Under the pieces are notes generated by a model. The model was not told the origin of the DNA. It searched no databases and saw nothing but the letters and a program-made list of their open reading frames with translations. A stretch of DNA of 64,000 nt from contig JBGCEL010000010.1 in the NCBI GenBank assembly GCA_045106455.1, forward strand, positions 116,878-180,877, written 5' to 3'. Each line of letters starts with the position of its first letter. Position 1 is the first letter of the stretch. The stretch is from Gammaproteobacteria bacterium (GTDB lineage: Bacteria > Pseudomonadota > Gammaproteobacteria > Steroidobacterales > JBCCMA01). A program made the position numbers and the translations under genes. Below are positions 1 to 64,000 of the stretch, piece by piece.

Positions 1-597
1 AGTAGGAAAGATAAACGGTACCGCTACCGAGGCCATCAGATGATCCACGCTAAGCTCGGCGGGCACGCCCTCACGCCGACTTCGCGACCATGGCGCAAGA
101 CCCGGCTTGCCCTGATAGAACGACACCGCCTTGGCCCGGCCAAAACCAGAGGCCGTAATCGCCACCGCGTCCAGCGCGCCGCCATCAATGGCCTTAGCGA
201 TGTCATCAAAGCGGATGTAGTGCTCCAGTAGATCGCGCAGCGGCGCGTTATCGAGCAGCGAACGCGGATTCGCGGGCCCAAGCCCTCCGAGCGTGATGGC
301 CGCCAGCCAGTGCAAACTCGAACGCACCACATGCCAGGTGTCGCACTTGTACACCTGCGCGCAGCGAAAGCTGGCCCAAACTCGCTCGAGATCATCAATC
401 CCTTTGGAGAAACGCAGCGCGTTGTTGGCAAGCACCGCTGCATTAATCGCGCCGACGGAGGTGCCACTGATGACCGGGAACGGATGCACGTCGGGCTGCG
501 GTAGCATTTGCGCAATGCCCTTGAGCACGCCCGCCTGATACGCACCACGCGCGCCGCCACCCGGCAATACTAAACCAACGTGTGGCCGCTCACTCAT
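1..597 (-). CDS. Patatin-like phospholipase (RssA-like), N-terminal part; the gene runs off the left edge
   Basis: Not in the ORF track because no stop lies in the window. The reverse frame ending at nt 1 reads MSERPHVGLVLPGGGARGAYQAGVLKG...PVISGTSVGAINAAVLA. This carries the patatin oxyanion-hole GGGxRG and the GxSxG nucleophile elbow (GTSVG, nt ~451-465). ATG 597-595 overlaps the stop of the upstream VWA gene (ATGA). Confidence 0.85.
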   Translation of the reverse strand, partial: MSERPHVGLVLPGGGARGAYQAGVLKGIAQMLPQPDVHPFPVISGTSVGAINAAVLANNALRFSKGIDDLERVWASFRCAQVYKCDTWHVVRSSLHWLAAITLGGLGPANPRSLLDNAPLRDLLEHYIRFDDIAKAIDGGALDAVAITASGFGRAKAVSFYQGKPGLAPWSRSRREGVPAELSVDHLMASVAVPFIFPT

Positions 598-1790
598 ACT
601 CGCGCCGACACACCGGTTTGACGCAAGCGCTTGATCGCATCGTCGAGCCCACGCAACGTCAGTGGATACATGCGCTGATCGATCAGCTCGTTGACCAATT
701 TGATCGAAGGCGTGTACCCCCAGGATTCACGGGCTTCAGGATTGAGCCAGACCACGTTTGGAAACGCGCTCAAAAGGCGCTTGAACCACACCGCTCCGGC
801 CTCTTCATTGTAGTGCTCTACGCTGCCGCCGGGATGGGTGATTTCGTACGGGCTCATCGTCGCGTCCCCCACAATAATAATTTTGTAATCTTCCGCATAC
901 GTGCGCGTTAGATCAACCAACGACTTGATGGTGCTGCGCTTGCGCTGATTGTCGCGCCACACGCGCTCGTAGAAAAAATTATGGAAATAATAATACTCGA
1001 GGTTTTTGAACTCGGTGCGTGCGGCTGAAAATAACTCCTCACAGGTGCGGATGTAGGGGTCCATCGAACCACCCACATCGAAGAACAGCAGCACTTTAAC
1101 TTCATTGCGGCGCGGGGCGCGAAATTTCAAATCCAGCAAGCCGCCGTTACGGGCGGTGGCATCGATCGTATCGCCCACCGAAAATTGATCGGCGTTGCCG
1201 CGTCGTGCAAAGCGACGCAGTCGACGCATGGCAAGCTTCAGGTTGCGCGTGCCGAGCGTAACGTCCGAATCCAGATTGCGAAATTCCCGTCGCTGCCACA
1301 CATTGACCGCCTTTTTGTGCTCACCGCGACCGCCGATACGCACACCCTCGGGGTGGTAGCCGGAATGACCAAACGGTGAGGTACCGCCGGTACCAATCCA
1401 TTTATTGCCGCCTTCGTGGCGCGCTTCCTGTTCCTGCAATCGCTCGGCCAACGTTTTCATGAGCTCGTCAAAGCCGCCAAGCTTGTCGATCTTGGCGCGC
1501 TCCTCATCACTTAGGAGTTTTCGCGCTGTCGCTTTCAACCAATCGTCAGGAATCTCGCCAGCGATAAGATCAAACTGCGCCTCTACGCCCTCAAAAAAAG
1601 CGCCGAACGCCCGATCAAACAGATCGTAACGACTCTCATCCTTCACCAGTGCCGTTCGCGCCAGACGATAAAAATCGTCCAATTTACCTGTGACCAGACG
1701 ATGATCGAGCCCGTCGAGCAACGCCAGAAACTCAGTGACCGAAACCGGCAACCCGGCGTGTCGCAGGAAGAAAAAGAATTTAACGAGCAT
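594..1790 (-). CDS. VWA domain protein, CoxE-like partner of a MoxR ATPase
   Basis: 398-aa ORF with a VWA/MIDAS-like segment VLLFFDVGGSMDPY and the layout typical of VWA_CoxE proteins encoded next to MoxR ATPases. Its start overlaps the moxR stop by 11 nt. Confidence 0.8.
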   Translation of the reverse strand: MLVKFFFFLRHAGLPVSVTEFLALLDGLDHRLVTGKLDDFYRLARTALVKDESRYDLFDRAFGAFFEGVEAQFDLIAGEIPDDWLKATARKLLSDEERAKIDKLGGFDELMKTLAERLQEQEARHEGGNKWIGTGGTSPFGHSGYHPEGVRIGGRGEHKKAVNVWQRREFRNLDSDVTLGTRNLKLAMRRLRRFARRGNADQFSVGDTIDATARNGGLLDLKFRAPRRNEVKVLLFFDVGGSMDPYIRTCEELFSAARTEFKNLEYYYFHNFFYERVWRDNQRKRSTIKSLVDLTRTYAEDYKIIIVGDATMSPYEITHPGGSVEHYNEEAGAVWFKRLLSAFPNVVWLNPEARESWGYTPSIKLVNELIDQRMYPLTLRGLDDAIKRLRQTGVSARV

Positions 1791-2634
1791 TGCGCCGATT
1801 CATAAACACGAGTTGCTCGAAAAGATGAACATCCTGTTCGTTCTTGAGCAGCGCACCGTGGAGCACGGGAATCAGTTTCTTGTCGTCTTTAGATTGCAGT
1901 GCGTCCGGATCAATATCCTCGGCCACGAGCAGCTTGATCCAGTCGAGCAACTCAGACGTAGATGGCTTCTTTTTCAGACCCGGCACATCCCGCACCTCAA
2001 AGAACACCCGCAGCGCCTCGGCCAGCAGCTCTTTCTTAAGCTGTGGAAAATGCACGTCCACAATCTGCGTCATGACGTCCTGGCTGGGGAACTGAATATA
2101 GTGAAAGAAACAGCGGCGCAAAAAAGCGTCGGGCAGTTCTTTTTCGTTATTACTGGTGATGATAATGATCGGACGCTGGGCTGCGCGGATGGTTTGGCGC
2201 GTTTCGTACACGTAAAACTCCATACGATCGAGCTCACGTAAAAGGTCGTTTGGAAATTCGATATCGGCTTTGTCAATTTCATCAATCAAAAGCACGGGCT
2301 GCTGCTCAGATTCAAATGCCTCCCACAGCTTGCCGCGCTTGATGTAGTGGCCGATGTCAGCCACCTTTTCATCACCGAGTTGCGAGTCGCGCAAACGCGA
2401 CACAGCATCATACTCATACAAACCCTGCTGGGCTTTGGTGGTCGATTTAATGTGCCACTCGATCAGCGGGTAACCCAGCGAGCGCGCCACCTCAATCGCC
2501 AACTGCGTCTTGCCGGTACCGGGCTCACCCTTGATGAGCAGCGGTCGCTGCAAAACGATCGCCGCGTTGACCGCCGATTTAAGGTCTTCATCGGCCACGT
2601 AGCTGTCGGTACCGTCGAAACGTTGTGTGCTCAT
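1780..2634 (-). CDS. MoxR-family AAA+ ATPase
   Basis: 284 aa with Walker A GEPGTGKT and Walker B LLIDEIDKA. Single AAA_5-type module of MoxR size. ATG 2634 directly abuts the stop (2635-2637) of the upstream acylase gene. Confidence 0.85.
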   Translation of the reverse strand: MSTQRFDGTDSYVADEDLKSAVNAAIVLQRPLLIKGEPGTGKTQLAIEVARSLGYPLIEWHIKSTTKAQQGLYEYDAVSRLRDSQLGDEKVADIGHYIKRGKLWEAFESEQQPVLLIDEIDKADIEFPNDLLRELDRMEFYVYETRQTIRAAQRPIIIITSNNEKELPDAFLRRCFFHYIQFPSQDVMTQIVDVHFPQLKKELLAEALRVFFEVRDVPGLKKKPSTSELLDWIKLLVAEDIDPDALQSKDDKKLIPVLHGALLKNEQDVHLFEQLVFMNRRNAR

Positions 2635-4983
2635 CTAGTTCTCGCCTGCGGGATTCAGAGTTAAAGTGTAGCGCGTAACGCCTGGCAGCAGCGGCGACGG
2701 TGCACCATCGACCCAATCGTCGTGACCCGCGCGAAAAAAGGGTGACAATGGATGGCCGCTTTGGCCACCGGGCATGTGAAACAGAGCCTCGCTCTCGCGC
2801 CCGGGCGACACCACGAGCCGCTGCGACGCGCCGAATGACGGTGCCTGCACACGCGGCGTCCATGCGTCGCCGGGCATGGGTCGCGCCGGCATGCTCAAAT
2901 AACCGCGCAGCGCGCCAGGCAGCGAACCGGCCAGCGGATGGCGGATCGCGAGCACATTGGCGTCACCCCAGGTGGCGTTCGCCGGCAGCGTGTCAGCCTG
3001 ATGGTCCAGCACGCTCAAAAAATAGCTGGACCAATCGGTATACCCGGCGGGCAACAAGTGCAGCGGCTGTTTTGACACCACGTCCCACAGCGGGCCCTCG
3101 CGCTGGCGCAAAACGTCGAGACGAATATCGGGCAAGTCGGCCAACGGTGCCAAAAAACTCTCCAGCAAGTCGCGCTCGACACGGCGCCGAAATTCGCGCA
3201 CGAGACGATAGGCCGCGTCGTCGGCCGTGGCGCTCAATCCGCCACGTGACAGTAGGCTCAGTTGCTCGGCGCGAGACGCGCGTTGGGCAACCGCATCCTG
3301 ACTCAGCACCGAGCGCATCAATACGCGCCAGCGCTCCAGAAAAACGCCACGCGTATCCAGCGCAATGTCCAACACGTCGGTCTCTGCGAACTGCTCCGCA
3401 GCAAACAAACGTCCACGAATCTGGCTCGCGCGTACACCCAGGGGATAGTCGCTCAGTCCAATGGACGCCGCATTGGCAAGATCCGCCACGCGCCCGTTCG
3501 CGGTCCACAGGCGCGCGCTGGCAGGATCCACCAGTGCCGGATACTCTGCCGGCGGCAGCCAGCCGCGCCAGCCACCATCCTGATCGCTCATGACCGGCCG
3601 GGTGGCGTCATAGCCCACGCGTCTGGGCAAACGTCCGGCAATAGTCCAACCGATGCGTCCATCGCGCCCGGCAAGCAAAATATTTTGCGGTGGGATGCCC
3701 AGACGCTGAGCCAGTGCAATGCCTGAATCAATCTCTGTGACGTCCATAAAATCGAGCAGACTGAGATTGATCGCCTCATCGAAATGACCCAGCCAGCGCA
3801 CGGCCACGGGCCGACGTTGGGCATCTTCGGCAATCACAGGGCCAAAACGTGTCATGGGCACACTCAACGCCACCGGCTCGGCGTCGCGCACGGTAATAAT
3901 CTCTTCACGCACGCGCAGCGTATCGCCACCACGCGGCACACGATAACGACCCGCCGATCCAGACGTGCGCAGCACCACGCGATCCGAATAGTCGCCGTAG
4001 CTGTTGGTAAATCCCCAGGCAATGTGGGTGTTGCTCCCCACCACGATACCCGGCACGCCGGGCAGTGAGACGCCTATGGCATCGAGCCTGCTGCTATCGC
4101 CCTGAATTTCGAGCAAGCGCAGCCGGTACCAAATGTTGGGCAGACGCAGCCCCAGGTGCATGTCGTTGGCGAGTATGGCGCCACCGTGCGCGGTGAGTCG
4201 ACCGGCCACAGCGAAGCTGTTGCTGCCAACGGTGTTCGTCTGGGTGCGCACGGCCGGCAGTGCGGCGGCGGTATCGTCATACCAACGTTCAGACGGCAGA
4301 GGCGGCAATGTGACCGCGTCGCCGCCAAGCGGTGCGTCCCATGAATTACCGGGCGCCGTGAGCCAGCGATAGACCGCCGGCGGCAGCGCACTGAACATCG
4401 CACCGCGTTGACGATCAAGTTGCGCCTGCTGATCCGTCAGCTCCATGAACATGGACAGCAAGACCAAGAAGCTGTCGCGTGCCGCCCAGGGCTCTGGCGC
4501 TGTGCGTAGCAAAGCGTATTCAAACGGTCGCGCGCCAAGCTGCGCCACGCCCGCATTGACGCCCGCGACGTAGGCGTCTAACTGTTCGCGATGACTCTTG
4601 GGCAAATTCGCCAGCGCAGATTCAGCTACCAATGTCAGACCGTGTACGCGCGCGCCCTTATCCGCTTCCAGCGCTCTGACCCCAAACAGTTCACTCAGTC
4701 TTCCTGCGGCCACGCGCCGCGACAGGTCCATCTGAAAAAACCGTTCCTGACCGTGCACAAAACCTTCAGCGTAGTAGAGGTCGATGCGCGATTCGGCGCG
4801 CACGGTCGGTACGCCCTGCGCGTCGCGCTCAATGCTGACCGGCGCGGACACCGCCACAGTGACATGCCCGTCCACCGCTGCCAGCGACGCGCGTAAATAA
4901 ATATAGAGACCGAGCACAACCGCAAACAGCAGTAACAGCGCCCCCAACAGAAGGGTCAAACTGATCCGCTTGGCAGCGCTCAT
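2635..4983 (-). CDS. Penicillin acylase family Ntn-hydrolase (acyl-homoserine-lactone acylase-like)
   Basis: 782 aa. N-terminal hydrophobic signal/anchor (LTLLLGALLLLFAVVLGLYIY). Conserved ...FFQMDLSRR... region and the autoprocessing nucleophile context TVGSNSFAV typical of PvdQ/QuiP/penicillin amidase proteins. Confidence 0.85.
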   Translation of the reverse strand: MSAAKRISLTLLLGALLLLFAVVLGLYIYLRASLAAVDGHVTVAVSAPVSIERDAQGVPTVRAESRIDLYYAEGFVHGQERFFQMDLSRRVAAGRLSELFGVRALEADKGARVHGLTLVAESALANLPKSHREQLDAYVAGVNAGVAQLGARPFEYALLRTAPEPWAARDSFLVLLSMFMELTDQQAQLDRQRGAMFSALPPAVYRWLTAPGNSWDAPLGGDAVTLPPLPSERWYDDTAAALPAVRTQTNTVGSNSFAVAGRLTAHGGAILANDMHLGLRLPNIWYRLRLLEIQGDSSRLDAIGVSLPGVPGIVVGSNTHIAWGFTNSYGDYSDRVVLRTSGSAGRYRVPRGGDTLRVREEIITVRDAEPVALSVPMTRFGPVIAEDAQRRPVAVRWLGHFDEAINLSLLDFMDVTEIDSGIALAQRLGIPPQNILLAGRDGRIGWTIAGRLPRRVGYDATRPVMSDQDGGWRGWLPPAEYPALVDPASARLWTANGRVADLANAASIGLSDYPLGVRASQIRGRLFAAEQFAETDVLDIALDTRGVFLERWRVLMRSVLSQDAVAQRASRAEQLSLLSRGGLSATADDAAYRLVREFRRRVERDLLESFLAPLADLPDIRLDVLRQREGPLWDVVSKQPLHLLPAGYTDWSSYFLSVLDHQADTLPANATWGDANVLAIRHPLAGSLPGALRGYLSMPARPMPGDAWTPRVQAPSFGASQRLVVSPGRESEALFHMPGGQSGHPLSPFFRAGHDDWVDGAPSPLLPGVTRYTLTLNPAGEN

Positions 4984-5005
4984 CGTGCGTCAGCGTCAGG
5001 CCCGA

Positions 5006-6427
5006 TCAGGCCTCGATAATCTTCATGGTGTTGGTTTTGCCGGAGATACCCGACAGCTCGCCACGCGTCAGAATGAGACGTTCACCGCGTGCCAGCACAC
5101 CGCGCGCAATCATCTCTTCGGTGATGTGGCGTGCCAGATTGGTTTCATCGGCTTTCACCACATCAAACGGCACCGAGTAAACGCCGCGATACATCTGCAC
5201 GCGACGTCGCGTTGCTTCATGGCGGGTGAAAGCATAGATGGGACGGCCAGAGCGAATACGCGATAACCACAGCGCCGTCGATCCCGACTCGGTGAGTGCC
5301 ACGATGGCCTTCACGTCAAAGTGGTTGGCGGTATACATGGTCGCCATGGCAATGGCCTCATCGACCAAATCAAACGACCGCTCCACGCGATGCTGCGACA
5401 CTTGCGTGACGCGCTGGCGTTCCGCCGCCTCGCAAATACGGGCCATCGACTCGACCGCCTTGATGGGGTATTCACCCGCGGCCGTCTCGGCCGACAACAT
5501 CACGGCATCGGTGCCGTCGATCACGGCGTTGGCGACGTCCGATACCTCAGCGCGGGTTGGGATCGGACTATGAATCATCGATTCCATCATTTGCGTGGCG
5601 GTAATCGTGACACGATTAAACTGCCGCGCTCGGTCAATAATCATCTTCTGCACGCCGGGGAGTTCGGCATCGCCGATCTCAACGCCAAGGTCGCCGCGCG
5701 CCACCATGGCAACGTCACACGCGAGCAAAATTTCATCGATATTGTCGACCGCTTCAGCGCGTTCGATCTTAGCCACAATAAAGCCGTCGCCACCGGCTTC
5801 ACGCAGCAGTCGACGCGTTTCGATCACATCACGCGCATCGCGTGGAAATGACAGCGCGACATAGTCGAGCTCGAGCCGTGCAGCGTGAGCGATGTCTTCG
5901 CGATCTTTGTCGGTAAGAGCGGACGCCGACAGACCACCGCCGTGACGATTAATGCCCTTGTTGTCCGACAGCACGCCACCCTGGCGCACGGTGCATTCGA
6001 CACGCGTGCCAGCCGCCGACACCACTTCCAAAACAATGTGGCCGTCATTGAGCAACAGCACGTCGCCGGGTTTCACATCCGTTGGGAGCGAAGGATAGGT
6101 GATGCCTACTTGAGTCTGGTCACCAGCGTCGCGATCGAGACCGGTATCCAGCGCAAACGGCTCGCCATTGGTCAGAGTGACCTTGCCACCTTTAAAGCGG
6201 CGAATGCGGATCTTCGGACCCTGCAAATCGCCCAGCACACCAACATCGCGACCCAGCTGAGCCGCCGCCGCGCGAGCACGCGTCACGCGCTTCTCGTGAT
6301 CTTCAATGCTGCCGTGGGAAAAATTGATTCGCACCACATCGGCGCCCGCTTCGATCAGCGCGCGCAGTGCATCATCGCTATCGGTCGCTGGCCCGAGGGT
6401 AGCGACAATCTTGGTTCGTCTAAGCAT
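5006..6427 (-). CDS. pykA: Pyruvate kinase
   Basis: 473 aa. N-terminus MLRRTKIVATLGPATD and full-length colinearity with PykA-type pyruvate kinases. Confidence 0.95.
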   Translation of the reverse strand: MLRRTKIVATLGPATDSDDALRALIEAGADVVRINFSHGSIEDHEKRVTRARAAAAQLGRDVGVLGDLQGPKIRIRRFKGGKVTLTNGEPFALDTGLDRDAGDQTQVGITYPSLPTDVKPGDVLLLNDGHIVLEVVSAAGTRVECTVRQGGVLSDNKGINRHGGGLSASALTDKDREDIAHAARLELDYVALSFPRDARDVIETRRLLREAGGDGFIVAKIERAEAVDNIDEILLACDVAMVARGDLGVEIGDAELPGVQKMIIDRARQFNRVTITATQMMESMIHSPIPTRAEVSDVANAVIDGTDAVMLSAETAAGEYPIKAVESMARICEAAERQRVTQVSQHRVERSFDLVDEAIAMATMYTANHFDVKAIVALTESGSTALWLSRIRSGRPIYAFTRHEATRRRVQMYRGVYSVPFDVVKADETNLARHITEEMIARGVLARGERLILTRGELSGISGKTNTMKIIEA

Positions 6428-6436
6428 GCGCGGACC

Positions 6437-7591
6437 TTACGCGCGTGCGTCGAGCGCCGCAACTGCGGGCAGGGTTTTCCCCTCCAAAAATTCGAGGAAG
6501 GCACCGCCGCCAGTGGAGATGTAAGAGATGTCCGGACCCACCTCAAAAAGATCGAGTGCCGCCAACGTATCGCCGCCACCGGCAATAGAGAAGCCGGCAC
6601 TTGCCGCGATGGCTTTGGCCAGCACGCGGGTGCCGTTGGCAAACGCATCAAATTCGAACACGCCGAGCGGCCCGTTCCACACAATGGTGCCCGCGTCGGC
6701 CATCAGTCCGCCCAAATATTGTGCAGTCTGCGGGCCCACGTCGAGGATGAGTTCGTTGTCCGCCACATCACCAACCGCACGCACCGTAGCGACGGCGCTC
6801 GCGTCAAACTCTGTGGCCACAACGACGTCGGTTGGAATTGGGATCTCAACATCCTGATCGAGCAGCCGTTTGGCTTCGTCCACCAGGTCCGCCTCAAACA
6901 ATGACTTGCCCACACCGTGACCGGCCGCGGCAATAAACGTATTGGCAATACCGCCACCAACAATCAGTCGATCGACTTTGCTGACCAGCGCATCGAGCAC
7001 CGTGAGTTTGCTCGACACTTTCGCGCCACCCACCACGGCCACCGTGGGGCGTGCGGGTTTGTGCAGCGCTTTGCCCAGTGCATCGAGCTCGGCCGCGAGC
7101 AGCGGTCCGGCACAGGCTTGCGGCGCACAGCGCGCGACGCCTTCGGTTGAGGCGTGAGCACGGTGGGCGGTGCCAAAAGCGTCCATCACAAACACGTCGC
7201 ACAGCGATGCGTATTGCTGTGCCAGACCCGGATCATTACTTTTTTCGCCCACGTTGAAGCGGACATTTTCAAGCAATGCGACTTCGCCTACCTGAACTTC
7301 GGATGCCTGAGCCGTCGATTCGAGCAAGCGCACCGGCTGGCCCAATGCGCTGCCCATTGCCTTGGCCACGACGGCCAGTGACAACGCAGGATCGGGACTC
7401 CCTTCTGTGGGGCGTCCAAGATGCGACATGACCAGCACCGCCGCGCCTTTTTCAAGCGCGAGGCGCACGGTAGGCAGCGCCGCCTGCAATCGTCGGTCAT
7501 TGGTAATGACACCATCGCGGATGGGTACGTTCAGATCCTCACGAATCAGAACTCGTTTATTCGCAATATCCAGATCAGCAAGACGACGCAT
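6437..7591 (-). CDS. pgk: Phosphoglycerate kinase
   Basis: 384 aa with ...[10 protein letters not shown]..., IAGGGDT and [13 protein letters not shown] motifs. Confidence 0.95.
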
Positions 7592-7602
7592 CAGATCATC
7601 CT

Positions 7603-8613
7603 TTATTTAGCGTGAGACAGCGCCAGCATCGTGTCGAGCATGCGGTTCGAGAAACCCCATTCGTTGTCGTACCACGAGCACACTTTCACCAGATTGCCAT
7701 CCACCTTTGTAAGCGTAGAGTCAAAATTCGACGACGCCGGGTTGTGGTTGAAATCGATCGAGACCAGAGGCGCCTCGTTATAGGTCAAAATGCCTTTGAG
7801 CGGGCCGTTGGCTGCACTGCGCATGATGTCGTGCACCTCATCGATGCTCGTCTCACGCTTGGCCACAAACGTCAGATCGACCAGCGACACGTTGATGGTC
7901 GGCACGCGCACCGCGTAACCGTCCAGACGACCGGCCAGTTCCGGCAGCACCAAACCCACCGCCGCTGCGGCGCCGGTCTTGGTTGGAATCATCGACATCG
8001 TGGCCGAGCGTGCGCGACGCAAATCTTTGTGGAACACGTCGGTCAGCGTCTGGTCATTGGTGTAGGCGTGAATCGTGACCATGAGGCCGTTCACAAGACC
8101 AATGGTGTCGTTCAGCGGCTTGACCATCGGCGCCAGGCAGTTCGTGGTGCACGAGGCATTCGAGATAATCGTATCCGAGGCCTTGAGCGTGTCGTCGTTC
8201 ACACCGTACACAATGGTGGCATCCACTTTGTCGCCGGCGGGTGCGGAGATCACCACTTTTTTAGCGCCAGCGGCAATGTGCATGCCGGCCTTCTCGCGCG
8301 TGCGGAACAAACCGGTGCATTCCAGCACCACATCCACGTTCAGCTCGCCCCATGGCAGCTTCGACGGGTCGCGTTCGGCGCACACGCGAATACGGTCGCC
8401 GTTCACGACCATGTGATCGCCTTCCACTTTCACTTCCGCATCAAACGTACCGTGCGCCGTGTCGCGGGACGTCAGATACGCGTTCGTCTCTGCGTCGCCA
8501 AGATCGTTGACCGCAACAATGTTGATTTCATTGTTACGCTTCGATTCGTAAAGCGCGCGCAGCACCATACGGCCGATACGGCCGTACCCGTTAATTGCAA
8601 CATTGATCGCCAT
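7603..8613 (-). CDS. gap: Glyceraldehyde-3-phosphate dehydrogenase, type I
   Basis: The track ORF (to 8775) carries a non-conserved 54-aa extension. The conserved N-terminus [15 protein letters not shown] starts at ATG 8613 with GGAG 7 nt upstream. Catalytic SCTTNCLAP is GAPDH-type rather than the Epd-type SCTTNCIIP. Confidence 0.9.
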
Positions 8614-8636
8614 GTTCTTACTCCTGACTCGCTGTT

Positions 8637-10640
8637 TTAAAGAAGGGATTCGACCGTCGTCACGACGTGATCGACCGTTAACCCGAAGAGTTCGTAAACC
8701 TGTGGTGCCGGTGCCGATTCGCCGTAGCGATCCACGCCCATCACCTTGCCGCCAACACCAACGTAGCGCCACCAACCGGCGGTAACGCCCGCTTCGATCG
8801 ATACGCGTCGTGTCACCGCGCTTGGCAGCACGCTCTCGCGATAGGCGGCGTCCTGCTGATCAAACACGCTGGTGCACGGCATCGAAACAACGCGCACTTT
8901 GGCACGCGCTTCCAGCGCCTCGTAAGCGCCGGTGGCAAGCGCCACCTCCGTGCCCGTGGCAATCAAAATAACGTCCGGCTCACCGTCGCAATCGCGCAAG
9001 ATGTAGCCGCCGCGAGCGATGCCGGCAATGGCCTGATCGTCTCGCACCTGATGCGGCGAACCTTGACGCGAAAACACCAGGCAGTGCGGATTCTTGTCTG
9101 ACTCTACCGCCGCGCGCCAAGCCACTGCGGACTCCACCGCATCGCAAGGACGCCAGACATCGAGCCCCGGCATGATCCGCAGACTCGCCAGATGCTCTAC
9201 GGCCTGATGCGTGGGACCGTCTTCGCCCAACCCAATCGAATCGTGCGTGTAGACGAAGATACTCGGCACGCCCATCAGGGCGGCCATGCGTACGGCGTTG
9301 CGCGCGTAGTCGGAGAAAGTCAGAAACGTGCCGCCGTAGGGTTTGAAGCCACCGTGCAGCGACAAACCATTCATGATTGCCGACATACCGAACTCGCGCA
9401 CGCCGTAATACAGATAGTCGCCGTCCGCGTTGTCTTTGGTGATGGCACGTGAGCCGGACCACAAAGTGTTGTTCGAGCCGGTCAAATCTGCCGAGCCGCC
9501 AATCATCTCCGGCAGAACCGGGCAAAAACCGTTGAGCGCGTGCTGCGACGATTTGCGCGTCGCCGCGTCGATGGCCGCTTTGGCCGTTGAGGCAACAAAC
9601 GCGTCGGCGTGCTTTTCGAAACCTGCGGGCAGCTCACCACCCATGCGGCGTTTGTATTCCGTCGCAAGCTCTGGATGCGCTTCTTCGTATTGTTCGAACA
9701 GTTGCGTCCACGAGGACTGCTGCGCGGCGCCTTTTTCACGCGCGTCCCACGCTGCACGAATGTCGTCCGGAATATCAAACGGCTCGTGTGACCAACCGAT
9801 CGTGGTGCGGGTCAGCTCAATTTCTTCATCGCCAAGCGGCGCACCATGACTCGAGGCTTTGCCCTGCTTGTTGGGCGAGCCCCAGCCGATGACCGTTTTG
9901 CAGCAAATGAGAGACGGCGCATGACTGATGGCATTGGCCACCTCAATCGCCTGCGACACCGCTTCTGGATCATGGCCGTCCACATCTTCGAGCACGTGCC
10001 AGCCGTAGGCGCGAAAACGTGCCGGCGTATCGTCGGCAAACCAACCACTGACGTCACCGTCAATCGAGATTTGGTTGTCGTCGTACAGACAAATTAGTTT
10101 GCCCAGACCAAGCGTGCCGGCAAGCGAACACGCTTCATGGGAGATGCCCTCCATGAGGCAACCGTCACCGAGGAACGTGTAAGTGCGGTGATCGACCACG
10201 TCAAAATCAGGTCGATTGAAATGGGCCGCGAGCGTGCGTTCTGCAATCGCCATGCCCACCGCATTGGCGAGTCCCTGCCCCAGCGGACCGGTGGTGGTCT
10301 CGACGCCAGGTGTAATGCCGTACTCCGGGTGGCCCGCTGTCTTGGAATGCAGCTGGCGGAAATTTTTGATTTCCTCCAGCGACAAATCGTAGCCACTCAA
10401 GTGCAGCAGCGAGTAGATCAGCATGGAGCCGTGGCCGTTCGACAGAACGAAACGATCACGATTGTCCCAGCTCGGGTCGGCCGGATTGTGGCGCAGGTAG
10501 TCCTGCCACAGCACCTGGGCGATGTCAGCCATGCCCAGTGGGGCACCTGGATGCCCTGAGTTGGCGCGCTGTACGGCGTCCATGCTCAAAGCGCGAATTG
10601 CGTTAGCGAGATCTCGTTGTTTAGCCATAGCCCGGGACAC
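8637..10640 (-). CDS. tkt: Transketolase
   Basis: 667 aa with [14 protein letters not shown] and the ThDP-binding [13 protein letters not shown]. An alternative start is ATG 10628 (MAKQRD...). Confidence 0.95.
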
Positions 10641-10708
10641 TGCAAAAAGAGCGCGGATTGTCGCCTACTCATGGCAGCGGGGCAACCAGAACAGCGCCCG
10701 GACAGCCC

Positions 10709-10736
10709 TTTGAAGCAGGCGTCAGTTTGTTATAAT
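10709..10736 (+). promoter_or_regulatory. Candidate sigma70 promoter of metK
   Basis: TTGAAG (10710-10715) or TTTGAA (10709-10714), a 15-16 nt spacer, then a perfect TATAAT (10731-10736), 35 nt upstream of the metK ATG. Confidence 0.35.
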
Positions 10737-10770
10737 GAGGGGTTAACCGAATCACTGGACAACTCACACC

Positions 10771-11949
10771 ATGTCAAATCGCTACCTGTTCACCTCGGAG
10801 TCGGTCTCGGAAGGCCACCCGGACAAAATGGCTGACCAGATTTCCGACGCTATTCTCGACGCCATTTTGGAGCAGGACGCCAACGCGCGCGTGGCCTGCG
10901 AGACGATGGTAAAAACAGGCATGGCGATCATCGCCGGTGAAATATCGACCTCGGCCTGGGTCGATCTTGAGAACCTAACTCGCAATGTTATCAAGGACAT
11001 AGGATACGACAGCTCGGAAGTCGGCTTCGACGGAGAGACCTGCGCCGTGCTCAATGCCATTGGCAAGCAGTCTGAGGACATCGCTCAGGGCGTGGATCGG
11101 GAAACCGACGAGAATCAGGGCGCCGGCGACCAGGGCCTGATGTTCGGCTACGCCAGCAATGAAACCAACGTGCTGATGCCCGCCCCCATCACCTATGCCC
11201 ACCGTCTAGTGGAAAAACAAGCGCAGGTACGCAAAGCCGGCGAACTGAGCTGGCTGCGCCCGGATGCCAAAAGCCAGGTCACATTTCGCTACGAAGATCA
11301 CAAACCTGTGGGCATCGAAGCGATAGTCTTGTCCACCCAGCACGATCCCGACGTATCCAACAAGGATATCCGGGAAGGCGTCATGGAACAGATCATCCAA
11401 AAAGTGCTGCCGGCCGAATGGTTGGCGACGTGCAAGGATAAGGATATCCACATTAACCCCACCGGCAATTTCGTCGTGGGCGGCCCGCAGGGCGATTGCG
11501 GCCTGACCGGGCGCAAAATCATTGTGGATACGTATGGCGGGATGGCTCGCCACGGTGGCGGCGCGTTCTCGGGTAAAGACCCGTCGAAGGTGGACCGCTC
11601 GGCCGCGTATGCCTGTCGCTATGTGGCCAAGAACATTGTGGCCGCACAGCTCGCAGAGCGTTGCGAGATTCAGGTCTCCTACGCCATTGGTGTTGCGGCA
11701 CCAACGTCCATCACGGTGGACACGTTTGGTACTGGGAAAGTGCGCGAAGAGAGCCTCACGGCCATGGTGCGCGAACATTTTGACCTGCGCCCGTACGGCA
11801 TCTTGAAAATGCTGGATCTGGTGCGACCTATTTACCGACCCACGGCGGCCTATGGCCACTTCGGGCGCGACGAGGCTGGCTTTAGCTGGGAAAAGACCGA
11901 CCGTGCCGACGCACTGCGCGACGCGGCCAAAAATCTCAAGAGCGCCTAA
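10771..11949 (+). CDS. metK: S-adenosylmethionine synthetase
   Basis: 392 aa with [22 protein letters not shown] and [12 protein letters not shown]; canonical MetK. Confidence 0.97.
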
Positions 11950-12014
11950 ACCGGACCCTATATTTTTAAAACGCTTCAACTTCACAACTATTTGACCACT
12001 GACGGAGACACATC

Positions 12015-13325
12015 ATGAGTACACCAGCCAAGCAGCTGCGCGCCGATTACAAAGTGCGCGACATTGCCGATGCTGAACTCGGGCGCAAGGAAATTGCGAT
12101 TGCCGAAACGGAAATGCCGGGCCTGATGGCCTTGCGCGAAGAATACGGCGCATCGCAACCGCTCAAAGGAGCGCGCATTGCGGGCTGCCTGCACATGACC
12201 ATTCAAACGGCCGTACTGATCGATACGCTGGTCGCACTGGGCGCAGAAGTGCGCTGGTCATCGTGCAATATTTTCTCCACGCAGGATCACGCCGCCGCCG
12301 CGATGGCACAAAGTGGTGTGCCGGTGTTCGCATGGAAGGGCGAGACCGAAGAGGAATACTGGTGGTGTGTCGAACAAACGATTCACGGGCCGGATGGCTG
12401 GGTTCCCAACATGATCCTGGACGATGGCGGCGACCTCACACAGCTCGTCCACGACAAATACCCAGAGCTTTTGAAAAACATCAATGGCGTGACCGAAGAG
12501 ACCACCACGGGCGTCAAACGTCTGTATGACATGGAACGCGACGGCGAGCTTTTGACACGCGCCATTAACGTGAACGACTCGGTCACGAAATCGAAATTCG
12601 ACAATCTTTACGGCTGCCGCGAATCGCTGGTCGACAGCATCAAGCGCGCGACCGACGTCATGGTGGCGGGCAAAGTTGCTGTGGTCTGTGGTTTTGGCGA
12701 CGTGGGCAAAGGCTCCGCACAGTCACTGCGCGGCCTGGGCGCCACCGTCTTGATTACCGAAATCGATCCGATCTGCGCCCTGCAGGCCGCGATGGAAGGC
12801 TATCGCGTTGTGGAGCTGAACGACGTGGTGGAAGACGTTGATATTTTTGTCTCGGCAACGGGCAACTATCACATCATCACGCACGACCACATGAAGCGCA
12901 TGAAAAATCAGGCCATCGTCTGCAACATTGGCCACTTCGACAACGAAATCGACGTAGCGTCGCTGAAGCAGTACGAATGGGAAAACATCAAAGAGCAGGT
13001 CGATCACGTGATCTTCCCGGACGGCAAACGCATTATCCTTCTGGCCGAAGGTCGCCTGGTGAACTTGGGCTGCGGCACGGGTCACCCGAGCTTCGTGATG
13101 TCCAACTCGTTCACCAACCAGGTGCTGGCGCAGATCGAGCTGTGGCAGAATCCGGACAACTACGAACACAAAGTGTATGTGTTGCCCAAACAGCTGGACG
13201 AAAAAGTAGCGCGCCTTCACCTGGAGCGTATCGGCGCCAATCTCACCGAGCTGCGTGACGATCAGGCCGAGTACATCGGCGTAGAAAAATCCGGTCCATA
13301 CAAGCCGGAATACTACCGCTACTAA
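12015..13325 (+). CDS. ahcY: Adenosylhomocysteinase
   Basis: 436 aa with NAD-binding [13 protein letters not shown] and the C-terminal ...PYKPEYYRY typical of SAH hydrolase. Confidence 0.97.
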
Positions 13326-13345
13326 TACGCGCAAATCCCACGAAG

Positions 13346-13382
13346 AAAAAACGGCCGCAGCGAAAGCTACGGCCGTTTTTTT
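13346..13382. terminator. Bidirectional intrinsic terminator between ahcY and the rubredoxin gene
   Basis: AAAAAACGGCCGcAGCgaaaGCTaCGGCCGTTTTTTT: a 7+3 bp stem with a GAAA loop, an A-run on the left and a T7 run on the right. Confidence 0.8.
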
Positions 13383-13545
13383 ATATCTCGACCATCTCGA
13401 AGTCTTCTTTGCCCGCACCACAGTCCGGGCAGCGCCAGGACAAAGGCACGTCTTCCCAGCGGGTGCCAGGCTCGATGCCCTCCTCCGGGTCTCCTTTGCG
13501 TTCCTCGTAAACGTAGCCGCAAATTACGCACATGTAGGCTTTCAT
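13381..13545 (-). CDS. Rubredoxin
   Basis: 54-aa ORF below the ORF-track size cutoff: [54 protein letters not shown]. It has two CxxCG knuckles plus conserved aromatic residues, and GGGAG lies 4 nt upstream of the ATG. Confidence 0.85.
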
Positions 13546-13690
13546 ACTCCCATCCTAACAGGCCACGGCGCCGCACTGAATAATCCGGTGTCGCCCCGGC
13601 TGTGTGTTGCCAGATTGCCTGCCGTTTGTGCGACAATTCGGGGCTGCGCAACGCGCATTCCAGCGATTATTTCACTCACAGGAGAGCACC

Positions 13691-14968
13691 TTGAGCCACG
13701 CCGAATTCGAAGAAGCCAAAAAATACATTCCAGGTGGTGTGAACTCACCGGTTCGCGCCTTTGGCAACGTGGGGGGCGATCCTATTTTCATCGCACGAGC
13801 CAAGGGCTCGAAAATTGTGGCCACCGACGGTCGCGAGTTTATCGACTATGTTGGCTCCTGGGGCCCGATGATCCTTGGCCACGCAGACGATTCGGTCATC
13901 GAGGCCGTCCGCGAAGCGGCGTTGGACGGATTGAGCTTTGGTGCCCCGACCGTATCCGAAACGCGTCTGGCCAAACTGGTTCAGCATTTTTTCCCCGGCA
14001 TGGCACGTATGCGCATGGTGAGCTCCGGCACCGAGGCCACCATGAGCGCCATTCGCCTGGCGCGCGGCTACACCGGCCGCGATCGCATCGTTAAATTTGA
14101 GGGCTGCTACCACGGCCACGCCGATGCGCTGTTGGTCAAAGCCGGCTCCGGTGCGCTAACGCTTGGCGTGCCAAGTTCCGGCGGCGTGCCTGCGGGTGCC
14201 GCCGCCGACACACTCACCGCCACATTCAATGACCTCGACAGCGTGAAGGCATTGTTTGCCAGCGGCGCCGAACACATTGCGGCCATCATTGTTGAGCCCA
14301 TCGCTGGCAACATGAACTTCGTCTTGCCCACACCTGAATTTTTACGCGGTCTGCGCGAACTGTGTGATCAACACGGCGCGCTGCTGATTTTTGATGAAGT
14401 GATGACCGGTTTTCGCGTGGCACCCGGCGGGGCTCAGTCGTTGTTTGACGTCGAACCCGACATCACCACCCTTGGCAAGATTGTTGGTGGCGGCATGCCG
14501 GTGGGCGTGTTTGGCGGCCGTCTCGAGGTCATGAACGCGATTGCGCCGCTCGGTGCCGTTTATCAGGCCGGCACGCTGTCGGGCAACCCTGTCGCCATGG
14601 CAGCCGGCATTGCCACACTCGAAGCGCTGCGGGACACCTCGCGCTACGATGCACTGAGTACGATGACCGAACACTTCGTCAAAGGCATGCTTAGCGCCGC
14701 CCATGATGCAGGCGTTGCCCTGCACGGAGATTCACGCGGCGGTATGTTTGGATTATTTTTTGGCACCAACGATGCGGTGACCAACTACGATGAGGTGATG
14801 GCCTGCGACAAGGCACTGTTCACCCGCTTCTTCCATGCGATGCTCAAGCGCGGCGTCTATTTCGCACCCTCTTCATTTGAAGCCGGGTTTATTTCGATGA
14901 GTCACTCACGTGAGGACATCGACACCACGCTTGCCCACGCCCACGACGTGTTTACGGAAATAGCCTAA
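13691..14968 (+). CDS. hemL: Glutamate-1-semialdehyde 2,1-aminomutase
   Basis: The track ORF start (13604) is upstream of the conserved N-terminus. TTG 13691, preceded by AGGAG, gives 425 aa starting (M)[23 protein letters not shown]; class-III aminotransferase fold. Confidence 0.93.
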
Positions 14969-14973
14969 CGCCG

Positions 14974-15465
14974 TTAGCAGGGCGCCATGGCCGCAGCGCG
15001 GTCACGCACGGGGCCACCAAGCAAGGCTTGCACATTCAGCGCGACGGCACTGACCTTGGAGAGCATTAACAAAAATTGCTCGTTCATGGCCGTTTCATCG
15101 CGCGGGGTAATGCTGTGGCCGGCTTCAGGACACAGAAATACGTCACCGATGTTGCCGAGCCCAACGAAGCCGTGGAGCAGGTTGTCAATGCCCTCAGCCT
15201 GACCCAGACGGATCTCGGTGACTCGTGCATCAAACCAGTTGGCCCAGTTAGATTCATTTACGCCGCGTAAAAACCGGGCGAGTTCGCTACATCGAGCGAT
15301 GAGCTCGACGCGCTGCGATCTGAGTTTGCCTGTGGACGTGGTGGCGCTGGGCCATTCGCTGACCGTTGCCGTTTGCTTATCTTCGCGCAGCACGCGTTCC
15401 CCCAAGTTTGTTATGCGGCGACTATCGACTTTACCCTCTACCCGGGCGGTCGCGTCAGCCTGCAA
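14974..15465 (-). CDS. Hypothetical protein (no family recognised)
   Basis: 163-aa ORF with a non-ATG start as listed (TTG 15465); an internal GTG (..ERVLRED..) is an alternative. The coding-like core is ...SELARFLRGVNESNWANWFDARVTEIRLGQAEGIDNLLHGFVGLGNIGDVF.... It sits 5 nt from the hemL stop (convergent). Confidence 0.45.
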   Translation of the reverse strand: MQADATARVEGKVDSRRITNLGERVLREDKQTATVSEWPSATTSTGKLRSQRVELIARCSELARFLRGVNESNWANWFDARVTEIRLGQAEGIDNLLHGFVGLGNIGDVFLCPEAGHSITPRDETAMNEQFLLMLSKVSAVALNVQALLGGPVRDRAAAMAPC

Positions 15466-15480
15466 AATTCATTGTTTTGT

Positions 15481-16077
15481 TCAGTTTTCGCGGCGCGTCA
15501 TTTCTTTCACCGCCGCAGCCACCACCTCGAGACGACCCAACGGTTCCAGCATCTCGAGACAGGTCTGTTTGTGATCATTGGGCATGGGCAGTATCTCAGC
15601 TAGTCGCGACCCAACCCAGCCCGCATCACCATAATTTACATCTACCATCGAATATTGCTCGCCCAGCTGTTCGATCAGCTGCTCCAGCAAACGCACCAAA
15701 TAGCCAAAATCTTCGGGCAACGGGGTGACCGGATCGTCCGGAATAATCTCCACTTCACCAATGTTCAGCCCGTCCGCCTGACGGTCGCGCGTTTTTATAC
15801 GCACCCTTTGCTGACCCAGCGCCGTGATCCCAAGAACACCGTCGTCATACTGGTGCCAATCCACGATTTTCGCAAGCGTTCCAACATCCCGAAACTGAGT
15901 CTTGCCGGTTTCAGAGCCTTTGTTAATTAAGGTGACCACGAAGCCCTCGTCCTCGCGCATGCAGCGCGTCACCATATCCAGATAGCGCGGCTCAAAAATG
16001 CGCAACATGATGGGGCCATTGGGCATCAGCACGGTGCCCAGCGGGAACAACGGACTCTTATGAGATGGCTCAGTCAT
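15481..16077 (-). CDS. LON-protease N-terminal (substrate-binding) domain protein
   Basis: The conserved domain begins LFPLGTVLMPNGPIMLRIFEPRYLDMV. ATG 16077 (MTEPSHK...) overlaps the ubiX stop by 8 nt. The longer track ORF (to 16212) lies inside ubiX. Confidence 0.8.
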   Translation of the reverse strand: MTEPSHKSPLFPLGTVLMPNGPIMLRIFEPRYLDMVTRCMREDEGFVVTLINKGSETGKTQFRDVGTLAKIVDWHQYDDGVLGITALGQQRVRIKTRDRQADGLNIGEVEIIPDDPVTPLPEDFGYLVRLLEQLIEQLGEQYSMVDVNYGDAGWVGSRLAEILPMPNDHKQTCLEMLEPLGRLEVVAAAVKEMTRREN

Positions 16078-16687
16078 GCCTGCCCCACTTTGGCGCCAAA
16101 GTTTGCTCCACGCCCAACTGCTCCAGTACGCGGGCCACAACAAAGTCGATAATTTCTTCCACTCGCGTCGGCCGATTATAAAACCCGGGATTCGCCGGCA
16201 AAATGGTCGCACCGGCCTCGGCCAGCGCGGTCAAATTGCGCAAATGAATCAGCGACAGCGGCGTCTCGCGCGGCACCAGAATTAACTGCCCGCGCTCTTT
16301 GAGCACAACATCCGCCGCGCGCTCAATCAGGCTGCGGCTGGCTCCCACGGCAAACGCCGACACCGACGCCATGGTGCACGGGCACACCACCATCGTGCGC
16401 GGCGCCCCCGAGCCGCTCGCCACCGGCGCCGTCCACTCGCTTTCACCGTAGACAAACAATTGCTCTTGCTTGCCACCAAACGTGTCGAGCAAAACGCGCC
16501 GTGCGTCGGACGCACGGGCCGGTAACGACAGATCGGTTTCCATGCCAATCACGACACGTGCCGGTTTCGACAGCATAAGATGCACCACGCGGTCGGCCTG
16601 CAACAGACACTCCAGCAGGCGCAGTCCGTACTGCATACCTGAGGCCCCCGTCAGCGCCACAGAAATATGGCGCTCGTCAGTGCGCAC
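16070..16687 (-). CDS. ubiX: Flavin prenyltransferase UbiX
   Basis: ISVALTGASGMQYGLRLLECL at the N-terminus and VVCPCTMAS in the core. GTG 16687 has GGAG 6 nt upstream; the alternative ATG 16726 would overlap mpl by 50 nt. Confidence 0.88.
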   Translation of the reverse strand: MRTDERHISVALTGASGMQYGLRLLECLLQADRVVHLMLSKPARVVIGMETDLSLPARASDARRVLLDTFGGKQEQLFVYGESEWTAPVASGSGAPRTMVVCPCTMASVSAFAVGASRSLIERAADVVLKERGQLILVPRETPLSLIHLRNLTALAEAGATILPANPGFYNRPTRVEEIIDFVVARVLEQLGVEQTLAPKWGRHD

Positions 16688-18023
16688 GTGCGTCTCCGGA
16701 ATCACGTTGGTCGCAGGCCAAAGCAAGGCGTTGACTAAAATTGGCGAAGCCGCCGTTACTCATTACCACCACCGTATCGCCTGACCCTGTCTGCTCCAAC
16801 ACCTGTTGTAGCAGTTTTTCAGTGTCCGTGTGCACTTGCGCATTTTCAAACGACAAATTGAGGCCGGTTGGTGCACACACGTAAGCCACATCGGCAAGCG
16901 CCAGCGCCTCATCCAACGCTTTGGCGTGTACACCCAGCTTCATGGTGTTGGAGCGCAGTTCAACCACGGCGATCAGGCGCGCTCCGGCAGCGTGCTCACG
17001 CAAACCGTGCAGCGTTTTGCGCACGGCGGTGGGGTGATGGGCAAAATCATCGATCACGGTCACCTCACCGCTGGGTCGAATCTCATCCGCTCGTCGGCGC
17101 ACGCCCGCAAAGGTCGCAAGTCCAGCCTGAAGCTGCGCCGCGGTGACGCCGGCATAGGTGGCCGCTGCGCTCGCCGCCACCGCATTGTTGGCATTGTGCT
17201 GCCCCGGTAGCGCCCATTTGACCGCGACCCGGTGCGCCCCTTCAAACTCGATACGCAACTGTTGCTCACTGAGCGCGGCCGACCAGCCATCGGGCGCACA
17301 GAACTTGATCAGAGGCGACCACAGTCCACGCTCGAGCACCTCACGCAACGCCGGATCACTATCGTTGACCACCAGCGCGCCGCGGCCCGGTACGATGCGC
17401 ACCAGATGATGAAACTGTGTCGCAATGGCGGCCAGGTCTGCAAAAATATCCGCGTGGTCAAATTCAAGATTGTTCAGGATCGCCACGGTCGGTTGGTAAT
17501 GCACAAACTTGGAGCGTTTGTCGAAAAACGCCGTGTCGTACTCGTCGGCCTCGACGACGAACCATTCGCCAGCGCCCAAACGCGCCGTCCCACCAAAATT
17601 ATGCGGCACGCCGCCAATCAAAAAGCCGGGGGCCAGCCCCGCCGATTCCAGCAGCCACGCGACCATCGAGGCGGTCGTGGTCTTGCCGTGCGTACCCGCA
17701 ACAGCAATAACGCGCCGCGATGCCAATATGTTCTCACTCAGCCACTGCGGTCCCGAGGTGTAAGTCAGGCCCTCATTGAGAACATACTCGACGGCCGGCG
17801 CACCGCGACTCATCACATTGCCCACCACCACCACATCCGGTCGCGGCGAAAATTGAGCAAGGTCGTCGAGGGGAGTCACGTCAATCTCAAGCGCCGCCAG
17901 ACGATCACTCATCGGCGGATAGATATTTTGATCCGAACCGGTGACACGATGCCCCTGAGCACGGGCCAGCGCCGCAATGCCGCCCATAAACGTGCCACAA
18001 ATGCCGAGAATATGGATGTGCAT
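16677..18023 (-). CDS. mpl: UDP-N-acetylmuramate:L-alanyl-gamma-D-glutamyl-meso-DAP ligase
   Basis: 448 aa with MHIHILGICGTFMGGIAALA and GTHGKTTT; Mur-ligase family of the Mpl type. Confidence 0.92.
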   Translation of the reverse strand: MHIHILGICGTFMGGIAALARAQGHRVTGSDQNIYPPMSDRLAALEIDVTPLDDLAQFSPRPDVVVVGNVMSRGAPAVEYVLNEGLTYTSGPQWLSENILASRRVIAVAGTHGKTTTASMVAWLLESAGLAPGFLIGGVPHNFGGTARLGAGEWFVVEADEYDTAFFDKRSKFVHYQPTVAILNNLEFDHADIFADLAAIATQFHHLVRIVPGRGALVVNDSDPALREVLERGLWSPLIKFCAPDGWSAALSEQQLRIEFEGAHRVAVKWALPGQHNANNAVAASAAATYAGVTAAQLQAGLATFAGVRRRADEIRPSGEVTVIDDFAHHPTAVRKTLHGLREHAAGARLIAVVELRSNTMKLGVHAKALDEALALADVAYVCAPTGLNLSFENAQVHTDTEKLLQQVLEQTGSGDTVVVMSNGGFANFSQRLALACDQRDSGDARAH

Positions 18024-18565
18024 TAGCTGTTCGTTGCCATGTACGGCAAGACCAAACTGGCGGCCCCGAGAAACAAGATCATCTCCATCAGGATAATGCC
18101 GACACTTTGCAACACGCCGATGGCGAGTGCCTCACGCAGAATGGCCGACAGCACCACCAGCGACCAGGCTTCGAGCGCAAAGGTGATCATATGCGGTGTC
18201 TCCACCGGTTCGCCGGGCTGCGGCGGGACCACGGCATCGCCCAAAACCAGCGCAACGCCCACCTTAATAATCAGGATAACCAGCTCAGCGCCAAAAACGG
18301 CCGTCATCGTCTGAACGAAACGTCCCACGTAGCCCTTCGCAGTAAGCAGCAACCAAATCACCGAGCACAGCATGAGCACGTCGATCGAAAAAAACGTCAC
18401 GATCTGCGCCACGCTGAAGCGATCGCCCGGCAACGGAAAGCTCGCAACGAGCGCAAGCGCCAGCAGAGTGAGAAGCAGCAGCGCCGGCGAAGGCGGCAGC
18501 GTCTGCGGCCCTCGCCGCAGGAGCGCGATATCAATGTAGGCCTGAAATATTGCGAGCATTGGCAC
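18023..18565 (-). CDS. Hypothetical inner-membrane protein (4-5 predicted TM helices)
   Basis: 180-aa hydrophobic ORF. Its stop overlaps the mpl ATG (TAATG). No family recognised. Confidence 0.55.
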   Translation of the reverse strand: MPMLAIFQAYIDIALLRRGPQTLPPSPALLLLTLLALALVASFPLPGDRFSVAQIVTFFSIDVLMLCSVIWLLLTAKGYVGRFVQTMTAVFGAELVILIIKVGVALVLGDAVVPPQPGEPVETPHMITFALEAWSLVVLSAILREALAIGVLQSVGIILMEMILFLGAASLVLPYMATNS

Positions 18566-18692
18566 GGAGATTGGGGAGACTTGATTACTTTACCTGCTTG
18601 TCTGCACTCGCGATAGCGGAAAAATGCAGCCGAACCAGCGCGCAAAGTGCTAGTCTTGCCACTGCTTTTCGCAGCGAACTTCCGGGGAAAAC

Positions 18693-19784
18693 ATGACCAG
18701 CACCGGTTCGCCCGATGTCATCGACACTCACGAACCTTTCACGCAATTGTGTGATGCATTGCGCTCCGCGCCCGTCGTGGCCGTGGACACCGAGTTCATG
18801 CGCGTGCGGACCTACGCCCCGGTACTGTGTCTGATCCAGATTTATGACGGTCATCAGGCCGTCTGCGTCGATGCCTTGAAGATCGAAAATCTCGGCGCGC
18901 TTATCGAGGTCTTTGGGCAACACGCACAACCCACGCTGCTGCACTCTGCGCGTCAGGACCTGGAGACCTTCTTTCTCGGTTGCGGGGCCCTGCCCACGAC
19001 GCTGTTCGACACGCAAATTGCCGCCGCACTGACCGGCCCGGACGATCAGCTAAGCTACGCCCAACTGGTTGAAGATATAGCAGGCGTAACGCTCGCCAAG
19101 AGCCAGACACGCACGAACTGGGCGAAGCGCCCACTCACATCGCATCAATTGCAGTATGCCGCGGACGACGTGCGCTACCTTCCCGCGCTGCACGACCATT
19201 TGCGCGACAAGCTCATTGAGCTCGACCGCTTGAGCTGGTTTGAGGAAGATTGCGCTCGCCTGCTTAGCCCCAAGCTCTACGAACCAGATCTTGCCAACGC
19301 CTGGCGGCGCTGCAAATCACGCCGCCCGTTTAGTGACGATCAACGTGGTGCGTTTCGCGCCCTGTGTGCGCTGCGCGAACGCGTGGCGGTGGTCGAGGAC
19401 AAGCCCCGCAAGTGGATCATTGAAGATGCAGGCATCGAGCAGCTCGCCGCGCTTGACACACCGGACGGCAGCGCCATTCGCGGCGTTCTGCACGACGTAC
19501 GCGCCCACCGCAGCCTGAAAATAGACGACATCCTCACCTGCATCGAAGAAGCACCACCGGCCACCGATAAACGTCCGGATCGAATGGCGCCAGAACAAAT
19601 GCGCCTGGTAACCAAAGCGATGGATCTATTGCGCAAACGCGCGGGCGAGCTGGACATCGCGCCCAGCATTTTGGCGCCCCGTCGGGACATCGAGAGATTT
19701 GTGCGCGGAGAGCGCGACGGCACCATCATGAACGGCTGGCGCCGTGATGTGATCGGCCTGCCCTTGAGCGCGGCCTTCGACTAG
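18693..19784 (+). CDS. rnd: Ribonuclease D
   Basis: 363 aa with the DEDD exonuclease motif VAVDTEFMRVRTYAPVLCLIQ, ...YAADDVRYL..., and an HRDC-like C-terminal part. Confidence 0.9.
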   Translation: MTSTGSPDVIDTHEPFTQLCDALRSAPVVAVDTEFMRVRTYAPVLCLIQIYDGHQAVCVDALKIENLGALIEVFGQHAQPTLLHSARQDLETFFLGCGALPTTLFDTQIAAALTGPDDQLSYAQLVEDIAGVTLAKSQTRTNWAKRPLTSHQLQYAADDVRYLPALHDHLRDKLIELDRLSWFEEDCARLLSPKLYEPDLANAWRRCKSRRPFSDDQRGAFRALCALRERVAVVEDKPRKWIIEDAGIEQLAALDTPDGSAIRGVLHDVRAHRSLKIDDILTCIEEAPPATDKRPDRMAPEQMRLVTKAMDLLRKRAGELDIAPSILAPRRDIERFVRGERDGTIMNGWRRDVIGLPLSAAFD

Positions 19785-19793
19785 AGATTGGCC

Positions 19794-19817
19794 GCGTCGC
19801 GGCAGTCGCCGCGACGC
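19794..19817. terminator. GC-rich hairpin between convergent rnd and adk (no U-tract)
   Basis: GCGTCGCGGC-agtc-GCCGCGACGC: a perfect 10-bp stem with a 4-nt loop. No T-run follows on either strand, so terminator function is uncertain. Confidence 0.35.
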
Positions 19818-19831
19818 AATCCCATTTCCGT

Positions 19832-21337
19832 TTAGCGGCGCCCTTTCTTACGCGCTGCTTTTTTCGCGACTTTTTTCTTGGCCGCCTTTTTGCTCGTCAC
19901 TTTCTTTTTGGCAACTTTCTTTTTGGCTGCAGGCTTCTTCTTCGCCGCTTTCTTTTTGGCTGCTGGCTTTTTCTTAGCCGCTTTTTTCGCCACTTTCTTT
20001 TTGGCGACTTTCTTTTTCGCCACTTTCTTCTTCGCGGCCTTCTTCACCACTTTTTTCTTAGCTGCCTTCTTTTTCGCAACTTTCTTCTTGGCGACTTTTT
20101 TCTTGGCCACTTTCCGAGCAACCTTCTTTTTCGCTACTTTTTTCTTAGCGACCTTTTTCGCTACCTTTTTCTTTGCCACTTTTTTCTTGGCGACTTTCCG
20201 AGCGACTTTTTTCTTGGCCACTTTTTTCTTCGCGACCTTCCGCGTCTTCTTAGCCACTTTCTTCTTCGCGACTTTCTTCGCGGTCTTCTTCACTACTTTC
20301 TTCTTGGCTGCGCTTTTCTTGGTGACTTTTTTCTTGGTGACTTTTTTCTTGGCCACTGTTTTCTTCGCGACTTTCTTCTTGCTCACCTTTTTCTTCGCTG
20401 CCACTTTCTTCGCAGACGCTTTCTTGGCGGCCGGCTTCTCAACGGCTTTCTTCACCGCTGCTTTCTTCACCGCTGCTTTCTTCTTCACTGCCGCCTTCTT
20501 AACCACTTTTTTCTTGGCGACCTTCTTCTTCGCCACTTTCTTCTTAGCAACCTTTTTCTTGGTTGCCTTGCCACCGGCTTTCTTCGACTTCTTCACCGCC
20601 ATCTTGATCGCATCACGACGCTCGGAACGATCCATCGTCGGCACGTCAGCAGCAGGCGCAGGCTTGGCCACACCTTTGCCGCGACGACGCGCGTATATTT
20701 TGATTTCCGCCACGAGTTTTTTGAAAATCGCGGGAATCTTGCCCACGGCATCAAGACGCGCCAGCTTGTCCTGAAGATCAAAGTAGGTGGTCAGAGGCTT
20801 GGTTTGTGTTTCATACACACGAAGACGGTTGCCAATGGTCTCTTCGTTATCGTCGGCACGATGGTGCAACTGGTGACCACAATGATCGCAGCGGCCTTCA
20901 ATTTGCGGCGGCGAGGAGTAGATGTTGTAGACGCGCGTGCATTTGGTACAAGTGCGGCGACCGGCCAAGCGTTGCACCAATTGGTCTTGATCCACTTCCA
21001 TCAACACCGCCACATCGAGCGGCCAGTCGTTGTCGTCCAGCATGGTGTCGAGGGCCTGAGCCTGCGACAGATTGCGTGGGAAGCCGTCCAGTACGAAGCC
21101 TTTCTTGGCATCCGGCGCCGTCAGGCGCTCGCGGATGATGGCCAACACCACTTCATCAGACACCAGATGACCGGCATCCATGGCCTGACGCGCCCGCAGA
21201 CCGAGCTCGGAGCCCGACGCCAGGGCAGCGCGCAGCAAATCCCCAGTGGAGATCTGCGGAATTTTAAATTTGTCGACGAGAAGTTTGGCTTGTGTGCCCT
21301 TGCCCGAACCCGGCGCTCCAAGTAATACAATTCTCAT
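19832..21337 (-). CDS. adk: Adenylate kinase fused to a ~255-aa Lys/Ala/Val-rich (histone H1/AlgP-like) C-terminal tail
   Basis: ATG 21337 gives [20 protein letters not shown] (P-loop), a four-Cys lid CTKC...CDHC, and an Adk core ending near ...[13 protein letters not shown]. The same frame then runs uninterrupted through [12 protein letters not shown]... to the stop at 19832. Confidence 0.85.
19850..20600. repeat. Imperfect tandem coding repeat (15-nt KKKVA units, with an 84-nt higher-order duplication)
   Basis: The plus strand reads as reiterated CTTCTT/TTTCTTGGC(G/C)AC units. The landmark TTTCCGAGC occurs at 20111 and 20195, an 84-nt (28-aa) spacing. Confidence 0.85.
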
Positions 21338-21537
21338 AATCTTGCTTTCCCGACGGCTGCTTAGAGGGCGCCCCACCGGAAATTCCCGGGTGGCGCGAAA
21401 AAAAGATCGCTAAAGCTACCGGTTGGCCTGCACCACGTCAATAATATGTGAGCATTGGTGTAAATTCGGTATCCTCACGTCGCGCGCCGATCAGATATCC
21501 AGCGCGCGATCAGTGAACACAAATTAAAGGAATCAGC

Positions 21538-22800
21538 ATGCCCAGAAAAAACGCTTTCTACGCTCAATCCGGAGGTGTGACCGCCGTCATCAACGCATCG
21601 GCGTGCGGCGTGCTGGAAACGGCGCGGGCAAACAAGGACGTCATCGGCAAGGTTTACGCCGGTCGTGACGGCATCATTGGCGCCTTGACCGAAGACCTCA
21701 TCGACACCAGCAAAGAGACAGCGCGCTCTATTGCGGCACTGCGGCATACGCCCGGTGGCGCATTCGGTTCATGCCGCTACAAGCTCAAGGGTCTAAAAGA
21801 GTCGCGCGCCCAATACGAGCGACTGATCGAAGTCTTCAAAGCCCACAACATCGGCTATTTCTTTTACAACGGCGGCGGCGACTCCATGGACACGGCGCAC
21901 AAAGTGTCGCAAATCGGTAAAGAGCTCGATTACCCCATCACCTGCGTGGGTGTGCCAAAGACCGTGGATAACGACCTGCCAGTCACCGACGTCTGCCCGG
22001 GCTTTGGCTCAGTGGCCAAGTACGTGGCGGTATCGACCATGGAGGCGGCACTCGATGTCGTATCGATGTCCCGTACGTCCACCAAGGTGTTCATTCTCGA
22101 GGTGATGGGACGTCACGCGGGCTGGATCGCCGCATCGGCCGGACTAGCTGGCAACGAAGCACACGAACCGCCACATATCATTTTATTCCCCGAGGTGACG
22201 TTTGATCAGCGCGCTTTTCTTGCGAAGGTGAAGCACTCCGTGAAAACCCACGAGTATTGCGTGATCGTGGTCTCTGAGGGCGCCAAGCGCAAAGACGGCA
22301 CGTTTTTGGCCGAGTCCGGCCTTAAGGACTCGTTTGGTCATGCGCAGCTTGGCGGCGCGGCAAGCGTCGTGGCGCAAATGGTCAAAGACAAACTCGGCTA
22401 CAAGTGTCACTACGCCATCGCCGACTACCTGCAGCGCTCGGCCCGCCACATTGCCTCGAAGGTGGACGTGGATCAGGCCTATGCGATGGGCAAGGCGGCG
22501 GTTGAGCTGGCCGTGCGTGGCAACAACGCGGTCATGCCGGTGATTGTGCGCCGTTCGGACAAGCCGTATCGCTGGGGCGTGGGCGTCGTAAAACTCCGTC
22601 AGGTTGCAAACAAAGAGAAAATGCTGCCAAAGAGCTATATCAGCCGCGACGGCTTTGGCATTACGGCCGCGTGTCGGCGCTATCTGGAGCCGCTGATCCG
22701 TGGCGAAGATTACCCGGCGTATCGGGCCGGTCTGCCGCGCTACGTGAAGCTCAAGAACGTGGCGGTGCCCAAGAAGCTTACGTCGACGTTTAAGATCTAG
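21538..22800 (+). CDS. pfp: 6-phosphofructokinase, probably pyrophosphate-dependent
   Basis: 420 aa, PfkA family. GGGDS is present (Asp at the position equivalent to E. coli Gly104), and so is PKTVDND (Lys at the position equivalent to Gly124). These two residues distinguish PPi- from ATP-dependent enzymes. Confidence 0.88.
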   Translation: MPRKNAFYAQSGGVTAVINASACGVLETARANKDVIGKVYAGRDGIIGALTEDLIDTSKETARSIAALRHTPGGAFGSCRYKLKGLKESRAQYERLIEVFKAHNIGYFFYNGGGDSMDTAHKVSQIGKELDYPITCVGVPKTVDNDLPVTDVCPGFGSVAKYVAVSTMEAALDVVSMSRTSTKVFILEVMGRHAGWIAASAGLAGNEAHEPPHIILFPEVTFDQRAFLAKVKHSVKTHEYCVIVVSEGAKRKDGTFLAESGLKDSFGHAQLGGAASVVAQMVKDKLGYKCHYAIADYLQRSARHIASKVDVDQAYAMGKAAVELAVRGNNAVMPVIVRRSDKPYRWGVGVVKLRQVANKEKMLPKSYISRDGFGITAACRRYLEPLIRGEDYPAYRAGLPRYVKLKNVAVPKKLTSTFKI

Positions 22801-22867
22801 GTCTTGCGCTGTTAATTCCTCGCGGCGCCCGGTCTGGGCGTCGCGTGGGTTCCCGAGGGCAGCCGCC

Positions 22868-22928
22868 GGGGACTTCGTTTTGGCAATGGCTCCCTGCGGT
22901 CCGCTTGATGTGCCAAAACAAAGTCCCC
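22868..22928. repeat. Long imperfect palindrome in the pfp / PEP-CTERM convergent spacer
   Basis: GGGGACTTCGTTTTGGCA (22868-22885) and TGCCAAAACAAAGTCCCC (22911-22928) are 17/18 complementary around a 25-nt loop. Confidence 0.6.
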
Positions 22929-22984
22929 GCCGTAGCCACGCAAGTGCGTGGAAACGACCTCCACGCGGGTTAGATATCGAGCGG

Positions 22985-23614
22985 TTACCGTCTTCTGCGA
23001 CGGACCACACGCATCAACAGTGTGCCCGCCATGACCAGAAGCAAGACGGGCGGCTCAGGCACAGCCACCGTCGTTCCCAGCGTCACATTATCGATGTGCA
23101 CGAAATCCAGCGCACTAAACTCGAACCCGGTGAAGAATTCATTGCCGGTTAGAACAAAGCCCTGAAACAGCTGGGCATCCTGGACTTCCGGCAGCGTGAA
23201 ATCGAACAGATAAGCGGACACGTTGGTGAAAATCGTCAGGGTCACATCGGCCAGGACGTTGCCTTGGTTATTGATCGCCATATCGAGTGCAAACATGGTG
23301 AAATTACCAGCAAGGTCCGCGGTCAATGAGGTGCCAATCTCTTCGTACGACATTGTATTGCTGAGCGGATTGATAAACGTGTCAGCGCCCACAATCAAGT
23401 TTTCGCCCGGCGAGGTGTAGGTGACGCTGCCATCAACAAACGGATCGCCCGGGGAGGTGAAAATTCCCGGAGCGAAAGACTCAAAGTCTTGAAATTCGGC
23501 GATAGTGCCCTGGTTTTCAAAGTCGTTCCGGTCGTCAAAGGTGATCGGCCCCGCCGATGCACCCAACGTCATCTGCGCCAGCATCAGGCCGAGCGCCAGT
23601 GTCCTTGTGTTCAT
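22985..23614 (-). CDS. PEP-CTERM sorting-domain secreted protein
   Basis: 209 aa with a signal peptide (MNTRTLALGLMLAQMTLGASA). The C-terminus VPEPPVLLLVMAGTLLMRVVRRRRR is the PEP motif plus a TM helix plus an Arg cluster. GC is visibly lower than in the neighbouring genes. Confidence 0.8.
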   Translation of the reverse strand: MNTRTLALGLMLAQMTLGASAGPITFDDRNDFENQGTIAEFQDFESFAPGIFTSPGDPFVDGSVTYTSPGENLIVGADTFINPLSNTMSYEEIGTSLTADLAGNFTMFALDMAINNQGNVLADVTLTIFTNVSAYLFDFTLPEVQDAQLFQGFVLTGNEFFTGFEFSALDFVHIDNVTLGTTVAVPEPPVLLLVMAGTLLMRVVRRRRR

Positions 23615-23779
23615 TTTGTGTGCCCCATTGTGTAGTTAGTATGTCGTCGGCGCAGCGTTTGCGAATGTAGCCAGCCAACCGTGATCACTATGGCCACCGG
23701 CCGTTGAAATCACCGTTGGAGGCAGCGTTGAAAGCACCTCCCGGCGACGGATTTGGGCACAGGATGGTCCGCCGAGATC

Positions 23780-23816
23780 AAAAAAAAGGCCGAGCACCTG
23801 AGTGCCCGGCCTTTTT
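23780..23816 (-). terminator. Intrinsic terminator of hppA
   Basis: A8-GGCCGAGCAC-ctga-GTGCCCGGCC-T5. On the reverse strand the 10-bp stem (1 mismatch) is followed by T8, about 35 nt after the hppA stop. Confidence 0.8.
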
Positions 23817-23852
23817 GCTTTCGTCGACGCCCGCGGCGCCGCGCTGCTGCAA

Positions 23853-25871
23853 TTAGTGCAGCAGCGGTGCGATCACGAGCGACACGATGGCCATCACGTT
23901 GATCAGAATGTTCATCGCAGGGCCAGAGGTGTCCTTGAACGGATCGCCCACGGTGTCGCCCACGACGGCCGCTTTGTGGGTGTCCGAACCCTTGCCGCCG
24001 TGATGCCCTTTTTCGATGTACTTCTTCGCGTTATCCCAGGCGCCACCGGCGTTGGCCATAAACAGCGCCAGACTCACGCAGCCGAGCAGCGCGCCGCCGA
24101 GCATGCCGCCCAGCGCCTGCGCACCCAGACCCAAACCAACTACCACAGGGGCCGCCACAGCCAGAACGCCCGGCAGGATCATGCGCTTGAGCGCCGCGGT
24201 CGTTGCGATGTCCACGCAGCGTACGGTGTCGGGCTTGGCTTTGCCTTCCAGCAGACCGGGGATTTCGCGGAACTGGCGGCGGATTTCCGTGATCATGTCG
24301 AAGGCGGCGTCGCCTACGGCCGTCATGGTCAACGCGCCCACCAGGAACGGGAAGATGCCGCCCAGGAACATGCCAATCAGCACAATCGGCTCACTGAGCA
24401 CAATCGAGAAGTCCGGATTCTGCAGGCGTACCGTCTCGATAAAGGCCGTGATGATGGCCAGCGCCGCCAGTGCCGCAGCACCAATGGCGAAGCCTTTACC
24501 AATGGCAGCCGTGGTGTTGCCCACTTCATCCAGCGAATCGGTGATTTCACGCACTTCTTTGCCCATGGCCGACATCTCGGCAATCCCGCCGGCGTTATCC
24601 GCCACCGGACCGTACGCGTCGATGGCCATGGTGATACCCACGGTGGCCAGCATGCCCACGGCCGCGATACCCACGCCGTACAGGCCGGCTGTGAGGTTGG
24701 CGACGTAGATGATGACGCAGATCGTCAGCATCGGAATGACGATGGAGTGCATACCTACGGCAAGGCCGGTGATCATGACCGTCGCCGGACCCGTTTCGCC
24801 CGAGGCCGCAATTTTGCGCACCGGCGTGGAGCCGGTGTAGTACTCAGTGACCAGACCAATGATCGTGCCGCCGACCGCGCCGGTCAGCACGGCGATCCAC
24901 ACTCCGTTGGCGATGCCCGTGGCGCTGCCCACAAAGTAGGCGGCAATCACAAACAGCACCGCCGCGCCCAGCGTACCGGTACGCAGCGCTACTTCCGGCG
25001 CACGGCCAGAAGCCATTTTGACCATCGCGATACCAAGCACCGAGCAAATCAGGCCGGTCGCGGCCAGCAGCAACGGCAGACCCATCAGCGCCGAGCGCGT
25101 GCCGGTTTCGGTGAGCATCGCCGCCAGAGGCTCGGCAGCAAGCGTGGAGGCAATGGCGATACTCGCGATCATCGAGCCGCAGTACGATTCAAAAATATCT
25201 GAGCCCATACCGGCGACGTCGCCCACGTTGTCGCCCACATTATCGGCGATGACGCCGGGGTTACGTGGATCGTCTTCCGGGATACCGGCTTCGATTTTAC
25301 CCACGAGGTCGGCGCCCACGTCCGCACTCTTGGTGAAGATGCCGCCACCGACGCGCGAGAACAGTGCCACCACTGAGCCACCCATGCCGAAGCCGTGCAG
25401 CACGTGTGCCGTTTCCGGATCACCACCAAAGAAAAGATACAGCGTGCCCAGACCCAAAAGGCCCATGGCCGCCACGGTCAGACCCATAATCGAGCCACCG
25501 TAAAAGGCCAGCGACAGCGCCTTCGCCGCGCCCGAGTCGCGTGCCGCGACAGCCGTGCGCACGTTGGCGCGCGTGGCGGTGTACATACCAATGCCGCCCG
25601 CAATCGACGAGCACAGCGCACCGGCCACAAAGGCGATGGCGGTTTTGCTGCCAAGCGGTGAGAAGAAGATGATGATGGCCACGACAATCGCGAAGCCCCA
25701 CAGCAGCGTGTATTCACGACGAATAAACGCCATTGCGCCGCGATGGATGTCCTCGGCAATCGCGGCGACTTCGCCTTCACCCGCCGGTGCGGCGCGCACG
25801 ATGCCATAGAGCACAAAAGCCAGCACAAGGCCGATAGCCCCGACGATGACCGGTATCAGTTCAATATTCAT
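23853..25871 (-). CDS. hppA: Membrane-bound ion-pumping pyrophosphatase
   Basis: 672 aa, polytopic, with [16 protein letters not shown]. The motif [10 protein letters not shown] carries Ala rather than Lys, which is the signature of the K+-dependent subfamily. H+ versus Na+ specificity cannot be read from the sequence. Confidence 0.95.
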
Positions 25872-26061
25872 TCAGTTTGTCTCCAACGACCGTGCGATCC
25901 TGTGACCACGGAGTGCTGCCTCCCCCCTGTAAATCGGTGACAGCGACGCAAGTCGGCGTTATTTCATGATTTTCTTGGCGAGCGCAAAGCTTAAGAAGCT
26001 GGCCCGTTGTGGCGCGCATTCTACGCGAATGTGGCCCAATGAGAAGAGGAGGTGCCGGGGC

Positions 26062-28305
26062 TCAAGCGCCGATGGGCGTAGGCTCACCGATTACGTGCCC
26101 CTGAACAAAGTCGATTCCCATGCTGCGCACGGCGTCCAGCGAGCTTTGACTCTCTACCTGCTCGGCGACCACGCGCACATCCAGACTGCGCGCCAGTTTG
26201 ACCATGGCCCCGACCATGGCCTGACTGACGCTGTCGTCGCCAAGATTGCGGGTGTAGGAGCCGTCGATCTTTATGTAGTCCATGCGCAGCTTGCGCAGAT
26301 TCGCGAACGACCCCATGCCGCTGCCGAAATCGTCGAGCGCAAAATGGCAGTTCAGGCCGTGCAGCACGTCGATAAACCGCTGGGCGTAGGCCAGATTCGA
26401 AATTACCGAGGTTTCGGTGACCTCGAAACACAGTTGATCGCCGGTGACGCCGCTGGCATCCAGACACTCAACCACGAACTCGAGGAAGCTCGGATCGCCC
26501 ATAGTCTGCCCGGACAAATTTAGCGTGCAGCGACGCCCCGGAGGCAGACGCAGTACGCCCGAATCGATGGCAGCCAGCGCATGGCGCACCACCCAGCGAT
26601 CGATGCGTGGCATCAAATGATAGCGTCGGGCCGAATCACCAAAGGCCAGAGGACTGACTTCGGCACCGTGCCGGTCGTTCAGCCGCAGCAGCAATTCAAC
26701 GGCCGGTCCGCCACGATCGCTGCGTCCTGCGGCCACAATAGGCTGGGCGACCAGGCGGAACGTATCGTCTTTGAGCGCACCCTGCAGCTGCTGCAACCAG
26801 GCAATCTCGCCGCGATGTCGGGCCAGCGCTTCATCTTTCGCGGAATACACGTGCACGCGTGCGCGACCGCGCTGTTTGGCGACGTAGCAGGCCGAATCGG
26901 CCGCCGACAAAATGTCCTCCATCGAACCACTTTGGGTGCCAAATTCCACCAGCCCGATGCTAACGCTGACGCTAAATATTTTGTCCTGCCAGATGAAACG
27001 ATGATCCTCTACTGCATTGCAGACATCGTCAGCAATCTGGCGCGCCTTTTCCAGCGGGCACGCGCTCAGCAAGATGCCGAACTCATCGCCGCCCAGACGG
27101 GCCACCGAATCCGAATCGCGTACCTTGTCACGGATCAGACCGGCGATCTGGCGCAACAGATTGTCGCCAGCCATGTGGCCGCAGGTGTCATTCACGGTCT
27201 TGAAACGATCCAGATCCAGATAACACAGCACGTGGTCGCCAGCCTCGCCAGCGTTCGCCAGCGCATCGTCGAGACGCTGCTCAAACTCGCGACGATTCAA
27301 CAATCCCGTCAGCGCATCGTGGCTTGCCTCGTAGCTCATCTGACGCGTCATACCGCGCAGCTCAGTGACATCACGCGCCAGAATCACGGCACCGCGCAGT
27401 GTACCGTTGGGGCCGAGCATGGGGGTTACCGTGAGATCAATCGAGTGCTCCGTGCCATCCTCGGTGAGCATCAGGGCCGAGCGACTCAGCTGCACACGAC
27501 AGCGCTCACGCAAGCAACGCTCCACCGGATCGGGTAGAGGCTTGTAGTCGGTTTCGTCGACAAAGCGCACCAGCTCGGTCAGACGTCCGGTCACGTCCTG
27601 CTCCGCGTCGTAGCCGAGCAAAGTACGCGCCGCTGGATTCATGTAGGTCACGGCACCGGCGGCATCGGTATTAATCACACCGTCGGTCAAACTGCCCAGC
27701 GTCATCACGGCGCGATCGATGGGACCAGATTGCGGATCGGCATCGGCGACTTCGCGCACCGGTGCCAGCGTGGTCATGATCGCAGGCAACCCGGCGCGTT
27801 CGACGAGGACATCCGTGCATTCCACGTCAACATGACCGCCGTCCCGACTCAACATCCGTATGATGTAAGGGATCGCCGTGCCGTCACCGCATAGCTGACG
27901 CTCAAACCGATCAGCGGCGGCGCCGCGATCATCGGGTGCAAACAAAGAGACGACCGATTTGCCGACCAAATCTTCCTGACGCATCCCGCGCAGAGCAGCC
28001 GCTCTGGGGTTGGCATAAAACACGTGATCGTGATGCACGATAACGCCGGATGCCACGCTCTGAAGCGCCATGTCCTCCTCGGCGACAATCAGGCGTTCCT
28101 CGGCACGGGCATTATGCGCGGGACCGTCTTCATCGCGCGCCATTTTCATCAGTCCGGGCTCACCGACGGCCGGGAGCGGTCGGACTACGGCAAGATCACG
28201 ACTGGGAATTCGATACAAAGATCGCCGTCGACGCAGCAGCAACAGCAGTGCAACGCCGACCACCGTCAGCGAAAACATCAAAACGAATAACGCAAACTCA
28301 GCCAT
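26062..28305 (-). CDS. Membrane-anchored PAS / GGDEF / EAL signalling protein
   Basis: 747 aa with an N-terminal TM helix, PAS-like repeats, RLGGDEFGILL (GGDEF), and FEVTETSVI with DDFGSGMGSF (EAL domain). Confidence 0.9.
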   Translation of the reverse strand: MAEFALFVLMFSLTVVGVALLLLLRRRRSLYRIPSRDLAVVRPLPAVGEPGLMKMARDEDGPAHNARAEERLIVAEEDMALQSVASGVIVHHDHVFYANPRAAALRGMRQEDLVGKSVVSLFAPDDRGAAADRFERQLCGDGTAIPYIIRMLSRDGGHVDVECTDVLVERAGLPAIMTTLAPVREVADADPQSGPIDRAVMTLGSLTDGVINTDAAGAVTYMNPAARTLLGYDAEQDVTGRLTELVRFVDETDYKPLPDPVERCLRERCRVQLSRSALMLTEDGTEHSIDLTVTPMLGPNGTLRGAVILARDVTELRGMTRQMSYEASHDALTGLLNRREFEQRLDDALANAGEAGDHVLCYLDLDRFKTVNDTCGHMAGDNLLRQIAGLIRDKVRDSDSVARLGGDEFGILLSACPLEKARQIADDVCNAVEDHRFIWQDKIFSVSVSIGLVEFGTQSGSMEDILSAADSACYVAKQRGRARVHVYSAKDEALARHRGEIAWLQQLQGALKDDTFRLVAQPIVAAGRSDRGGPAVELLLRLNDRHGAEVSPLAFGDSARRYHLMPRIDRWVVRHALAAIDSGVLRLPPGRRCTLNLSGQTMGDPSFLEFVVECLDASGVTGDQLCFEVTETSVISNLAYAQRFIDVLHGLNCHFALDDFGSGMGSFANLRKLRMDYIKIDGSYTRNLGDDSVSQAMVGAMVKLARSLDVRVVAEQVESQSSLDAVRSMGIDFVQGHVIGEPTPIGA

Positions 28306-28636
28306 CGATCAGGCCTTTGCGTCGTCCCCGGCTCGGTGCTTTTTCAGTTCAGCGGCCGTAATCCTGACGGCGGCCGCGGCCACACGCACGTGCTCAGTCT
28401 TCACGTTCATCAATATCCCCAGATGGAAGGCTGTCCCGCATGACATCACACCCCTTGTGGTGTCCGCGGACGGGCACGCTACGTTGGCGCGCCCCTATTA
28501 TTGCGACCAGCATAAACCATGGGCGCTGCCGGATGCAGTTTTCAGATGTTAAAAAGCAAGACAGCACAACCCAGTACCTTGTTTCCACGCGTTAAAGTGG
28601 CTAATCTTCGCGCACGATAAAACTAGGGTTTTTGGC

Positions 28637-29287
28637 ATGAATACGGACGCTGCACGCGTACAGATGGTCAGTCAGCAAGTACGAACTTGGGACGTTTTGG
28701 ACCCCCGCGTGCTTGAGACCATGAATATGGTCGATCGCAGCGCGTTTGTCCCTACGCGCTACGCCAACGTGGCCTTCGCGGACAGTCGCATCCCTCTGGC
28801 GCACGATCAGGTGATGCTCGCACCGAAAGTCGTTGGCCGCATTTTGCAGGCCTTAACGCTCAAATCAGGCGACCAGGTGCTGGAAATTGGCACGGGCAGC
28901 GGCTATCTGACCGCGTGTCTGGCGTCGTTAGCACGCAGCGTCGTGTCGATCGATATCCACGCAGACCTAACAGAACAAGCAGCCACGAATCTGAGCGAGG
29001 CCGGCTACGCCAACGTCGAACTGCGCACACAGGATGCTTTTGAATTTTCTTCTTCAGATCAATACGATGCGATCGTGCTTACCGGCTCACTGCCGGTTTA
29101 TGACACCCGCTTCGAACGTCTGTTGAAGGTCGGTGGCCGCCTGTACGCCGCCGTCGGGCGCTCGCCGGTTATGGATGCGCGCATCGTGACCCGCGCCGCG
29201 GAAGAAGAGTGGCTGACCAGCAGCGAATTCGAAACGGACGTTCCGGCGCTGTTGAACGCGGCGAATCCTGTCGAGTTTTCATTTTGA
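28637..29287 (+). CDS. Protein-L-isoaspartate O-methyltransferase-like SAM methyltransferase
   Basis: 216 aa with SAM motif I VLEIGTGSGYLTACLA. This is the Pcm-like paralogue commonly found upstream of tolC. Confidence 0.82.
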   Translation: MNTDAARVQMVSQQVRTWDVLDPRVLETMNMVDRSAFVPTRYANVAFADSRIPLAHDQVMLAPKVVGRILQALTLKSGDQVLEIGTGSGYLTACLASLARSVVSIDIHADLTEQAATNLSEAGYANVELRTQDAFEFSSSDQYDAIVLTGSLPVYDTRFERLLKVGGRLYAAVGRSPVMDARIVTRAAEEEWLTSSEFETDVPALLNAANPVEFSF

Positions 29288-29637
29288 CGGACGATATTCC
29301 ACAGTGCTCGGTAGAGCGTCTGGCCGAACGCCGGAAAGCGACGCCTGAGGGCAGCGAACCGGACTTTTTGCTGCTTGACGTCAGAGAAACCTGGGAGCGC
29401 GAGATTGCGTCCATTGACGGCGCACTGACCATCGTCATGAACGATATTCCTGACCAGATCGATGCGATCCGCGAGGCTCAGGGCAACCGGGAGCTCATCG
29501 TGTTTTGCCATACGGGCAAGCGCAGCATGGTCATTGCCAAATTTCTCAAGGGCAATGAATTCCAGAACGTCACCAACCTGACCGGCGGTATCGACGCCTG
29601 GTCCCAACATATTCACGCCTCCCGGCATCTATACTAG
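29284..29637 (+). CDS. Rhodanese-like single-domain sulfurtransferase
   Basis: It has the active-site loop FCHTGKRS and ...NLTGGIDAW.... The start is uncertain: TTG 29284 overlaps the pcm-like stop, whereas the track ORF start (29209) lies deep inside the upstream gene. Confidence 0.72.
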   Translation: MTDDIPQCSVERLAERRKATPEGSEPDFLLLDVRETWEREIASIDGALTIVMNDIPDQIDAIREAQGNRELIVFCHTGKRSMVIAKFLKGNEFQNVTNLTGGIDAWSQHIHASRHLY

Positions 29638-29697
29638 TCGGTTCGCCGCATTTTGATCCCGCGTCGGGAACAAACCGGCGAAAATGAGACCCCATTC

Positions 29698-29770
29698 CAA
29701 GCCAGTGCACCTTTAGATCGTCATTATTGTGCGCATCCGGCCGCTATTATGTCTTGAAGGCACTGGCTTG
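29698..29770. repeat. 11-bp perfect inverted repeat bracketing 51 nt upstream of tolC
   Basis: CAAGCCAGTGC (29698-29708) and GCACTGGCTTG (29760-29770). Confidence 0.6.
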
Positions 29771-29778
29771 AGTCTGGG

Positions 29779-29806
29779 TTGAACTTTACCGTTTTAGTGA
29801 TATAGT
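29779..29806 (+). promoter_or_regulatory. Candidate sigma70 promoter of tolC
   Basis: TTGAAC (29779-29784), a 16-nt spacer, then TATAGT (29801-29806), about 50 nt upstream of the tolC ATG. It overlaps the small hairpin GTTTTAG...CTAAAAC (29791-29816). Confidence 0.35.
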
Positions 29807-29854
29807 TGACTAAAACACCTCATCGATTGCGGTGCGATCTCCAAAGGAACCGGC

Positions 29855-31252
29855 ATGACAAACCGACTGAAAATTTTAACCATATTGGCCCTACTTCCGG
29901 TCATTGGCGGCATAAGTCCCGCAGCGCTTGGTACGGATTTAATCGATATCTATCAGCAGGCGCTCGATAACGATCCGCTTTTGCTTGAGGCTGATGCCAC
30001 GCGCCGCGCGGCGCAGGAAAGTCGCCCACAGGCGATGGCCGGGCTCTTGCCCGCGATCAACCTGCAGGGGCAGTTTGACGATCAGGACACGGAGGGCACA
30101 ACCACCTCGCCTGCGTTTACCGGCGGACCCGTGATCACCACACGGCGCCCATCGGATGCCGATCGCCTGAACTGGACGTTGCAGCTGTCACAACCACTGT
30201 TTCGCTGGGATCGCTGGGTGGCCCTCAAACGCGCCGACAAGCAGGTGGCACTGGAAGAAGCCAACTACGCCGCCGCTAAACAGGAATTGGGCGTACGTGT
30301 GGCACAACGCTATTTTGACGTATTGGCCGCCACCGATGAGCTCAAAGCCGAGCAGGCCAACAAGGAAGCCATTGCGCGCCAGCTTGAAGAAGCCGAGACG
30401 CGCTTTGAGGTGGGCCTTATCGCCATAACCGACGTCTACGAAAGCCGCTCCGCATATGACCAAAGCGTCGCTGCCGAAATTGGCGCTAAACGAACACTCG
30501 CCACCGCGTTGGAAATTCTGCGCGAAATCACCGGTAGTTACGCGTCCGGCGAGCTTGGCGCGCCGGGGGATGATCTACCGCTCGTGCCACCTGAGCCCGC
30601 CGCGCAGGAAGTTTGGGTAACGCGTGCGCTTGAACAAAATCTGAGCGTCGCCGCCGGCCGACTGTCGGTGGACATCGCGGGTGACGACATTAAGACCCAG
30701 CGTACCGGCCACTACCCAACATTGGATTTGGTGATGTCGCGTAATCACTTCGACAGCGAAGGTACGCGTTTTGACGTCACGCCCATCGGCGGCATTTTCG
30801 GCGGATCGTCGGAATCCGATTTTGATACCGACACCATCGCACTTCAGTTTAGCGTGCCCATTTACAATGGTGGTGGTGTGCGTTCTCGCGTGCGCCAGGC
30901 CGTGCACCAGCAACGAGCCGCAAAACAACGCCTCGAACGTGTCGCACGCGAAACCGAACGCCAAACCCGGGACGCTTTTTTGGGCGTTGAAGCCGAGATT
31001 GCGCGAGTGCGCGCGCTCGCGCAGGCCGTTGCCTCCAGCGAAACCGCGTTGGAAGCCACCGAAGCCGGTTTCGATGTTGGCACACGGACGAGTGTGGACG
31101 TCCTCAATTCCCGCCGCGATCTGCTGCGCGCACAGACCAACTATCGGCGTGCTCGCTATGACTATCTGCTCAACGTGGTGCGCCTGAAACAGGCCTCCGG
31201 TACGCTAACGCTTGCCGACCTGCAGGACATCAACCAGTGGTTGACCCACTAG
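29855..31252 (+). CDS. tolC: Outer-membrane efflux channel TolC
   Basis: 465 aa with a signal peptide and the duplicated OEP repeat structure. ...LIDIYQQALDNDPLL... is a typical TolC N-terminus. Confidence 0.9.
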   Translation: MTNRLKILTILALLPVIGGISPAALGTDLIDIYQQALDNDPLLLEADATRRAAQESRPQAMAGLLPAINLQGQFDDQDTEGTTTSPAFTGGPVITTRRPSDADRLNWTLQLSQPLFRWDRWVALKRADKQVALEEANYAAAKQELGVRVAQRYFDVLAATDELKAEQANKEAIARQLEEAETRFEVGLIAITDVYESRSAYDQSVAAEIGAKRTLATALEILREITGSYASGELGAPGDDLPLVPPEPAAQEVWVTRALEQNLSVAAGRLSVDIAGDDIKTQRTGHYPTLDLVMSRNHFDSEGTRFDVTPIGGIFGGSSESDFDTDTIALQFSVPIYNGGGVRSRVRQAVHQQRAAKQRLERVARETERQTRDAFLGVEAEIARVRALAQAVASSETALEATEAGFDVGTRTSVDVLNSRRDLLRAQTNYRRARYDYLLNVVRLKQASGTLTLADLQDINQWLTH

Positions 31253-32562
31253 ATCTTTAGCACAGGCTCATCCGGCGCCGCACCGTCGTCTTGTGCGTGC
31301 GGCGTCAGAATCGGGCTGATCAACTCCAGCAGGCGATCCACGGCGCCACGATTGGTCTCAATAATCTGCTCAGCCGCTCGCGACATCGTTTCGCGTGCGT
31401 CTTTTTCTGACAACAGGTGCGTGACCACCTGAGCTAATTCCGCGCTGTCTTCCACCACTCGTACACCGCCCTCACGCACCAACATGTCGGCGATATCTTC
31501 GGTGTTGTACAAGTGCTTGCCGGTCACAACCGCAACACCCAGCGCCGCCGGTTCGAGCAAATTATGCCCACCAACCGGCACCAGTGAACCGCCGACAAAT
31601 GCAACATCAGCCGCGCCATAAATGGCCTGCAGCTCGCCGAGCGTATCGATTAGCCAAACGGATGTAGAGGCATCGCAGGTTTTGTTACTGGTGCGCGCGA
31701 CGTAGTTGAAACCGCGCTCCGCAAGCAGCTGCCCAACACCGCGGAAACGCTCAGGGTGACGAGGCACCAAAATAAGCAACGCGTCGGGCGCGCTTTCTAG
31801 AATCGTCTCAAACGCGTCGAGGACCAACGCTTCTTCGTCATCGTGCGTACTGGCAGCGATCCACACGGGACGATTGGCACCGTGGGTTTCACGCAGCACA
31901 AGACCTTTCTCACGCGTGCCCAGCGGCAGCTCAAAATCAAACTTGATGTTGCCCGTGGTGAACGTGCGCGCGGGGTTGGCACCGAGCGAGCGAAAACGCT
32001 CCGCGTCCGACTCACTTTGCGCGCCAATCACAATGCCGTGCGACAGCGCTTCACGGAACAAGCTCACAAAGCGTCGATATTTGCCCACCGATAGCGGCGA
32101 GATACGAGCGCTGGCAAGAATCAGCGGCACACCACGTCGTCCACACTCGTTGTACAAATTTGGCCACAACTCCGTTTCAATGATGATCGCAACCTTCGGC
32201 ACCACACGATCAAAAAACCGCGCTACCGATCCGGGCAGATCGTACGGCGCAAATCGATGCTGCACCTGATCACCAAATAGATCCCACGCACGCTGAGCAC
32301 CGGTGGGCGTCGTGGTGGTCACCGTCACGGGCAGCGTCGGAAAGTCGTGCAATATCCGCCGTACCAGCGCTGACGCGGCCTGAATTTCCCCCACCGACAC
32401 GGCGTGCACCCAAACGCAGGGTTGCTGCGTCATGTGCTGACCAAAACCGAACCGCTCGGGCAATCGCTCCAGATAGGCCCGATTGCGCGCACCGCGCCAG
32501 AGCAAAAATCCGAGCACTACCGGGGTCAGGAGATACGACAGCAACACATACAAAAAACGCAT
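31249..32562 (-). CDS. waaA: 3-deoxy-D-manno-octulosonic acid (Kdo) transferase
   Basis: 437 aa. N-terminus MRFLYVLLSYLLTPVVLGFLLWRGARNRAYLERLPERFG and ...VWVHAVSVGE... are typical of WaaA/KdtA. Confidence 0.92.
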   Translation of the reverse strand: MRFLYVLLSYLLTPVVLGFLLWRGARNRAYLERLPERFGFGQHMTQQPCVWVHAVSVGEIQAASALVRRILHDFPTLPVTVTTTTPTGAQRAWDLFGDQVQHRFAPYDLPGSVARFFDRVVPKVAIIIETELWPNLYNECGRRGVPLILASARISPLSVGKYRRFVSLFREALSHGIVIGAQSESDAERFRSLGANPARTFTTGNIKFDFELPLGTREKGLVLRETHGANRPVWIAASTHDDEEALVLDAFETILESAPDALLILVPRHPERFRGVGQLLAERGFNYVARTSNKTCDASTSVWLIDTLGELQAIYGAADVAFVGGSLVPVGGHNLLEPAALGVAVVTGKHLYNTEDIADMLVREGGVRVVEDSAELAQVVTHLLSEKDARETMSRAAEQIIETNRGAVDRLLELISPILTPHAQDDGAAPDEPVLKI

Positions 32563-33992
32563 CAGGCGGTGGGCATGCGACGAATCGCCTCCACAATACT
32601 GCTGGTCGAGCGCCCTTCTCGAAATGACAGCACGCGCACGTCACCGCCACCGGCCAAAACGTGCTCAGCGCCGGCGATTTGCTCAGGCTCGTAATCGCCA
32701 CCTTTCACCAGCACGTCGGGCGACACTTGCTCGATCAACGCCGCCGGCGTGTCATCCTCAAACGGCACCACCCAGTCCACCGCGGCAAGCCCTGCAAGCA
32801 CGGCCAACCGATCTTTCAACGGCGTGATCGGCCGCTCAGGACCTTTCAGGCGTCGCACCGATGCGTCAGAATTGACGGCCACGATGAGTCTATCGCCCAA
32901 CCGCTTGGCCTCTTCCAAATACGCCACGTGACCGGCATGCAGCAAATCGAAGCAGCCGTTGGTCATGACAACCCGCTCGCCGCGACCGTGCGCTTCACGC
33001 ACCGCCTGCGCTAATCGTTCCGCGGACTGCGCGCTGCGTCCGCCAACACCGCGCTGATGCAAAGCCAAACGCAATTCCGAACGCGTCGCCGTTGCCACAC
33101 CGATCTTGCCAACCACAATGCCTGCCGCCGTGTTGGCCAACGCCGCCGCACTTGGCAGCGGCAGCCCCGCCCCCATAGCGGCCGCCAAAACGGCAATCAC
33201 GGTGTCACCGGCACCGGTGACATCAAACACCTCGCGCGCGGCCGCAGGCAGGTGATGCGCCTGATCATCGCGATCAATCAGCGTCATGCCGCGGGCCGAT
33301 CGGGTGACCAGCAAAGCCTCTATGTCCAAATCATTTTTGAGCTGTACAGCGCGTGCTACCAACGTCGCATCGTCGACACATGAACCCACCACGGCTTCCA
33401 GCTCGCCCTGATTGGGCGTCAGCACGGTGGCACCACGATAGCGAGCAAAGTCGCTGCCCTTGGGGTCAATCAAAAGCGGCGTCGCGTGTTCTCGCGCGGC
33501 CGCGATCATCGGCGACACATCCGCCAGTGCGCCTTTGGCGTAGTCCGACAAAATCACCACCGAAGCACCGGGCAAAAGCGCCGTAAAATCGCTCAGCAGG
33601 GTGGCGGGCGCCTGCGCCAACACCTGCTCGGTGTCCAGGCGAATCAGCTGCTGGTTGCGACTTAAGACGCGCAGCTTGGTAATGGTGGGCGCCTCGGTGC
33701 GCGTGATGCGTGACACGTCAATCTGGTGGCGCCCCAGCCCGTCGAGCAAAGCATCGCCCGCTTCGTCCCGACCCACGAGCCCGGCGAGCGAGGCTCTGGC
33801 GCCCAACGCTGCCACATTGACCGCAACGTTGGCCGCGCCGCCCGGACGATCTTCAGCCGCGTCGAGATGCACAACCGGCACGGGTGCCTCCGGCGAGATA
33901 CGCCGAGTCGCGCCTTGCCAATAGCGGTCAAGCATCAGATCTCCCGCCACGAGTACGGACAGATCATCAAAATTTGGAACGGTGACGCTCAT
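32562..33992 (-). CDS. hldE: Bifunctional D-beta-D-heptose 7-phosphate kinase / heptose 1-phosphate adenylyltransferase
   Basis: ATG 33992 (MSVTVPNFDDLSVLVAGDLMLDRYW) gives 476 aa. The C-terminal cytidylyltransferase motif is NGCFDLLHAGHVAYLEEA. The track ORF extension to 34106 is not conserved-looking. Confidence 0.92.
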   Translation of the reverse strand: MSVTVPNFDDLSVLVAGDLMLDRYWQGATRRISPEAPVPVVHLDAAEDRPGGAANVAVNVAALGARASLAGLVGRDEAGDALLDGLGRHQIDVSRITRTEAPTITKLRVLSRNQQLIRLDTEQVLAQAPATLLSDFTALLPGASVVILSDYAKGALADVSPMIAAAREHATPLLIDPKGSDFARYRGATVLTPNQGELEAVVGSCVDDATLVARAVQLKNDLDIEALLVTRSARGMTLIDRDDQAHHLPAAAREVFDVTGAGDTVIAVLAAAMGAGLPLPSAAALANTAAGIVVGKIGVATATRSELRLALHQRGVGGRSAQSAERLAQAVREAHGRGERVVMTNGCFDLLHAGHVAYLEEAKRLGDRLIVAVNSDASVRRLKGPERPITPLKDRLAVLAGLAAVDWVVPFEDDTPAALIEQVSPDVLVKGGDYEPEQIAGAEHVLAGGGDVRVLSFREGRSTSSIVEAIRRMPTA

Positions 33993-34104
33993 GCGGGATC
34001 GCCTTTGTGCGGAGTAATCGGAGAGTCGGCGCCGCATTATAGCGCGAGCGCCGAGCATAAAAACTTGGGACCTGCGCAGCAGGCCGGTTAGACTCCGGCG
34101 CAGC

Positions 34105-35010
34105 ATGTCCGATCAAACAGTATCTCTCGCGTCGTTTTGGGCACCGCGCTACTGGCCGGTGTGGCTGGGGCTGTGTGCCATGCGCATTGGCGCGTGGTTG
34201 CCACTGCCTTGGCAGCAACGTATCGGCCGTGCGATTGGCGCTCTGGCGCGACGCCTGATCAAACGCCGACGCACCATCGCCGAGGCCAATCTACGCGCTT
34301 GTTTTCCTGAGAAGACGGACGCCGAACGCGACACGCTACTGCGCGAACATTTTGCGAGTGTCGGCATTGGTCTGATGGAAATCGCCTACGGATGGTGGGG
34401 GCGCGTTGAGGATTTCGATCGCCTTGGCGATATCCACGGTCTCGAGCACTTAAACCGTGCGCTTGCCGAAGGCAAGGGCGTGGTTCTGCTGGCGGGTCAT
34501 TTTACGACCATCGAGATTGGCGGCATCATTTTGGCGCAGCATATTCCCATGAACGCCATGTATCGGCGCTTCGAAAACCCGCTGTTTGAAGAGGTGATGC
34601 GGCGCAAACGGTTGCGCCACGTCAGCCACGTTATCCAGCGCGGTGACTTTCGCGGCATGCTGCGGCGGCTGCAAAAAAATTGCGCCGTGCTCTACATGCC
34701 CGATCAGGCTTACGTACGCGCCAACAGCGTTCACGTACCGTTTTTCAATATCCCGGCCCCCACCAACACGGGCACCTCCCGTCTGGTCGCACGCAGCGGC
34801 GCGCGCGTGGTCCCTTTCCTGCCGGTGCGTCGTCGCGACGGCCGTGGCTACGATCTTTATGTCGATCCACCGCTTGAAAATTTCCCGACCGATGACGCGA
34901 CGGCCGATGCCGCGCGACTCAATGCGCTGTTTGAGGCGCAAGCGCGTAGCGCCCCGGAACAATATTTGTGGATTCACCGACGCTTTAAAGGCGTCGACGG
35001 TATCTACTAA
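34105..35010 (+). CDS. lpxL: Lipid A biosynthesis lauroyl/myristoyl (Kdo2-lipid IVA) acyltransferase
   Basis: 301 aa with FWAPRYWPVWLGL and ...NLRACFPEKTDAERDTLLREHF...; LpxL/HtrB family. Confidence 0.85.
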   Translation: MSDQTVSLASFWAPRYWPVWLGLCAMRIGAWLPLPWQQRIGRAIGALARRLIKRRRTIAEANLRACFPEKTDAERDTLLREHFASVGIGLMEIAYGWWGRVEDFDRLGDIHGLEHLNRALAEGKGVVLLAGHFTTIEIGGIILAQHIPMNAMYRRFENPLFEEVMRRKRLRHVSHVIQRGDFRGMLRRLQKNCAVLYMPDQAYVRANSVHVPFFNIPAPTNTGTSRLVARSGARVVPFLPVRRRDGRGYDLYVDPPLENFPTDDATADAARLNALFEAQARSAPEQYLWIHRRFKGVDGIY

Positions 35011-35735
35011 TTGGGGGCACGATAGCCCTCGACAAAAGCCGTCCACAGGTCTGGCTCAAAACCATCGCGACCGGCCTGGCGTGAAAGCTTGTGCAGCGAG
35101 CGCTCGAACCGATCAACGTTGCCGCGCTGCCAGCCATCGCCGTCACGCTGCTCACCGCGATCGAAATCAATTAAATAGACCTTCTGCTCGCCGTCAATCA
35201 GAACATTGTGCGCATTGAGATCGGCGTGCCAGATACCCTCACGATGAAAGCGCGCTACGCAACGTCCAACGTCGCGCATCAACGCCCCTGTGATGGCGCC
35301 GTCGGCGAGCAACCTTGCCAGCGTGTGCGAATCGGGTATTGCAACGGTGATCAGCTGCGCTTGATACGTCAGGCCGTGCAGCACAACGCACGCCGCCACG
35401 GGTGTCGGCGCCGGCAAAGATCGCGCCTGTAGCCAATGCAGCAAACGCCACTCCCGAAACGCACGTGTACGTTCAAGTCCGGTGTAGAGATAGCGATCTT
35501 TTGAAAGTGCCGCTATGCGTCCGCCACGGCGAAACTGCCGTAACACCCAGTGACCATCGTCATGATGAATGAACCATGCGCTACCACGCCCGCCGTCAGC
35601 CGCCTTCACCTCTGCGGATTGCGCCCAGAATGCTGGATCGAACCACTCGGCAGACGGCTCGCCGCAAGCCGGATCAAATAACAGGCGATGCGGACCGTCG
35701 GCCGTTTGGCGGCCTGCCCGTTTCTCAGCGCTCAC
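35007..35735 (-). CDS. kdkA: Kdo kinase
   Basis: 242 aa with ...LRQFRRGG... and the kinase catalytic segment IWHADLNAHNVLI. Confidence 0.85.
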   Translation of the reverse strand: MSAEKRAGRQTADGPHRLLFDPACGEPSAEWFDPAFWAQSAEVKAADGGRGSAWFIHHDDGHWVLRQFRRGGRIAALSKDRYLYTGLERTRAFREWRLLHWLQARSLPAPTPVAACVVLHGLTYQAQLITVAIPDSHTLARLLADGAITGALMRDVGRCVARFHREGIWHADLNAHNVLIDGEQKVYLIDFDRGEQRDGDGWQRGNVDRFERSLHKLSRQAGRDGFEPDLWTAFVEGYRAPN

Positions 35736-35833
35736 TCAAATGACTCAATGTCGTGCATTGCGAACGCGAACCTGTGCCCAATTTGGCGTAAAGTACCCAG
35801 CTTGACCTCCTTTGAAGAAGCGCCCGTGAGTCT

Positions 35834-36892
35834 ATGACAGACACGCCCATCCGCTCAATTTGTGTTTTGCGACTGTCCGCCATCGGCGACACCTGCAACA
35901 TGATGCCGATCATTCGTACGTTGCAGAGTGAACTGCCGGATGCCAGCGTGACCTGGATCATCGGCCGCACAGAACATCGCCTGCTCAAGGACGTCAGCGG
36001 CGTGGAATTTCTAGTCTTTGACAAAAAAGGCGGACGCGGCGCGCGGCGCAAACTCAAAGCGCAACTGGCGGGTCGCAAGTTTGATGTGTTGCTGCATATG
36101 CATGCCTCGATGCGCGCCAATCGTTTGGCCCGCTACGTAGATTCACCGCGCAAAGTGGGCTTCGACGGCCGGCGCGCGCGCGATTTTCAACGTTTTTTTT
36201 GCTCGGAGAGCATTAGCGGCGATTCGTCGGTGCACGTGCTCGATGGCTTTTTTCAATTCGTCGAGCATCTTGGCATTACTCGTCGCCACATGATTTGGGA
36301 TGTGCCACTGGATGACGCGGATCGGGAATTTGCGCGCGCAACGATGTCGGACCGCAGTCTCCTGATCAGCCCCTGCAGTTCCCAGCGCTGGCGCAATTTC
36401 CGCAACTGGCGCGCTGAAAATTACGCACAGATCGTCGATCTGGCGCACCAAAAATATGGCCTTGATGTGGTCCTGACCGGTGGGCCTACCCAGCTTGAAG
36501 CCGAGTATGGGCAGAGCATTAGCGCCATGGCTGAGGCGCCCGTCAAAAACCTTATTGGCCAGACATCGTTAACCCAACTGATGGCGTTGGTGGACCGCGC
36601 CGGCGTGGTATTAAGCCCGGACTCGGGCCCGGCGCATATGGCAACGGCCACCGGCACACCCGTGATCGGGTTGTATGCCACGTCCAATCGCTGGCGCACG
36701 GGGCCATACTTGAGTCAGGAGTGGGTCGTGGACCGCTACCCGGATGCGGTAACTCGGGCACTGGGCAAACCGGTTACGCAGCTACCGTGGGGCTATCGCG
36801 TTCGCTCACCCTATGCGATGGACCTGATCACCGTCGATGATGTCGCGCAAAAACTCGATGGCGTGGTCAGCCAGGTCATTGGCTCAGCCTGA
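35834..36892 (+). CDS. Glycosyltransferase family 9 (LPS heptosyltransferase-like)
   Basis: 352 aa with ICVLRLSAIGDTCNMMPIIRTL and ...DSGPAHMATATGTPVIGLY.... A T8 homopolymer lies at 36193-36200 inside the CDS. Confidence 0.85.
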   Translation: MTDTPIRSICVLRLSAIGDTCNMMPIIRTLQSELPDASVTWIIGRTEHRLLKDVSGVEFLVFDKKGGRGARRKLKAQLAGRKFDVLLHMHASMRANRLARYVDSPRKVGFDGRRARDFQRFFCSESISGDSSVHVLDGFFQFVEHLGITRRHMIWDVPLDDADREFARATMSDRSLLISPCSSQRWRNFRNWRAENYAQIVDLAHQKYGLDVVLTGGPTQLEAEYGQSISAMAEAPVKNLIGQTSLTQLMALVDRAGVVLSPDSGPAHMATATGTPVIGLYATSNRWRTGPYLSQEWVVDRYPDAVTRALGKPVTQLPWGYRVRSPYAMDLITVDDVAQKLDGVVSQVIGSA

Positions 36893-37720
36893 GCCCTCGC
36901 CACTGGTGCGCACCACGGGCTGCTCTGTCTTTTGCGTTGTGGCCATACACACCAGATGCATGTATTTGTTAAACGAATACTGCATTTGTATCACCGATAT
37001 CAGTAGTCCTGTGCGCCCGTCCAGAAACCCTCTGCGTAAAACAAAGTGCCGAAAAAACGCAAAGCCGGACGACCCCAGTGCTTTGAGCGTACTCGCACGC
37101 TGGCCTTTTTCGAATCTGTCTTTGGCCCACTCAAAGGCGTATTCATTTCGTTTCATCAGATAGGCGTTCAAATCACTGAACGTGTAGTGCAGCAAATCGG
37201 ACGCAAGCCGCTCAAGGTTGGCGTCAGTGCAGTCCAATGACTCGTGAACCACCCGGGCGTTGTATTGAAACCGAAGCCTATTGTAGATGCGCGCCACCGG
37301 GTCCGGATACCAACCGCTATGACGCACGAACTGACCGCAAAAACTGGTCAGCCGATTAAGTACAAACACCTGCTTATCATCCGCATTCGTCAACCGCTCT
37401 TGAATTTCGCGCGCCAGGGGCGCACTCACCACTTCGTCGGAATCAAGCGCAAATATCCAGTCGTGGCTTGCGAGCGCTGCGGCTCGCTGGCGCTGGACAC
37501 CAAAACCCTGCCAGTCATCGCGGGTATGGATCTGGTCGGTAAACTCAGCCGCAATCTTCAAGGTGTTATCGCTGCTGCCGGAATCAAGCACCACGATCTC
37601 GTCCGCCCAGCTCACGGACGACAGACACGCGGCGATGGTGCGTTGTGCATTTCTGCAGATCACGCAGACCGTGAGTTTTGGCCGACCGCTGTCAGATGGC
37701 TCGATCACCGCAGCTTCCAA
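36884..37720 (-). CDS. Glycosyltransferase family 2
   Basis: 278 aa with LTVCVICRNAQRTIAACLSSVSWADEIVVLDSGSSDNT and a later DSDE motif. Confidence 0.8.
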   Translation of the reverse strand: MEAAVIEPSDSGRPKLTVCVICRNAQRTIAACLSSVSWADEIVVLDSGSSDNTLKIAAEFTDQIHTRDDWQGFGVQRQRAAALASHDWIFALDSDEVVSAPLAREIQERLTNADDKQVFVLNRLTSFCGQFVRHSGWYPDPVARIYNRLRFQYNARVVHESLDCTDANLERLASDLLHYTFSDLNAYLMKRNEYAFEWAKDRFEKGQRASTLKALGSSGFAFFRHFVLRRGFLDGRTGLLISVIQMQYSFNKYMHLVCMATTQKTEQPVVRTSGEGSG

Positions 37721-38751
37721 TAATTGAGCTTTTTACGCATTTTGAACTGACGCACTAAATCGCGCGGTTTTTTACGCGCCGGCGGATCAGCAAGCGTCGC
37801 ATCAATAGCATCCAGCACACGGCCACTGGATTGACCGTCTTGCAGCGGATGCGTGTCGGCCGCGAAGTCCGCCAGCGCGCTCAACACCGCGGGCGGGTAG
37901 CTCAGTGCATCTGCCAGAGCGCGTTCAAGCTCGTTCACGTGAGTCACGTTGATCATGTAATCCTGCGGTTGCACATTATTGAACGTCACGATCGGCTTTT
38001 GCAGCAACGCAAACATGATCAACACCGACGATGTATCGCACAGCATGATGTCCGCGTCTTGCAGCAGCGGGATCACATCACTGGTCTCAACGAACGTCAG
38101 ATGCTCGCTCTCGATGGACTTGTAGAGCTCCACCGTCGCGCGCTCCATTTTGGGATGAAACTGAATCGTCCATTGCCAGCGGCCCGTTGCGCTTAACGCT
38201 TTCACTTTTTCGAACACAACGCGCGCGCAGCTGAGTTTTTTTGAAAACGTGGAGCACATCAGAATGCGACGCTTAGGGTTCTCCTGTGCAGGCGGCAACG
38301 CCTGAAACAGTGAATCGAGCGCACACCATCCCGTTTGAGCAATGCGAAAGTGGGGGTGTTTTTCTTGCAGAGCCTCGAAAGGCCTTGTGCTGCTCGGGCC
38401 CTGAGTGCAGTACAGGTCGAAACAATTGCGTACTTTAAAGTGATCATTGCGCCCTTTACGGTCTACCTTACCCGCATCAAAGCCGTGGAATACCGCCACA
38501 TTGATACCCGGCAAAAAGGTCGGCGCCGTGTTGGCGGGATAGAGGATCGCATCGGGATTGAAATCGTAAATAGCATCGACCGATGGCAGCCGAATGTCGT
38601 CTGCGGAAAAAAAATCCGCATTGACCGCATCGCCTTCCACAAACCAGGCAACGTCGCCGCCGCGTTCTTGAACAGCTTTTTGCACGGGACGCAGAATCGC
38701 AAAACTATAGTTCTGAGATATATAGAACAAATAGCGCTTCGCAGCAGGCAT
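37705..38751 (-). CDS. Putative CDP-glycerol glycerophosphotransferase-like (TagB/TagF family) LPS-modifying enzyme
   Basis: 348 aa. The C-terminal segment LLQDADIMLCDTSSVLIMFALLQKPIVTF resembles the TagF-family nucleotide-binding region. Assignment is by pattern only. The gene is AT-richer than its surroundings. Confidence 0.5.
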   Translation of the reverse strand: MPAAKRYLFYISQNYSFAILRPVQKAVQERGGDVAWFVEGDAVNADFFSADDIRLPSVDAIYDFNPDAILYPANTAPTFLPGINVAVFHGFDAGKVDRKGRNDHFKVRNCFDLYCTQGPSSTRPFEALQEKHPHFRIAQTGWCALDSLFQALPPAQENPKRRILMCSTFSKKLSCARVVFEKVKALSATGRWQWTIQFHPKMERATVELYKSIESEHLTFVETSDVIPLLQDADIMLCDTSSVLIMFALLQKPIVTFNNVQPQDYMINVTHVNELERALADALSYPPAVLSALADFAADTHPLQDGQSSGRVLDAIDATLADPPARKKPRDLVRQFKMRKKLNYWKLR

Positions 38752-38869
38752 CGGTTTATCTCGCTACCAACAGTGATTCAGACTATGGAATTCGACCGTG
38801 GCTGTCGAGATAAATTCGCCTCGATCACGCGGGCCAAAAGGCCACACTTAACGCCGGGCGACGCGCGTT

Positions 38870-39826
38870 TCAGGCCGCGCCGTGCAACGCATCAAGGTAG
38901 CGACGAACGCCTTGCTCAACGGTGGCAAACGCATGCTCGCAGCCAATCCCGCGCAGGCCCGCCAGGTCGGCCTGCGTAAAGCTCTGATAGCTTCCCGCAA
39001 GATGGTCGGGAAACGGCACATACGTTATATCACCGCGCCCGTGCCAGGCGATCACGGCGTTCGCGACATCGTTGAATGTCTGACTGCGCCCGGTGCCGAG
39101 GTTAAACACGCCACTAATTTCGGGGCGATCCAAAAACCACAGCACGACGTCACACACATCGCCCACATAGATAAAATCGCGTCGCTGCTCGCCGTCGGCG
39201 TAGCCATCGCTGCCGCAAAACAAACTCGCGCTGCCCGTCTCGCGAATTTGGCGATCAAAATGCAGCGCAACGCTTGCCATCGAGCCCTTGTGTGCTTCGC
39301 GCGGGCCGTAAACATTAAAGTAGCGCAGGCCCACAACCTGAGACTGAGTCACGGGCAAACGCGGCAACACGTAGCGGTCAAACTGCGCCTTGGACCAGCC
39401 GTAGACATTCAGAGGCGCAACCGCCTCGTCGCGCTCAACAAACGCAGGGCCGCTGCCGTAGACCGACGCGGAGGATGCGTAAATGAGCGGCACTCGATGC
39501 GCATCGCACCAGGCGAGCAGGCGTTTCGAGTAGCGGTAATTGACGTCCATCATAAAGCGACCGTCCCACTCGGTGGTGGTAGAACAAGCCCCCTGATGCA
39601 AAATGGCCTCAGCCTCAAAGCCCGCATCACTCTCGATCAGCTCGATAAACTCATCTTTGTCCAGATAGTCGGCGAGCGTCAGATCAGCGAGATTGCGAAA
39701 CTTGGTGCCGTCGGTCAGGTCGTCCACCACGATGATGTCGTGACGACCGCGCGCGTTGAGCGCAGCAACCAGATTTGAGCCGATAAAACCGGCCCCGCCG
39801 GTTACGACGATTGGCCCGTTGGTCAT
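38870..39826 (-). CDS. hldD: ADP-L-glycero-D-manno-heptose 6-epimerase
   Basis: 318 aa with [21 protein letters not shown]; SDR-type epimerase colinear with HldD/RfaD. Confidence 0.92.
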
Positions 39827-40041
39827 TCGTGGTGGGGGGCCGTATCCAGCACGTATTCAGCGCCGCAGTAAATGCATTTCGCCTGACCGGTTTTCTCAAC
39901 CGGCAAATAGACGCGCGGGTGGGAGTTCCAAAGCGATGAGCCCGGCATGGGACAGTGCACGGGAAAATCTTCCGGCGTCACTTTATAGATGTTCTGGGTA
40001 TTCGGCAGATCGCAATCCGAATTCGGGGTGTTGGCCGGCAC
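39823..40041 (-). CDS. Small zinc-finger (CHCC-type) protein
   Basis: 72 aa with ...VHCPMP...[12 protein letters not shown].... Its stop overlaps the hldD ATG (ATGA). Confidence 0.7.
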
Positions 40042-40098
40042 GGGGTTTCCTCAAACGGGCTGAGTGGGATGTAGGCACAAGACTATACCACCTTCGCT

Positions 40099-42864
40099 TT
40101 ATCCGAATACCTCCCGCCAAATGGCCCGAATGCGGGCCCGCTCTGGCCCCATGGCTGCGGCCTCCTGGCGCACGTTGCCGTCATCCAAGGCGCGCCGATG
40201 AAGGTGGGTTCGGTAGGCCAAATAGATCGCCTGCAAATCCTCGCCAACGTTGGCGCCCAGACATCCAGTCTCGATCAGCGCGTCGAGCTGGCGCATATGA
40301 TCACTAAACTGGACGAGCTCGGGCAGCGCGTGCGCGTGCGCCAACAGAAAAATTTGCACGAGAAACTCGACGTCCGTAAGGCCACCGGGGTCGTGCTTGA
40401 CGTGAAACGTGCCAGCCACGACCGGATTGGCGGCCGCCATGCGTTTGCGCATCGTCAACACATCAGCCTTGAGCTGCAGGCTGTCGCGCTGCCGGCACAA
40501 AATGCCGCGCCGCACGTCGTCAAAACGCGTTGCGAGGTGGTCGTCGCCGGCCACGGCGCGCGCGCGCAGCAGCGCCTGATGCTCCCAGGTCCAGGCACTC
40601 TTTTCCTGATAACCCGCATAGGCGGCCAGCCGCGAAACCAACGGCCCCGAATTACCGCTGGGGCGCAGGCGCGTGTCGACCTCGTAGAGTTTGCCGCCGC
40701 GCGTTGTCGCGGTAGCCAAATGCACCACACGCTGCACCAGACGCGCAAAATACACCGGCGGAGCGAGCGCGCGTTTGCCGTCACTCTCGCACTGATCGTC
40801 GTCGACGTCATACAAAAACACCAGATCAAGATCCGAGCCATAGCCCAACTCAAGCCCGCCCAACTTGCCGTAGGCCACCACGCAAAACGACACCTCCGCG
40901 CAGGGCAATCGCCCGTAGCGATGTTCGATATCAAAGCGCGCCGTCTGCAGCACCTGCGTGATCACGCTCTGCGCAATGGAGGTTAAGTGATCGGACACTT
41001 TCATCACCGGCAATTGCGACGTGAGATCGGCCACAGCCACCTCAAATTCTGCCGCACTTTTAAATTGCGCCAGCGCATCGGTCATCACTTCTTGATCGTC
41101 AGGCGCGATACCGTGCAGCGCGGCGCCCAACTGCGCCTGCCGCGCGGCGTGGGTTGGCAAATGTTCCACGTCCAGATCAATCAAACTGTCGAGCAACAGC
41201 GGTTGATCGGCCACATCACTGGCCACACGCTGACTGACGGCACACAGCGACACCAGGCGCTCCCGCGCCTGACGATGTTCGTTCAGCAGAGCGAAATACG
41301 CACTGCGCCGACCCACCCCCTCCAGCACGCGCGACACCCGCGTCATGACCGACACCGGGTCGGGCTGCTGCGTGACCAGCTCAAGCAACTGCGGTACCAG
41401 CCGGTCCAGACGCTCGCGCCCCTGACTATCGAGGCGCGCCAGCGTCCGCGATGCGGCCAGCGCCTGCAGGTTGGCGCGCAAGGCCGCATCCCGCTCATCG
41501 CTTACGGTCGGCGCTTGCGCACTCTCAGACTCATTCTGAGCATGCGACCACAATTGCGCAGCCGCACTGTCGCGACGCACAGCGTCTTCCGGGCGCAGCA
41601 GTTCGCCAAACAGTAGCGCCACTTTTTCCCGATGCTGGGCTAACGTGGCGTCGAATGACGCCACATCGACGCCCATCGCGGCCGCCAATTCGAAGCGCGC
41701 CGCCGCATCATCGGGCAAGACATGGGTTTGCTGGTCGCGCCGCATCTGCAAACGGTTTTCAACGTGACGCAAATACAAGTAGGCCGCCATCAGGGTGGCG
41801 CGATCGTTGTTGTCCAGCCACTCAAGCGCCTCAAGCTGGCCCAGCGCATCGATCAAAGACGTCGTCTGCAAAGCGCGCTGACGCCCACCACGCAGCACCT
41901 GCAATGACTGGGCGATGAACTCGATCTCGCGAATGCCGCCCTCCCCGCGCTTGATGTCATCGCCCGCGGTATTGCGTTCCACATCCGCCTCAATGAGCGA
42001 TTTGGTATGTCGCAATGATTCCAGCACGCCAAAGTCGAGGTAGCGCCGATACACGAAGCTGCGCAAAACCTCGGTCAGCGCCGCGCGATCCTCGGCGCTG
42101 CCGGTCAAAACCGCGGCTTTCAGATAGGCGTAGCGCTCCCAGTCGCGCGCATGGGTGTGCAGGTAATGCTCAAAGGCACTGAGCGACAGCGACAGCGCAC
42201 CGGTCCGGCCAAACGGCCGCAGACGTACGTCCACGCGATACACCAGCCCAAACGCCGTACGCTCGTCCAGCAACGCGATCAACTCGCGGGCGAGCTTCAG
42301 GTAGGCCTGCGCATCCGCACCATCGGGATGCACAAATACCAGATCAATATCCGAGGAAAAATTAAGCTCGCCGCCACCCAACTTGCCCATGCCAATGATC
42401 ATAGGTTCAGGCACATCGCCGCGGCGGGCCACCAGGCGCGCGCAGGCCATCGCGAGAATCAGACGCGCAAGCACAGAGAGCGCCGTCAGCGTGTCCTCGG
42501 TTGCACGCTGGCCGCCGAGGTCGTGCCAGGCAATCAGAAACATCTCACGATCCCGCATCTGACGCAGTGCGTTGGCAAACTCATCGGCGTCCGCGATGTG
42601 CTCGACGTTATCCAGCGCGGGCGCCGTTGGGGTACTGAGTCGCCCTTGCGCAATGGCCGCCACCAACGCATCGGGCTGACGAATCATCACCCCCAGCGCA
42701 TAACGACTGACCGCCACCACCGCCCGCGCTTGCTCCAGCAGCCCGCACTTCGCAAGGGCAGTGACGACCTGCGGCGCGCCCTCTTCCAGCTGTGCAAACG
42801 ACGCCTGTGCGCTGACGCGCGCCGGCGTTGGCCACGTATTCGGGTCAGTTATCTGAGTTTGCAT
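40099..42864 (-). CDS. glnE: Glutamine synthetase adenylyltransferase / adenylyl-removing enzyme
   Basis: 921 aa with two nucleotidyltransferase modules (GMGKLGGGELNFSSDIDLVF and YGKLGGLELGYGSDLDLVFLY). Confidence 0.93.
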   Translation of the reverse strand: MQTQITDPNTWPTPARVSAQASFAQLEEGAPQVVTALAKCGLLEQARAVVAVSRYALGVMIRQPDALVAAIAQGRLSTPTAPALDNVEHIADADEFANALRQMRDREMFLIAWHDLGGQRATEDTLTALSVLARLILAMACARLVARRGDVPEPMIIGMGKLGGGELNFSSDIDLVFVHPDGADAQAYLKLARELIALLDERTAFGLVYRVDVRLRPFGRTGALSLSLSAFEHYLHTHARDWERYAYLKAAVLTGSAEDRAALTEVLRSFVYRRYLDFGVLESLRHTKSLIEADVERNTAGDDIKRGEGGIREIEFIAQSLQVLRGGRQRALQTTSLIDALGQLEALEWLDNNDRATLMAAYLYLRHVENRLQMRRDQQTHVLPDDAAARFELAAAMGVDVASFDATLAQHREKVALLFGELLRPEDAVRRDSAAAQLWSHAQNESESAQAPTVSDERDAALRANLQALAASRTLARLDSQGRERLDRLVPQLLELVTQQPDPVSVMTRVSRVLEGVGRRSAYFALLNEHRQARERLVSLCAVSQRVASDVADQPLLLDSLIDLDVEHLPTHAARQAQLGAALHGIAPDDQEVMTDALAQFKSAAEFEVAVADLTSQLPVMKVSDHLTSIAQSVITQVLQTARFDIEHRYGRLPCAEVSFCVVAYGKLGGLELGYGSDLDLVFLYDVDDDQCESDGKRALAPPVYFARLVQRVVHLATATTRGGKLYEVDTRLRPSGNSGPLVSRLAAYAGYQEKSAWTWEHQALLRARAVAGDDHLATRFDDVRRGILCRQRDSLQLKADVLTMRKRMAAANPVVAGTFHVKHDPGGLTDVEFLVQIFLLAHAHALPELVQFSDHMRQLDALIETGCLGANVGEDLQAIYLAYRTHLHRRALDDGNVRQEAAAMGPERARIRAIWREVFG

Positions 42865-42977
42865 GCGATTTTGTGTCTTTTTGTGGCATTACAGGAACCT
42901 CCGCGCCTGTTTTTTGCACTCGCTTGAATCGTGCCTCCGGTGTACGATGTCACTTCGCAAAGCCATACGCCAACGCG

Positions 42978-44252
42978 ATGTCTCCACTGTCCGATGAATA
43001 TCTAAGCAGCCTCGAACCCGAGACCCTGCGCTACGACGTTACGATCTTCGACGACTTCGTCATTAGTGTCCTGCCCAACGGCATTAAGACCTGGGCGTTT
43101 CTCTATGACTACGAAGGTCGCAAACGGCGCAAGACGCTCGGCGTCTACCCCGATATGTCTTATGAAGAGGCAGAAGACGCGCTGGACAACTCCCGCGCAA
43201 TGATTCTGAAGCTCGGCGACGACATCAAAGACTCGCCGGTGGAGCCCGACGTACGCACGGTCGAGATTCCAAAAGAGGCCATGGTGGCAACGCCACCACC
43301 GGCGCCGCCACCGGAACTGCGCCCGGCGGTTCTCGCCACTCGCACGCGCAAACGCTATCACACGCGCCCGCACAAAATGGGCGGCGGCGGCAAACGCTAC
43401 TTTGCGTTGGGCCTGTTATGCGTTCTGGCACTGGGCGCCGCCATCGTGATCCTGCCGCGTCTGGGCGGCGGCGGTACGGCCACGAGCGCCGCGCCGGCCG
43501 AAGAAAAAATTCCCGGGCGCGCGCAGCCAAAACCTATCGTGATTGAGAGTGAACCGGAGCCGGCCAAGCCGCGGCCCGGACGCATGGCACCGAAACCCAT
43601 CATCCTCGATGACACACCAGCGCCGGCGCCACCGCCCGTAACGACGCCGTCACCCGTGGAATCTGAGCCTCTGGCCGCAACCGAAGTGCTGCCGGCCGAG
43701 CCCGTGCGAACGGTCAGCGCACCGGCGGATCCATTGCCGACACCGGAGCCGGAGCCAATTCAAGCCCAGGAACCAGAGCCGGTCGTTGTGGCCGCCGCAC
43801 CTACCCCACCGGCAAGTGCCGAACCAGAACGAGTGGCAGCGGTCAGCGCGCCAAGCGAGCCTGCAATCACAGCACCGGTGACGACCACGCCCGTTGAGAC
43901 CGAAGCGACCTCCACCGGCGGCAACGTCACCCGCTCGATCGTGACCAGCGATGTGGCCGATCTGGAACCGGTAGACAATCTGGGGGCGAACATCACATTG
44001 ACGAACGGCGGCTACCAAACGGTGTTTTATTTCACCGAGCTGCGTAACTTCACGGCAGGCAACATCGTGCACCGCTGGACCTACAATGGCCGGGTGATCG
44101 CCGATGTGCCGCTGCGCGTAAACGGCGGCTGGCGCTGGCGTACGTATTCGAGCAAAGATCTTTTGCCCGGCATGACGGGCGATTGGAGCGTGTCGGTCGT
44201 CGACGGCGACGGCCGCGTATTGGGCGAGCAAAAATTCCGGTTTGACCGCTAG
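42978..44252 (+). CDS. Single-pass membrane protein: integrase-Arm-like (DUF4102-like) N-domain, Pro-rich linker, DUF2914-like C-domain
   Basis: ATG 42978 gives 424 aa. The N-terminus ...FVISVLPNGIKTWAFLYDYEGRKRRKTLGVYPDMSYEEAEDA follows the P4-integrase Arm-domain pattern. The TM helix is YFALGLLCVLALGAAIVILP (nt ~43398-43460), followed by a P/A/E-rich spacer. The C-terminus is ...FYFTELRNFTAGNIVHRWTYNGRVIADVPLRVNGGWRWRTYSSK.... Confidence 0.7.
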   Translation: MSPLSDEYLSSLEPETLRYDVTIFDDFVISVLPNGIKTWAFLYDYEGRKRRKTLGVYPDMSYEEAEDALDNSRAMILKLGDDIKDSPVEPDVRTVEIPKEAMVATPPPAPPPELRPAVLATRTRKRYHTRPHKMGGGGKRYFALGLLCVLALGAAIVILPRLGGGGTATSAAPAEEKIPGRAQPKPIVIESEPEPAKPRPGRMAPKPIILDDTPAPAPPPVTTPSPVESEPLAATEVLPAEPVRTVSAPADPLPTPEPEPIQAQEPEPVVVAAAPTPPASAEPERVAAVSAPSEPAITAPVTTTPVETEATSTGGNVTRSIVTSDVADLEPVDNLGANITLTNGGYQTVFYFTELRNFTAGNIVHRWTYNGRVIADVPLRVNGGWRWRTYSSKDLLPGMTGDWSVSVVDGDGRVLGEQKFRFDR

Positions 44253-45817
44253 GCCGCCGCGCCAAACACCACGACATCATCCCCTTCCTGCCACGGCGCG
44301 TATTTGCGCATCACGGCCGTGAAGTCTGCGGATGCTTCAAACGTCGCGAGCCAGTCAATCACCCGACGAAAACTCTGCTGATCAAACCACTCAGGATCTG
44401 CGATACGGAACTGGCGTACAAACGGCGCAATCGCGACGTCGGCTAATGAACGTCGCGATCCGCACAGCCAGCCGTTTGCACTGAGCTGTTGGTCGAGCGT
44501 CTGCAAAAACGCCACGCCGCGCTCGCGCGCAGCAAAGGGATCGGCATCGTCATAGCGGCTGGCATACTTGTAACGATCAAGATCGGGCTTGAAATCCTTA
44601 TCGCAGCGACGAATGAGTGCATTCATTGCCTCGACTTCGCCATCTTCAGGCGCCAGCCACTGTTCGGGATCATTCACAGACAGGGCAAAGCGCATAATGT
44701 CCAGGCTTTCTTCCAGCACACGACCGCTGGTATCAATCAAAATGGGCACGGTGGCTTTCGGCGAAACCTCAAGCATCGCCTCGGGCTTATCGCGCAGCAC
44801 CACCTCGCGCAATGCGACGTCAATCCCGGCCATGCGCAGCGCCAAACGCGCGCGCATCGCAAACGGACAGCGCCGGAACGAATAGAGCACGGGCAGTGCA
44901 GGCGCCTCGCGTCTTCCAAGATGAGCCTCATTGCGCGATTCTGCCAATCGCATCTGACGATGGCGCTCGGCAAAACGCTCTTTCTGCTTATCCGTCGTTT
45001 GATCCACGCAGCGCGCGCAGCTAACCCCCTCAACAAACTGCGCCGACCGCTGATCCTCTTTGCTCAACGGATGGCGGCACGCCCGACACAGCGCATAGGG
45101 ACCCTGCTTTAGATCCGGCCCCACGGCCACGCGCTCATCAAACACAAAACAATGGCCCTCAAAGCGATTGTCGTCGACGTCAATTTTCTCCAGATAATTC
45201 AAGATGCCGCCACGCAAGTGATAGACCTCTTTCACACCGCGCGATTTCAATAACGCGGTGGATTTTTCGCAGCGAATACCGCCCGTGCAAAACATCGCCA
45301 CGCGGGAGTTTTCATCGATGGGCGCGCTGTCGTCAAGCCACGCCGGCAGCTCGCCGAAACTGCTCGTATCCGGGGAAATGGCGCCCTCAAACGTGCCCAG
45401 CTCAACTTCGTAGTCGTTGCGCGTATCCACCACCACGACATCCGGATCGTCCAAAAGCGCGTTCCAGTTTTCCGGCTCAACGTATTCACCGGCCTGGGTC
45501 ACCGGATCAACCGCCGGCACGCCAAGCGTCACGATTTCTCTTTTCAGACGCACCTTGAGTCGATAGAAAGGTGGTGCCGACGCGGGCGCCCATTTGATGT
45601 CCAGATCGGCAAACCGTGGGTCGCGACCGAGCTCCGCGAACAACGCTTCAAGCGCGTCGGGCGCACCCGCTATAGTGCCGTTGATGCCCTCGCGAGCCAG
45701 CAAAATGGTGCCCAATGCGCTGTGACGTTCGCACAGTTCACGTACGGGGTCGCGCAGATCATAAAAATTCGGGAGCGCGACGAAACGATAGAACGCCGCC
45801 GTTACACAATCACTCAT
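44249..45817 (-). CDS. Fusion protein: rhodanese-family tRNA U34 hydroxylase TrhO/YceA (UPF0176) + glutathione S-transferase-like domain
   Basis: 522 aa. Residues 1-~300 carry AFYRFVALPN...LLAREGINGTIAG, the rhodanese loop FCTGGIRCEKS and a Cys-rich tail. Residues ~308-522 are thioredoxin-fold GST-like: PVLYSFRRCPFAMRARLAL...VPILID...ESLDIMRF. Confidence 0.8.
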   Translation of the reverse strand: MSDCVTAAFYRFVALPNFYDLRDPVRELCERHSALGTILLAREGINGTIAGAPDALEALFAELGRDPRFADLDIKWAPASAPPFYRLKVRLKREIVTLGVPAVDPVTQAGEYVEPENWNALLDDPDVVVVDTRNDYEVELGTFEGAISPDTSSFGELPAWLDDSAPIDENSRVAMFCTGGIRCEKSTALLKSRGVKEVYHLRGGILNYLEKIDVDDNRFEGHCFVFDERVAVGPDLKQGPYALCRACRHPLSKEDQRSAQFVEGVSCARCVDQTTDKQKERFAERHRQMRLAESRNEAHLGRREAPALPVLYSFRRCPFAMRARLALRMAGIDVALREVVLRDKPEAMLEVSPKATVPILIDTSGRVLEESLDIMRFALSVNDPEQWLAPEDGEVEAMNALIRRCDKDFKPDLDRYKYASRYDDADPFAARERGVAFLQTLDQQLSANGWLCGSRRSLADVAIAPFVRQFRIADPEWFDQQSFRRVIDWLATFEASADFTAVMRKYAPWQEGDDVVVFGAAA

Positions 45818-45845
45818 CTACCGGCACTCATCAACTGGCACTCAT

Positions 45846-46394
45846 CTACTGGCCATTTTTATAGCGTTCGTTGGCTTCGCGGAAAACACGTCGCGTGTTT
45901 TCAATGTCGTAGGGCCGCTCCTGCAGAGTCTGGGCATTCCACTCGCTGCGCGGCTGGGCAAAAAAGTCGCCGCCGTAGACATGCAGCGCCGCCGTAAACT
46001 GATCGAGCGGATTGCTGACGGCGTGGATGATGCTCTCGCCCAGCGGCAGCGTGTCACCCGCGGTGAGCGATTTGTTGCCGTGCTGACGCAGCGAATCGCC
46101 ATTGCGCCGGTAGAACGTGTTGTCCTCGCGACCACGATAAATACCGATGCAGGCCCACATTTCATGGTTGTGTGGGTGCAAATTCATATGCGGTGCCCAC
46201 ACGATGTTCAACACCGTCAGGTCCGGCGCGCAATGCAATGTTTGGACGCCCGCCTCCGACGGTTCACCCAGTGCCGCCAGAATACAATCCGGCTCACACA
46301 CCACGCGCGCCATGACGTCCTGCGTGGCAAGACAAGGGTTGTCAGCCGCAAGCGCCGATTGACACTCAGCGACAAATTTTTGTGGTTCAAACAT
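45846..46394 (-). CDS. Cupin-fold metalloprotein (cysteine-dioxygenase-like double-stranded beta-helix)
   Basis: 182 aa with the metal-ligand segment NLHPHNHEMWACIGIYRGRE and a later ...IHAV.... Confidence 0.62.
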   Translation of the reverse strand: MFEPQKFVAECQSALAADNPCLATQDVMARVVCEPDCILAALGEPSEAGVQTLHCAPDLTVLNIVWAPHMNLHPHNHEMWACIGIYRGREDNTFYRRNGDSLRQHGNKSLTAGDTLPLGESIIHAVSNPLDQFTAALHVYGGDFFAQPRSEWNAQTLQERPYDIENTRRVFREANERYKNGQ

Positions 46395-46421
46395 AGCAGC
46401 GTTCCGCGAAAAACCCGACGC

Positions 46422-46898
46422 CTAGGATAACGCAAAACGCATTAATGGCAGCACGCGTCCCGGAATACTGTGGGATGGAATCTCCCCGGTTTTTTGTGCC
46501 CCCATTCTGGCGTAGAACGGTTCTGCGTAAGGGTCGCTCGCAAGCCGCAGTGCCGGCACGCTGCGCTCCCGGCCTATCCGCACCGCTTCGCGCCACAGTA
46601 AATCGCCCAGTCCCTGACGCACACAATCAGGGTCAACAAACAGGGCCAGCACTTCCCCATCTCCGGACGGTCGCAGATCCAGCGCCAAAAACGCCGCAAT
46701 GACGCCGCCGCGCTCCACAACCCGAAATACCATTTGCGCATCTTCGAGCTGGGCCGGCGTGTAGGTAAGTTCCTCGCGACAGGCTTCGATAAAATCGTCG
46801 CTGTAAGGCCACAGCGCCTTGGAACGCAACGCCAAATCGCTTAAGACCGGTGCTTCTTCCACCGCGGCATCTCTTATGCGTTGTTGTGCTGAACTCAT
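46422..46898 (-). CDS. GNAT family N-acetyltransferase
   Basis: 158 aa with the acetyl-CoA-binding-like segment LFVDPDCVRQGLGDLLWREA. Confidence 0.75.
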   Translation of the reverse strand: MSSAQQRIRDAAVEEAPVLSDLALRSKALWPYSDDFIEACREELTYTPAQLEDAQMVFRVVERGGVIAAFLALDLRPSGDGEVLALFVDPDCVRQGLGDLLWREAVRIGRERSVPALRLASDPYAEPFYARMGAQKTGEIPSHSIPGRVLPLMRFALS

Positions 46899-46904
46899 GT
46901 GGAT

Positions 46905-47276
46905 TTACCTTACCCTTACGCGCAATCGAATCGGCCCTTTAGCCGTCGACGGGTCCACGATCTTACCCTTTTGCACGATGTCCAGCTTGCCGGCCGCCTC
47001 CAGCCTGCGCGCGGCGCAGCGGGTGGGCTCCATCAGTGCATCGATGCGCGCAGCGTCCACGCGCCGCGCGGCTTCGCTTGGACAAATGGTGGCGCCGCTA
47101 CGGCGCTCGGCGAGCAACGCCACAATCGCGTCCTCAAGCGCCTGGCCAATTTGGCCTGGGCCCCCGCGGCACGCCTTGGAGCAATACTTCACCTGATCCC
47201 AGGTGCGAGCCCACTTACGTCGCCACTGCATCTCGCGCCCGCAGGTCACACAACGTTTCGCCTCCGGTTCGCTCAT
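46905..47276 (-). CDS. DUF2256 zinc-ribbon + DUF3253 fusion protein
   Basis: ATG 47276 overlaps the upstream stop (ATGA). CVTCGREMQWRRKWARTWDQVKYCSKACR matches the DUF2256 pattern, and ...ICPSEAARRV...GKLDIVQKGKIVDPSTAKGPIRLR matches the DUF3253 pattern. Confidence 0.75.
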   Translation of the reverse strand: MSEPEAKRCVTCGREMQWRRKWARTWDQVKYCSKACRGGPGQIGQALEDAIVALLAERRSGATICPSEAARRVDAARIDALMEPTRCAARRLEAAGKLDIVQKGKIVDPSTAKGPIRLRVRVR

Positions 47277-49657
47277 CCGTTCGCGTACGCCATCACGCCC
47301 GCCGCCGCTGCCACGCCACTTTGCCACGCACTTTCGACACGCGAGCGGCCAGCGCAGGCATCACCGGCAAGCCAAACACCACGGTCCAGATGCCGCGCGG
47401 GCGATGACGGCTTGCTCATCATTTTGATCCGGGCATAGCGCCATCTGTGGCCCACCGCGTCCAATGCCGCCGGCAGTTCCGGCATGACTTTCTGGAACTG
47501 CACTGCGAGCGCTTGCGCGATGTCCGGCCGCGCGTCATCCAAATGACGTTCAGACCAGGCCGGTGTCGCATGCACAATCCAGTGCGACAAACCCGGCGTA
47601 ACGCGTCGACCGGGCTTGGACGAATCGCAGGCAACCCACGCAATTATCTCATCGTCCACCGAGGCCGCATCCATCGGGGCGTCAACCTGCGGCAGCGTGA
47701 GCATCGCGGCATGACAGGGCATGTATTGAAGGTTGGGCAACGGTGCGCGCAGTGACAGGTTCGCTGAATTCAGAAGCAAGGTGGCCTGCGGCAACGGCAG
47801 GGTCAAAATTACCTGATCAAAACGCTCGCCCTGCACTTCCCAGCCGCCATCAAGAGCCTCAAGCGAAGTCACTTCGGTACGCGTGCGTACGTCCAGCTCC
47901 GCAGACAAGTATTGGCAGATCGCGTTCATGCCAGGGACCGCCGTCATACGCCGGGCGGCCTCGGCCGGCCGCATTCCAGACAGAGCATCGATCTGCACCA
48001 GCGATTGCGGCCACGGCGCCACCAGACCGTCTTCTTCCCACGCGTCGACACGCCGCTTAAACGACGCATCGCGCACCGTAAAATACTGCGCCCCGTGATC
48101 GAAATTCCCGGCATCGGCACGGCGCGTTGACATTCGCCCACCGACCCCGCGCCCCTTATCCATGACCACAACCTGATGACCGTGATCAGCCAACGTGCGC
48201 GCGGCCGCCAATCCGCTGATTCCGGCACCAACCACGGCAATCCGCTGCGTCTTGCCCGCGGCACCATCCGTGCGCTGCGCCCAACGCGCCTGATCCAGAC
48301 GTTTTGCGTGGGCACTGATCGAACGCGGGCGTACCGTGCCCAGTATCGCGACGGCCGGTTTAAACGGCCGGTCAAACTGACCCAGCGCCCACAGCAAACC
48401 GCCGTAGCTATTGGGGTCACTCCCATCAAGCGCGTAGCGATGATTCAGGTCCAACAGCATGGCCAGAGCGCGTTCCGGCGACGGCGTCCACTGCAGCAGC
48501 TGCTTGGCCCAGGTCATGCGTACGTTGTTGTGCAGCTCACCGTGAATCAGAAGCGAGCGCTGCGCCTGATCCCATAAAGGCTCGCCCGTGCGCGCATGCG
48601 CCAGAGTGTCCCAGGATTTAAGGGCCGGGCGCGGATCGTCGCGATGGGCCTGCAATGTCTCGCGTGCCCACTGTGGAATGGCCGTCAGCGTGTCGAGCTG
48701 CGGCGTGTGAAAACAAAAGTTGTGCGCCAGCTCGCGCCACACAAACAACTCATCCAAATATTTATCCGCCCCGCTGCCACCGTGCGCCGCTGCTTCTCGC
48801 GCCACGCGCAGCGGTGAGATGCAGCCGTAATGCAAATAAGGCGACAGGCGACTCACGCCACGCGGCGGTGGCTCGGCGGCATCGTTGCGCCGGCGGTCGT
48901 AGTCGTTCAGGCCGTGATCGAAAAACGTCTGCCAACGTGCCTGCGCCGCTACGCCGCCGCCGGGCGTGCCCCAGACCGGCGCGACACTGTGGTCGATGTC
49001 ACACCGGGCAATCGCGGCCAGCAGATCCGCATCACTTTGTGCCACGTTGAAGGCGCCGGCCATCAGCGCATCTTCTGCCTGCGGCAGTTCAATCGAGCAT
49101 GACGGATACGCGGACTGCAGGCGCGCCGCGTAGTCTTCCGCCGTCGCTTTGCGAAATGCGAAAGCTCGATCATAACGCTTGCGCACGCTTTGCATGGGCA
49201 CGATGCAACGTGCATCTACGGCGACTACGGGCGCATTTATTTGCGCCGCCAACGCCGCCTGCCACTGCGGAAACGGCGCAACCGGCATTTCTTCGACCAC
49301 AAGCATGGTCGCGCGTCGGGCCCAATCCATAACGCGGCCGTGTTGCTGCGCATCCAGATGAAAACGATGAGCTACACCAATTTGCGCCAGATCACTGGCG
49401 ACGTCACGCGCCGCTTGCAACGCGAAAAAATGATGCCGATCGTTGCTGTACTGATGCGCACCGCCCAAACCCTGCACCACCAACAAGGGTTTGCTTTGTT
49501 CACAAGCTATATGCCGCGCCACGTCCAGAGCCGGATTTTCATCGACGCGTTGAGCGTGATGCATCCAGTACACAACGCAGTCCCCGACAGGCACGGCACG
49601 ATCCGCGAGCACGCGCACCCGCTCGCGCAGATGCGCCGGCAGCGTCTCCATCATCAT
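47273..49657 (-). CDS. Fusion protein: class-II-like CPD photolyase + NAD(P)/FAD-dependent (amine-oxidase/renalase-like) oxidoreductase
   Basis: N-terminal ~470 aa: VVYWMHHAQRVDENPAL, DELFVWRELAHNF and NNVRMTWAKQLLQWT...YALDGSDPNSYGGLLWALGQFDRPF. C-terminal ~320 aa starts with the dinucleotide fold RIAVVGAGISGLAAARTLADHGHQVVVMDKGRGVGGR (nt ~48244 downward). The likely start is ATG 49657 (MMMETL), 1 nt after the upstream gene stop. Confidence 0.8.
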   Translation of the reverse strand: MMMETLPAHLRERVRVLADRAVPVGDCVVYWMHHAQRVDENPALDVARHIACEQSKPLLVVQGLGGAHQYSNDRHHFFALQAARDVASDLAQIGVAHRFHLDAQQHGRVMDWARRATMLVVEEMPVAPFPQWQAALAAQINAPVVAVDARCIVPMQSVRKRYDRAFAFRKATAEDYAARLQSAYPSCSIELPQAEDALMAGAFNVAQSDADLLAAIARCDIDHSVAPVWGTPGGGVAAQARWQTFFDHGLNDYDRRRNDAAEPPPRGVSRLSPYLHYGCISPLRVAREAAAHGGSGADKYLDELFVWRELAHNFCFHTPQLDTLTAIPQWARETLQAHRDDPRPALKSWDTLAHARTGEPLWDQAQRSLLIHGELHNNVRMTWAKQLLQWTPSPERALAMLLDLNHRYALDGSDPNSYGGLLWALGQFDRPFKPAVAILGTVRPRSISAHAKRLDQARWAQRTDGAAGKTQRIAVVGAGISGLAAARTLADHGHQVVVMDKGRGVGGRMSTRRADAGNFDHGAQYFTVRDASFKRRVDAWEEDGLVAPWPQSLVQIDALSGMRPAEAARRMTAVPGMNAICQYLSAELDVRTRTEVTSLEALDGGWEVQGERFDQVILTLPLPQATLLLNSANLSLRAPLPNLQYMPCHAAMLTLPQVDAPMDAASVDDEIIAWVACDSSKPGRRVTPGLSHWIVHATPAWSERHLDDARPDIAQALAVQFQKVMPELPAALDAVGHRWRYARIKMMSKPSSPARHLDRGVWLAGDACAGRSRVESAWQSGVAAAAGVMAYANG

Positions 49658-49658
49658 C

Positions 49659-49988
49659 TCAACCGTGCCCAACAGGCGTGGTGTGTGACGATCCGCTCGC
49701 GGCACTGGTCAACGCGGTTTCCACAAGGGTCATCACCAGGTCAGCGAGCTGATCTTTTTGCATGGGAATCATGTGCGCACGCACCGCCAATGCCATGGCC
49801 ATCCCCTGCAGCAAATCCCCATTGCCGGTATCACCGGTAAGCGTCACCTCGCGATCGACGGTTTCGAGCACGGCACTGAGCACCTGCGCCACGCGCACGG
49901 CGGACTGGGTTTGTTCGTGCAATTTGAATTCGACATCGAGCATCTCACCGCTGCGCGTGGTGGCTCGATAGGGAAGTGACTTGGGCAT
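49659..49988 (-). CDS. Hypothetical protein, first gene of the photolyase operon
   Basis: 109-aa ORF. AGGAGA lies 5 nt upstream of ATG 49988. No family recognised. Confidence 0.5.
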   Translation of the reverse strand: MPKSLPYRATTRSGEMLDVEFKLHEQTQSAVRVAQVLSAVLETVDREVTLTGDTGNGDLLQGMAMALAVRAHMIPMQKDQLADLVMTLVETALTSAASGSSHTTPVGHG

Positions 49989-50029
49989 AACCGTCTCCTG
50001 CTTGACGCGAATTTATTCGCGCCGCCGGC

Positions 50030-50920
50030 TCACCCGGATGATGCGCGACGCGTAGGCCAGGTAACAATCGCTACCCCCGCAACGATGACGGCCATGCCGA
50101 ACCACTGCAAAGACGTGAGTTTCTCATGCAGCCACCACCATCCCGCGATGGTGGCGACCACCGGCACCATATAAGACACCATACCAAGCGTCGCCGGCTT
50201 GGCACGCGGCACCATCCACAAGTAGGCAGAATAGGCCACACACGAACCCATGATAGTCAGGTACCACAGCGAGCCGCTCGCGGCGGGTGTCATTTGCCAG
50301 CGCGGCAGCTCGCCGATGGCGATACCCAAGATGCACATGATGCCGCCACCCACGACCATTTGCGCCGCGGCAAACGGTACATCGCGCGTCTGCATGGTGG
50401 CGTTGCGCAGAATGATGGCCGCGATCGCCCATGACAAACTCGAACCGAGTGCCGCCAGCTGGGCCCACACCAGTTCCGATGTATAGGCGTCATCGCGCCA
50501 GAACATCAATGCCGTGCCGATCAATCCGATGCCGATGCCCAGCGACACCCGCAGCGTCAAGGGCACGCCTTTGGGACCCAGCGTGCCGAAAAGGGCAAGC
50601 CACAGCGCCGATGCGGTCACCAGCAACGCCGCCTGATTCGACGGCAACCACTGTTCGGCCCACGTCAGCAACCCGTTGCCACCGACGATCATCAGCACGG
50701 CGGTAACCACCACCACATTCCAATCGTACCGCGTGCGCGGCAATGGCTGGCCCAGCAGTCGCGACACCACGAGCATCACCAAGCCCGCCAGCAAAAAGCG
50801 CACGCCGCCAAATAGCGCCGGTGGCAAATCCGCGACGCCCACGCGGATCGCCATAAACGTGGTGCCCCAGACCGCGTTGACCAGAAGGAACGCGGCAAGC
50901 AGTCCGTAGCGAGCGTTCAC
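50030..50920 (-). CDS. EamA/DMT-family transporter
   Basis: 296 aa with about 10 TM segments and the duplicated EamA architecture. Confidence 0.85.
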   Translation of the reverse strand: MNARYGLLAAFLLVNAVWGTTFMAIRVGVADLPPALFGGVRFLLAGLVMLVVSRLLGQPLPRTRYDWNVVVVTAVLMIVGGNGLLTWAEQWLPSNQAALLVTASALWLALFGTLGPKGVPLTLRVSLGIGIGLIGTALMFWRDDAYTSELVWAQLAALGSSLSWAIAAIILRNATMQTRDVPFAAAQMVVGGGIMCILGIAIGELPRWQMTPAASGSLWYLTIMGSCVAYSAYLWMVPRAKPATLGMVSYMVPVVATIAGWWWLHEKLTSLQWFGMAVIVAGVAIVTWPTRRASSG

Positions 50921-50926
50921 CCGCGG

Positions 50927-52753
50927 CTACCAGCCGCAGCTGCGTCCCTCGTTTTGCTCTTCGAGCCAACCCATCAGCGGCGCGAAATAATCGATAATGG
51001 CCGAACCGTCCATGGTGCGTTGCCCGGTGAGTTTTTCAAATGCATCGGGCCACGGCTGGCTGCTGCCCATCGCCAGCATGTCCATGAAGCGCTGGCCGGC
51101 CTCTTCGTTGCCGTAAATCGAACACTCGTGCAGCGGCACATCGCTGTCCATGCCCTCGCACAGCGCTTTATGGAATTGGAACTGCAGAATGAACGACAGA
51201 AAATAGCGCGTGTACGGCGTGTTGCCCGGCACGTGGTATTTCGCACCCGGATCAAAATTTTCTTCGCTGCGCTCAAGCGGTGGCGTGATGCCCTGATACT
51301 TGGTCCGTAACGTCCACCAGTCGCCGTTGTAACGCGCAGGCGGCGTCTTGCCCGAGAACACGCCCCAGCGCCACTGATCGACCAGCTTGCCAAACGGCAA
51401 GAACGCGATTTTCTCCAACGCCATTTTCATCTGCTGATTAATGACCGCTTCATTGCTGGCTTCGACGTCGCCCACCAAACCAATTTTGTTCAGGTAATCG
51501 GGTGTCATCGACAGCACGATGGTGTCACCGATGGCCTCATGGAATCCGTCGTGCGCGCCGTCTTGAAAAAGTGCCGGCTGGTCTTGGTAAATCAGAAAGT
51601 AATAGATGTGACCCAATTCGTGATAAATGGTGGTCAGGAATTCCTCCGTCGGTTCGATGCACATTTTGATGCGCACATCTTCTTTGCCATCGATGGGCCA
51701 GGCGCTGGCGTGACACACCACATCGCGATCAGCGGGCTTGATGAGCATTGAGCGCTCCCAAAACGATGCCGGCAACTTGGGCATTCCAAGCGAGGTGAAA
51801 AACGTTTCGGCCTGCTCGACCATTTTCACCGCATCGTAACCTTGCTCAACAAGCGCGCCGGACACATCCAAATTGGCCGCGCCGGGATAAGGCTCCAGCA
51901 AATCGTAGATATTGTTCCACTGCTGCGACCACATATTGCCCAGCAGGTGTGCCGGTATCGGGCCGTCCTGGGGCACTTTGTCGGTACCGTACTGCTCGCC
52001 AAGCTTGGCCCGCACGTGACAATGCAGCGCTTCATAAAGCGGCTTTACCTGGCCCCAGAGCCGCTCAGCTTCTTGCTCAAAGTCATCACTGGGCATGTCG
52101 TAGCCGGCTTTCCACAGATCGCCGAGGTTGTCGTAGCCCAACTCTTTGGCGCCCATCGCGGTGAGCTGTGCAAAGCGCTCATACAGCGGGCGAATGGGCG
52201 GCGAAATCGTGCGCCAACCCTGCCAGGCTTCGAGCAGCTCATCATAATCACGCACGGTCGCGAGCGTGGTTTCCAGTTCGTTCAGCGACAGGCAGCTGTT
52301 CTCCCCATTCGGGCAGTATTTGCCCTTGCCATACATCGAATCCATTTCCACCGCGAGACGCGCGAGCTCGGCACGCAATGCAGGATCATTGGGAGCGGGC
52401 ATGGACGAGCCGAGTTTGATTAAGTCAATGGCTCGGGCGGTCGCACCGGACAGCGGTACGTCATTGAACTGTTTGGCTTCTTCAATAATGCGGCTATTAA
52501 ATGCCAGCGCTTTTTCATTGCCTTCAGCGGCACGGGCAACCGTCTCGTCCGTAATGTTCGTGGCACGCGCCCACTCAAGTTTGGACAGTTCGAGATTGAG
52601 TACGGCCAGTTCCGCATTAACACCGTCGACGTAGTCCGCCGCGGCAGCGGATGACCCCACCTCGCGAGCCTTTTCTGGTGGGCTGGTTTCGGTAGCATCC
52701 GAGCAACCGAACAACACGATCATGATCAGACCGGATAACATTCTTGAATTCAT
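50927..52753 (-). CDS. M2-family peptidyl-dipeptidase (angiotensin-converting-enzyme-like), probable lipoprotein
   Basis: Zinc site HELGHIYY plus the downstream HEAIGD. ATG 52753 gives MNSRMLSGLIMIVLFGCSD (lipobox LFGC). The track ORF start 52804 is the alternative. Confidence 0.85.
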   Translation of the reverse strand: MNSRMLSGLIMIVLFGCSDATETSPPEKAREVGSSAAAADYVDGVNAELAVLNLELSKLEWARATNITDETVARAAEGNEKALAFNSRIIEEAKQFNDVPLSGATARAIDLIKLGSSMPAPNDPALRAELARLAVEMDSMYGKGKYCPNGENSCLSLNELETTLATVRDYDELLEAWQGWRTISPPIRPLYERFAQLTAMGAKELGYDNLGDLWKAGYDMPSDDFEQEAERLWGQVKPLYEALHCHVRAKLGEQYGTDKVPQDGPIPAHLLGNMWSQQWNNIYDLLEPYPGAANLDVSGALVEQGYDAVKMVEQAETFFTSLGMPKLPASFWERSMLIKPADRDVVCHASAWPIDGKEDVRIKMCIEPTEEFLTTIYHELGHIYYFLIYQDQPALFQDGAHDGFHEAIGDTIVLSMTPDYLNKIGLVGDVEASNEAVINQQMKMALEKIAFLPFGKLVDQWRWGVFSGKTPPARYNGDWWTLRTKYQGITPPLERSEENFDPGAKYHVPGNTPYTRYFLSFILQFQFHKALCEGMDSDVPLHECSIYGNEEAGQRFMDMLAMGSSQPWPDAFEKLTGQRTMDGSAIIDYFAPLMGWLEEQNEGRSCGW

Positions 52754-52964
52754 AGACACTCTCGGAGTTTTCTTCTTAATGTGCGCGGACGCTGCGAACG
52801 CCACGGTTTACGGGGATTGCCCGGTTGAGTCAAATTTGCTGCAGCGCCGCACCAGCGACGGACATTGGTAGCAATTACGAAGCGCTACGTATATTATTAA
52901 ACACCTGCGGTTACGGCGCGCTAGCGAAGCGCATGCCGCCCGCTTTGCAACCCTGGACGACACT

Positions 52965-53225
52965 ATGAAAATACCCGCACTCATGCTCATCAGCACCCTG
53001 ATTCTCGGCTGCAGCACATCGGGATATTACGTTCCCACAGCGCAATCCGAACGTCGTGACCAGACGCCGGATCTGGTAGAGACCGGCAGCCGAATTCCCA
53101 GCGGCGAAAAACAAGCCGTGCGCGATTCCACGCAAGCCGTCGACGTCTACAGTGAGCAAGAACTCAAAGACGATCGCCCGGCCAACACGCGGGACGCGGT
53201 CAAGCGCGCGCTGCGCGGACGCTAA
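52965..53225 (+). CDS. Small putative lipoprotein
   Basis: 86 aa; MKIPALMLISTLILGCSTSG is a signal peptide with a lipobox. The remainder is hydrophilic. Confidence 0.5.
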   Translation: MKIPALMLISTLILGCSTSGYYVPTAQSERRDQTPDLVETGSRIPSGEKQAVRDSTQAVDVYSEQELKDDRPANTRDAVKRALRGR

Positions 53226-53284
53226 TCCGGGCGGCCAAACGGTTGTCGTATACTGGGCCCTGTCGATATCCTCGGGAGCCCGCT

Positions 53285-53791
53285 ATGCGCGCCATTTTCT
53301 TTGCTTTTATTTTCGCCGTTTTAGTCGCCACCACGCCCGTCGAGGCGGACGAATCCACGCGCGACGTTTTCCAGCAAATTGGCGGCAAGTGGATTGAGCG
53401 TTACCTGGCTGAAGATCTCGATGGCTTGATGGCCCTGTACACCGACGACGCCAAAGTGATGTTGCATGGCCAGCCGGCCATGACTGGCAAGGCCGACATT
53501 CGCGAGTTCTTTGCCGCGAGCCTCGGCACCGCGCGGGTCACGTTCGACATCGACGTGGAGCGCGCCGAAATCCACGGCCGCATGGCTTATCTGATCAGCA
53601 AATACTGGATGTCCGTGACACCGCACGGCAGCACCGAAACCATCACTGACGTTGGACGCTCGTTGCTCATTTACAAGCAGGAAAAAGACGGCGAGTGGCG
53701 CATTCACGCCGACATTGATCAGGCGACGCCGGATGTTACCTGGCCACCCAACGGCGACGTCGAGCGCGCCCAAAAACAACCGAGTTCTTAG
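53285..53791 (+). CDS. Secreted SnoaL-like / DUF4440 (NTF2-fold) protein
   Basis: ATG 53285 preceded by GGGAG. It has a signal peptide (MRAIFFAFIFAVLVATTPVEA) and ...YTDDAKVMLHGQPAMTGKADIREFF...WRIHADI.... Confidence 0.62.
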   Translation: MRAIFFAFIFAVLVATTPVEADESTRDVFQQIGGKWIERYLAEDLDGLMALYTDDAKVMLHGQPAMTGKADIREFFAASLGTARVTFDIDVERAEIHGRMAYLISKYWMSVTPHGSTETITDVGRSLLIYKQEKDGEWRIHADIDQATPDVTWPPNGDVERAQKQPSS

Positions 53792-54564
53792 TCGGCGGCC
53801 GTACTGTCGCTGGCGTCGTCCGGCTTTTTCGCCGGCACCAGTCGCTTGGCCATAAAAATTCCGACCTCAAACAGCAGGTACATCGGAATGGCCAGAAGGG
53901 TTTGTGAAATAAAATCCGGTGGCGTGAGGAACATACCCAATACGAACGCACCGAGCACGACGTAGGCGCGCTTCTCCGCCAGCTTCTCGGGCGTGACAAA
54001 ACCGCTCCACACGAGCAGCAAGATAGCGACCGGCACCTCGAAGGCCAAACCAAACGCAAAGAACAATGCGAGCATGAAATCCAGATAGCTCGTCATGTCG
54101 GTCTGCATTTCAACGCCGGCTGGTGTGTAACTCACCAGAAACTCAAAGACCAACGGAAACACGACGAAGTAGGCAAACGCGACGCCAACATAGAACAAAA
54201 GCGTGCTGGAAATCATCAACGGCACAACCAGCCGCTTCTCTTTGAGATACAGACCGGGCGCAACAAACGCCCAGGTTTGATGGAGCGTGACGGGAATCGT
54301 GATGAACACGGCCGCAAGAAAGGCGAGTTTGAAAGGCGCCAACACGGGCGCCCCTACCTGCGTCGCAAGCATGCCCTCAGGCAGCTTTTCCATGAGCGGA
54401 CGCGCGGCCACGGTAAACATCTTATTCGCAAACGGCGCCATTAGAACAAACACGCCAAGGGTGGCAAACACAATGCGCATCAAACGCGTGCGCAATTCAA
54501 GCAGATGCGCCATCAGCGTCTGCGGCTCTCCCCCATCGTCCTCGGCGGGGATCTGCTCAGCCAC
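53788..54564 (-). CDS. tatC: Twin-arginine translocase subunit TatC
   Basis: 258 aa, 6 TM segments, with HLLELRTRL near the N-terminus. Confidence 0.93.
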
Positions 54565-54946
54565 CGGCTTTCTCTACTTTGGACGCGTCGGCGTCATCGT
54601 CGGCGTGAAAATCTTCGTCGAGATCTTCGGGATCGTCATCGTAGGACGCACCCGTGCGCTCGGGCAGCCGGCCATGCGTCGGCGGCGGCACGTCGGTCGC
54701 GGCCTCAGAAGGTGACTCGGGCGCGGATTCAGTGGCTGACGAACTGCCGTCACCGGCGATGTCTTTGCCGATGTTATTGACGTCGAGTTCCCGCTCAAGC
54801 TCGTACTGCATGGAGCGCGCCATCTGCCGTGCACGACCCAACCAGCGCCCGGCCGTCCGCGCCACCTCGGGCAGTCGCTCGGGTCCAAGCACGATTAGCG
54901 CGATCACAAAGATTAAGATGAGCTCGGCAAAGCCGACGTCAAACAT
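54557..54946 (-). CDS. tatB: Twin-arginine translocase subunit TatB
   Basis: 129 aa with [26 protein letters not shown]. Confidence 0.85.
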
Positions 54947-54993
54947 GAATCAGACCATCCAAAAATGACTGGGCGAGTGCCCGGCGCGCACGA

Positions 54994-55230
54994 TCAGGAG
55001 GTTTTGGTCGCATCCGCGGAGGTTTCCGCAGCGGACTCTTCCTTGTCGTCGGATTGGGTCAGACCCAGCGGGTCTTTGTCTTCATCATTCATGGCTTTGC
55101 GAAACCCCTTCACCGCGCCACCAACATCGGAGCCCAGCGAGCGAAGTTTTTTCGTACCAAAAATAAGCGCCACAATCAGCAGCACCACCAGAAGCTGAAA
55201 CGGGCCAATGTTCGCAAAACTCATGTTCAC
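54994..55230 (-). CDS. tatA: Twin-arginine translocase subunit TatA
   Basis: 78 aa with ...[27 protein letters not shown].... Confidence 0.88.
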
Positions 55231-55299
55231 TCTCCGCAGAAGGGGTCAATCGACAGTTCGTTAGTATACCAGTGCGCCATGTCTCGCAACGTCGGGGCG

Positions 55300-55752
55300 T
55301 CACGTTTTTTTTGCCGGCACCTGAAGCCAAAACGTAACAGGCCCGTCGTTCACCAGCGATACCGCCATATCTGCCGCATAGCGACCGGTTTGCACGCTCC
55401 CGAGGCGCTCACGGGCGGCCGTCACGGCCACCTCATAGAGAGCCCGCGCAGCCTCCGGTGCGCCGGCCTTCGAAAAGCTCGGCCGCGTGCCTTTACCCGT
55501 ATCCGCCACCAGTGTGAACTGAGAGACCAGCAGCAATTCGCCGCCGCTATCGAGCAGGCTCCGGTTCATTCGACCTTGTGCATCGCAAAAGATTCGATAA
55601 GTGACGATACGCTCAATCAGACGCTGTGCGATGGCCTCGTTGTCGGCCTGCTCCACCCCGATCAGGGCCAAAATACCCGGCCCGATGCGCCCGGTTACCT
55701 CTCCGGCCACCTCAACCTGTGCCTCTGAGACCCTCTGTATCAATGAAATCAA
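55300..55752 (-). CDS. dtd: D-aminoacyl-tRNA deacylase
   Basis: 150 aa with [15 protein letters not shown] and ...[15 protein letters not shown]... Confidence 0.92.
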
Positions 55753-55841
55753 TGTCTTATGACTACGTTGCTCGTAGGAAAAGTCTTACACGGGCCGTCG
55801 CATTCACCCGATACGGCTGTGGAACACTTGTATAGGATAAT

Positions 55842-55996
55842 GTACCAGAAGGCTGTTCATGGACTTTGAGTTGCAATCCCCGCATTGACGCGGGTCCGCT
55901 GCAGGACGATCAGGGAGACCGGGTCGCAAGTCAAGTTACTCAATCACCTTTAGCCAGGATGGCATTGAGCCCCGATCACAGATCGGGGCTTTTTTT
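55842..55996 (+). ncRNA. Candidate short terminated transcript (sRNA or cis-regulatory leader) upstream of the TRAP binding-protein gene
   Basis: A strong plus-strand intrinsic terminator sits at 55968-55996 with no plus-strand gene upstream (dtd is on the reverse strand). The 5' end is not determinable; a possible -10 GATAAT lies at 55836-55841. No known RNA family recognised. Confidence 0.35.
55968..55996 (+). terminator. Intrinsic terminator
   Basis: AGCCCCGATC-aca-GATCGGGGCT followed by T7 (stem about 10 bp). Confidence 0.8.
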
Positions 55997-56099
55997 ATGC
56001 TATTAATGCGCGTGATCCGTTCCGGCTAATAAAAGGTCCCGCCATGAATCAATCGTTCGCGCAGTTGTGCCAGTCCAACGTATCAACCGGTCGGTGGGC

Positions 56100-57197
56100 A
56101 TGAAGCGCCGGGATTTTGTGACCGCAGCTGGCGCCGGTCTGGTCGGTGCGGCACTGACCGCCTGTAGCGATTCGACCGCAGACGCCCCCGCCACGGCCGT
56201 CGCGCCCGCCAAAAAACGCCAGTGGAAAATGGTCACAACATGGCCCAACAATTTCCCCGGCCTTGGCACCGGCGCCACTTTTCTCGCTGACACCATTACC
56301 GCTATGACGGGCGGTCGCATTACCGTCAGCGTGTACGGTGCCGGCGAGCTGGTGCCGGCGTTTGAGGTGTTCGACGCGGTCGCCAACGGCACCGCCCAAA
56401 TTGGCCACGCCGGCTCGTACTACTGGAAAGGCAAAGCACCGGCCGCGCAGCTTTTCGGCGCCGTACCTTTTGGGATGAACGCGACGGAAATGGCGGGCTG
56501 GTTGTATTACGGCGGCGGTATGGATTTGTGGCGCGACGTCTATGACCGCTTTGGGCTCATCCCCGCTCTGGCCGGTCACACGGGCGTGCAAATGGGCGGC
56601 TGGTACAACCGCGAAATTAATCGCATCGAGGATCTGCGCGGTTTAAAAATGCGCATCCCCGGCCTCGGCGGCGAGGTGTTTCGCCGCGCCGGTGGCGTGC
56701 CGGTCAATCGCCCCGGCGGAGAAATTTACAACGCACTGCAAACTGGTGACATCGATGCCACAGAGTGGGTTGGCCCGAGCAACGATCTGGCCTGGGGTTT
56801 ACACAAGGCCGCCAAGTACTACTACTACCCGGGCTGGCACGAACCCAACGCCGCGCTCGAAGCCATGTTTAACAAAGAAGCGTTTGCCGAACTCCCGGAC
56901 GATTTGCAGTCGTGTGTGATGACGGCCTGCGCGGCGGCCGCGGCGCACATGCACGCCGAATACACCGCCGCCAATCCGCGCGCGTTTAAAGCGCTGGTCG
57001 AAGAGCACAAGGTCGACGTGCGTCCGTTCCCAACGGAAGTGCTGGCCGAACTCAAAGCGCTGACCAAGGACGTACTGGATGACATTGCCACCGACGATGC
57101 GGAGTTTGCCACCGTGCTCAAATCCTATCGCGCGTTTCAATCCAATGTACGCGCCTGGCACGACGTGTCGGAGCGCGCGTACTACGAGCAGCGTTAG
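56100..57197 (+). CDS. TRAP transporter substrate-binding protein (DctP family) with a twin-arginine signal peptide
   Basis: ATG 56100 gives MKRRDFVTAAGAGLVGAALTAC (RRxF Tat motif). The DctP-type body is ...WKMVTTWPNNFPGLGTGA.... Confidence 0.88.
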   Translation: MKRRDFVTAAGAGLVGAALTACSDSTADAPATAVAPAKKRQWKMVTTWPNNFPGLGTGATFLADTITAMTGGRITVSVYGAGELVPAFEVFDAVANGTAQIGHAGSYYWKGKAPAAQLFGAVPFGMNATEMAGWLYYGGGMDLWRDVYDRFGLIPALAGHTGVQMGGWYNREINRIEDLRGLKMRIPGLGGEVFRRAGGVPVNRPGGEIYNALQTGDIDATEWVGPSNDLAWGLHKAAKYYYYPGWHEPNAALEAMFNKEAFAELPDDLQSCVMTACAAAAAHMHAEYTAANPRAFKALVEEHKVDVRPFPTEVLAELKALTKDVLDDIATDDAEFATVLKSYRAFQSNVRAWHDVSERAYYEQR

Positions 57198-58666
57198 TGA
57201 GCGATGCCGATTCGGCGGTCGAACTCGACCGCTTCGAGCGCCTGACAGCCAGCGCGATGAGCGCGCTGCGCAAGCATATTGAAGACACCAGTCGCGGCAC
57301 GGCGCCGGCCACCGGCTACGCGCCGCTGCGCGAAGTGCACGATGCGCTCGAGGTAGAGCGCTGGCTTCCCGCTGGCGGCATGGACGAGGCCACGTTTGCC
57401 GCGTTTATGACGCGCTATCTTAAGTACTCCGTGAAACTCCATCACCCGGCGTACATCGCGCATCAGGTCGGCATTCCCGACTACCCCGGCGCACTGGCCG
57501 CGATGATCAATGGCGTCGTCAACAATCCCATGGCCATCTATGAGATGGGCCCATCGGCGGCGATGCTTGAGTTTGTGGTGCTCAACTGGATGCTCGAAAA
57601 GGTAGGCTGGACGCCGCAACCGTTTCCCGACGCCGCCGATGGCACACCGCACAGCGCCGGCGTGCTCACGCACGGTGGCTCTCTGGCCAATCTGACCGCG
57701 CTTTTAGCAGCCCGTGCGCGCGTGGCCCCAGACGCCTGGGAGCGGGGAACGCCGCACGATCTGGCGGTGCTGGCACCGCGCAACAGCCACTACTCCGTGG
57801 CGCGGGCCGTTTCTATTCTTGGACTGGGCTCCGATGCGGTGTATCCCATCGACGTCACCCGCTTTGGCGTGGTGCGCCCGGAAGCGTTGGCACCTACGCT
57901 GGACAAGGTTATCGCGGACGGCCGCCGACCGATGGCAATCATCGGCAACGCCTGCTCAACGGCGACCGGCCTGCATGACCCGCTCGTCGCTATGGGCGAA
58001 TTTTGCGCCAGGCACGACGTCTGGTTTCATGTTGATGCTTGTCACGGGGCGACAGCGTTGTTGGCCAAGGACGCGAGACGCTACCTGGAGGGCATCGAAC
58101 TCGGTGACTCAATCGTCTGGGATGCTCACAAAATGATGCAGGTGCCGGCACTGTGCGCGGCGCTGTTGCTCAAAGACGGCGCCGATTTTGACCGCGCGTT
58201 TCATCAGGAAGCCAGCTATCTGGCCTACGGCCATGATCGTGACGGCTACGACTCGCTGCCACGTGCGGTGGAATGCACCAAAGCAAGCCTCAGCTTCAAG
58301 ATCTTTTTAACGCTGGCGTTTCGCGGCGAACAGGCGCTTGGCGACTATGTGGACGATCGCTACGCTATGGCTCACACCGCGCGCGACATCATTGTGCAGC
58401 GGCCAGGGTTTACCTGTCCCTACACACCCGAGAGCAACATTCTGTGTTTCCGCTACGGCGACGACGATGCGTTACAGGTGCAAATTCGCGATGCACTGGT
58501 GCGCGAGCGAAGCTTCCATCTCACTTCCGCCGAAGTGGACGGTAAGAATTATTTGCGTATCACCATCATGAATAAACACACCGACACCAGCACCATCGAA
58601 GCGATGCTTGATGCAGTAGAACGCAAAGCCGGCGAGCTTACGACAGCTGATCCGGCAGCCAGGTAG
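57197..58666 (+). CDS. Pyridoxal-phosphate-dependent group II amino-acid decarboxylase
   Basis: 489 aa. The GTG start overlaps the binding-protein stop by 1 nt. ...HHPAYIAHQV... is present, and the PLP-lysine context is SIVWDAHKMMQVP. Confidence 0.85.
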   Translation: MSDADSAVELDRFERLTASAMSALRKHIEDTSRGTAPATGYAPLREVHDALEVERWLPAGGMDEATFAAFMTRYLKYSVKLHHPAYIAHQVGIPDYPGALAAMINGVVNNPMAIYEMGPSAAMLEFVVLNWMLEKVGWTPQPFPDAADGTPHSAGVLTHGGSLANLTALLAARARVAPDAWERGTPHDLAVLAPRNSHYSVARAVSILGLGSDAVYPIDVTRFGVVRPEALAPTLDKVIADGRRPMAIIGNACSTATGLHDPLVAMGEFCARHDVWFHVDACHGATALLAKDARRYLEGIELGDSIVWDAHKMMQVPALCAALLLKDGADFDRAFHQEASYLAYGHDRDGYDSLPRAVECTKASLSFKIFLTLAFRGEQALGDYVDDRYAMAHTARDIIVQRPGFTCPYTPESNILCFRYGDDDALQVQIRDALVRERSFHLTSAEVDGKNYLRITIMNKHTDTSTIEAMLDAVERKAGELTTADPAAR

Positions 58667-60014
58667 CGAGCTCCGGCCACAGCGCTAAAATAAACAGCAT
58701 CAGAATCTGGAGCCCGACAAACGGCATCACGCCGCGGTAAATCGCCGCCGTCGGCACGCTGTCGGGCGCCACGCCACGCAAATAAAACAGCGCGAAACCA
58801 AACGGTGGTGTCAGGAACGACGTCTGCAGATTAATGGCGATCATCACACCGAGCCACACCGGGTCGAGCCCCAGTGCGAGCAACACCGGTCCGACAATCG
58901 GCACCACCACAAACGTGATCTCAATAAAATCGAGCACGAAGCCGAGCAGGAAGATCATGACCATGACCACCACCAACGCACCGGTGGCCCCGCCGGGCAG
59001 ATCGCTCAGTAGTTCACGCACCACCTCGTCGCCGCCAAATCCGCGGAACACCAGCGAGAAGATGGAGGCGCCAATCAGAATCAGGAACACCATGGAGCTC
59101 ACCCGCGTGGTCGTGCGCGCCACCTCGCGCAGCGTCGCCAATGGCAGCTTGCCGCGCAGCAGCGCCAGCAACATCGCCCCAACCGCACCCACCGATGCGG
59201 CCTCAGTGGGCGAAGCAATACCTGCCACTATCGAGCCGAGCACCGAGATGATCAGCGCCAATGGCGGAATCAAAACTCGCACCACACGCAGCAATAATTC
59301 GGAGGTGCTCAATCCCGACGCTTTGATCGGTGGCATCGACTGCGGACGCACTACCGACACCACCAGCAGATAAACGATGTACAGCACCACCAGTAAAAAA
59401 CCCGGGATCGCAGCGCCCATAAAAAGATCGCCCACCGACACGGTGTCGACGGAGAAAATGCCCTGACGACGCTGCGCTTCCTGATAGGCCGATGACAGCA
59501 CATCACCGAGCAACACCAGCGCAATCGACGGCGGGATAATTTGCCCCAACGTGCCGGCCGCACAAATTGAACCGCTCGCAAGGGCCGGATCGTAGCCGCG
59601 CTTGATCATGGTCGGGAGGGACAACAGCCCCATGGTGACCACCGTCGCACCCACAATCCCCGTGCTCGCCGCCAGCAACATGCCGACAATCATCACCGCC
59701 ACGGCCATCCCGCCGCGCAATCGACCCAGCACGAGGCCCAGCGTGTCGAGCAAATCCTCGGCAATACGCGCCCGCTCAAGCACCACGCCCATGAACACGA
59801 AAATCGGCACGGCCACCAACAGCTCGTTGGTCATCGTCCCACCAAACAGCCGGCTGGGGATGGCACCAAACAGCGACGCGTCGAACGTACCGGTCAGCAC
59901 GCCCACGCCGGCCATCAGCAACGCGACACCCGAGAGCGTAAATGCCACCGGATACCCGGCCATCAAAAATACGATGACCAGCGCAAACAGCAGCAGCGGC
60001 AAAAACGACGTCAC
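58638..60014 (-). CDS. TRAP transporter large permease (DctM)
   Basis: 458 aa, polytopic, DctM-like throughout. Its 3' end overlaps the decarboxylase 3' end by 29 nt (convergent). Confidence 0.92.
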   Translation of the reverse strand: MTSFLPLLLFALVIVFLMAGYPVAFTLSGVALLMAGVGVLTGTFDASLFGAIPSRLFGGTMTNELLVAVPIFVFMGVVLERARIAEDLLDTLGLVLGRLRGGMAVAVMIVGMLLAASTGIVGATVVTMGLLSLPTMIKRGYDPALASGSICAAGTLGQIIPPSIALVLLGDVLSSAYQEAQRRQGIFSVDTVSVGDLFMGAAIPGFLLVVLYIVYLLVVSVVRPQSMPPIKASGLSTSELLLRVVRVLIPPLALIISVLGSIVAGIASPTEAASVGAVGAMLLALLRGKLPLATLREVARTTTRVSSMVFLILIGASIFSLVFRGFGGDEVVRELLSDLPGGATGALVVVMVMIFLLGFVLDFIEITFVVVPIVGPVLLALGLDPVWLGVMIAINLQTSFLTPPFGFALFYLRGVAPDSVPTAAIYRGVMPFVGLQILMLFILALWPELATWLPDQLS

Positions 60015-60538
60015 AAGCGCGGCTCGTTGTGCTTCAGGACACGACCACGGCGCAGCAGCCAGGCCAGCGCCTGGATGGCGAGCAACAGCACCGCGATGAG
60101 AATCGCCGTTTTGAGCAACGGCACATAGGGATAGGGCAGCCCACCGGTCTGGCGCGACGCCTCGCGCTCAAGCCAGGCGCGCAGAACATAATCGAACGTG
60201 GTCCAGCCGATGACCGCAAGCGTAGGCAGCAAAAAGAACAGCGTACCGAGCATGTCCAAACGCCGCCGCGCGCCCTCTGACAGCCGTCGATAAAAAACAT
60301 CGACACGCACGTGCTCATCGCGCGACAAGGTATAGGCGGCCCCAAGCAAAAACACCAGCGCGTGCAGATACACGCTGACTTCCTGCAGCCAAATAAAACC
60401 TAACGAAAAGAAGTAGCGCAGAACGACGACCAGAAACGTGACCAACACCATCGCCACCGTGAGCCAGGCCACACAGTGGCCGCTCCAAACCACCAAGCGT
60501 TCAAGCGTGTCCGCGAGAGTGCGATCGTTGGACGCCAA
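60011..60538 (-). CDS. TRAP transporter small permease (DctQ)
   Basis: 175 aa, 4 TM segments. Its stop overlaps the dctM start (4 nt). Confidence 0.8.
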   Translation of the reverse strand: MASNDRTLADTLERLVVWSGHCVAWLTVAMVLVTFLVVVLRYFFSLGFIWLQEVSVYLHALVFLLGAAYTLSRDEHVRVDVFYRRLSEGARRRLDMLGTLFFLLPTLAVIGWTTFDYVLRAWLEREASRQTGGLPYPYVPLLKTAILIAVLLLAIQALAWLLRRGRVLKHNEPRL

Positions 60539-60541
60539 CTC

Positions 60542-61252
60542 CTACAACCCGCGCATGATTTCCAGTTCGCGCGAGGTGGCTTCCAGTCCGTGCTCGCTCT
60601 CGAAACGTTGAATCACGGCCAGCACCTCATCCTCGCTGTCCACCACATTGAGCAGATCCAACGCTTCAGGCTTGATGGTTTTGCGCCGAACCAATTCGTC
60701 CTTAAACCACGTCAAAAGACCCTGCCAAAACGACGACCCCACCAAAATGATCGGCACGCGCCGCACTTTGCCGGTTTGTACCAACGTGAGTATTTCCATG
60801 AGTTCGTCCAGCGTACCAAAACCGCCGGGTAGCACCACGTGCGCGCACGCGTACTTGACGAACATCACTTTGCGCGAGAAAAAATGCCGGTAGTGCAAAC
60901 TGAGATCTTGATACGCATTGGGTGTCTGCTCACGCGGCAGCACAATGTTGAGCCCAACGCTGTGCGATTTGCCGGCCTGAGCGCCTTTGTTGCCCGCCTC
61001 CATGATGCCCGGCCCGCCGCCGGTCACCACCGTAAAGCCCGCATCGGACAAACCGCGACAAATCGCTTCGGTGAGCTGATAGTCGGGATCATCGGGCGCC
61101 GTGCGCGCCGAGCCAAACACGCTCACTGACGGTGTCACCGCCGACAGCTGCTCATAGCCTTCAACAAATTCGGAGATGATCTGAAAAATACTCCACGACT
61201 CGTGATTGAGCGCGTGTGGACGTGGCGCCTTGGGCGTCGGTTTTCTGGTCAT
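60542..61252 (-). CDS. LOG-family (TIGR00730) nucleotide 5'-monophosphate nucleosidase-like protein
   Basis: ATG 61252 gives 236 aa with VVTGGGPGIMEAGNKGA and LPGGFGTLDELMEIL. The track ORF extension to 61354 overlaps trkH. Confidence 0.85.
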   Translation of the reverse strand: MTRKPTPKAPRPHALNHESWSIFQIISEFVEGYEQLSAVTPSVSVFGSARTAPDDPDYQLTEAICRGLSDAGFTVVTGGGPGIMEAGNKGAQAGKSHSVGLNIVLPREQTPNAYQDLSLHYRHFFSRKVMFVKYACAHVVLPGGFGTLDELMEILTLVQTGKVRRVPIILVGSSFWQGLLTWFKDELVRRKTIKPEALDLLNVVDSEDEVLAVIQRFESEHGLEATSRELEIMRGL

Positions 61253-61266
61253 GGGATTCCTGTGGT

Positions 61267-62718
61267 TCAGCGACGCCAAAAGGCGCTCGAAAAGAGCACC
61301 AGCAGCGTAAAAATTTCGAGTCGACCGAGCAACATGGCACCCATGGAGACCCACTTGGCCGCGGGCGGCACCGAAGCAAAATTGGATGCTACGTCGCCGA
61401 GGCCTGGACCCAGATTATTCAAACTGGCGGCCACTGCCGAGAACGCCGTCACGATATCCAGACCGGTGAAGGTGAGGATCAGAATCATGATCGAAAACAG
61501 CACGGTATAAACCGAGAAAAATCCCCACACGGCCTCGATTACGCGATTGGGCACCGCTTTGCGACCGAGCTTCACCGGAATCTCGGCACTGGGATGCACC
61601 AGACGGCTGATCTCACGCACGCCTTGTTTGTAAATGAGCAGCCAGCGAATCACTTTCATGCCGCCGCCGGTGGAGCCCGCACAGCCGCCAACAAAACTCG
61701 CCAGAATCAACATCACGGGCAGATGACCGGGCCACAAAGAATAGTTGGCCGTTGTAAACCCTGTGGTCGTGCCAATCGAGACCGCCTGAAAAATACTCTT
61801 GGTAAATCCCTCAAGCAGCGACGTGTATTCCTGCGTTCGAAACAGCTCCACAAAAACAATGATGGTTACCAAACCCAGTACCAGCGTGTAAGCGCGAAAC
61901 TCTGGATCACGGAAATAGTCTTTCACACGCGCGTCGCGCCACGCCAAAAAATGCAGCGAAAAATTAATCCCGGACAAAAACATGAACACGACCGTGATCA
62001 TCTCAATCGTCACGTTATTGAAGTAACCGATGCTCGCGTCATGGGTGGAGAAGCCGCCAATCGCCACGGTGCTGAACGCGTGGCCGATGGCATCAAACAC
62101 ATTCATGCCCGCCGCCCAAAACGCCACGCCGCAAAACACGGTCAGACCCAGATAGATGTACCACAGCGCCTTGGCCGTTTCGGTCACGCGCGGTGTCATT
62201 TTGGAGTCTTTCATCGGGCCCGGTGTTTCGGCGCGATAAAGCTGCATGCCGCCCACGCCCAGCATCGGCAAAATCGCTACGGCCAACACGATGATTCCCA
62301 TGCCACCGAGCCACTGCAGCTGCTGGCGATAAAACAACACCGCATGGGGCAACTGGTCGAGACCCACAAGGACCGTGGCGCCCGTGGTGGTTAAGCCTGA
62401 AATGGATTCGAACACCGCGTCGGTAAAACCGATTTGCGGCTCCGAGGAAAGATAAAACGGCAGGGCCCCAAACATGCCCAGCACCACCCAGAAACCGGCG
62501 ACCACTAAAAAGCCGTCACGCAAGCGCAGATCCAGCGCCGCACGACGTACCGGCACCCACAGCAAAAATCCTGCAACCAGGGTGAGCGCGAAGCCGCTGA
62601 GAAAGGCCAAAGCGCCGCCGTCGCGATAGATCAGTGAGACGAGCACGGGCGGTAGCATGGTGACGCTGAAAATCATCAGCAACAGACCGACAATGCGCTG
62701 GACAACGGACAGATTCAT
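61267..62718 (-). CDS. trkH: Potassium uptake protein TrkH
   Basis: 483 aa, polytopic, with repeated ..TTGF../..GGxSxG.. pore-loop-like segments. Confidence 0.93.
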   Translation of the reverse strand: MNLSVVQRIVGLLLMIFSVTMLPPVLVSLIYRDGGALAFLSGFALTLVAGFLLWVPVRRAALDLRLRDGFLVVAGFWVVLGMFGALPFYLSSEPQIGFTDAVFESISGLTTTGATVLVGLDQLPHAVLFYRQQLQWLGGMGIIVLAVAILPMLGVGGMQLYRAETPGPMKDSKMTPRVTETAKALWYIYLGLTVFCGVAFWAAGMNVFDAIGHAFSTVAIGGFSTHDASIGYFNNVTIEMITVVFMFLSGINFSLHFLAWRDARVKDYFRDPEFRAYTLVLGLVTIIVFVELFRTQEYTSLLEGFTKSIFQAVSIGTTTGFTTANYSLWPGHLPVMLILASFVGGCAGSTGGGMKVIRWLLIYKQGVREISRLVHPSAEIPVKLGRKAVPNRVIEAVWGFFSVYTVLFSIMILILTFTGLDIVTAFSAVAASLNNLGPGLGDVASNFASVPPAAKWVSMGAMLLGRLEIFTLLVLFSSAFWRR

Positions 62719-62735
62719 TATGTGTCGTTAGTCGA

Positions 62736-64000
62736 TCAGGCGAACGTAACGCCGACCTGAAACAGGCGCTCGACTTCGTGAATTTGCGCTCGATCCGTCA
62801 AAAACAAAATGACGTGATCATCGGCCTCCACCACCGTGTCGTGATGCGCGATGATGGCTTTCTCGCCGCGAACGATGGCACTAATGGTGGTACCCGGCGG
62901 CAGACGAATGTCTTCAATCGCTCGACCCACCACTTTCGAACTACTCACATCGCCGTGCGCGATGGCCTCGAGCGCCTCCGCTGCACCGCGTCGCAGCGTG
63001 TGCACCTTGGCCACGTCGCCGCGCCGCACGTGGGCGAGCAGCGAGCCCAGCGTAATTTGCTGCGGCGACAGCGCGATGTCGATTTCCCCGGCCTCCACCA
63101 GTTCGGCGTACGACGGACGATTAATCAACGCCATCACCTTGCGTGCACCGAGTCGCTTGGCCAGCATTGCCGAGAGAATATTGGCCTCCTCGGCATTGGT
63201 CACGGCGCAGAATACGTCCATGCGATCGATGTTCTCCTCGAGCAGCAACTCCTCGTCCGCCGCATCACCGTGCAGCACCACCGTCTTTTCCAATTGCTCG
63301 GAAATAAACCGGGCGCGCGTGCGGTTGCGCTCAATCAGCTTGACCTGGTTGGTGCGCTCAAGCGCTTTGGCCAATTGGAAGCCGATGTTGCCACCGCCGG
63401 CGATCGTAATGCGTCGTACCGGATTTTCGAGCTTGCGCATCTCGCTCATGACCACGCGGATGTCCTTGCGCGCGGCGATGAAAAAGACCTCATCGCCCTC
63501 CTCGATCACGGTATCGCCCTCGGGCATCACAGGCGCGCCGTCGCGATAGATCGCGGCCACCCGGGTTTCGATATCGGGTATGTGCTGCGGCAAATTACTC
63601 AACGCCTGGCCCACCAGCAAACCGCCTTTGTGCGCGCGCAGACCCACCAGACGAATTCGGCCGTCGGCAAACTCAAGCACCTGCAGCGCACCGGGAAATT
63701 TAATCAAACGTTCGATGTACGCGCACACCAATTTTTCCGGTGAGACGATGACATCCACCGGCAGTGCGTCTTGCGTAAAGAGCTTCTCTGCTTCGAGATA
63801 TTCCACCGAACGGATACGCGCGATCTTGGTTGGCGTGTGATAAAGCGTGTAGGCGATCTGACAGGCGATCATGTTGGTTTCATCGCTGTCGGTCAGCGCG
63901 ATGATGATATCGGCATCGTCAGCACCCGCCGACGCGAGCACGTCGGGATGCGACGCATGCCCGACAATCGTACGGATATCCAGACGGTCCTGCAGCTCGC
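62736..64000 (-). CDS. trkA: Potassium uptake NAD-binding protein TrkA (N-terminus beyond the right edge)
   Basis: Colinear with E. coli TrkA from ...ELQDRLDIRTIVGHASHPDVLASAGADDADIII... to the C-terminus ...ERLFQVGVTFA. The frame stays open upstream of the track start (GTG 63941) to nt 64000. Confidence 0.92.
   Translation of the reverse strand, partial: ELQDRLDIRTIVGHASHPDVLASAGADDADIIIALTDSDETNMIACQIAYTLYHTPTKIARIRSVEYLEAEKLFTQDALPVDVIVSPEKLVCAYIERLIKFPGALQVLEFADGRIRLVGLRAHKGGLLVGQALSNLPQHIPDIETRVAAIYRDGAPVMPEGDTVIEEGDEVFFIAARKDIRVVMSEMRKLENPVRRITIAGGGNIGFQLAKALERTNQVKLIERNRTRARFISEQLEKTVVLHGDAADEELLLEENIDRMDVFCAVTNAEEANILSAMLAKRLGARKVMALINRPSYAELVEAGEIDIALSPQQITLGSLLAHVRRGDVAKVHTLRRGAAEALEAIAHGDVSSSKVVGRAIEDIRLPPGTTISAIVRGEKAIIAHHDTVVEADDHVILFLTDRAQIHEVERLFQVGVTFA

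Follow-up and report, generated by a model that had tools for sequence, protein, structure and literature searches.

The adk locus described here raises the question of whether an adenylate kinase (Adk) can end in a long lysine-rich tail as one protein and, if so, where the tail came from and what it may do. Adk is among the best-studied enzymes and is regarded as a freely diffusing monomer of ~24 kDa. In the window (the whole 64,000-nt stretch of DNA that was analysed, from an uncultured gammaproteobacterium), the tailed adk was read as one ORF of 501 aa (54.9 kDa, pI 10.9, net charge +142). A sequence-only reading of the locus had described an Adk joined to a tail of K, A and V in an uninterrupted reverse-strand ORF, and this was borne out by the 501 open codons, by the same arrangement in four species, and by RNA contigs crossing the junction. 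Its landmarks were also recovered: the P-loop, the four cysteines of the lid, the 13-residue string that closes the core (ending at aa 216), a linker of ~30 aa, and a tail opening at about nt 20600 (nt 20602 in our delineation). The features are collected in Table 1.

Table 1. Features of the tailed adk gene and its surroundings (positions in the window).
Feature	Position	Strand	Basis
Adenylate kinase with polycationic tail, complete CDS	19832..21337	-	ATG at 21337, TAA at 19832-19834
Adk catalytic core, aa 1-216 (CORE, NMP-binding and LID domains)	20690..21337	-	Pfam ADK 9e-53; NF001380; PDB 5g3y; AF2
P-loop GAPGSGKGT, aa 7-15	21293..21319	-	G7, P9, G10, G12 and K13 invariant in alignments
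LID with Cys4 zinc knuckle CTKC...CDHC (C130, C133, C150, C153)	20879..20950	-	Pfam ADK_lid 1.1e-11
Linker, aa 217-245 (29 residues)	20603..20689	-	Motif DRSERR(D/A)AI(K/R) kept in the three closest species
Polycationic tail, aa 246-501	19835..20602	-	KKKVA pentads; net charge +136
Most regular part of the tail, 42-nt (14-aa) unit, four copies	20076..20242	-	TRF
Weak Shine-Dalgarno-like purine stretch GGAAAG (inferred)	21345..21350	-	Read from sequence, 7 nt 5' of the adk ATG
GC-rich hairpin, 12 bp	19792..19819		Within the 47 nt that separate the convergent adk and rnd stops; fold -28.9 kcal/mol, z -2.96

A GTG at 21376, upstream and in frame, would lengthen the protein by 13 aa; as every Adk homologue starts with MRIVLLG, the ATG was kept as the start codon. 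No sigma-70-like promoter for adk was found in the promoter scan. At the other end of the gene, the hairpin between the convergent stops probably forms a transcript-end structure common to adk and rnd; the terminator scan found no T-run terminator between the two genes, and the terminator-like matches within the adk tail were at chance level. Scanning the window for Rfam families and tRNAs gave no matches. An antisense ORF on the forward strand (19878-20774, 298 aa, 'FFLATFF...') was rejected as a gene because it mirrors the AAG and AAA codons of the tail.

The N-terminal part of the protein was assigned with little ambiguity. It matched the Pfam family ADK (PF00406; 178.8 bits against a cut-off of 26.8, 9e-53) and the NCBIfam models NF001380 (277.4 bits against 251) and TIGR01351 (242.3 bits against 168), and it aligned with PDB 5g3y over aa 1-211 (E 5.6e-69), the catalytic residues aligning without gaps. 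In the AF2 model, aa 1-220 had a pLDDT of 90-97 and the three-domain CORE/NMP/LID fold of Adk, and the 50 top-ranked matches that Foldseek listed were without exception Adk (TMt 0.68-0.89). The catalytic residues K13, R36, R88, R123, R127, R160, D162, D163 and R171 (window numbering) were all present; the nine were invariant in the 13-sequence alignment of the core, and in the 33-sequence full-length alignment they were invariant or nearly so, with the exception of D162. The lid domain (PF05191; 44.9 bits against 26.6), with its four cysteines invariant across 33 homologues, places the enzyme in the Zn-binding LID subtype. Residues 1-216 thus form a complete canonical Zn-lid Adk, which, judged by its conserved catalytic residues and predicted fold, should catalyse the reaction ATP + AMP <-> 2 ADP.

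The closest characterized type is the long-LID Zn Adk of Bacillus and Geobacillus (PDB 1zin, 1p3j and 5g3y; NF001380), to which the full-length core is 46-49% identical. The two agree in the P-loop, the catalytic arginines and aspartates, the Cys4 lid and the predicted fold, and the HMM score lies above the equivalog cut-off. The Bacillus/Geobacillus type ends at ~217 aa, whereas the window Adk continues for a further 285 residues as linker and tail. At least one lineage of long Adk has been curated, namely the 335-position 'adenylate kinase' equivalog NF010381 (PRK13808). Some tailed Adks align to nearly the whole of this profile, as does P0310 (aa 1-350 to profile positions 1-328). The window Adk, however, scored 167.7 bits against a cut-off of 426, with its best stretch confined to aa 1-127; by its profile scores it is of a lineage other than NF010381 and has a much longer tail.

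The 256-aa tail consists of 51.2% K, 23% A, 15.6% V and 1% P (three prolines), and its DNA has a GC content of 46% against 59% for the window. The KKKVA pentads and the roughly half-lysine composition noted in the sequence-only reading were confirmed: there are 18 exact pentads, with a 5-residue periodicity (lag-5 autocorrelation 0.61). Tandem repeat analysis resolved 4.0 copies of the 42-nt unit (78% matches) enclosed in an array with an 84-nt period (3.2 copies at 19968-20239, 78%). The claimed 28-aa/84-nt duplication thus held for the period and failed for the peptide, since the exact 28-aa string occurs once (aa 380-407). For six identical 13-aa peptides in the tail, all differences among the coding DNA copies are synonymous and affect 13-26% of positions (74-87% identical), which points to constraint at the protein level rather than to recent slippage. 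When the 765-nt tail DNA was shuffled, none of 20,000 shuffles remained open in frame, and the two other sense frames contain 11 and 8 stops; the open frame of the tail is beyond chance.

The tail is predicted to be largely a disordered polycation. The pLDDT was below 50 at aa 275-342 and 414-501 (156 tail residues); a helix predicted at aa 237-271 begins within the linker, and the confident helix at aa 345-413 may reflect the habit of the predictor for K/A repeats. There was no amphipathic periodicity, as the 5-residue repeat spreads V and A around a helix, and aromatic or lipid-anchor residues were absent. The window protein had no Pfam match to the globular GH1 domain of Linker_histone at E <= 0.01, and the likeness to eukaryotic H1 is limited, on this comparison, to the composition of the H1 C-terminal tail. 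The Pfam model HC2 (PF07382) scored 44 bits against a cut-off of 40 (3.5e-11) over aa 283-414, a score that reflects composition, as low-complexity K/A repeats make up the model and the query alike. Among the related tailed Adks, a precomputed HC2 match is present in some but not all.

Short-read assemblies break in this region, and mis-assembly, repeat collapse or a missed frameshift could have joined what are in fact two products. The contigs from DNA runs X1 and X2 do tile the locus in several pieces, with breaks at 20314-20489. All three DNA runs (X1-X3), however, contained 100% of the sampled words of the locus, and run X3 gave a single contig of 8,398 nt over 19700-21500 with no difference from the window, an independent assembly from which the same tailed Adk protein was called in Logan. 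The same architecture was found in four species-level genomes from different studies and in hundreds of database homologues. Metatranscriptome contigs mapped to the tail and to the core, two of them spanning the junction (20329-20723 and 20329-20698). The RNA contigs also contained length variants of the tail repeat, of 15 nt in all four RNA runs and of 87 nt in total in one contig; every length difference seen was a multiple of three. The predicted proneness of the repeat to length variation was thus observed in frame, without any sign of assembly collapse. Neither the X3 contig nor any of the four species had a stop codon or frameshift that would split the gene into core and lysine-rich part. 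Taken together, the independent contig, the four species, the junction RNA contigs and the in-frame indels rule out the two-gene reading, and we give an assembly artefact next to no chance.

In the three closest species (L001, L002 and L003), the core is 97, 92 and 86% identical to that of the window, and adk is a single ORF of 509, 503 and 508 aa, respectively. Their tails are 255-263 aa long with a net charge of +121 to +141 and are 51-75% identical to the window tail. The dS of the core against these species was about 1.1-1.7, indicating saturated synonymous sites. The tail showed a pN of 0.15-0.33 and a pS of 0.73-0.84, which we report as pN below pS instead of a dN/dS ratio because of this saturation and the ambiguity of low-complexity alignment. 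These comparisons suggest that selection maintains the length and composition of the tail and not its sequence.

Basic tails were found in 118 of the 120 nearest database homologues and, among representatives of 50% clusters, in 55 of the nearest 79; one gammaproteobacterial clade of the core tree was tailed in all 20 members, with tails of up to 357 aa. The tailed clade takes in Thiotrichaceae, Chromatiales and tubeworm-symbiont lineages. Tail lengths ranged from 40 to 357 aa over the wider clade, and gains and losses were patchy in Steroidobacteraceae. Tail-less Adks occur in close lineages (e.g., L017, Ectothiorhodospira, Methylophaga and Woeseiaceae), so the tail is dispensable for Adk function. 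That canonical bacterial Adk has no tail is therefore correct for model organisms and incorrect for this clade, in which a basic tail is the norm. The window Adk, with its long tail, thus belongs to an architecture that is widespread but unannotated; the names seen for tailed Adks in the sources read simply 'adenylate kinase'. Our literature search turned up no account of an Adk with a Lys-rich tail, its sole apparent match (PMC3574117) being an unrelated reference.

The origin of the tail was approached through gene order. The arrangement pfp<>adk><rnd(-mpl), in which pfp encodes PPi-PFK, was common to about 55 gammaproteobacterial loci, both tailed and tail-less, and the synteny suggests that the window gene is the orthologous housekeeping copy. 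The sequence-only reading had offered as an alternative that adk fused to an H1-like gene lying downstream, and stand-alone K-rich proteins of the HC2 type do exist in databases (P0175, P0200 and P0223). In the 29 tail-less syntenic loci, however, the distance from the adk stop to the convergent rnd stop is -35 to +151 nt (with one exception at +591 nt) and no ORF intervenes, and tailed loci keep an equally tight adk/rnd junction beyond the tail. The linker codons M235 and M245 are not conserved in L002 and L003, so there is no relic start codon, and separate translation of the tail was ruled out on the same ground. A fusion thus appears very unlikely; since the synteny is the same with and without the tail and no third gene separates adk from rnd, we read the tail as an in-situ 3' extension.

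Such an extension could also have grown without adaptive value, through loss of the stop codon and slippage in an AAG/AAA-rich 3' end, and been tolerated because a disordered tail spares the enzyme. The faster divergence of the tail relative to the core, the wide range of lengths, the patchy gains and losses, the in-frame indels between strains and the viability of tail-less relatives would all fit such runaway growth. Against it stand the narrow range of length and charge kept by four species with saturated synonymous sites, the deep clade in which every member is tailed, the synonymous divergence among identical repeat peptides, the excess of pS over pN, the frame held open where the others are riddled with stops, and the cost of a half-lysine tail on an abundant enzyme. 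We consider purely non-adaptive growth improbable.

Long polycationic tails of comparable composition are known from other bacterial proteins. AlgP and PhaF of Pseudomonas also have a long, disordered, Lys/Ala-rich, H1-like C-terminal tail on an unrelated N-terminal domain, with repeat numbers that vary between strains. Their tails have been shown by experiment to bind DNA, polyphosphate (polyP) granules (AlgP; PMC9239181) and RNA (PhaF; PMC12818456). Their repeat is the proline-containing tetrapeptide KPAA, unlike the Val-containing, proline-poor pentad KKKVA; the window tail has about twice the lysine density, a charge of +136 against +55 or +35, and a metabolic enzyme as its host in place of a structural or regulatory protein. 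The likeness is thus compositional, and function can be transferred from the studied KPAA tails by charge only. In DdbA of Streptomyces (an H1-like and a DksA-like domain), a housekeeping non-histone domain is likewise joined to an H1-like polycation, and gammaproteobacterial DksA proteins have a tail of the same KKKVA style; these tails are N-terminal and that of Adk is C-terminal, and DksA itself has RNA polymerase at the nucleoid as its target, whereas no nucleic-acid partner is known for Adk. The conserved actinobacterial proteins TopA, Ku and HupB also have low-complexity K-rich C-terminal extensions (PAKKA or Lys repeats), which in TopA and Ku contribute processivity or non-specific affinity for DNA (PMC3553676, PMC7398561). 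These extensions are shorter and less charged than the window tail, and their hosts, which belong to another phylum, are already DNA enzymes or binders. Chlamydial Hc2 (PF07382) shares pentameric Lys/Ala-rich repeats with the window tail, but it is a stand-alone developmental condenser of the nucleoid, and a low-complexity match does not imply common descent.

By analogy with these systems, we favour, as more likely than not, the reading in which an in-situ extended housekeeping Adk is made as one polypeptide with the tail as a disordered electrostatic tether to cellular polyanions. A low-complexity repeat region would have lengthened the 3' end of adk in situ, the whole gene giving a single polypeptide; the tail would bind polyanions by charge and non-specifically, with nucleoid DNA as the first candidate and RNA/ribosomes or polyP after it, and parts of it may turn helical once bound. 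Binding would concentrate or immobilise the abundant, adenylate-equilibrating enzyme on polyanion surfaces, and Adk would in effect become a cellular polycation of the histone-H1 type. Among the analogues, the K-rich tail of AlgP binds DNA and polyP (PMC9239181), that of PhaF binds RNA (PMC12818456), and those of Ku (PMC3553676) and DdbA (PMC3643593) bind DNA, the H1-like part of DdbA also condensing it; in TopA such a tail confers high processivity (PMC7398561). A survey covering about 1,500 proteomes associated K-rich low-complexity regions with nucleic-acid binding (PMC6821194). KKKVA-type tails recur on proteins associated with DNA or RNA polymerase (DksA, BlaI, RHH and SWIB) and occur also on the metabolic enzymes fumarase, SucD and AhpC, a distribution that would suit a broader and possibly non-specific role. 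The loci of tailed DksA were mostly in Woeseiaceae and Chromatiaceae MAGs and not in the assemblies holding L001-L003; in Woeseiaceae, DksA is tailed and Adk is tail-less. A genome-wide habit of K-rich tails was set aside, the Adk ORF being the sole K-rich ORF in the window.

Two narrower ligands were weighed against this general tether, the sequence itself appearing to favour none of DNA, RNA, polyP or membrane. The tail could dock Adk specifically on polyP granules, where, together with PPK1 or PPK2/PAP, polyP and AMP would be turned into ADP and ATP as a granule-bound energy buffer. Relatives of the Thiotrichaceae, Chromatiales and tubeworm symbionts, lineages within the tailed clade, are known polyP accumulators, which provides a lead. 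AlgP (+55, K-rich) was found on polyP granules and needs its tail for granule spacing (PMC9239181), and overproduction of PPK1 in E. coli was reviewed to raise adenylate kinase activity and give polyP:AMP phosphotransferase activity (PMC3163519). A genomic tie to polyP metabolism was nevertheless rejected, as neither the 64-kb window nor the flanks of adk in about 60 related loci contained ppk, ppk2 or ppx; the sequence holds nothing that separates polyP from DNA or RNA, and the same tails occur on the DNA- and RNA polymerase-associated proteins above. A polyP-specific role is accordingly rather unlikely, if the strongest of the alternatives. Anionic phospholipids could instead hold the polybasic tail, keeping Adk on the inner membrane close to ATP synthase or the H+-pyrophosphatase. 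Binding of acidic lipids by polybasic stretches is widespread, and adk sits in a conserved cluster with PPi-PFK and a membrane H+-PPase; the tail, however, lacks amphipathic periodicity and aromatic or lipid-anchor residues, and the same tails are borne by soluble DNA-binding regulators, which makes a membrane tether a most doubtful proposition.

In the tailed gammaproteobacterial clade, which is environmental and symbiotic, Adk is a protein of 30-60 kDa of which up to two thirds is an H1-like polycation. The tail is transcribed in situ, appears from the sequence comparisons to have been kept by selection over saturating divergence, and is invisible in annotation; proteomics that relies on trypsin and annotation that relies on domains will systematically overlook such tails. 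Experiments are within reach, as one carrier, Steroidobacter gossypii S1-65, is in culture; its Adk has 350 aa. A bolder reading, which we hold to be unlikely, is that tailed Adk is abundant and bound to the nucleoid or to polyP across a large (often sulfur-oxidising or symbiotic) group of Gammaproteobacteria, coupling the local ATP/ADP/AMP balance to the organisation of the chromosome or of polyP condensates, and that KKKVA polycations serve as a portable 'address label' placing Adk, DksA, fumarase, SucD and AhpC on polyanionic scaffolds; if true, this would amount to a membrane-less compartmentalisation of metabolism. If the tail localises Adk at all, the clade would offer a natural test case for the spatial organisation of bacterial nucleotide metabolism, and the biology of bacterial disordered polycationic tails, known from AlgP and polyP, PhaF and RNA, and DdbA and DNA, would reach a core metabolic enzyme.

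The adenylate kinase (Adk) gene forms one uninterrupted reverse-strand ORF with the Lys-rich part, as the sequence-only reading had stated, and encodes a core (aa 1–216), a linker of mixed composition (aa 217–245), and a tail (aa 246–501). The tail consists of 51% Lys, 23% Ala, and 16% Val, in line with the half-Lys content estimated by eye, and its net charge alone is +136; the predicted mass and pI of the whole protein were 54.9 kDa and 10.9. Eighteen exact KKKVA pentads give the tail a clear 5-residue periodicity. Tandem Repeats Finder detected a 42-nt (14-aa) unit in four copies at 20076–20242 and an 84-nt period in 3.2 copies, each with 78% matches. The 28-aa string said earlier to occur twice was found only once in exact form (aa 380–407). 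When the tail DNA was shuffled 20,000 times, the frame never stayed open, and the two other sense frames contained 11 and 8 stops; the open frame through the tail is not due to chance. The long ORF antisense to the tail was rejected as the mere complement of AAG/AAA Lys codons, and it risks being mis-called as a gene.

Coordinates and features of the adk locus and of other ORFs in the window
Feature	Position	Strand	Details
Adk-plus-tail ORF	19832-21337	(-)	501 codons; ATG at 21337, TAA at 19832-19834
ORF antisense to tail	19878-20774	(+)	298 aa; FFLATFF... (Phe/Leu/Ala/Thr)
PPi-dependent phosphofructokinase (pfp)	21538-22800	(+)	NF010675, 647 bits; divergently paired with adk
209-aa ORF	22985-23614	(-)	N-terminal signal-like segment; end ...VPEPPVLLLVMAGTLLMRVVRRRRR
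H+-translocating pyrophosphatase	23853-25871	(-)	near adk
522-aa ORF	44249-45817	(-)	UPF0176/rhodanese (TrhO-like) domains fused to GST N- and C-terminal domains
810-aa ORF	47273-49705	(-)	N-terminal DNA-photolyase/FAD_binding_7 and C-terminal flavin amine-oxidoreductase domain
M2 peptidase	50927-52804	(-)	full-length, angiotensin-converting-enzyme-like; Peptidase_M2, E 1e-221

Among the other ORFs, the 209-aa ORF had no Pfam or NCBIfam match, and its end resembles a putative PEP-CTERM-like sorting signal. The 810-aa ORF could be an unusual fusion, or else crude ORF picking joined two genes. The Peptidase_M2 family is uncommon in bacteria.

The core has all the testable defining features of the adenylate kinase family, and the protein is a member of it. 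The P-loop GAPGSGKGT and the Cys4 lid CTKC...CDHC are both in the core, Pfam returned ADK (9e-53) and ADK_lid (1e-11), and the NCBIfam equivalog NF001380 was passed with 277 bits (cut-off 251). Experimental structures of Zn-lid Adk (5g3y, E 5.6e-69) match residues 1–211 in an ungapped alignment. The catalytic residues (K13, R36, R88, R123, R127, R160, D162/D163, and R171) are all present; they were invariant in the core alignment of 13 sequences and, except for D162, invariant or nearly so in 33 full-length homologues. The AlphaFold2 pLDDT was 90–97 over aa 1–220, and the Foldseek matches listed for the predicted fold were all adenylate kinases (target TM-scores up to 0.89). The gene is flanked by the divergent pfp and by convergent rnd (RNase D), beyond which lie a small membrane protein and mpl. 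As this order, pfp<>adk><rnd(-mpl), is common to tailed and tail-less genes in about 55 gammaproteobacterial loci, the tailed gene appears from synteny to be the housekeeping adk of the lineage in its usual place. The block is kept across dozens of gammaproteobacterial lineages (loci L002–L091), which suggests that the genomic association of adenylate with pyrophosphate energy metabolism is old.

Independent reads support the locus. Three public DNA runs carrying the label 'plant metagenome' contained every sampled 31-mer of 19700–21500. One run yielded an 8,398-nt Logan contig that alone spans this interval with zero differences and zero gaps, and the identical 501-aa protein was called on it; in the other two, overlapping contigs tile the adk locus, with breaks falling inside the repeats. 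With this contig identical and the ORFs of relatives single, no stop codon or frameshift was found between core and tail. Four metatranscriptomes had contigs on both parts, and two RNA contigs (20329–20723 and 20329–20698, at a looser threshold) run from the tail through the linker into the core; one transcript region covers both. Relative to the window, 15 nt were missing at 20445 in all four RNA runs, and one 699-nt RNA contig was shorter by a total of 87 nt (29 codons). As all these differences are multiples of three, the repeat-length variation that had been predicted does exist, in frame, while the predicted assembly collapse was not seen. In the same metagenomes and metatranscriptomes (runs X1–X5), many short contigs match only 30–60 nt of the tail (window 19940–20560) before continuing into other K-rich coding sequence, so similar repeats must be present in additional strains or genes of these communities. 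Repeats can be joined wrongly in Logan contigs, although at the observed joints the shared letters are fewer than the word length of the assembler.

Close relatives were sampled from GTDB contigs (one genome per species). The three closest, whose cores are 97, 92, and 86% identical to that of the window, have single ORFs of 509, 503, and 508 aa and share the linker motif DRSERR(D/A)AI(K/R). Their tails are 255–263 aa long with net charges of +121 to +141, while the sequence identity is just 51–75%; length and charge are thus conserved. Synonymous sites of the core were saturated (dS ~1.1–1.7). The tail gave pN of 0.15–0.33 against pS of 0.73–0.84 (core pN 0.03–0.10), which indicates, within an ambiguous low-complexity alignment, that it evolves faster than the core yet under constraint. 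Six copies of one identical 13-aa peptide in the window tail differ at 13–26% of DNA positions through synonymous differences only, which fits old repeats kept at the protein level and not recent slippage.

Tailed Adks were found to be widespread. When core plus linker was searched against 5.8 billion proteins, basic tails of 30 aa or more (median 102, maximum 216) were present in 118 of the 120 best matches. A second set comprised the 79 nearest 50%-identity cluster representatives that have a single N-terminal Adk domain: 58 extend by 40 aa or more, and 55 of these have a K+R content of at least 20%, with tails up to 331 aa; both lists may over-represent long members. In a neighbour-joining core tree, one clade was tailed throughout (20/20, 74–357 aa), comprising the window, Natronospirales, Thiotrichaceae/Thiotrichales, Chromatiales (including a Lamellibrachia endosymbiont), and Acidiferrobacterales-like MAGs; the sister lineages Ectothiorhodospira, Methylophaga, and Oceanococcus have no tail. 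A second, patchy set in Steroidobacteraceae, some of it Arg-rich, includes the cultured Steroidobacter gossypii S1-65 (350 aa). The window tail is long but not the longest (Adk of 571 aa in locus L019 and of 545 aa in L025). In L025 (Chromatiales MAG) and L026 (the Lamellibrachia endosymbiont), tails of 331 and 310 aa are bipolar, with a strongly acidic Glu/Pro/Val-rich spacer of 70–80 aa preceding the Lys-rich part.

The comparison of adk loci in related genomes, where the same synteny occurs with or without the tail, also bears on its origin. A fusion of adk with a downstream H1-like gene had been suggested; no such gene lies between adk and rnd in the tail-less syntenic loci examined, where the adk stop and the convergent rnd stop are −35 to about +150 nt apart, and tailed loci have an equally tight junction after the tail. 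The Met codons of the linker are not conserved among close relatives and thus offer no relic start codon for the tail. The tail is best read, from these loci, as an in-situ 3' extension of adk expanded through repeat duplication, probably with a single gain at the base of the main clade and several gains or losses within Steroidobacteraceae.

Nearly all matches to a tail-only query came from two host families: among the best 120, about 50 were Adk and about 55 were DksA with an N-terminal K-rich extension. The rest included a few BlaI/CopY, ribbon-helix-helix, SWIB, and response-regulator proteins and a single class I fumarase, succinyl-CoA ligase alpha (SucD), and peroxiredoxin, with N- or C-terminal tails (P0158, P0160, P0143, P0134, P0123, P0126, and P0176). 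Many gammaproteobacterial DksA proteins carry the extension (260–360 aa against ~150; P0141, P0169, P0197, etc.; loci L096–L108), for which Streptomyces DdbA was the sole literature precedent found (PMC3643593). Tailed DksA came chiefly from MAGs of Woeseiaceae and Chromatiaceae, and in Woeseiaceae Adk has no tail; different lineages therefore decorate different proteins. Given their spread over several host families, KKKVA-type polycations appear to be a portable module. Their hosts are mostly proteins acting at DNA or RNA polymerase, with Adk as the conspicuous metabolic exception. Adk is the only K-rich ORF within the 64-kb window.

The tail is predicted to be mostly disordered, with AlphaFold2 pLDDT below 50 at aa 275–342 and 414–501; helices were modelled with moderate confidence at aa 237–271 and confidently at aa 345–413, where the repeats are most regular. 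An all-cationic helix would plausibly form only once neutralised by a polyanion. The tail would most likely act as a non-specific electrostatic tether. That it is neutral, tolerated junk is disfavoured by its conserved length and charge and its clade-wide retention. The tether has experimentally studied analogues: the H1-like part of DdbA condenses DNA (PMC3643593), in Ku and TopA lysine repeats affect how DNA is bound and increase processivity (PMC3553676, PMC7398561), the PhaF tail binds RNA through its lysines (PMC12818456), and the K-rich tail of AlgP, whose peptides bind DNA, places that protein on polyP granules (PMC9239181). A survey of prokaryotic low-complexity regions linked K-rich regions to nucleic-acid binding (PMC6821194). 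Among the possible ligands, nucleoid DNA ranks first, though as a tentative candidate, followed by some other ligand or none; RNA or ribosomes and polyphosphate rank equally and slightly lower, each being rather unlikely. Polyphosphate is attractive because E. coli Adk and PPK jointly give polyP:AMP phosphotransferase activity (PMC3163519), yet the window and the surroundings of adk in relatives contain no ppk, ppk2, or ppx.

The weak Pfam HC2 'histone H1-like nucleoprotein' match of the tail (44 bits, cut-off 40) appears to reflect composition, and, unlike linker histones, the protein has no GH1 domain. The tail also differs from the KPAA tails of AlgP and PhaF in its repeat and in having 1% Pro. 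The 335-position NCBIfam 'adenylate kinase' equivalog NF010381 (PRK13808) gave 168 bits for the window protein (cut-off 426), a threshold reached by none of ten other proteins tested. For some other tailed Adks the alignment to this model runs from end to end, its C-terminal ~140 positions matching K/A/P-rich tails (P0310, P0256, and P0311), so curated resources already contain long Adks implicitly, under the plain name. No description of a Lys-rich tail was found in the literature on adenylate kinase searched. The low-complexity survey does not mention this enzyme and, citing earlier analyses of eukaryotic proteomes, describes metabolic proteins as depleted of such regions (PMC6821194). We rate the tailed Adk as a real, selected, widespread, and uncharacterised protein that combines two known kinds, adenylate kinase and the bacterial H1-like polycationic tail.
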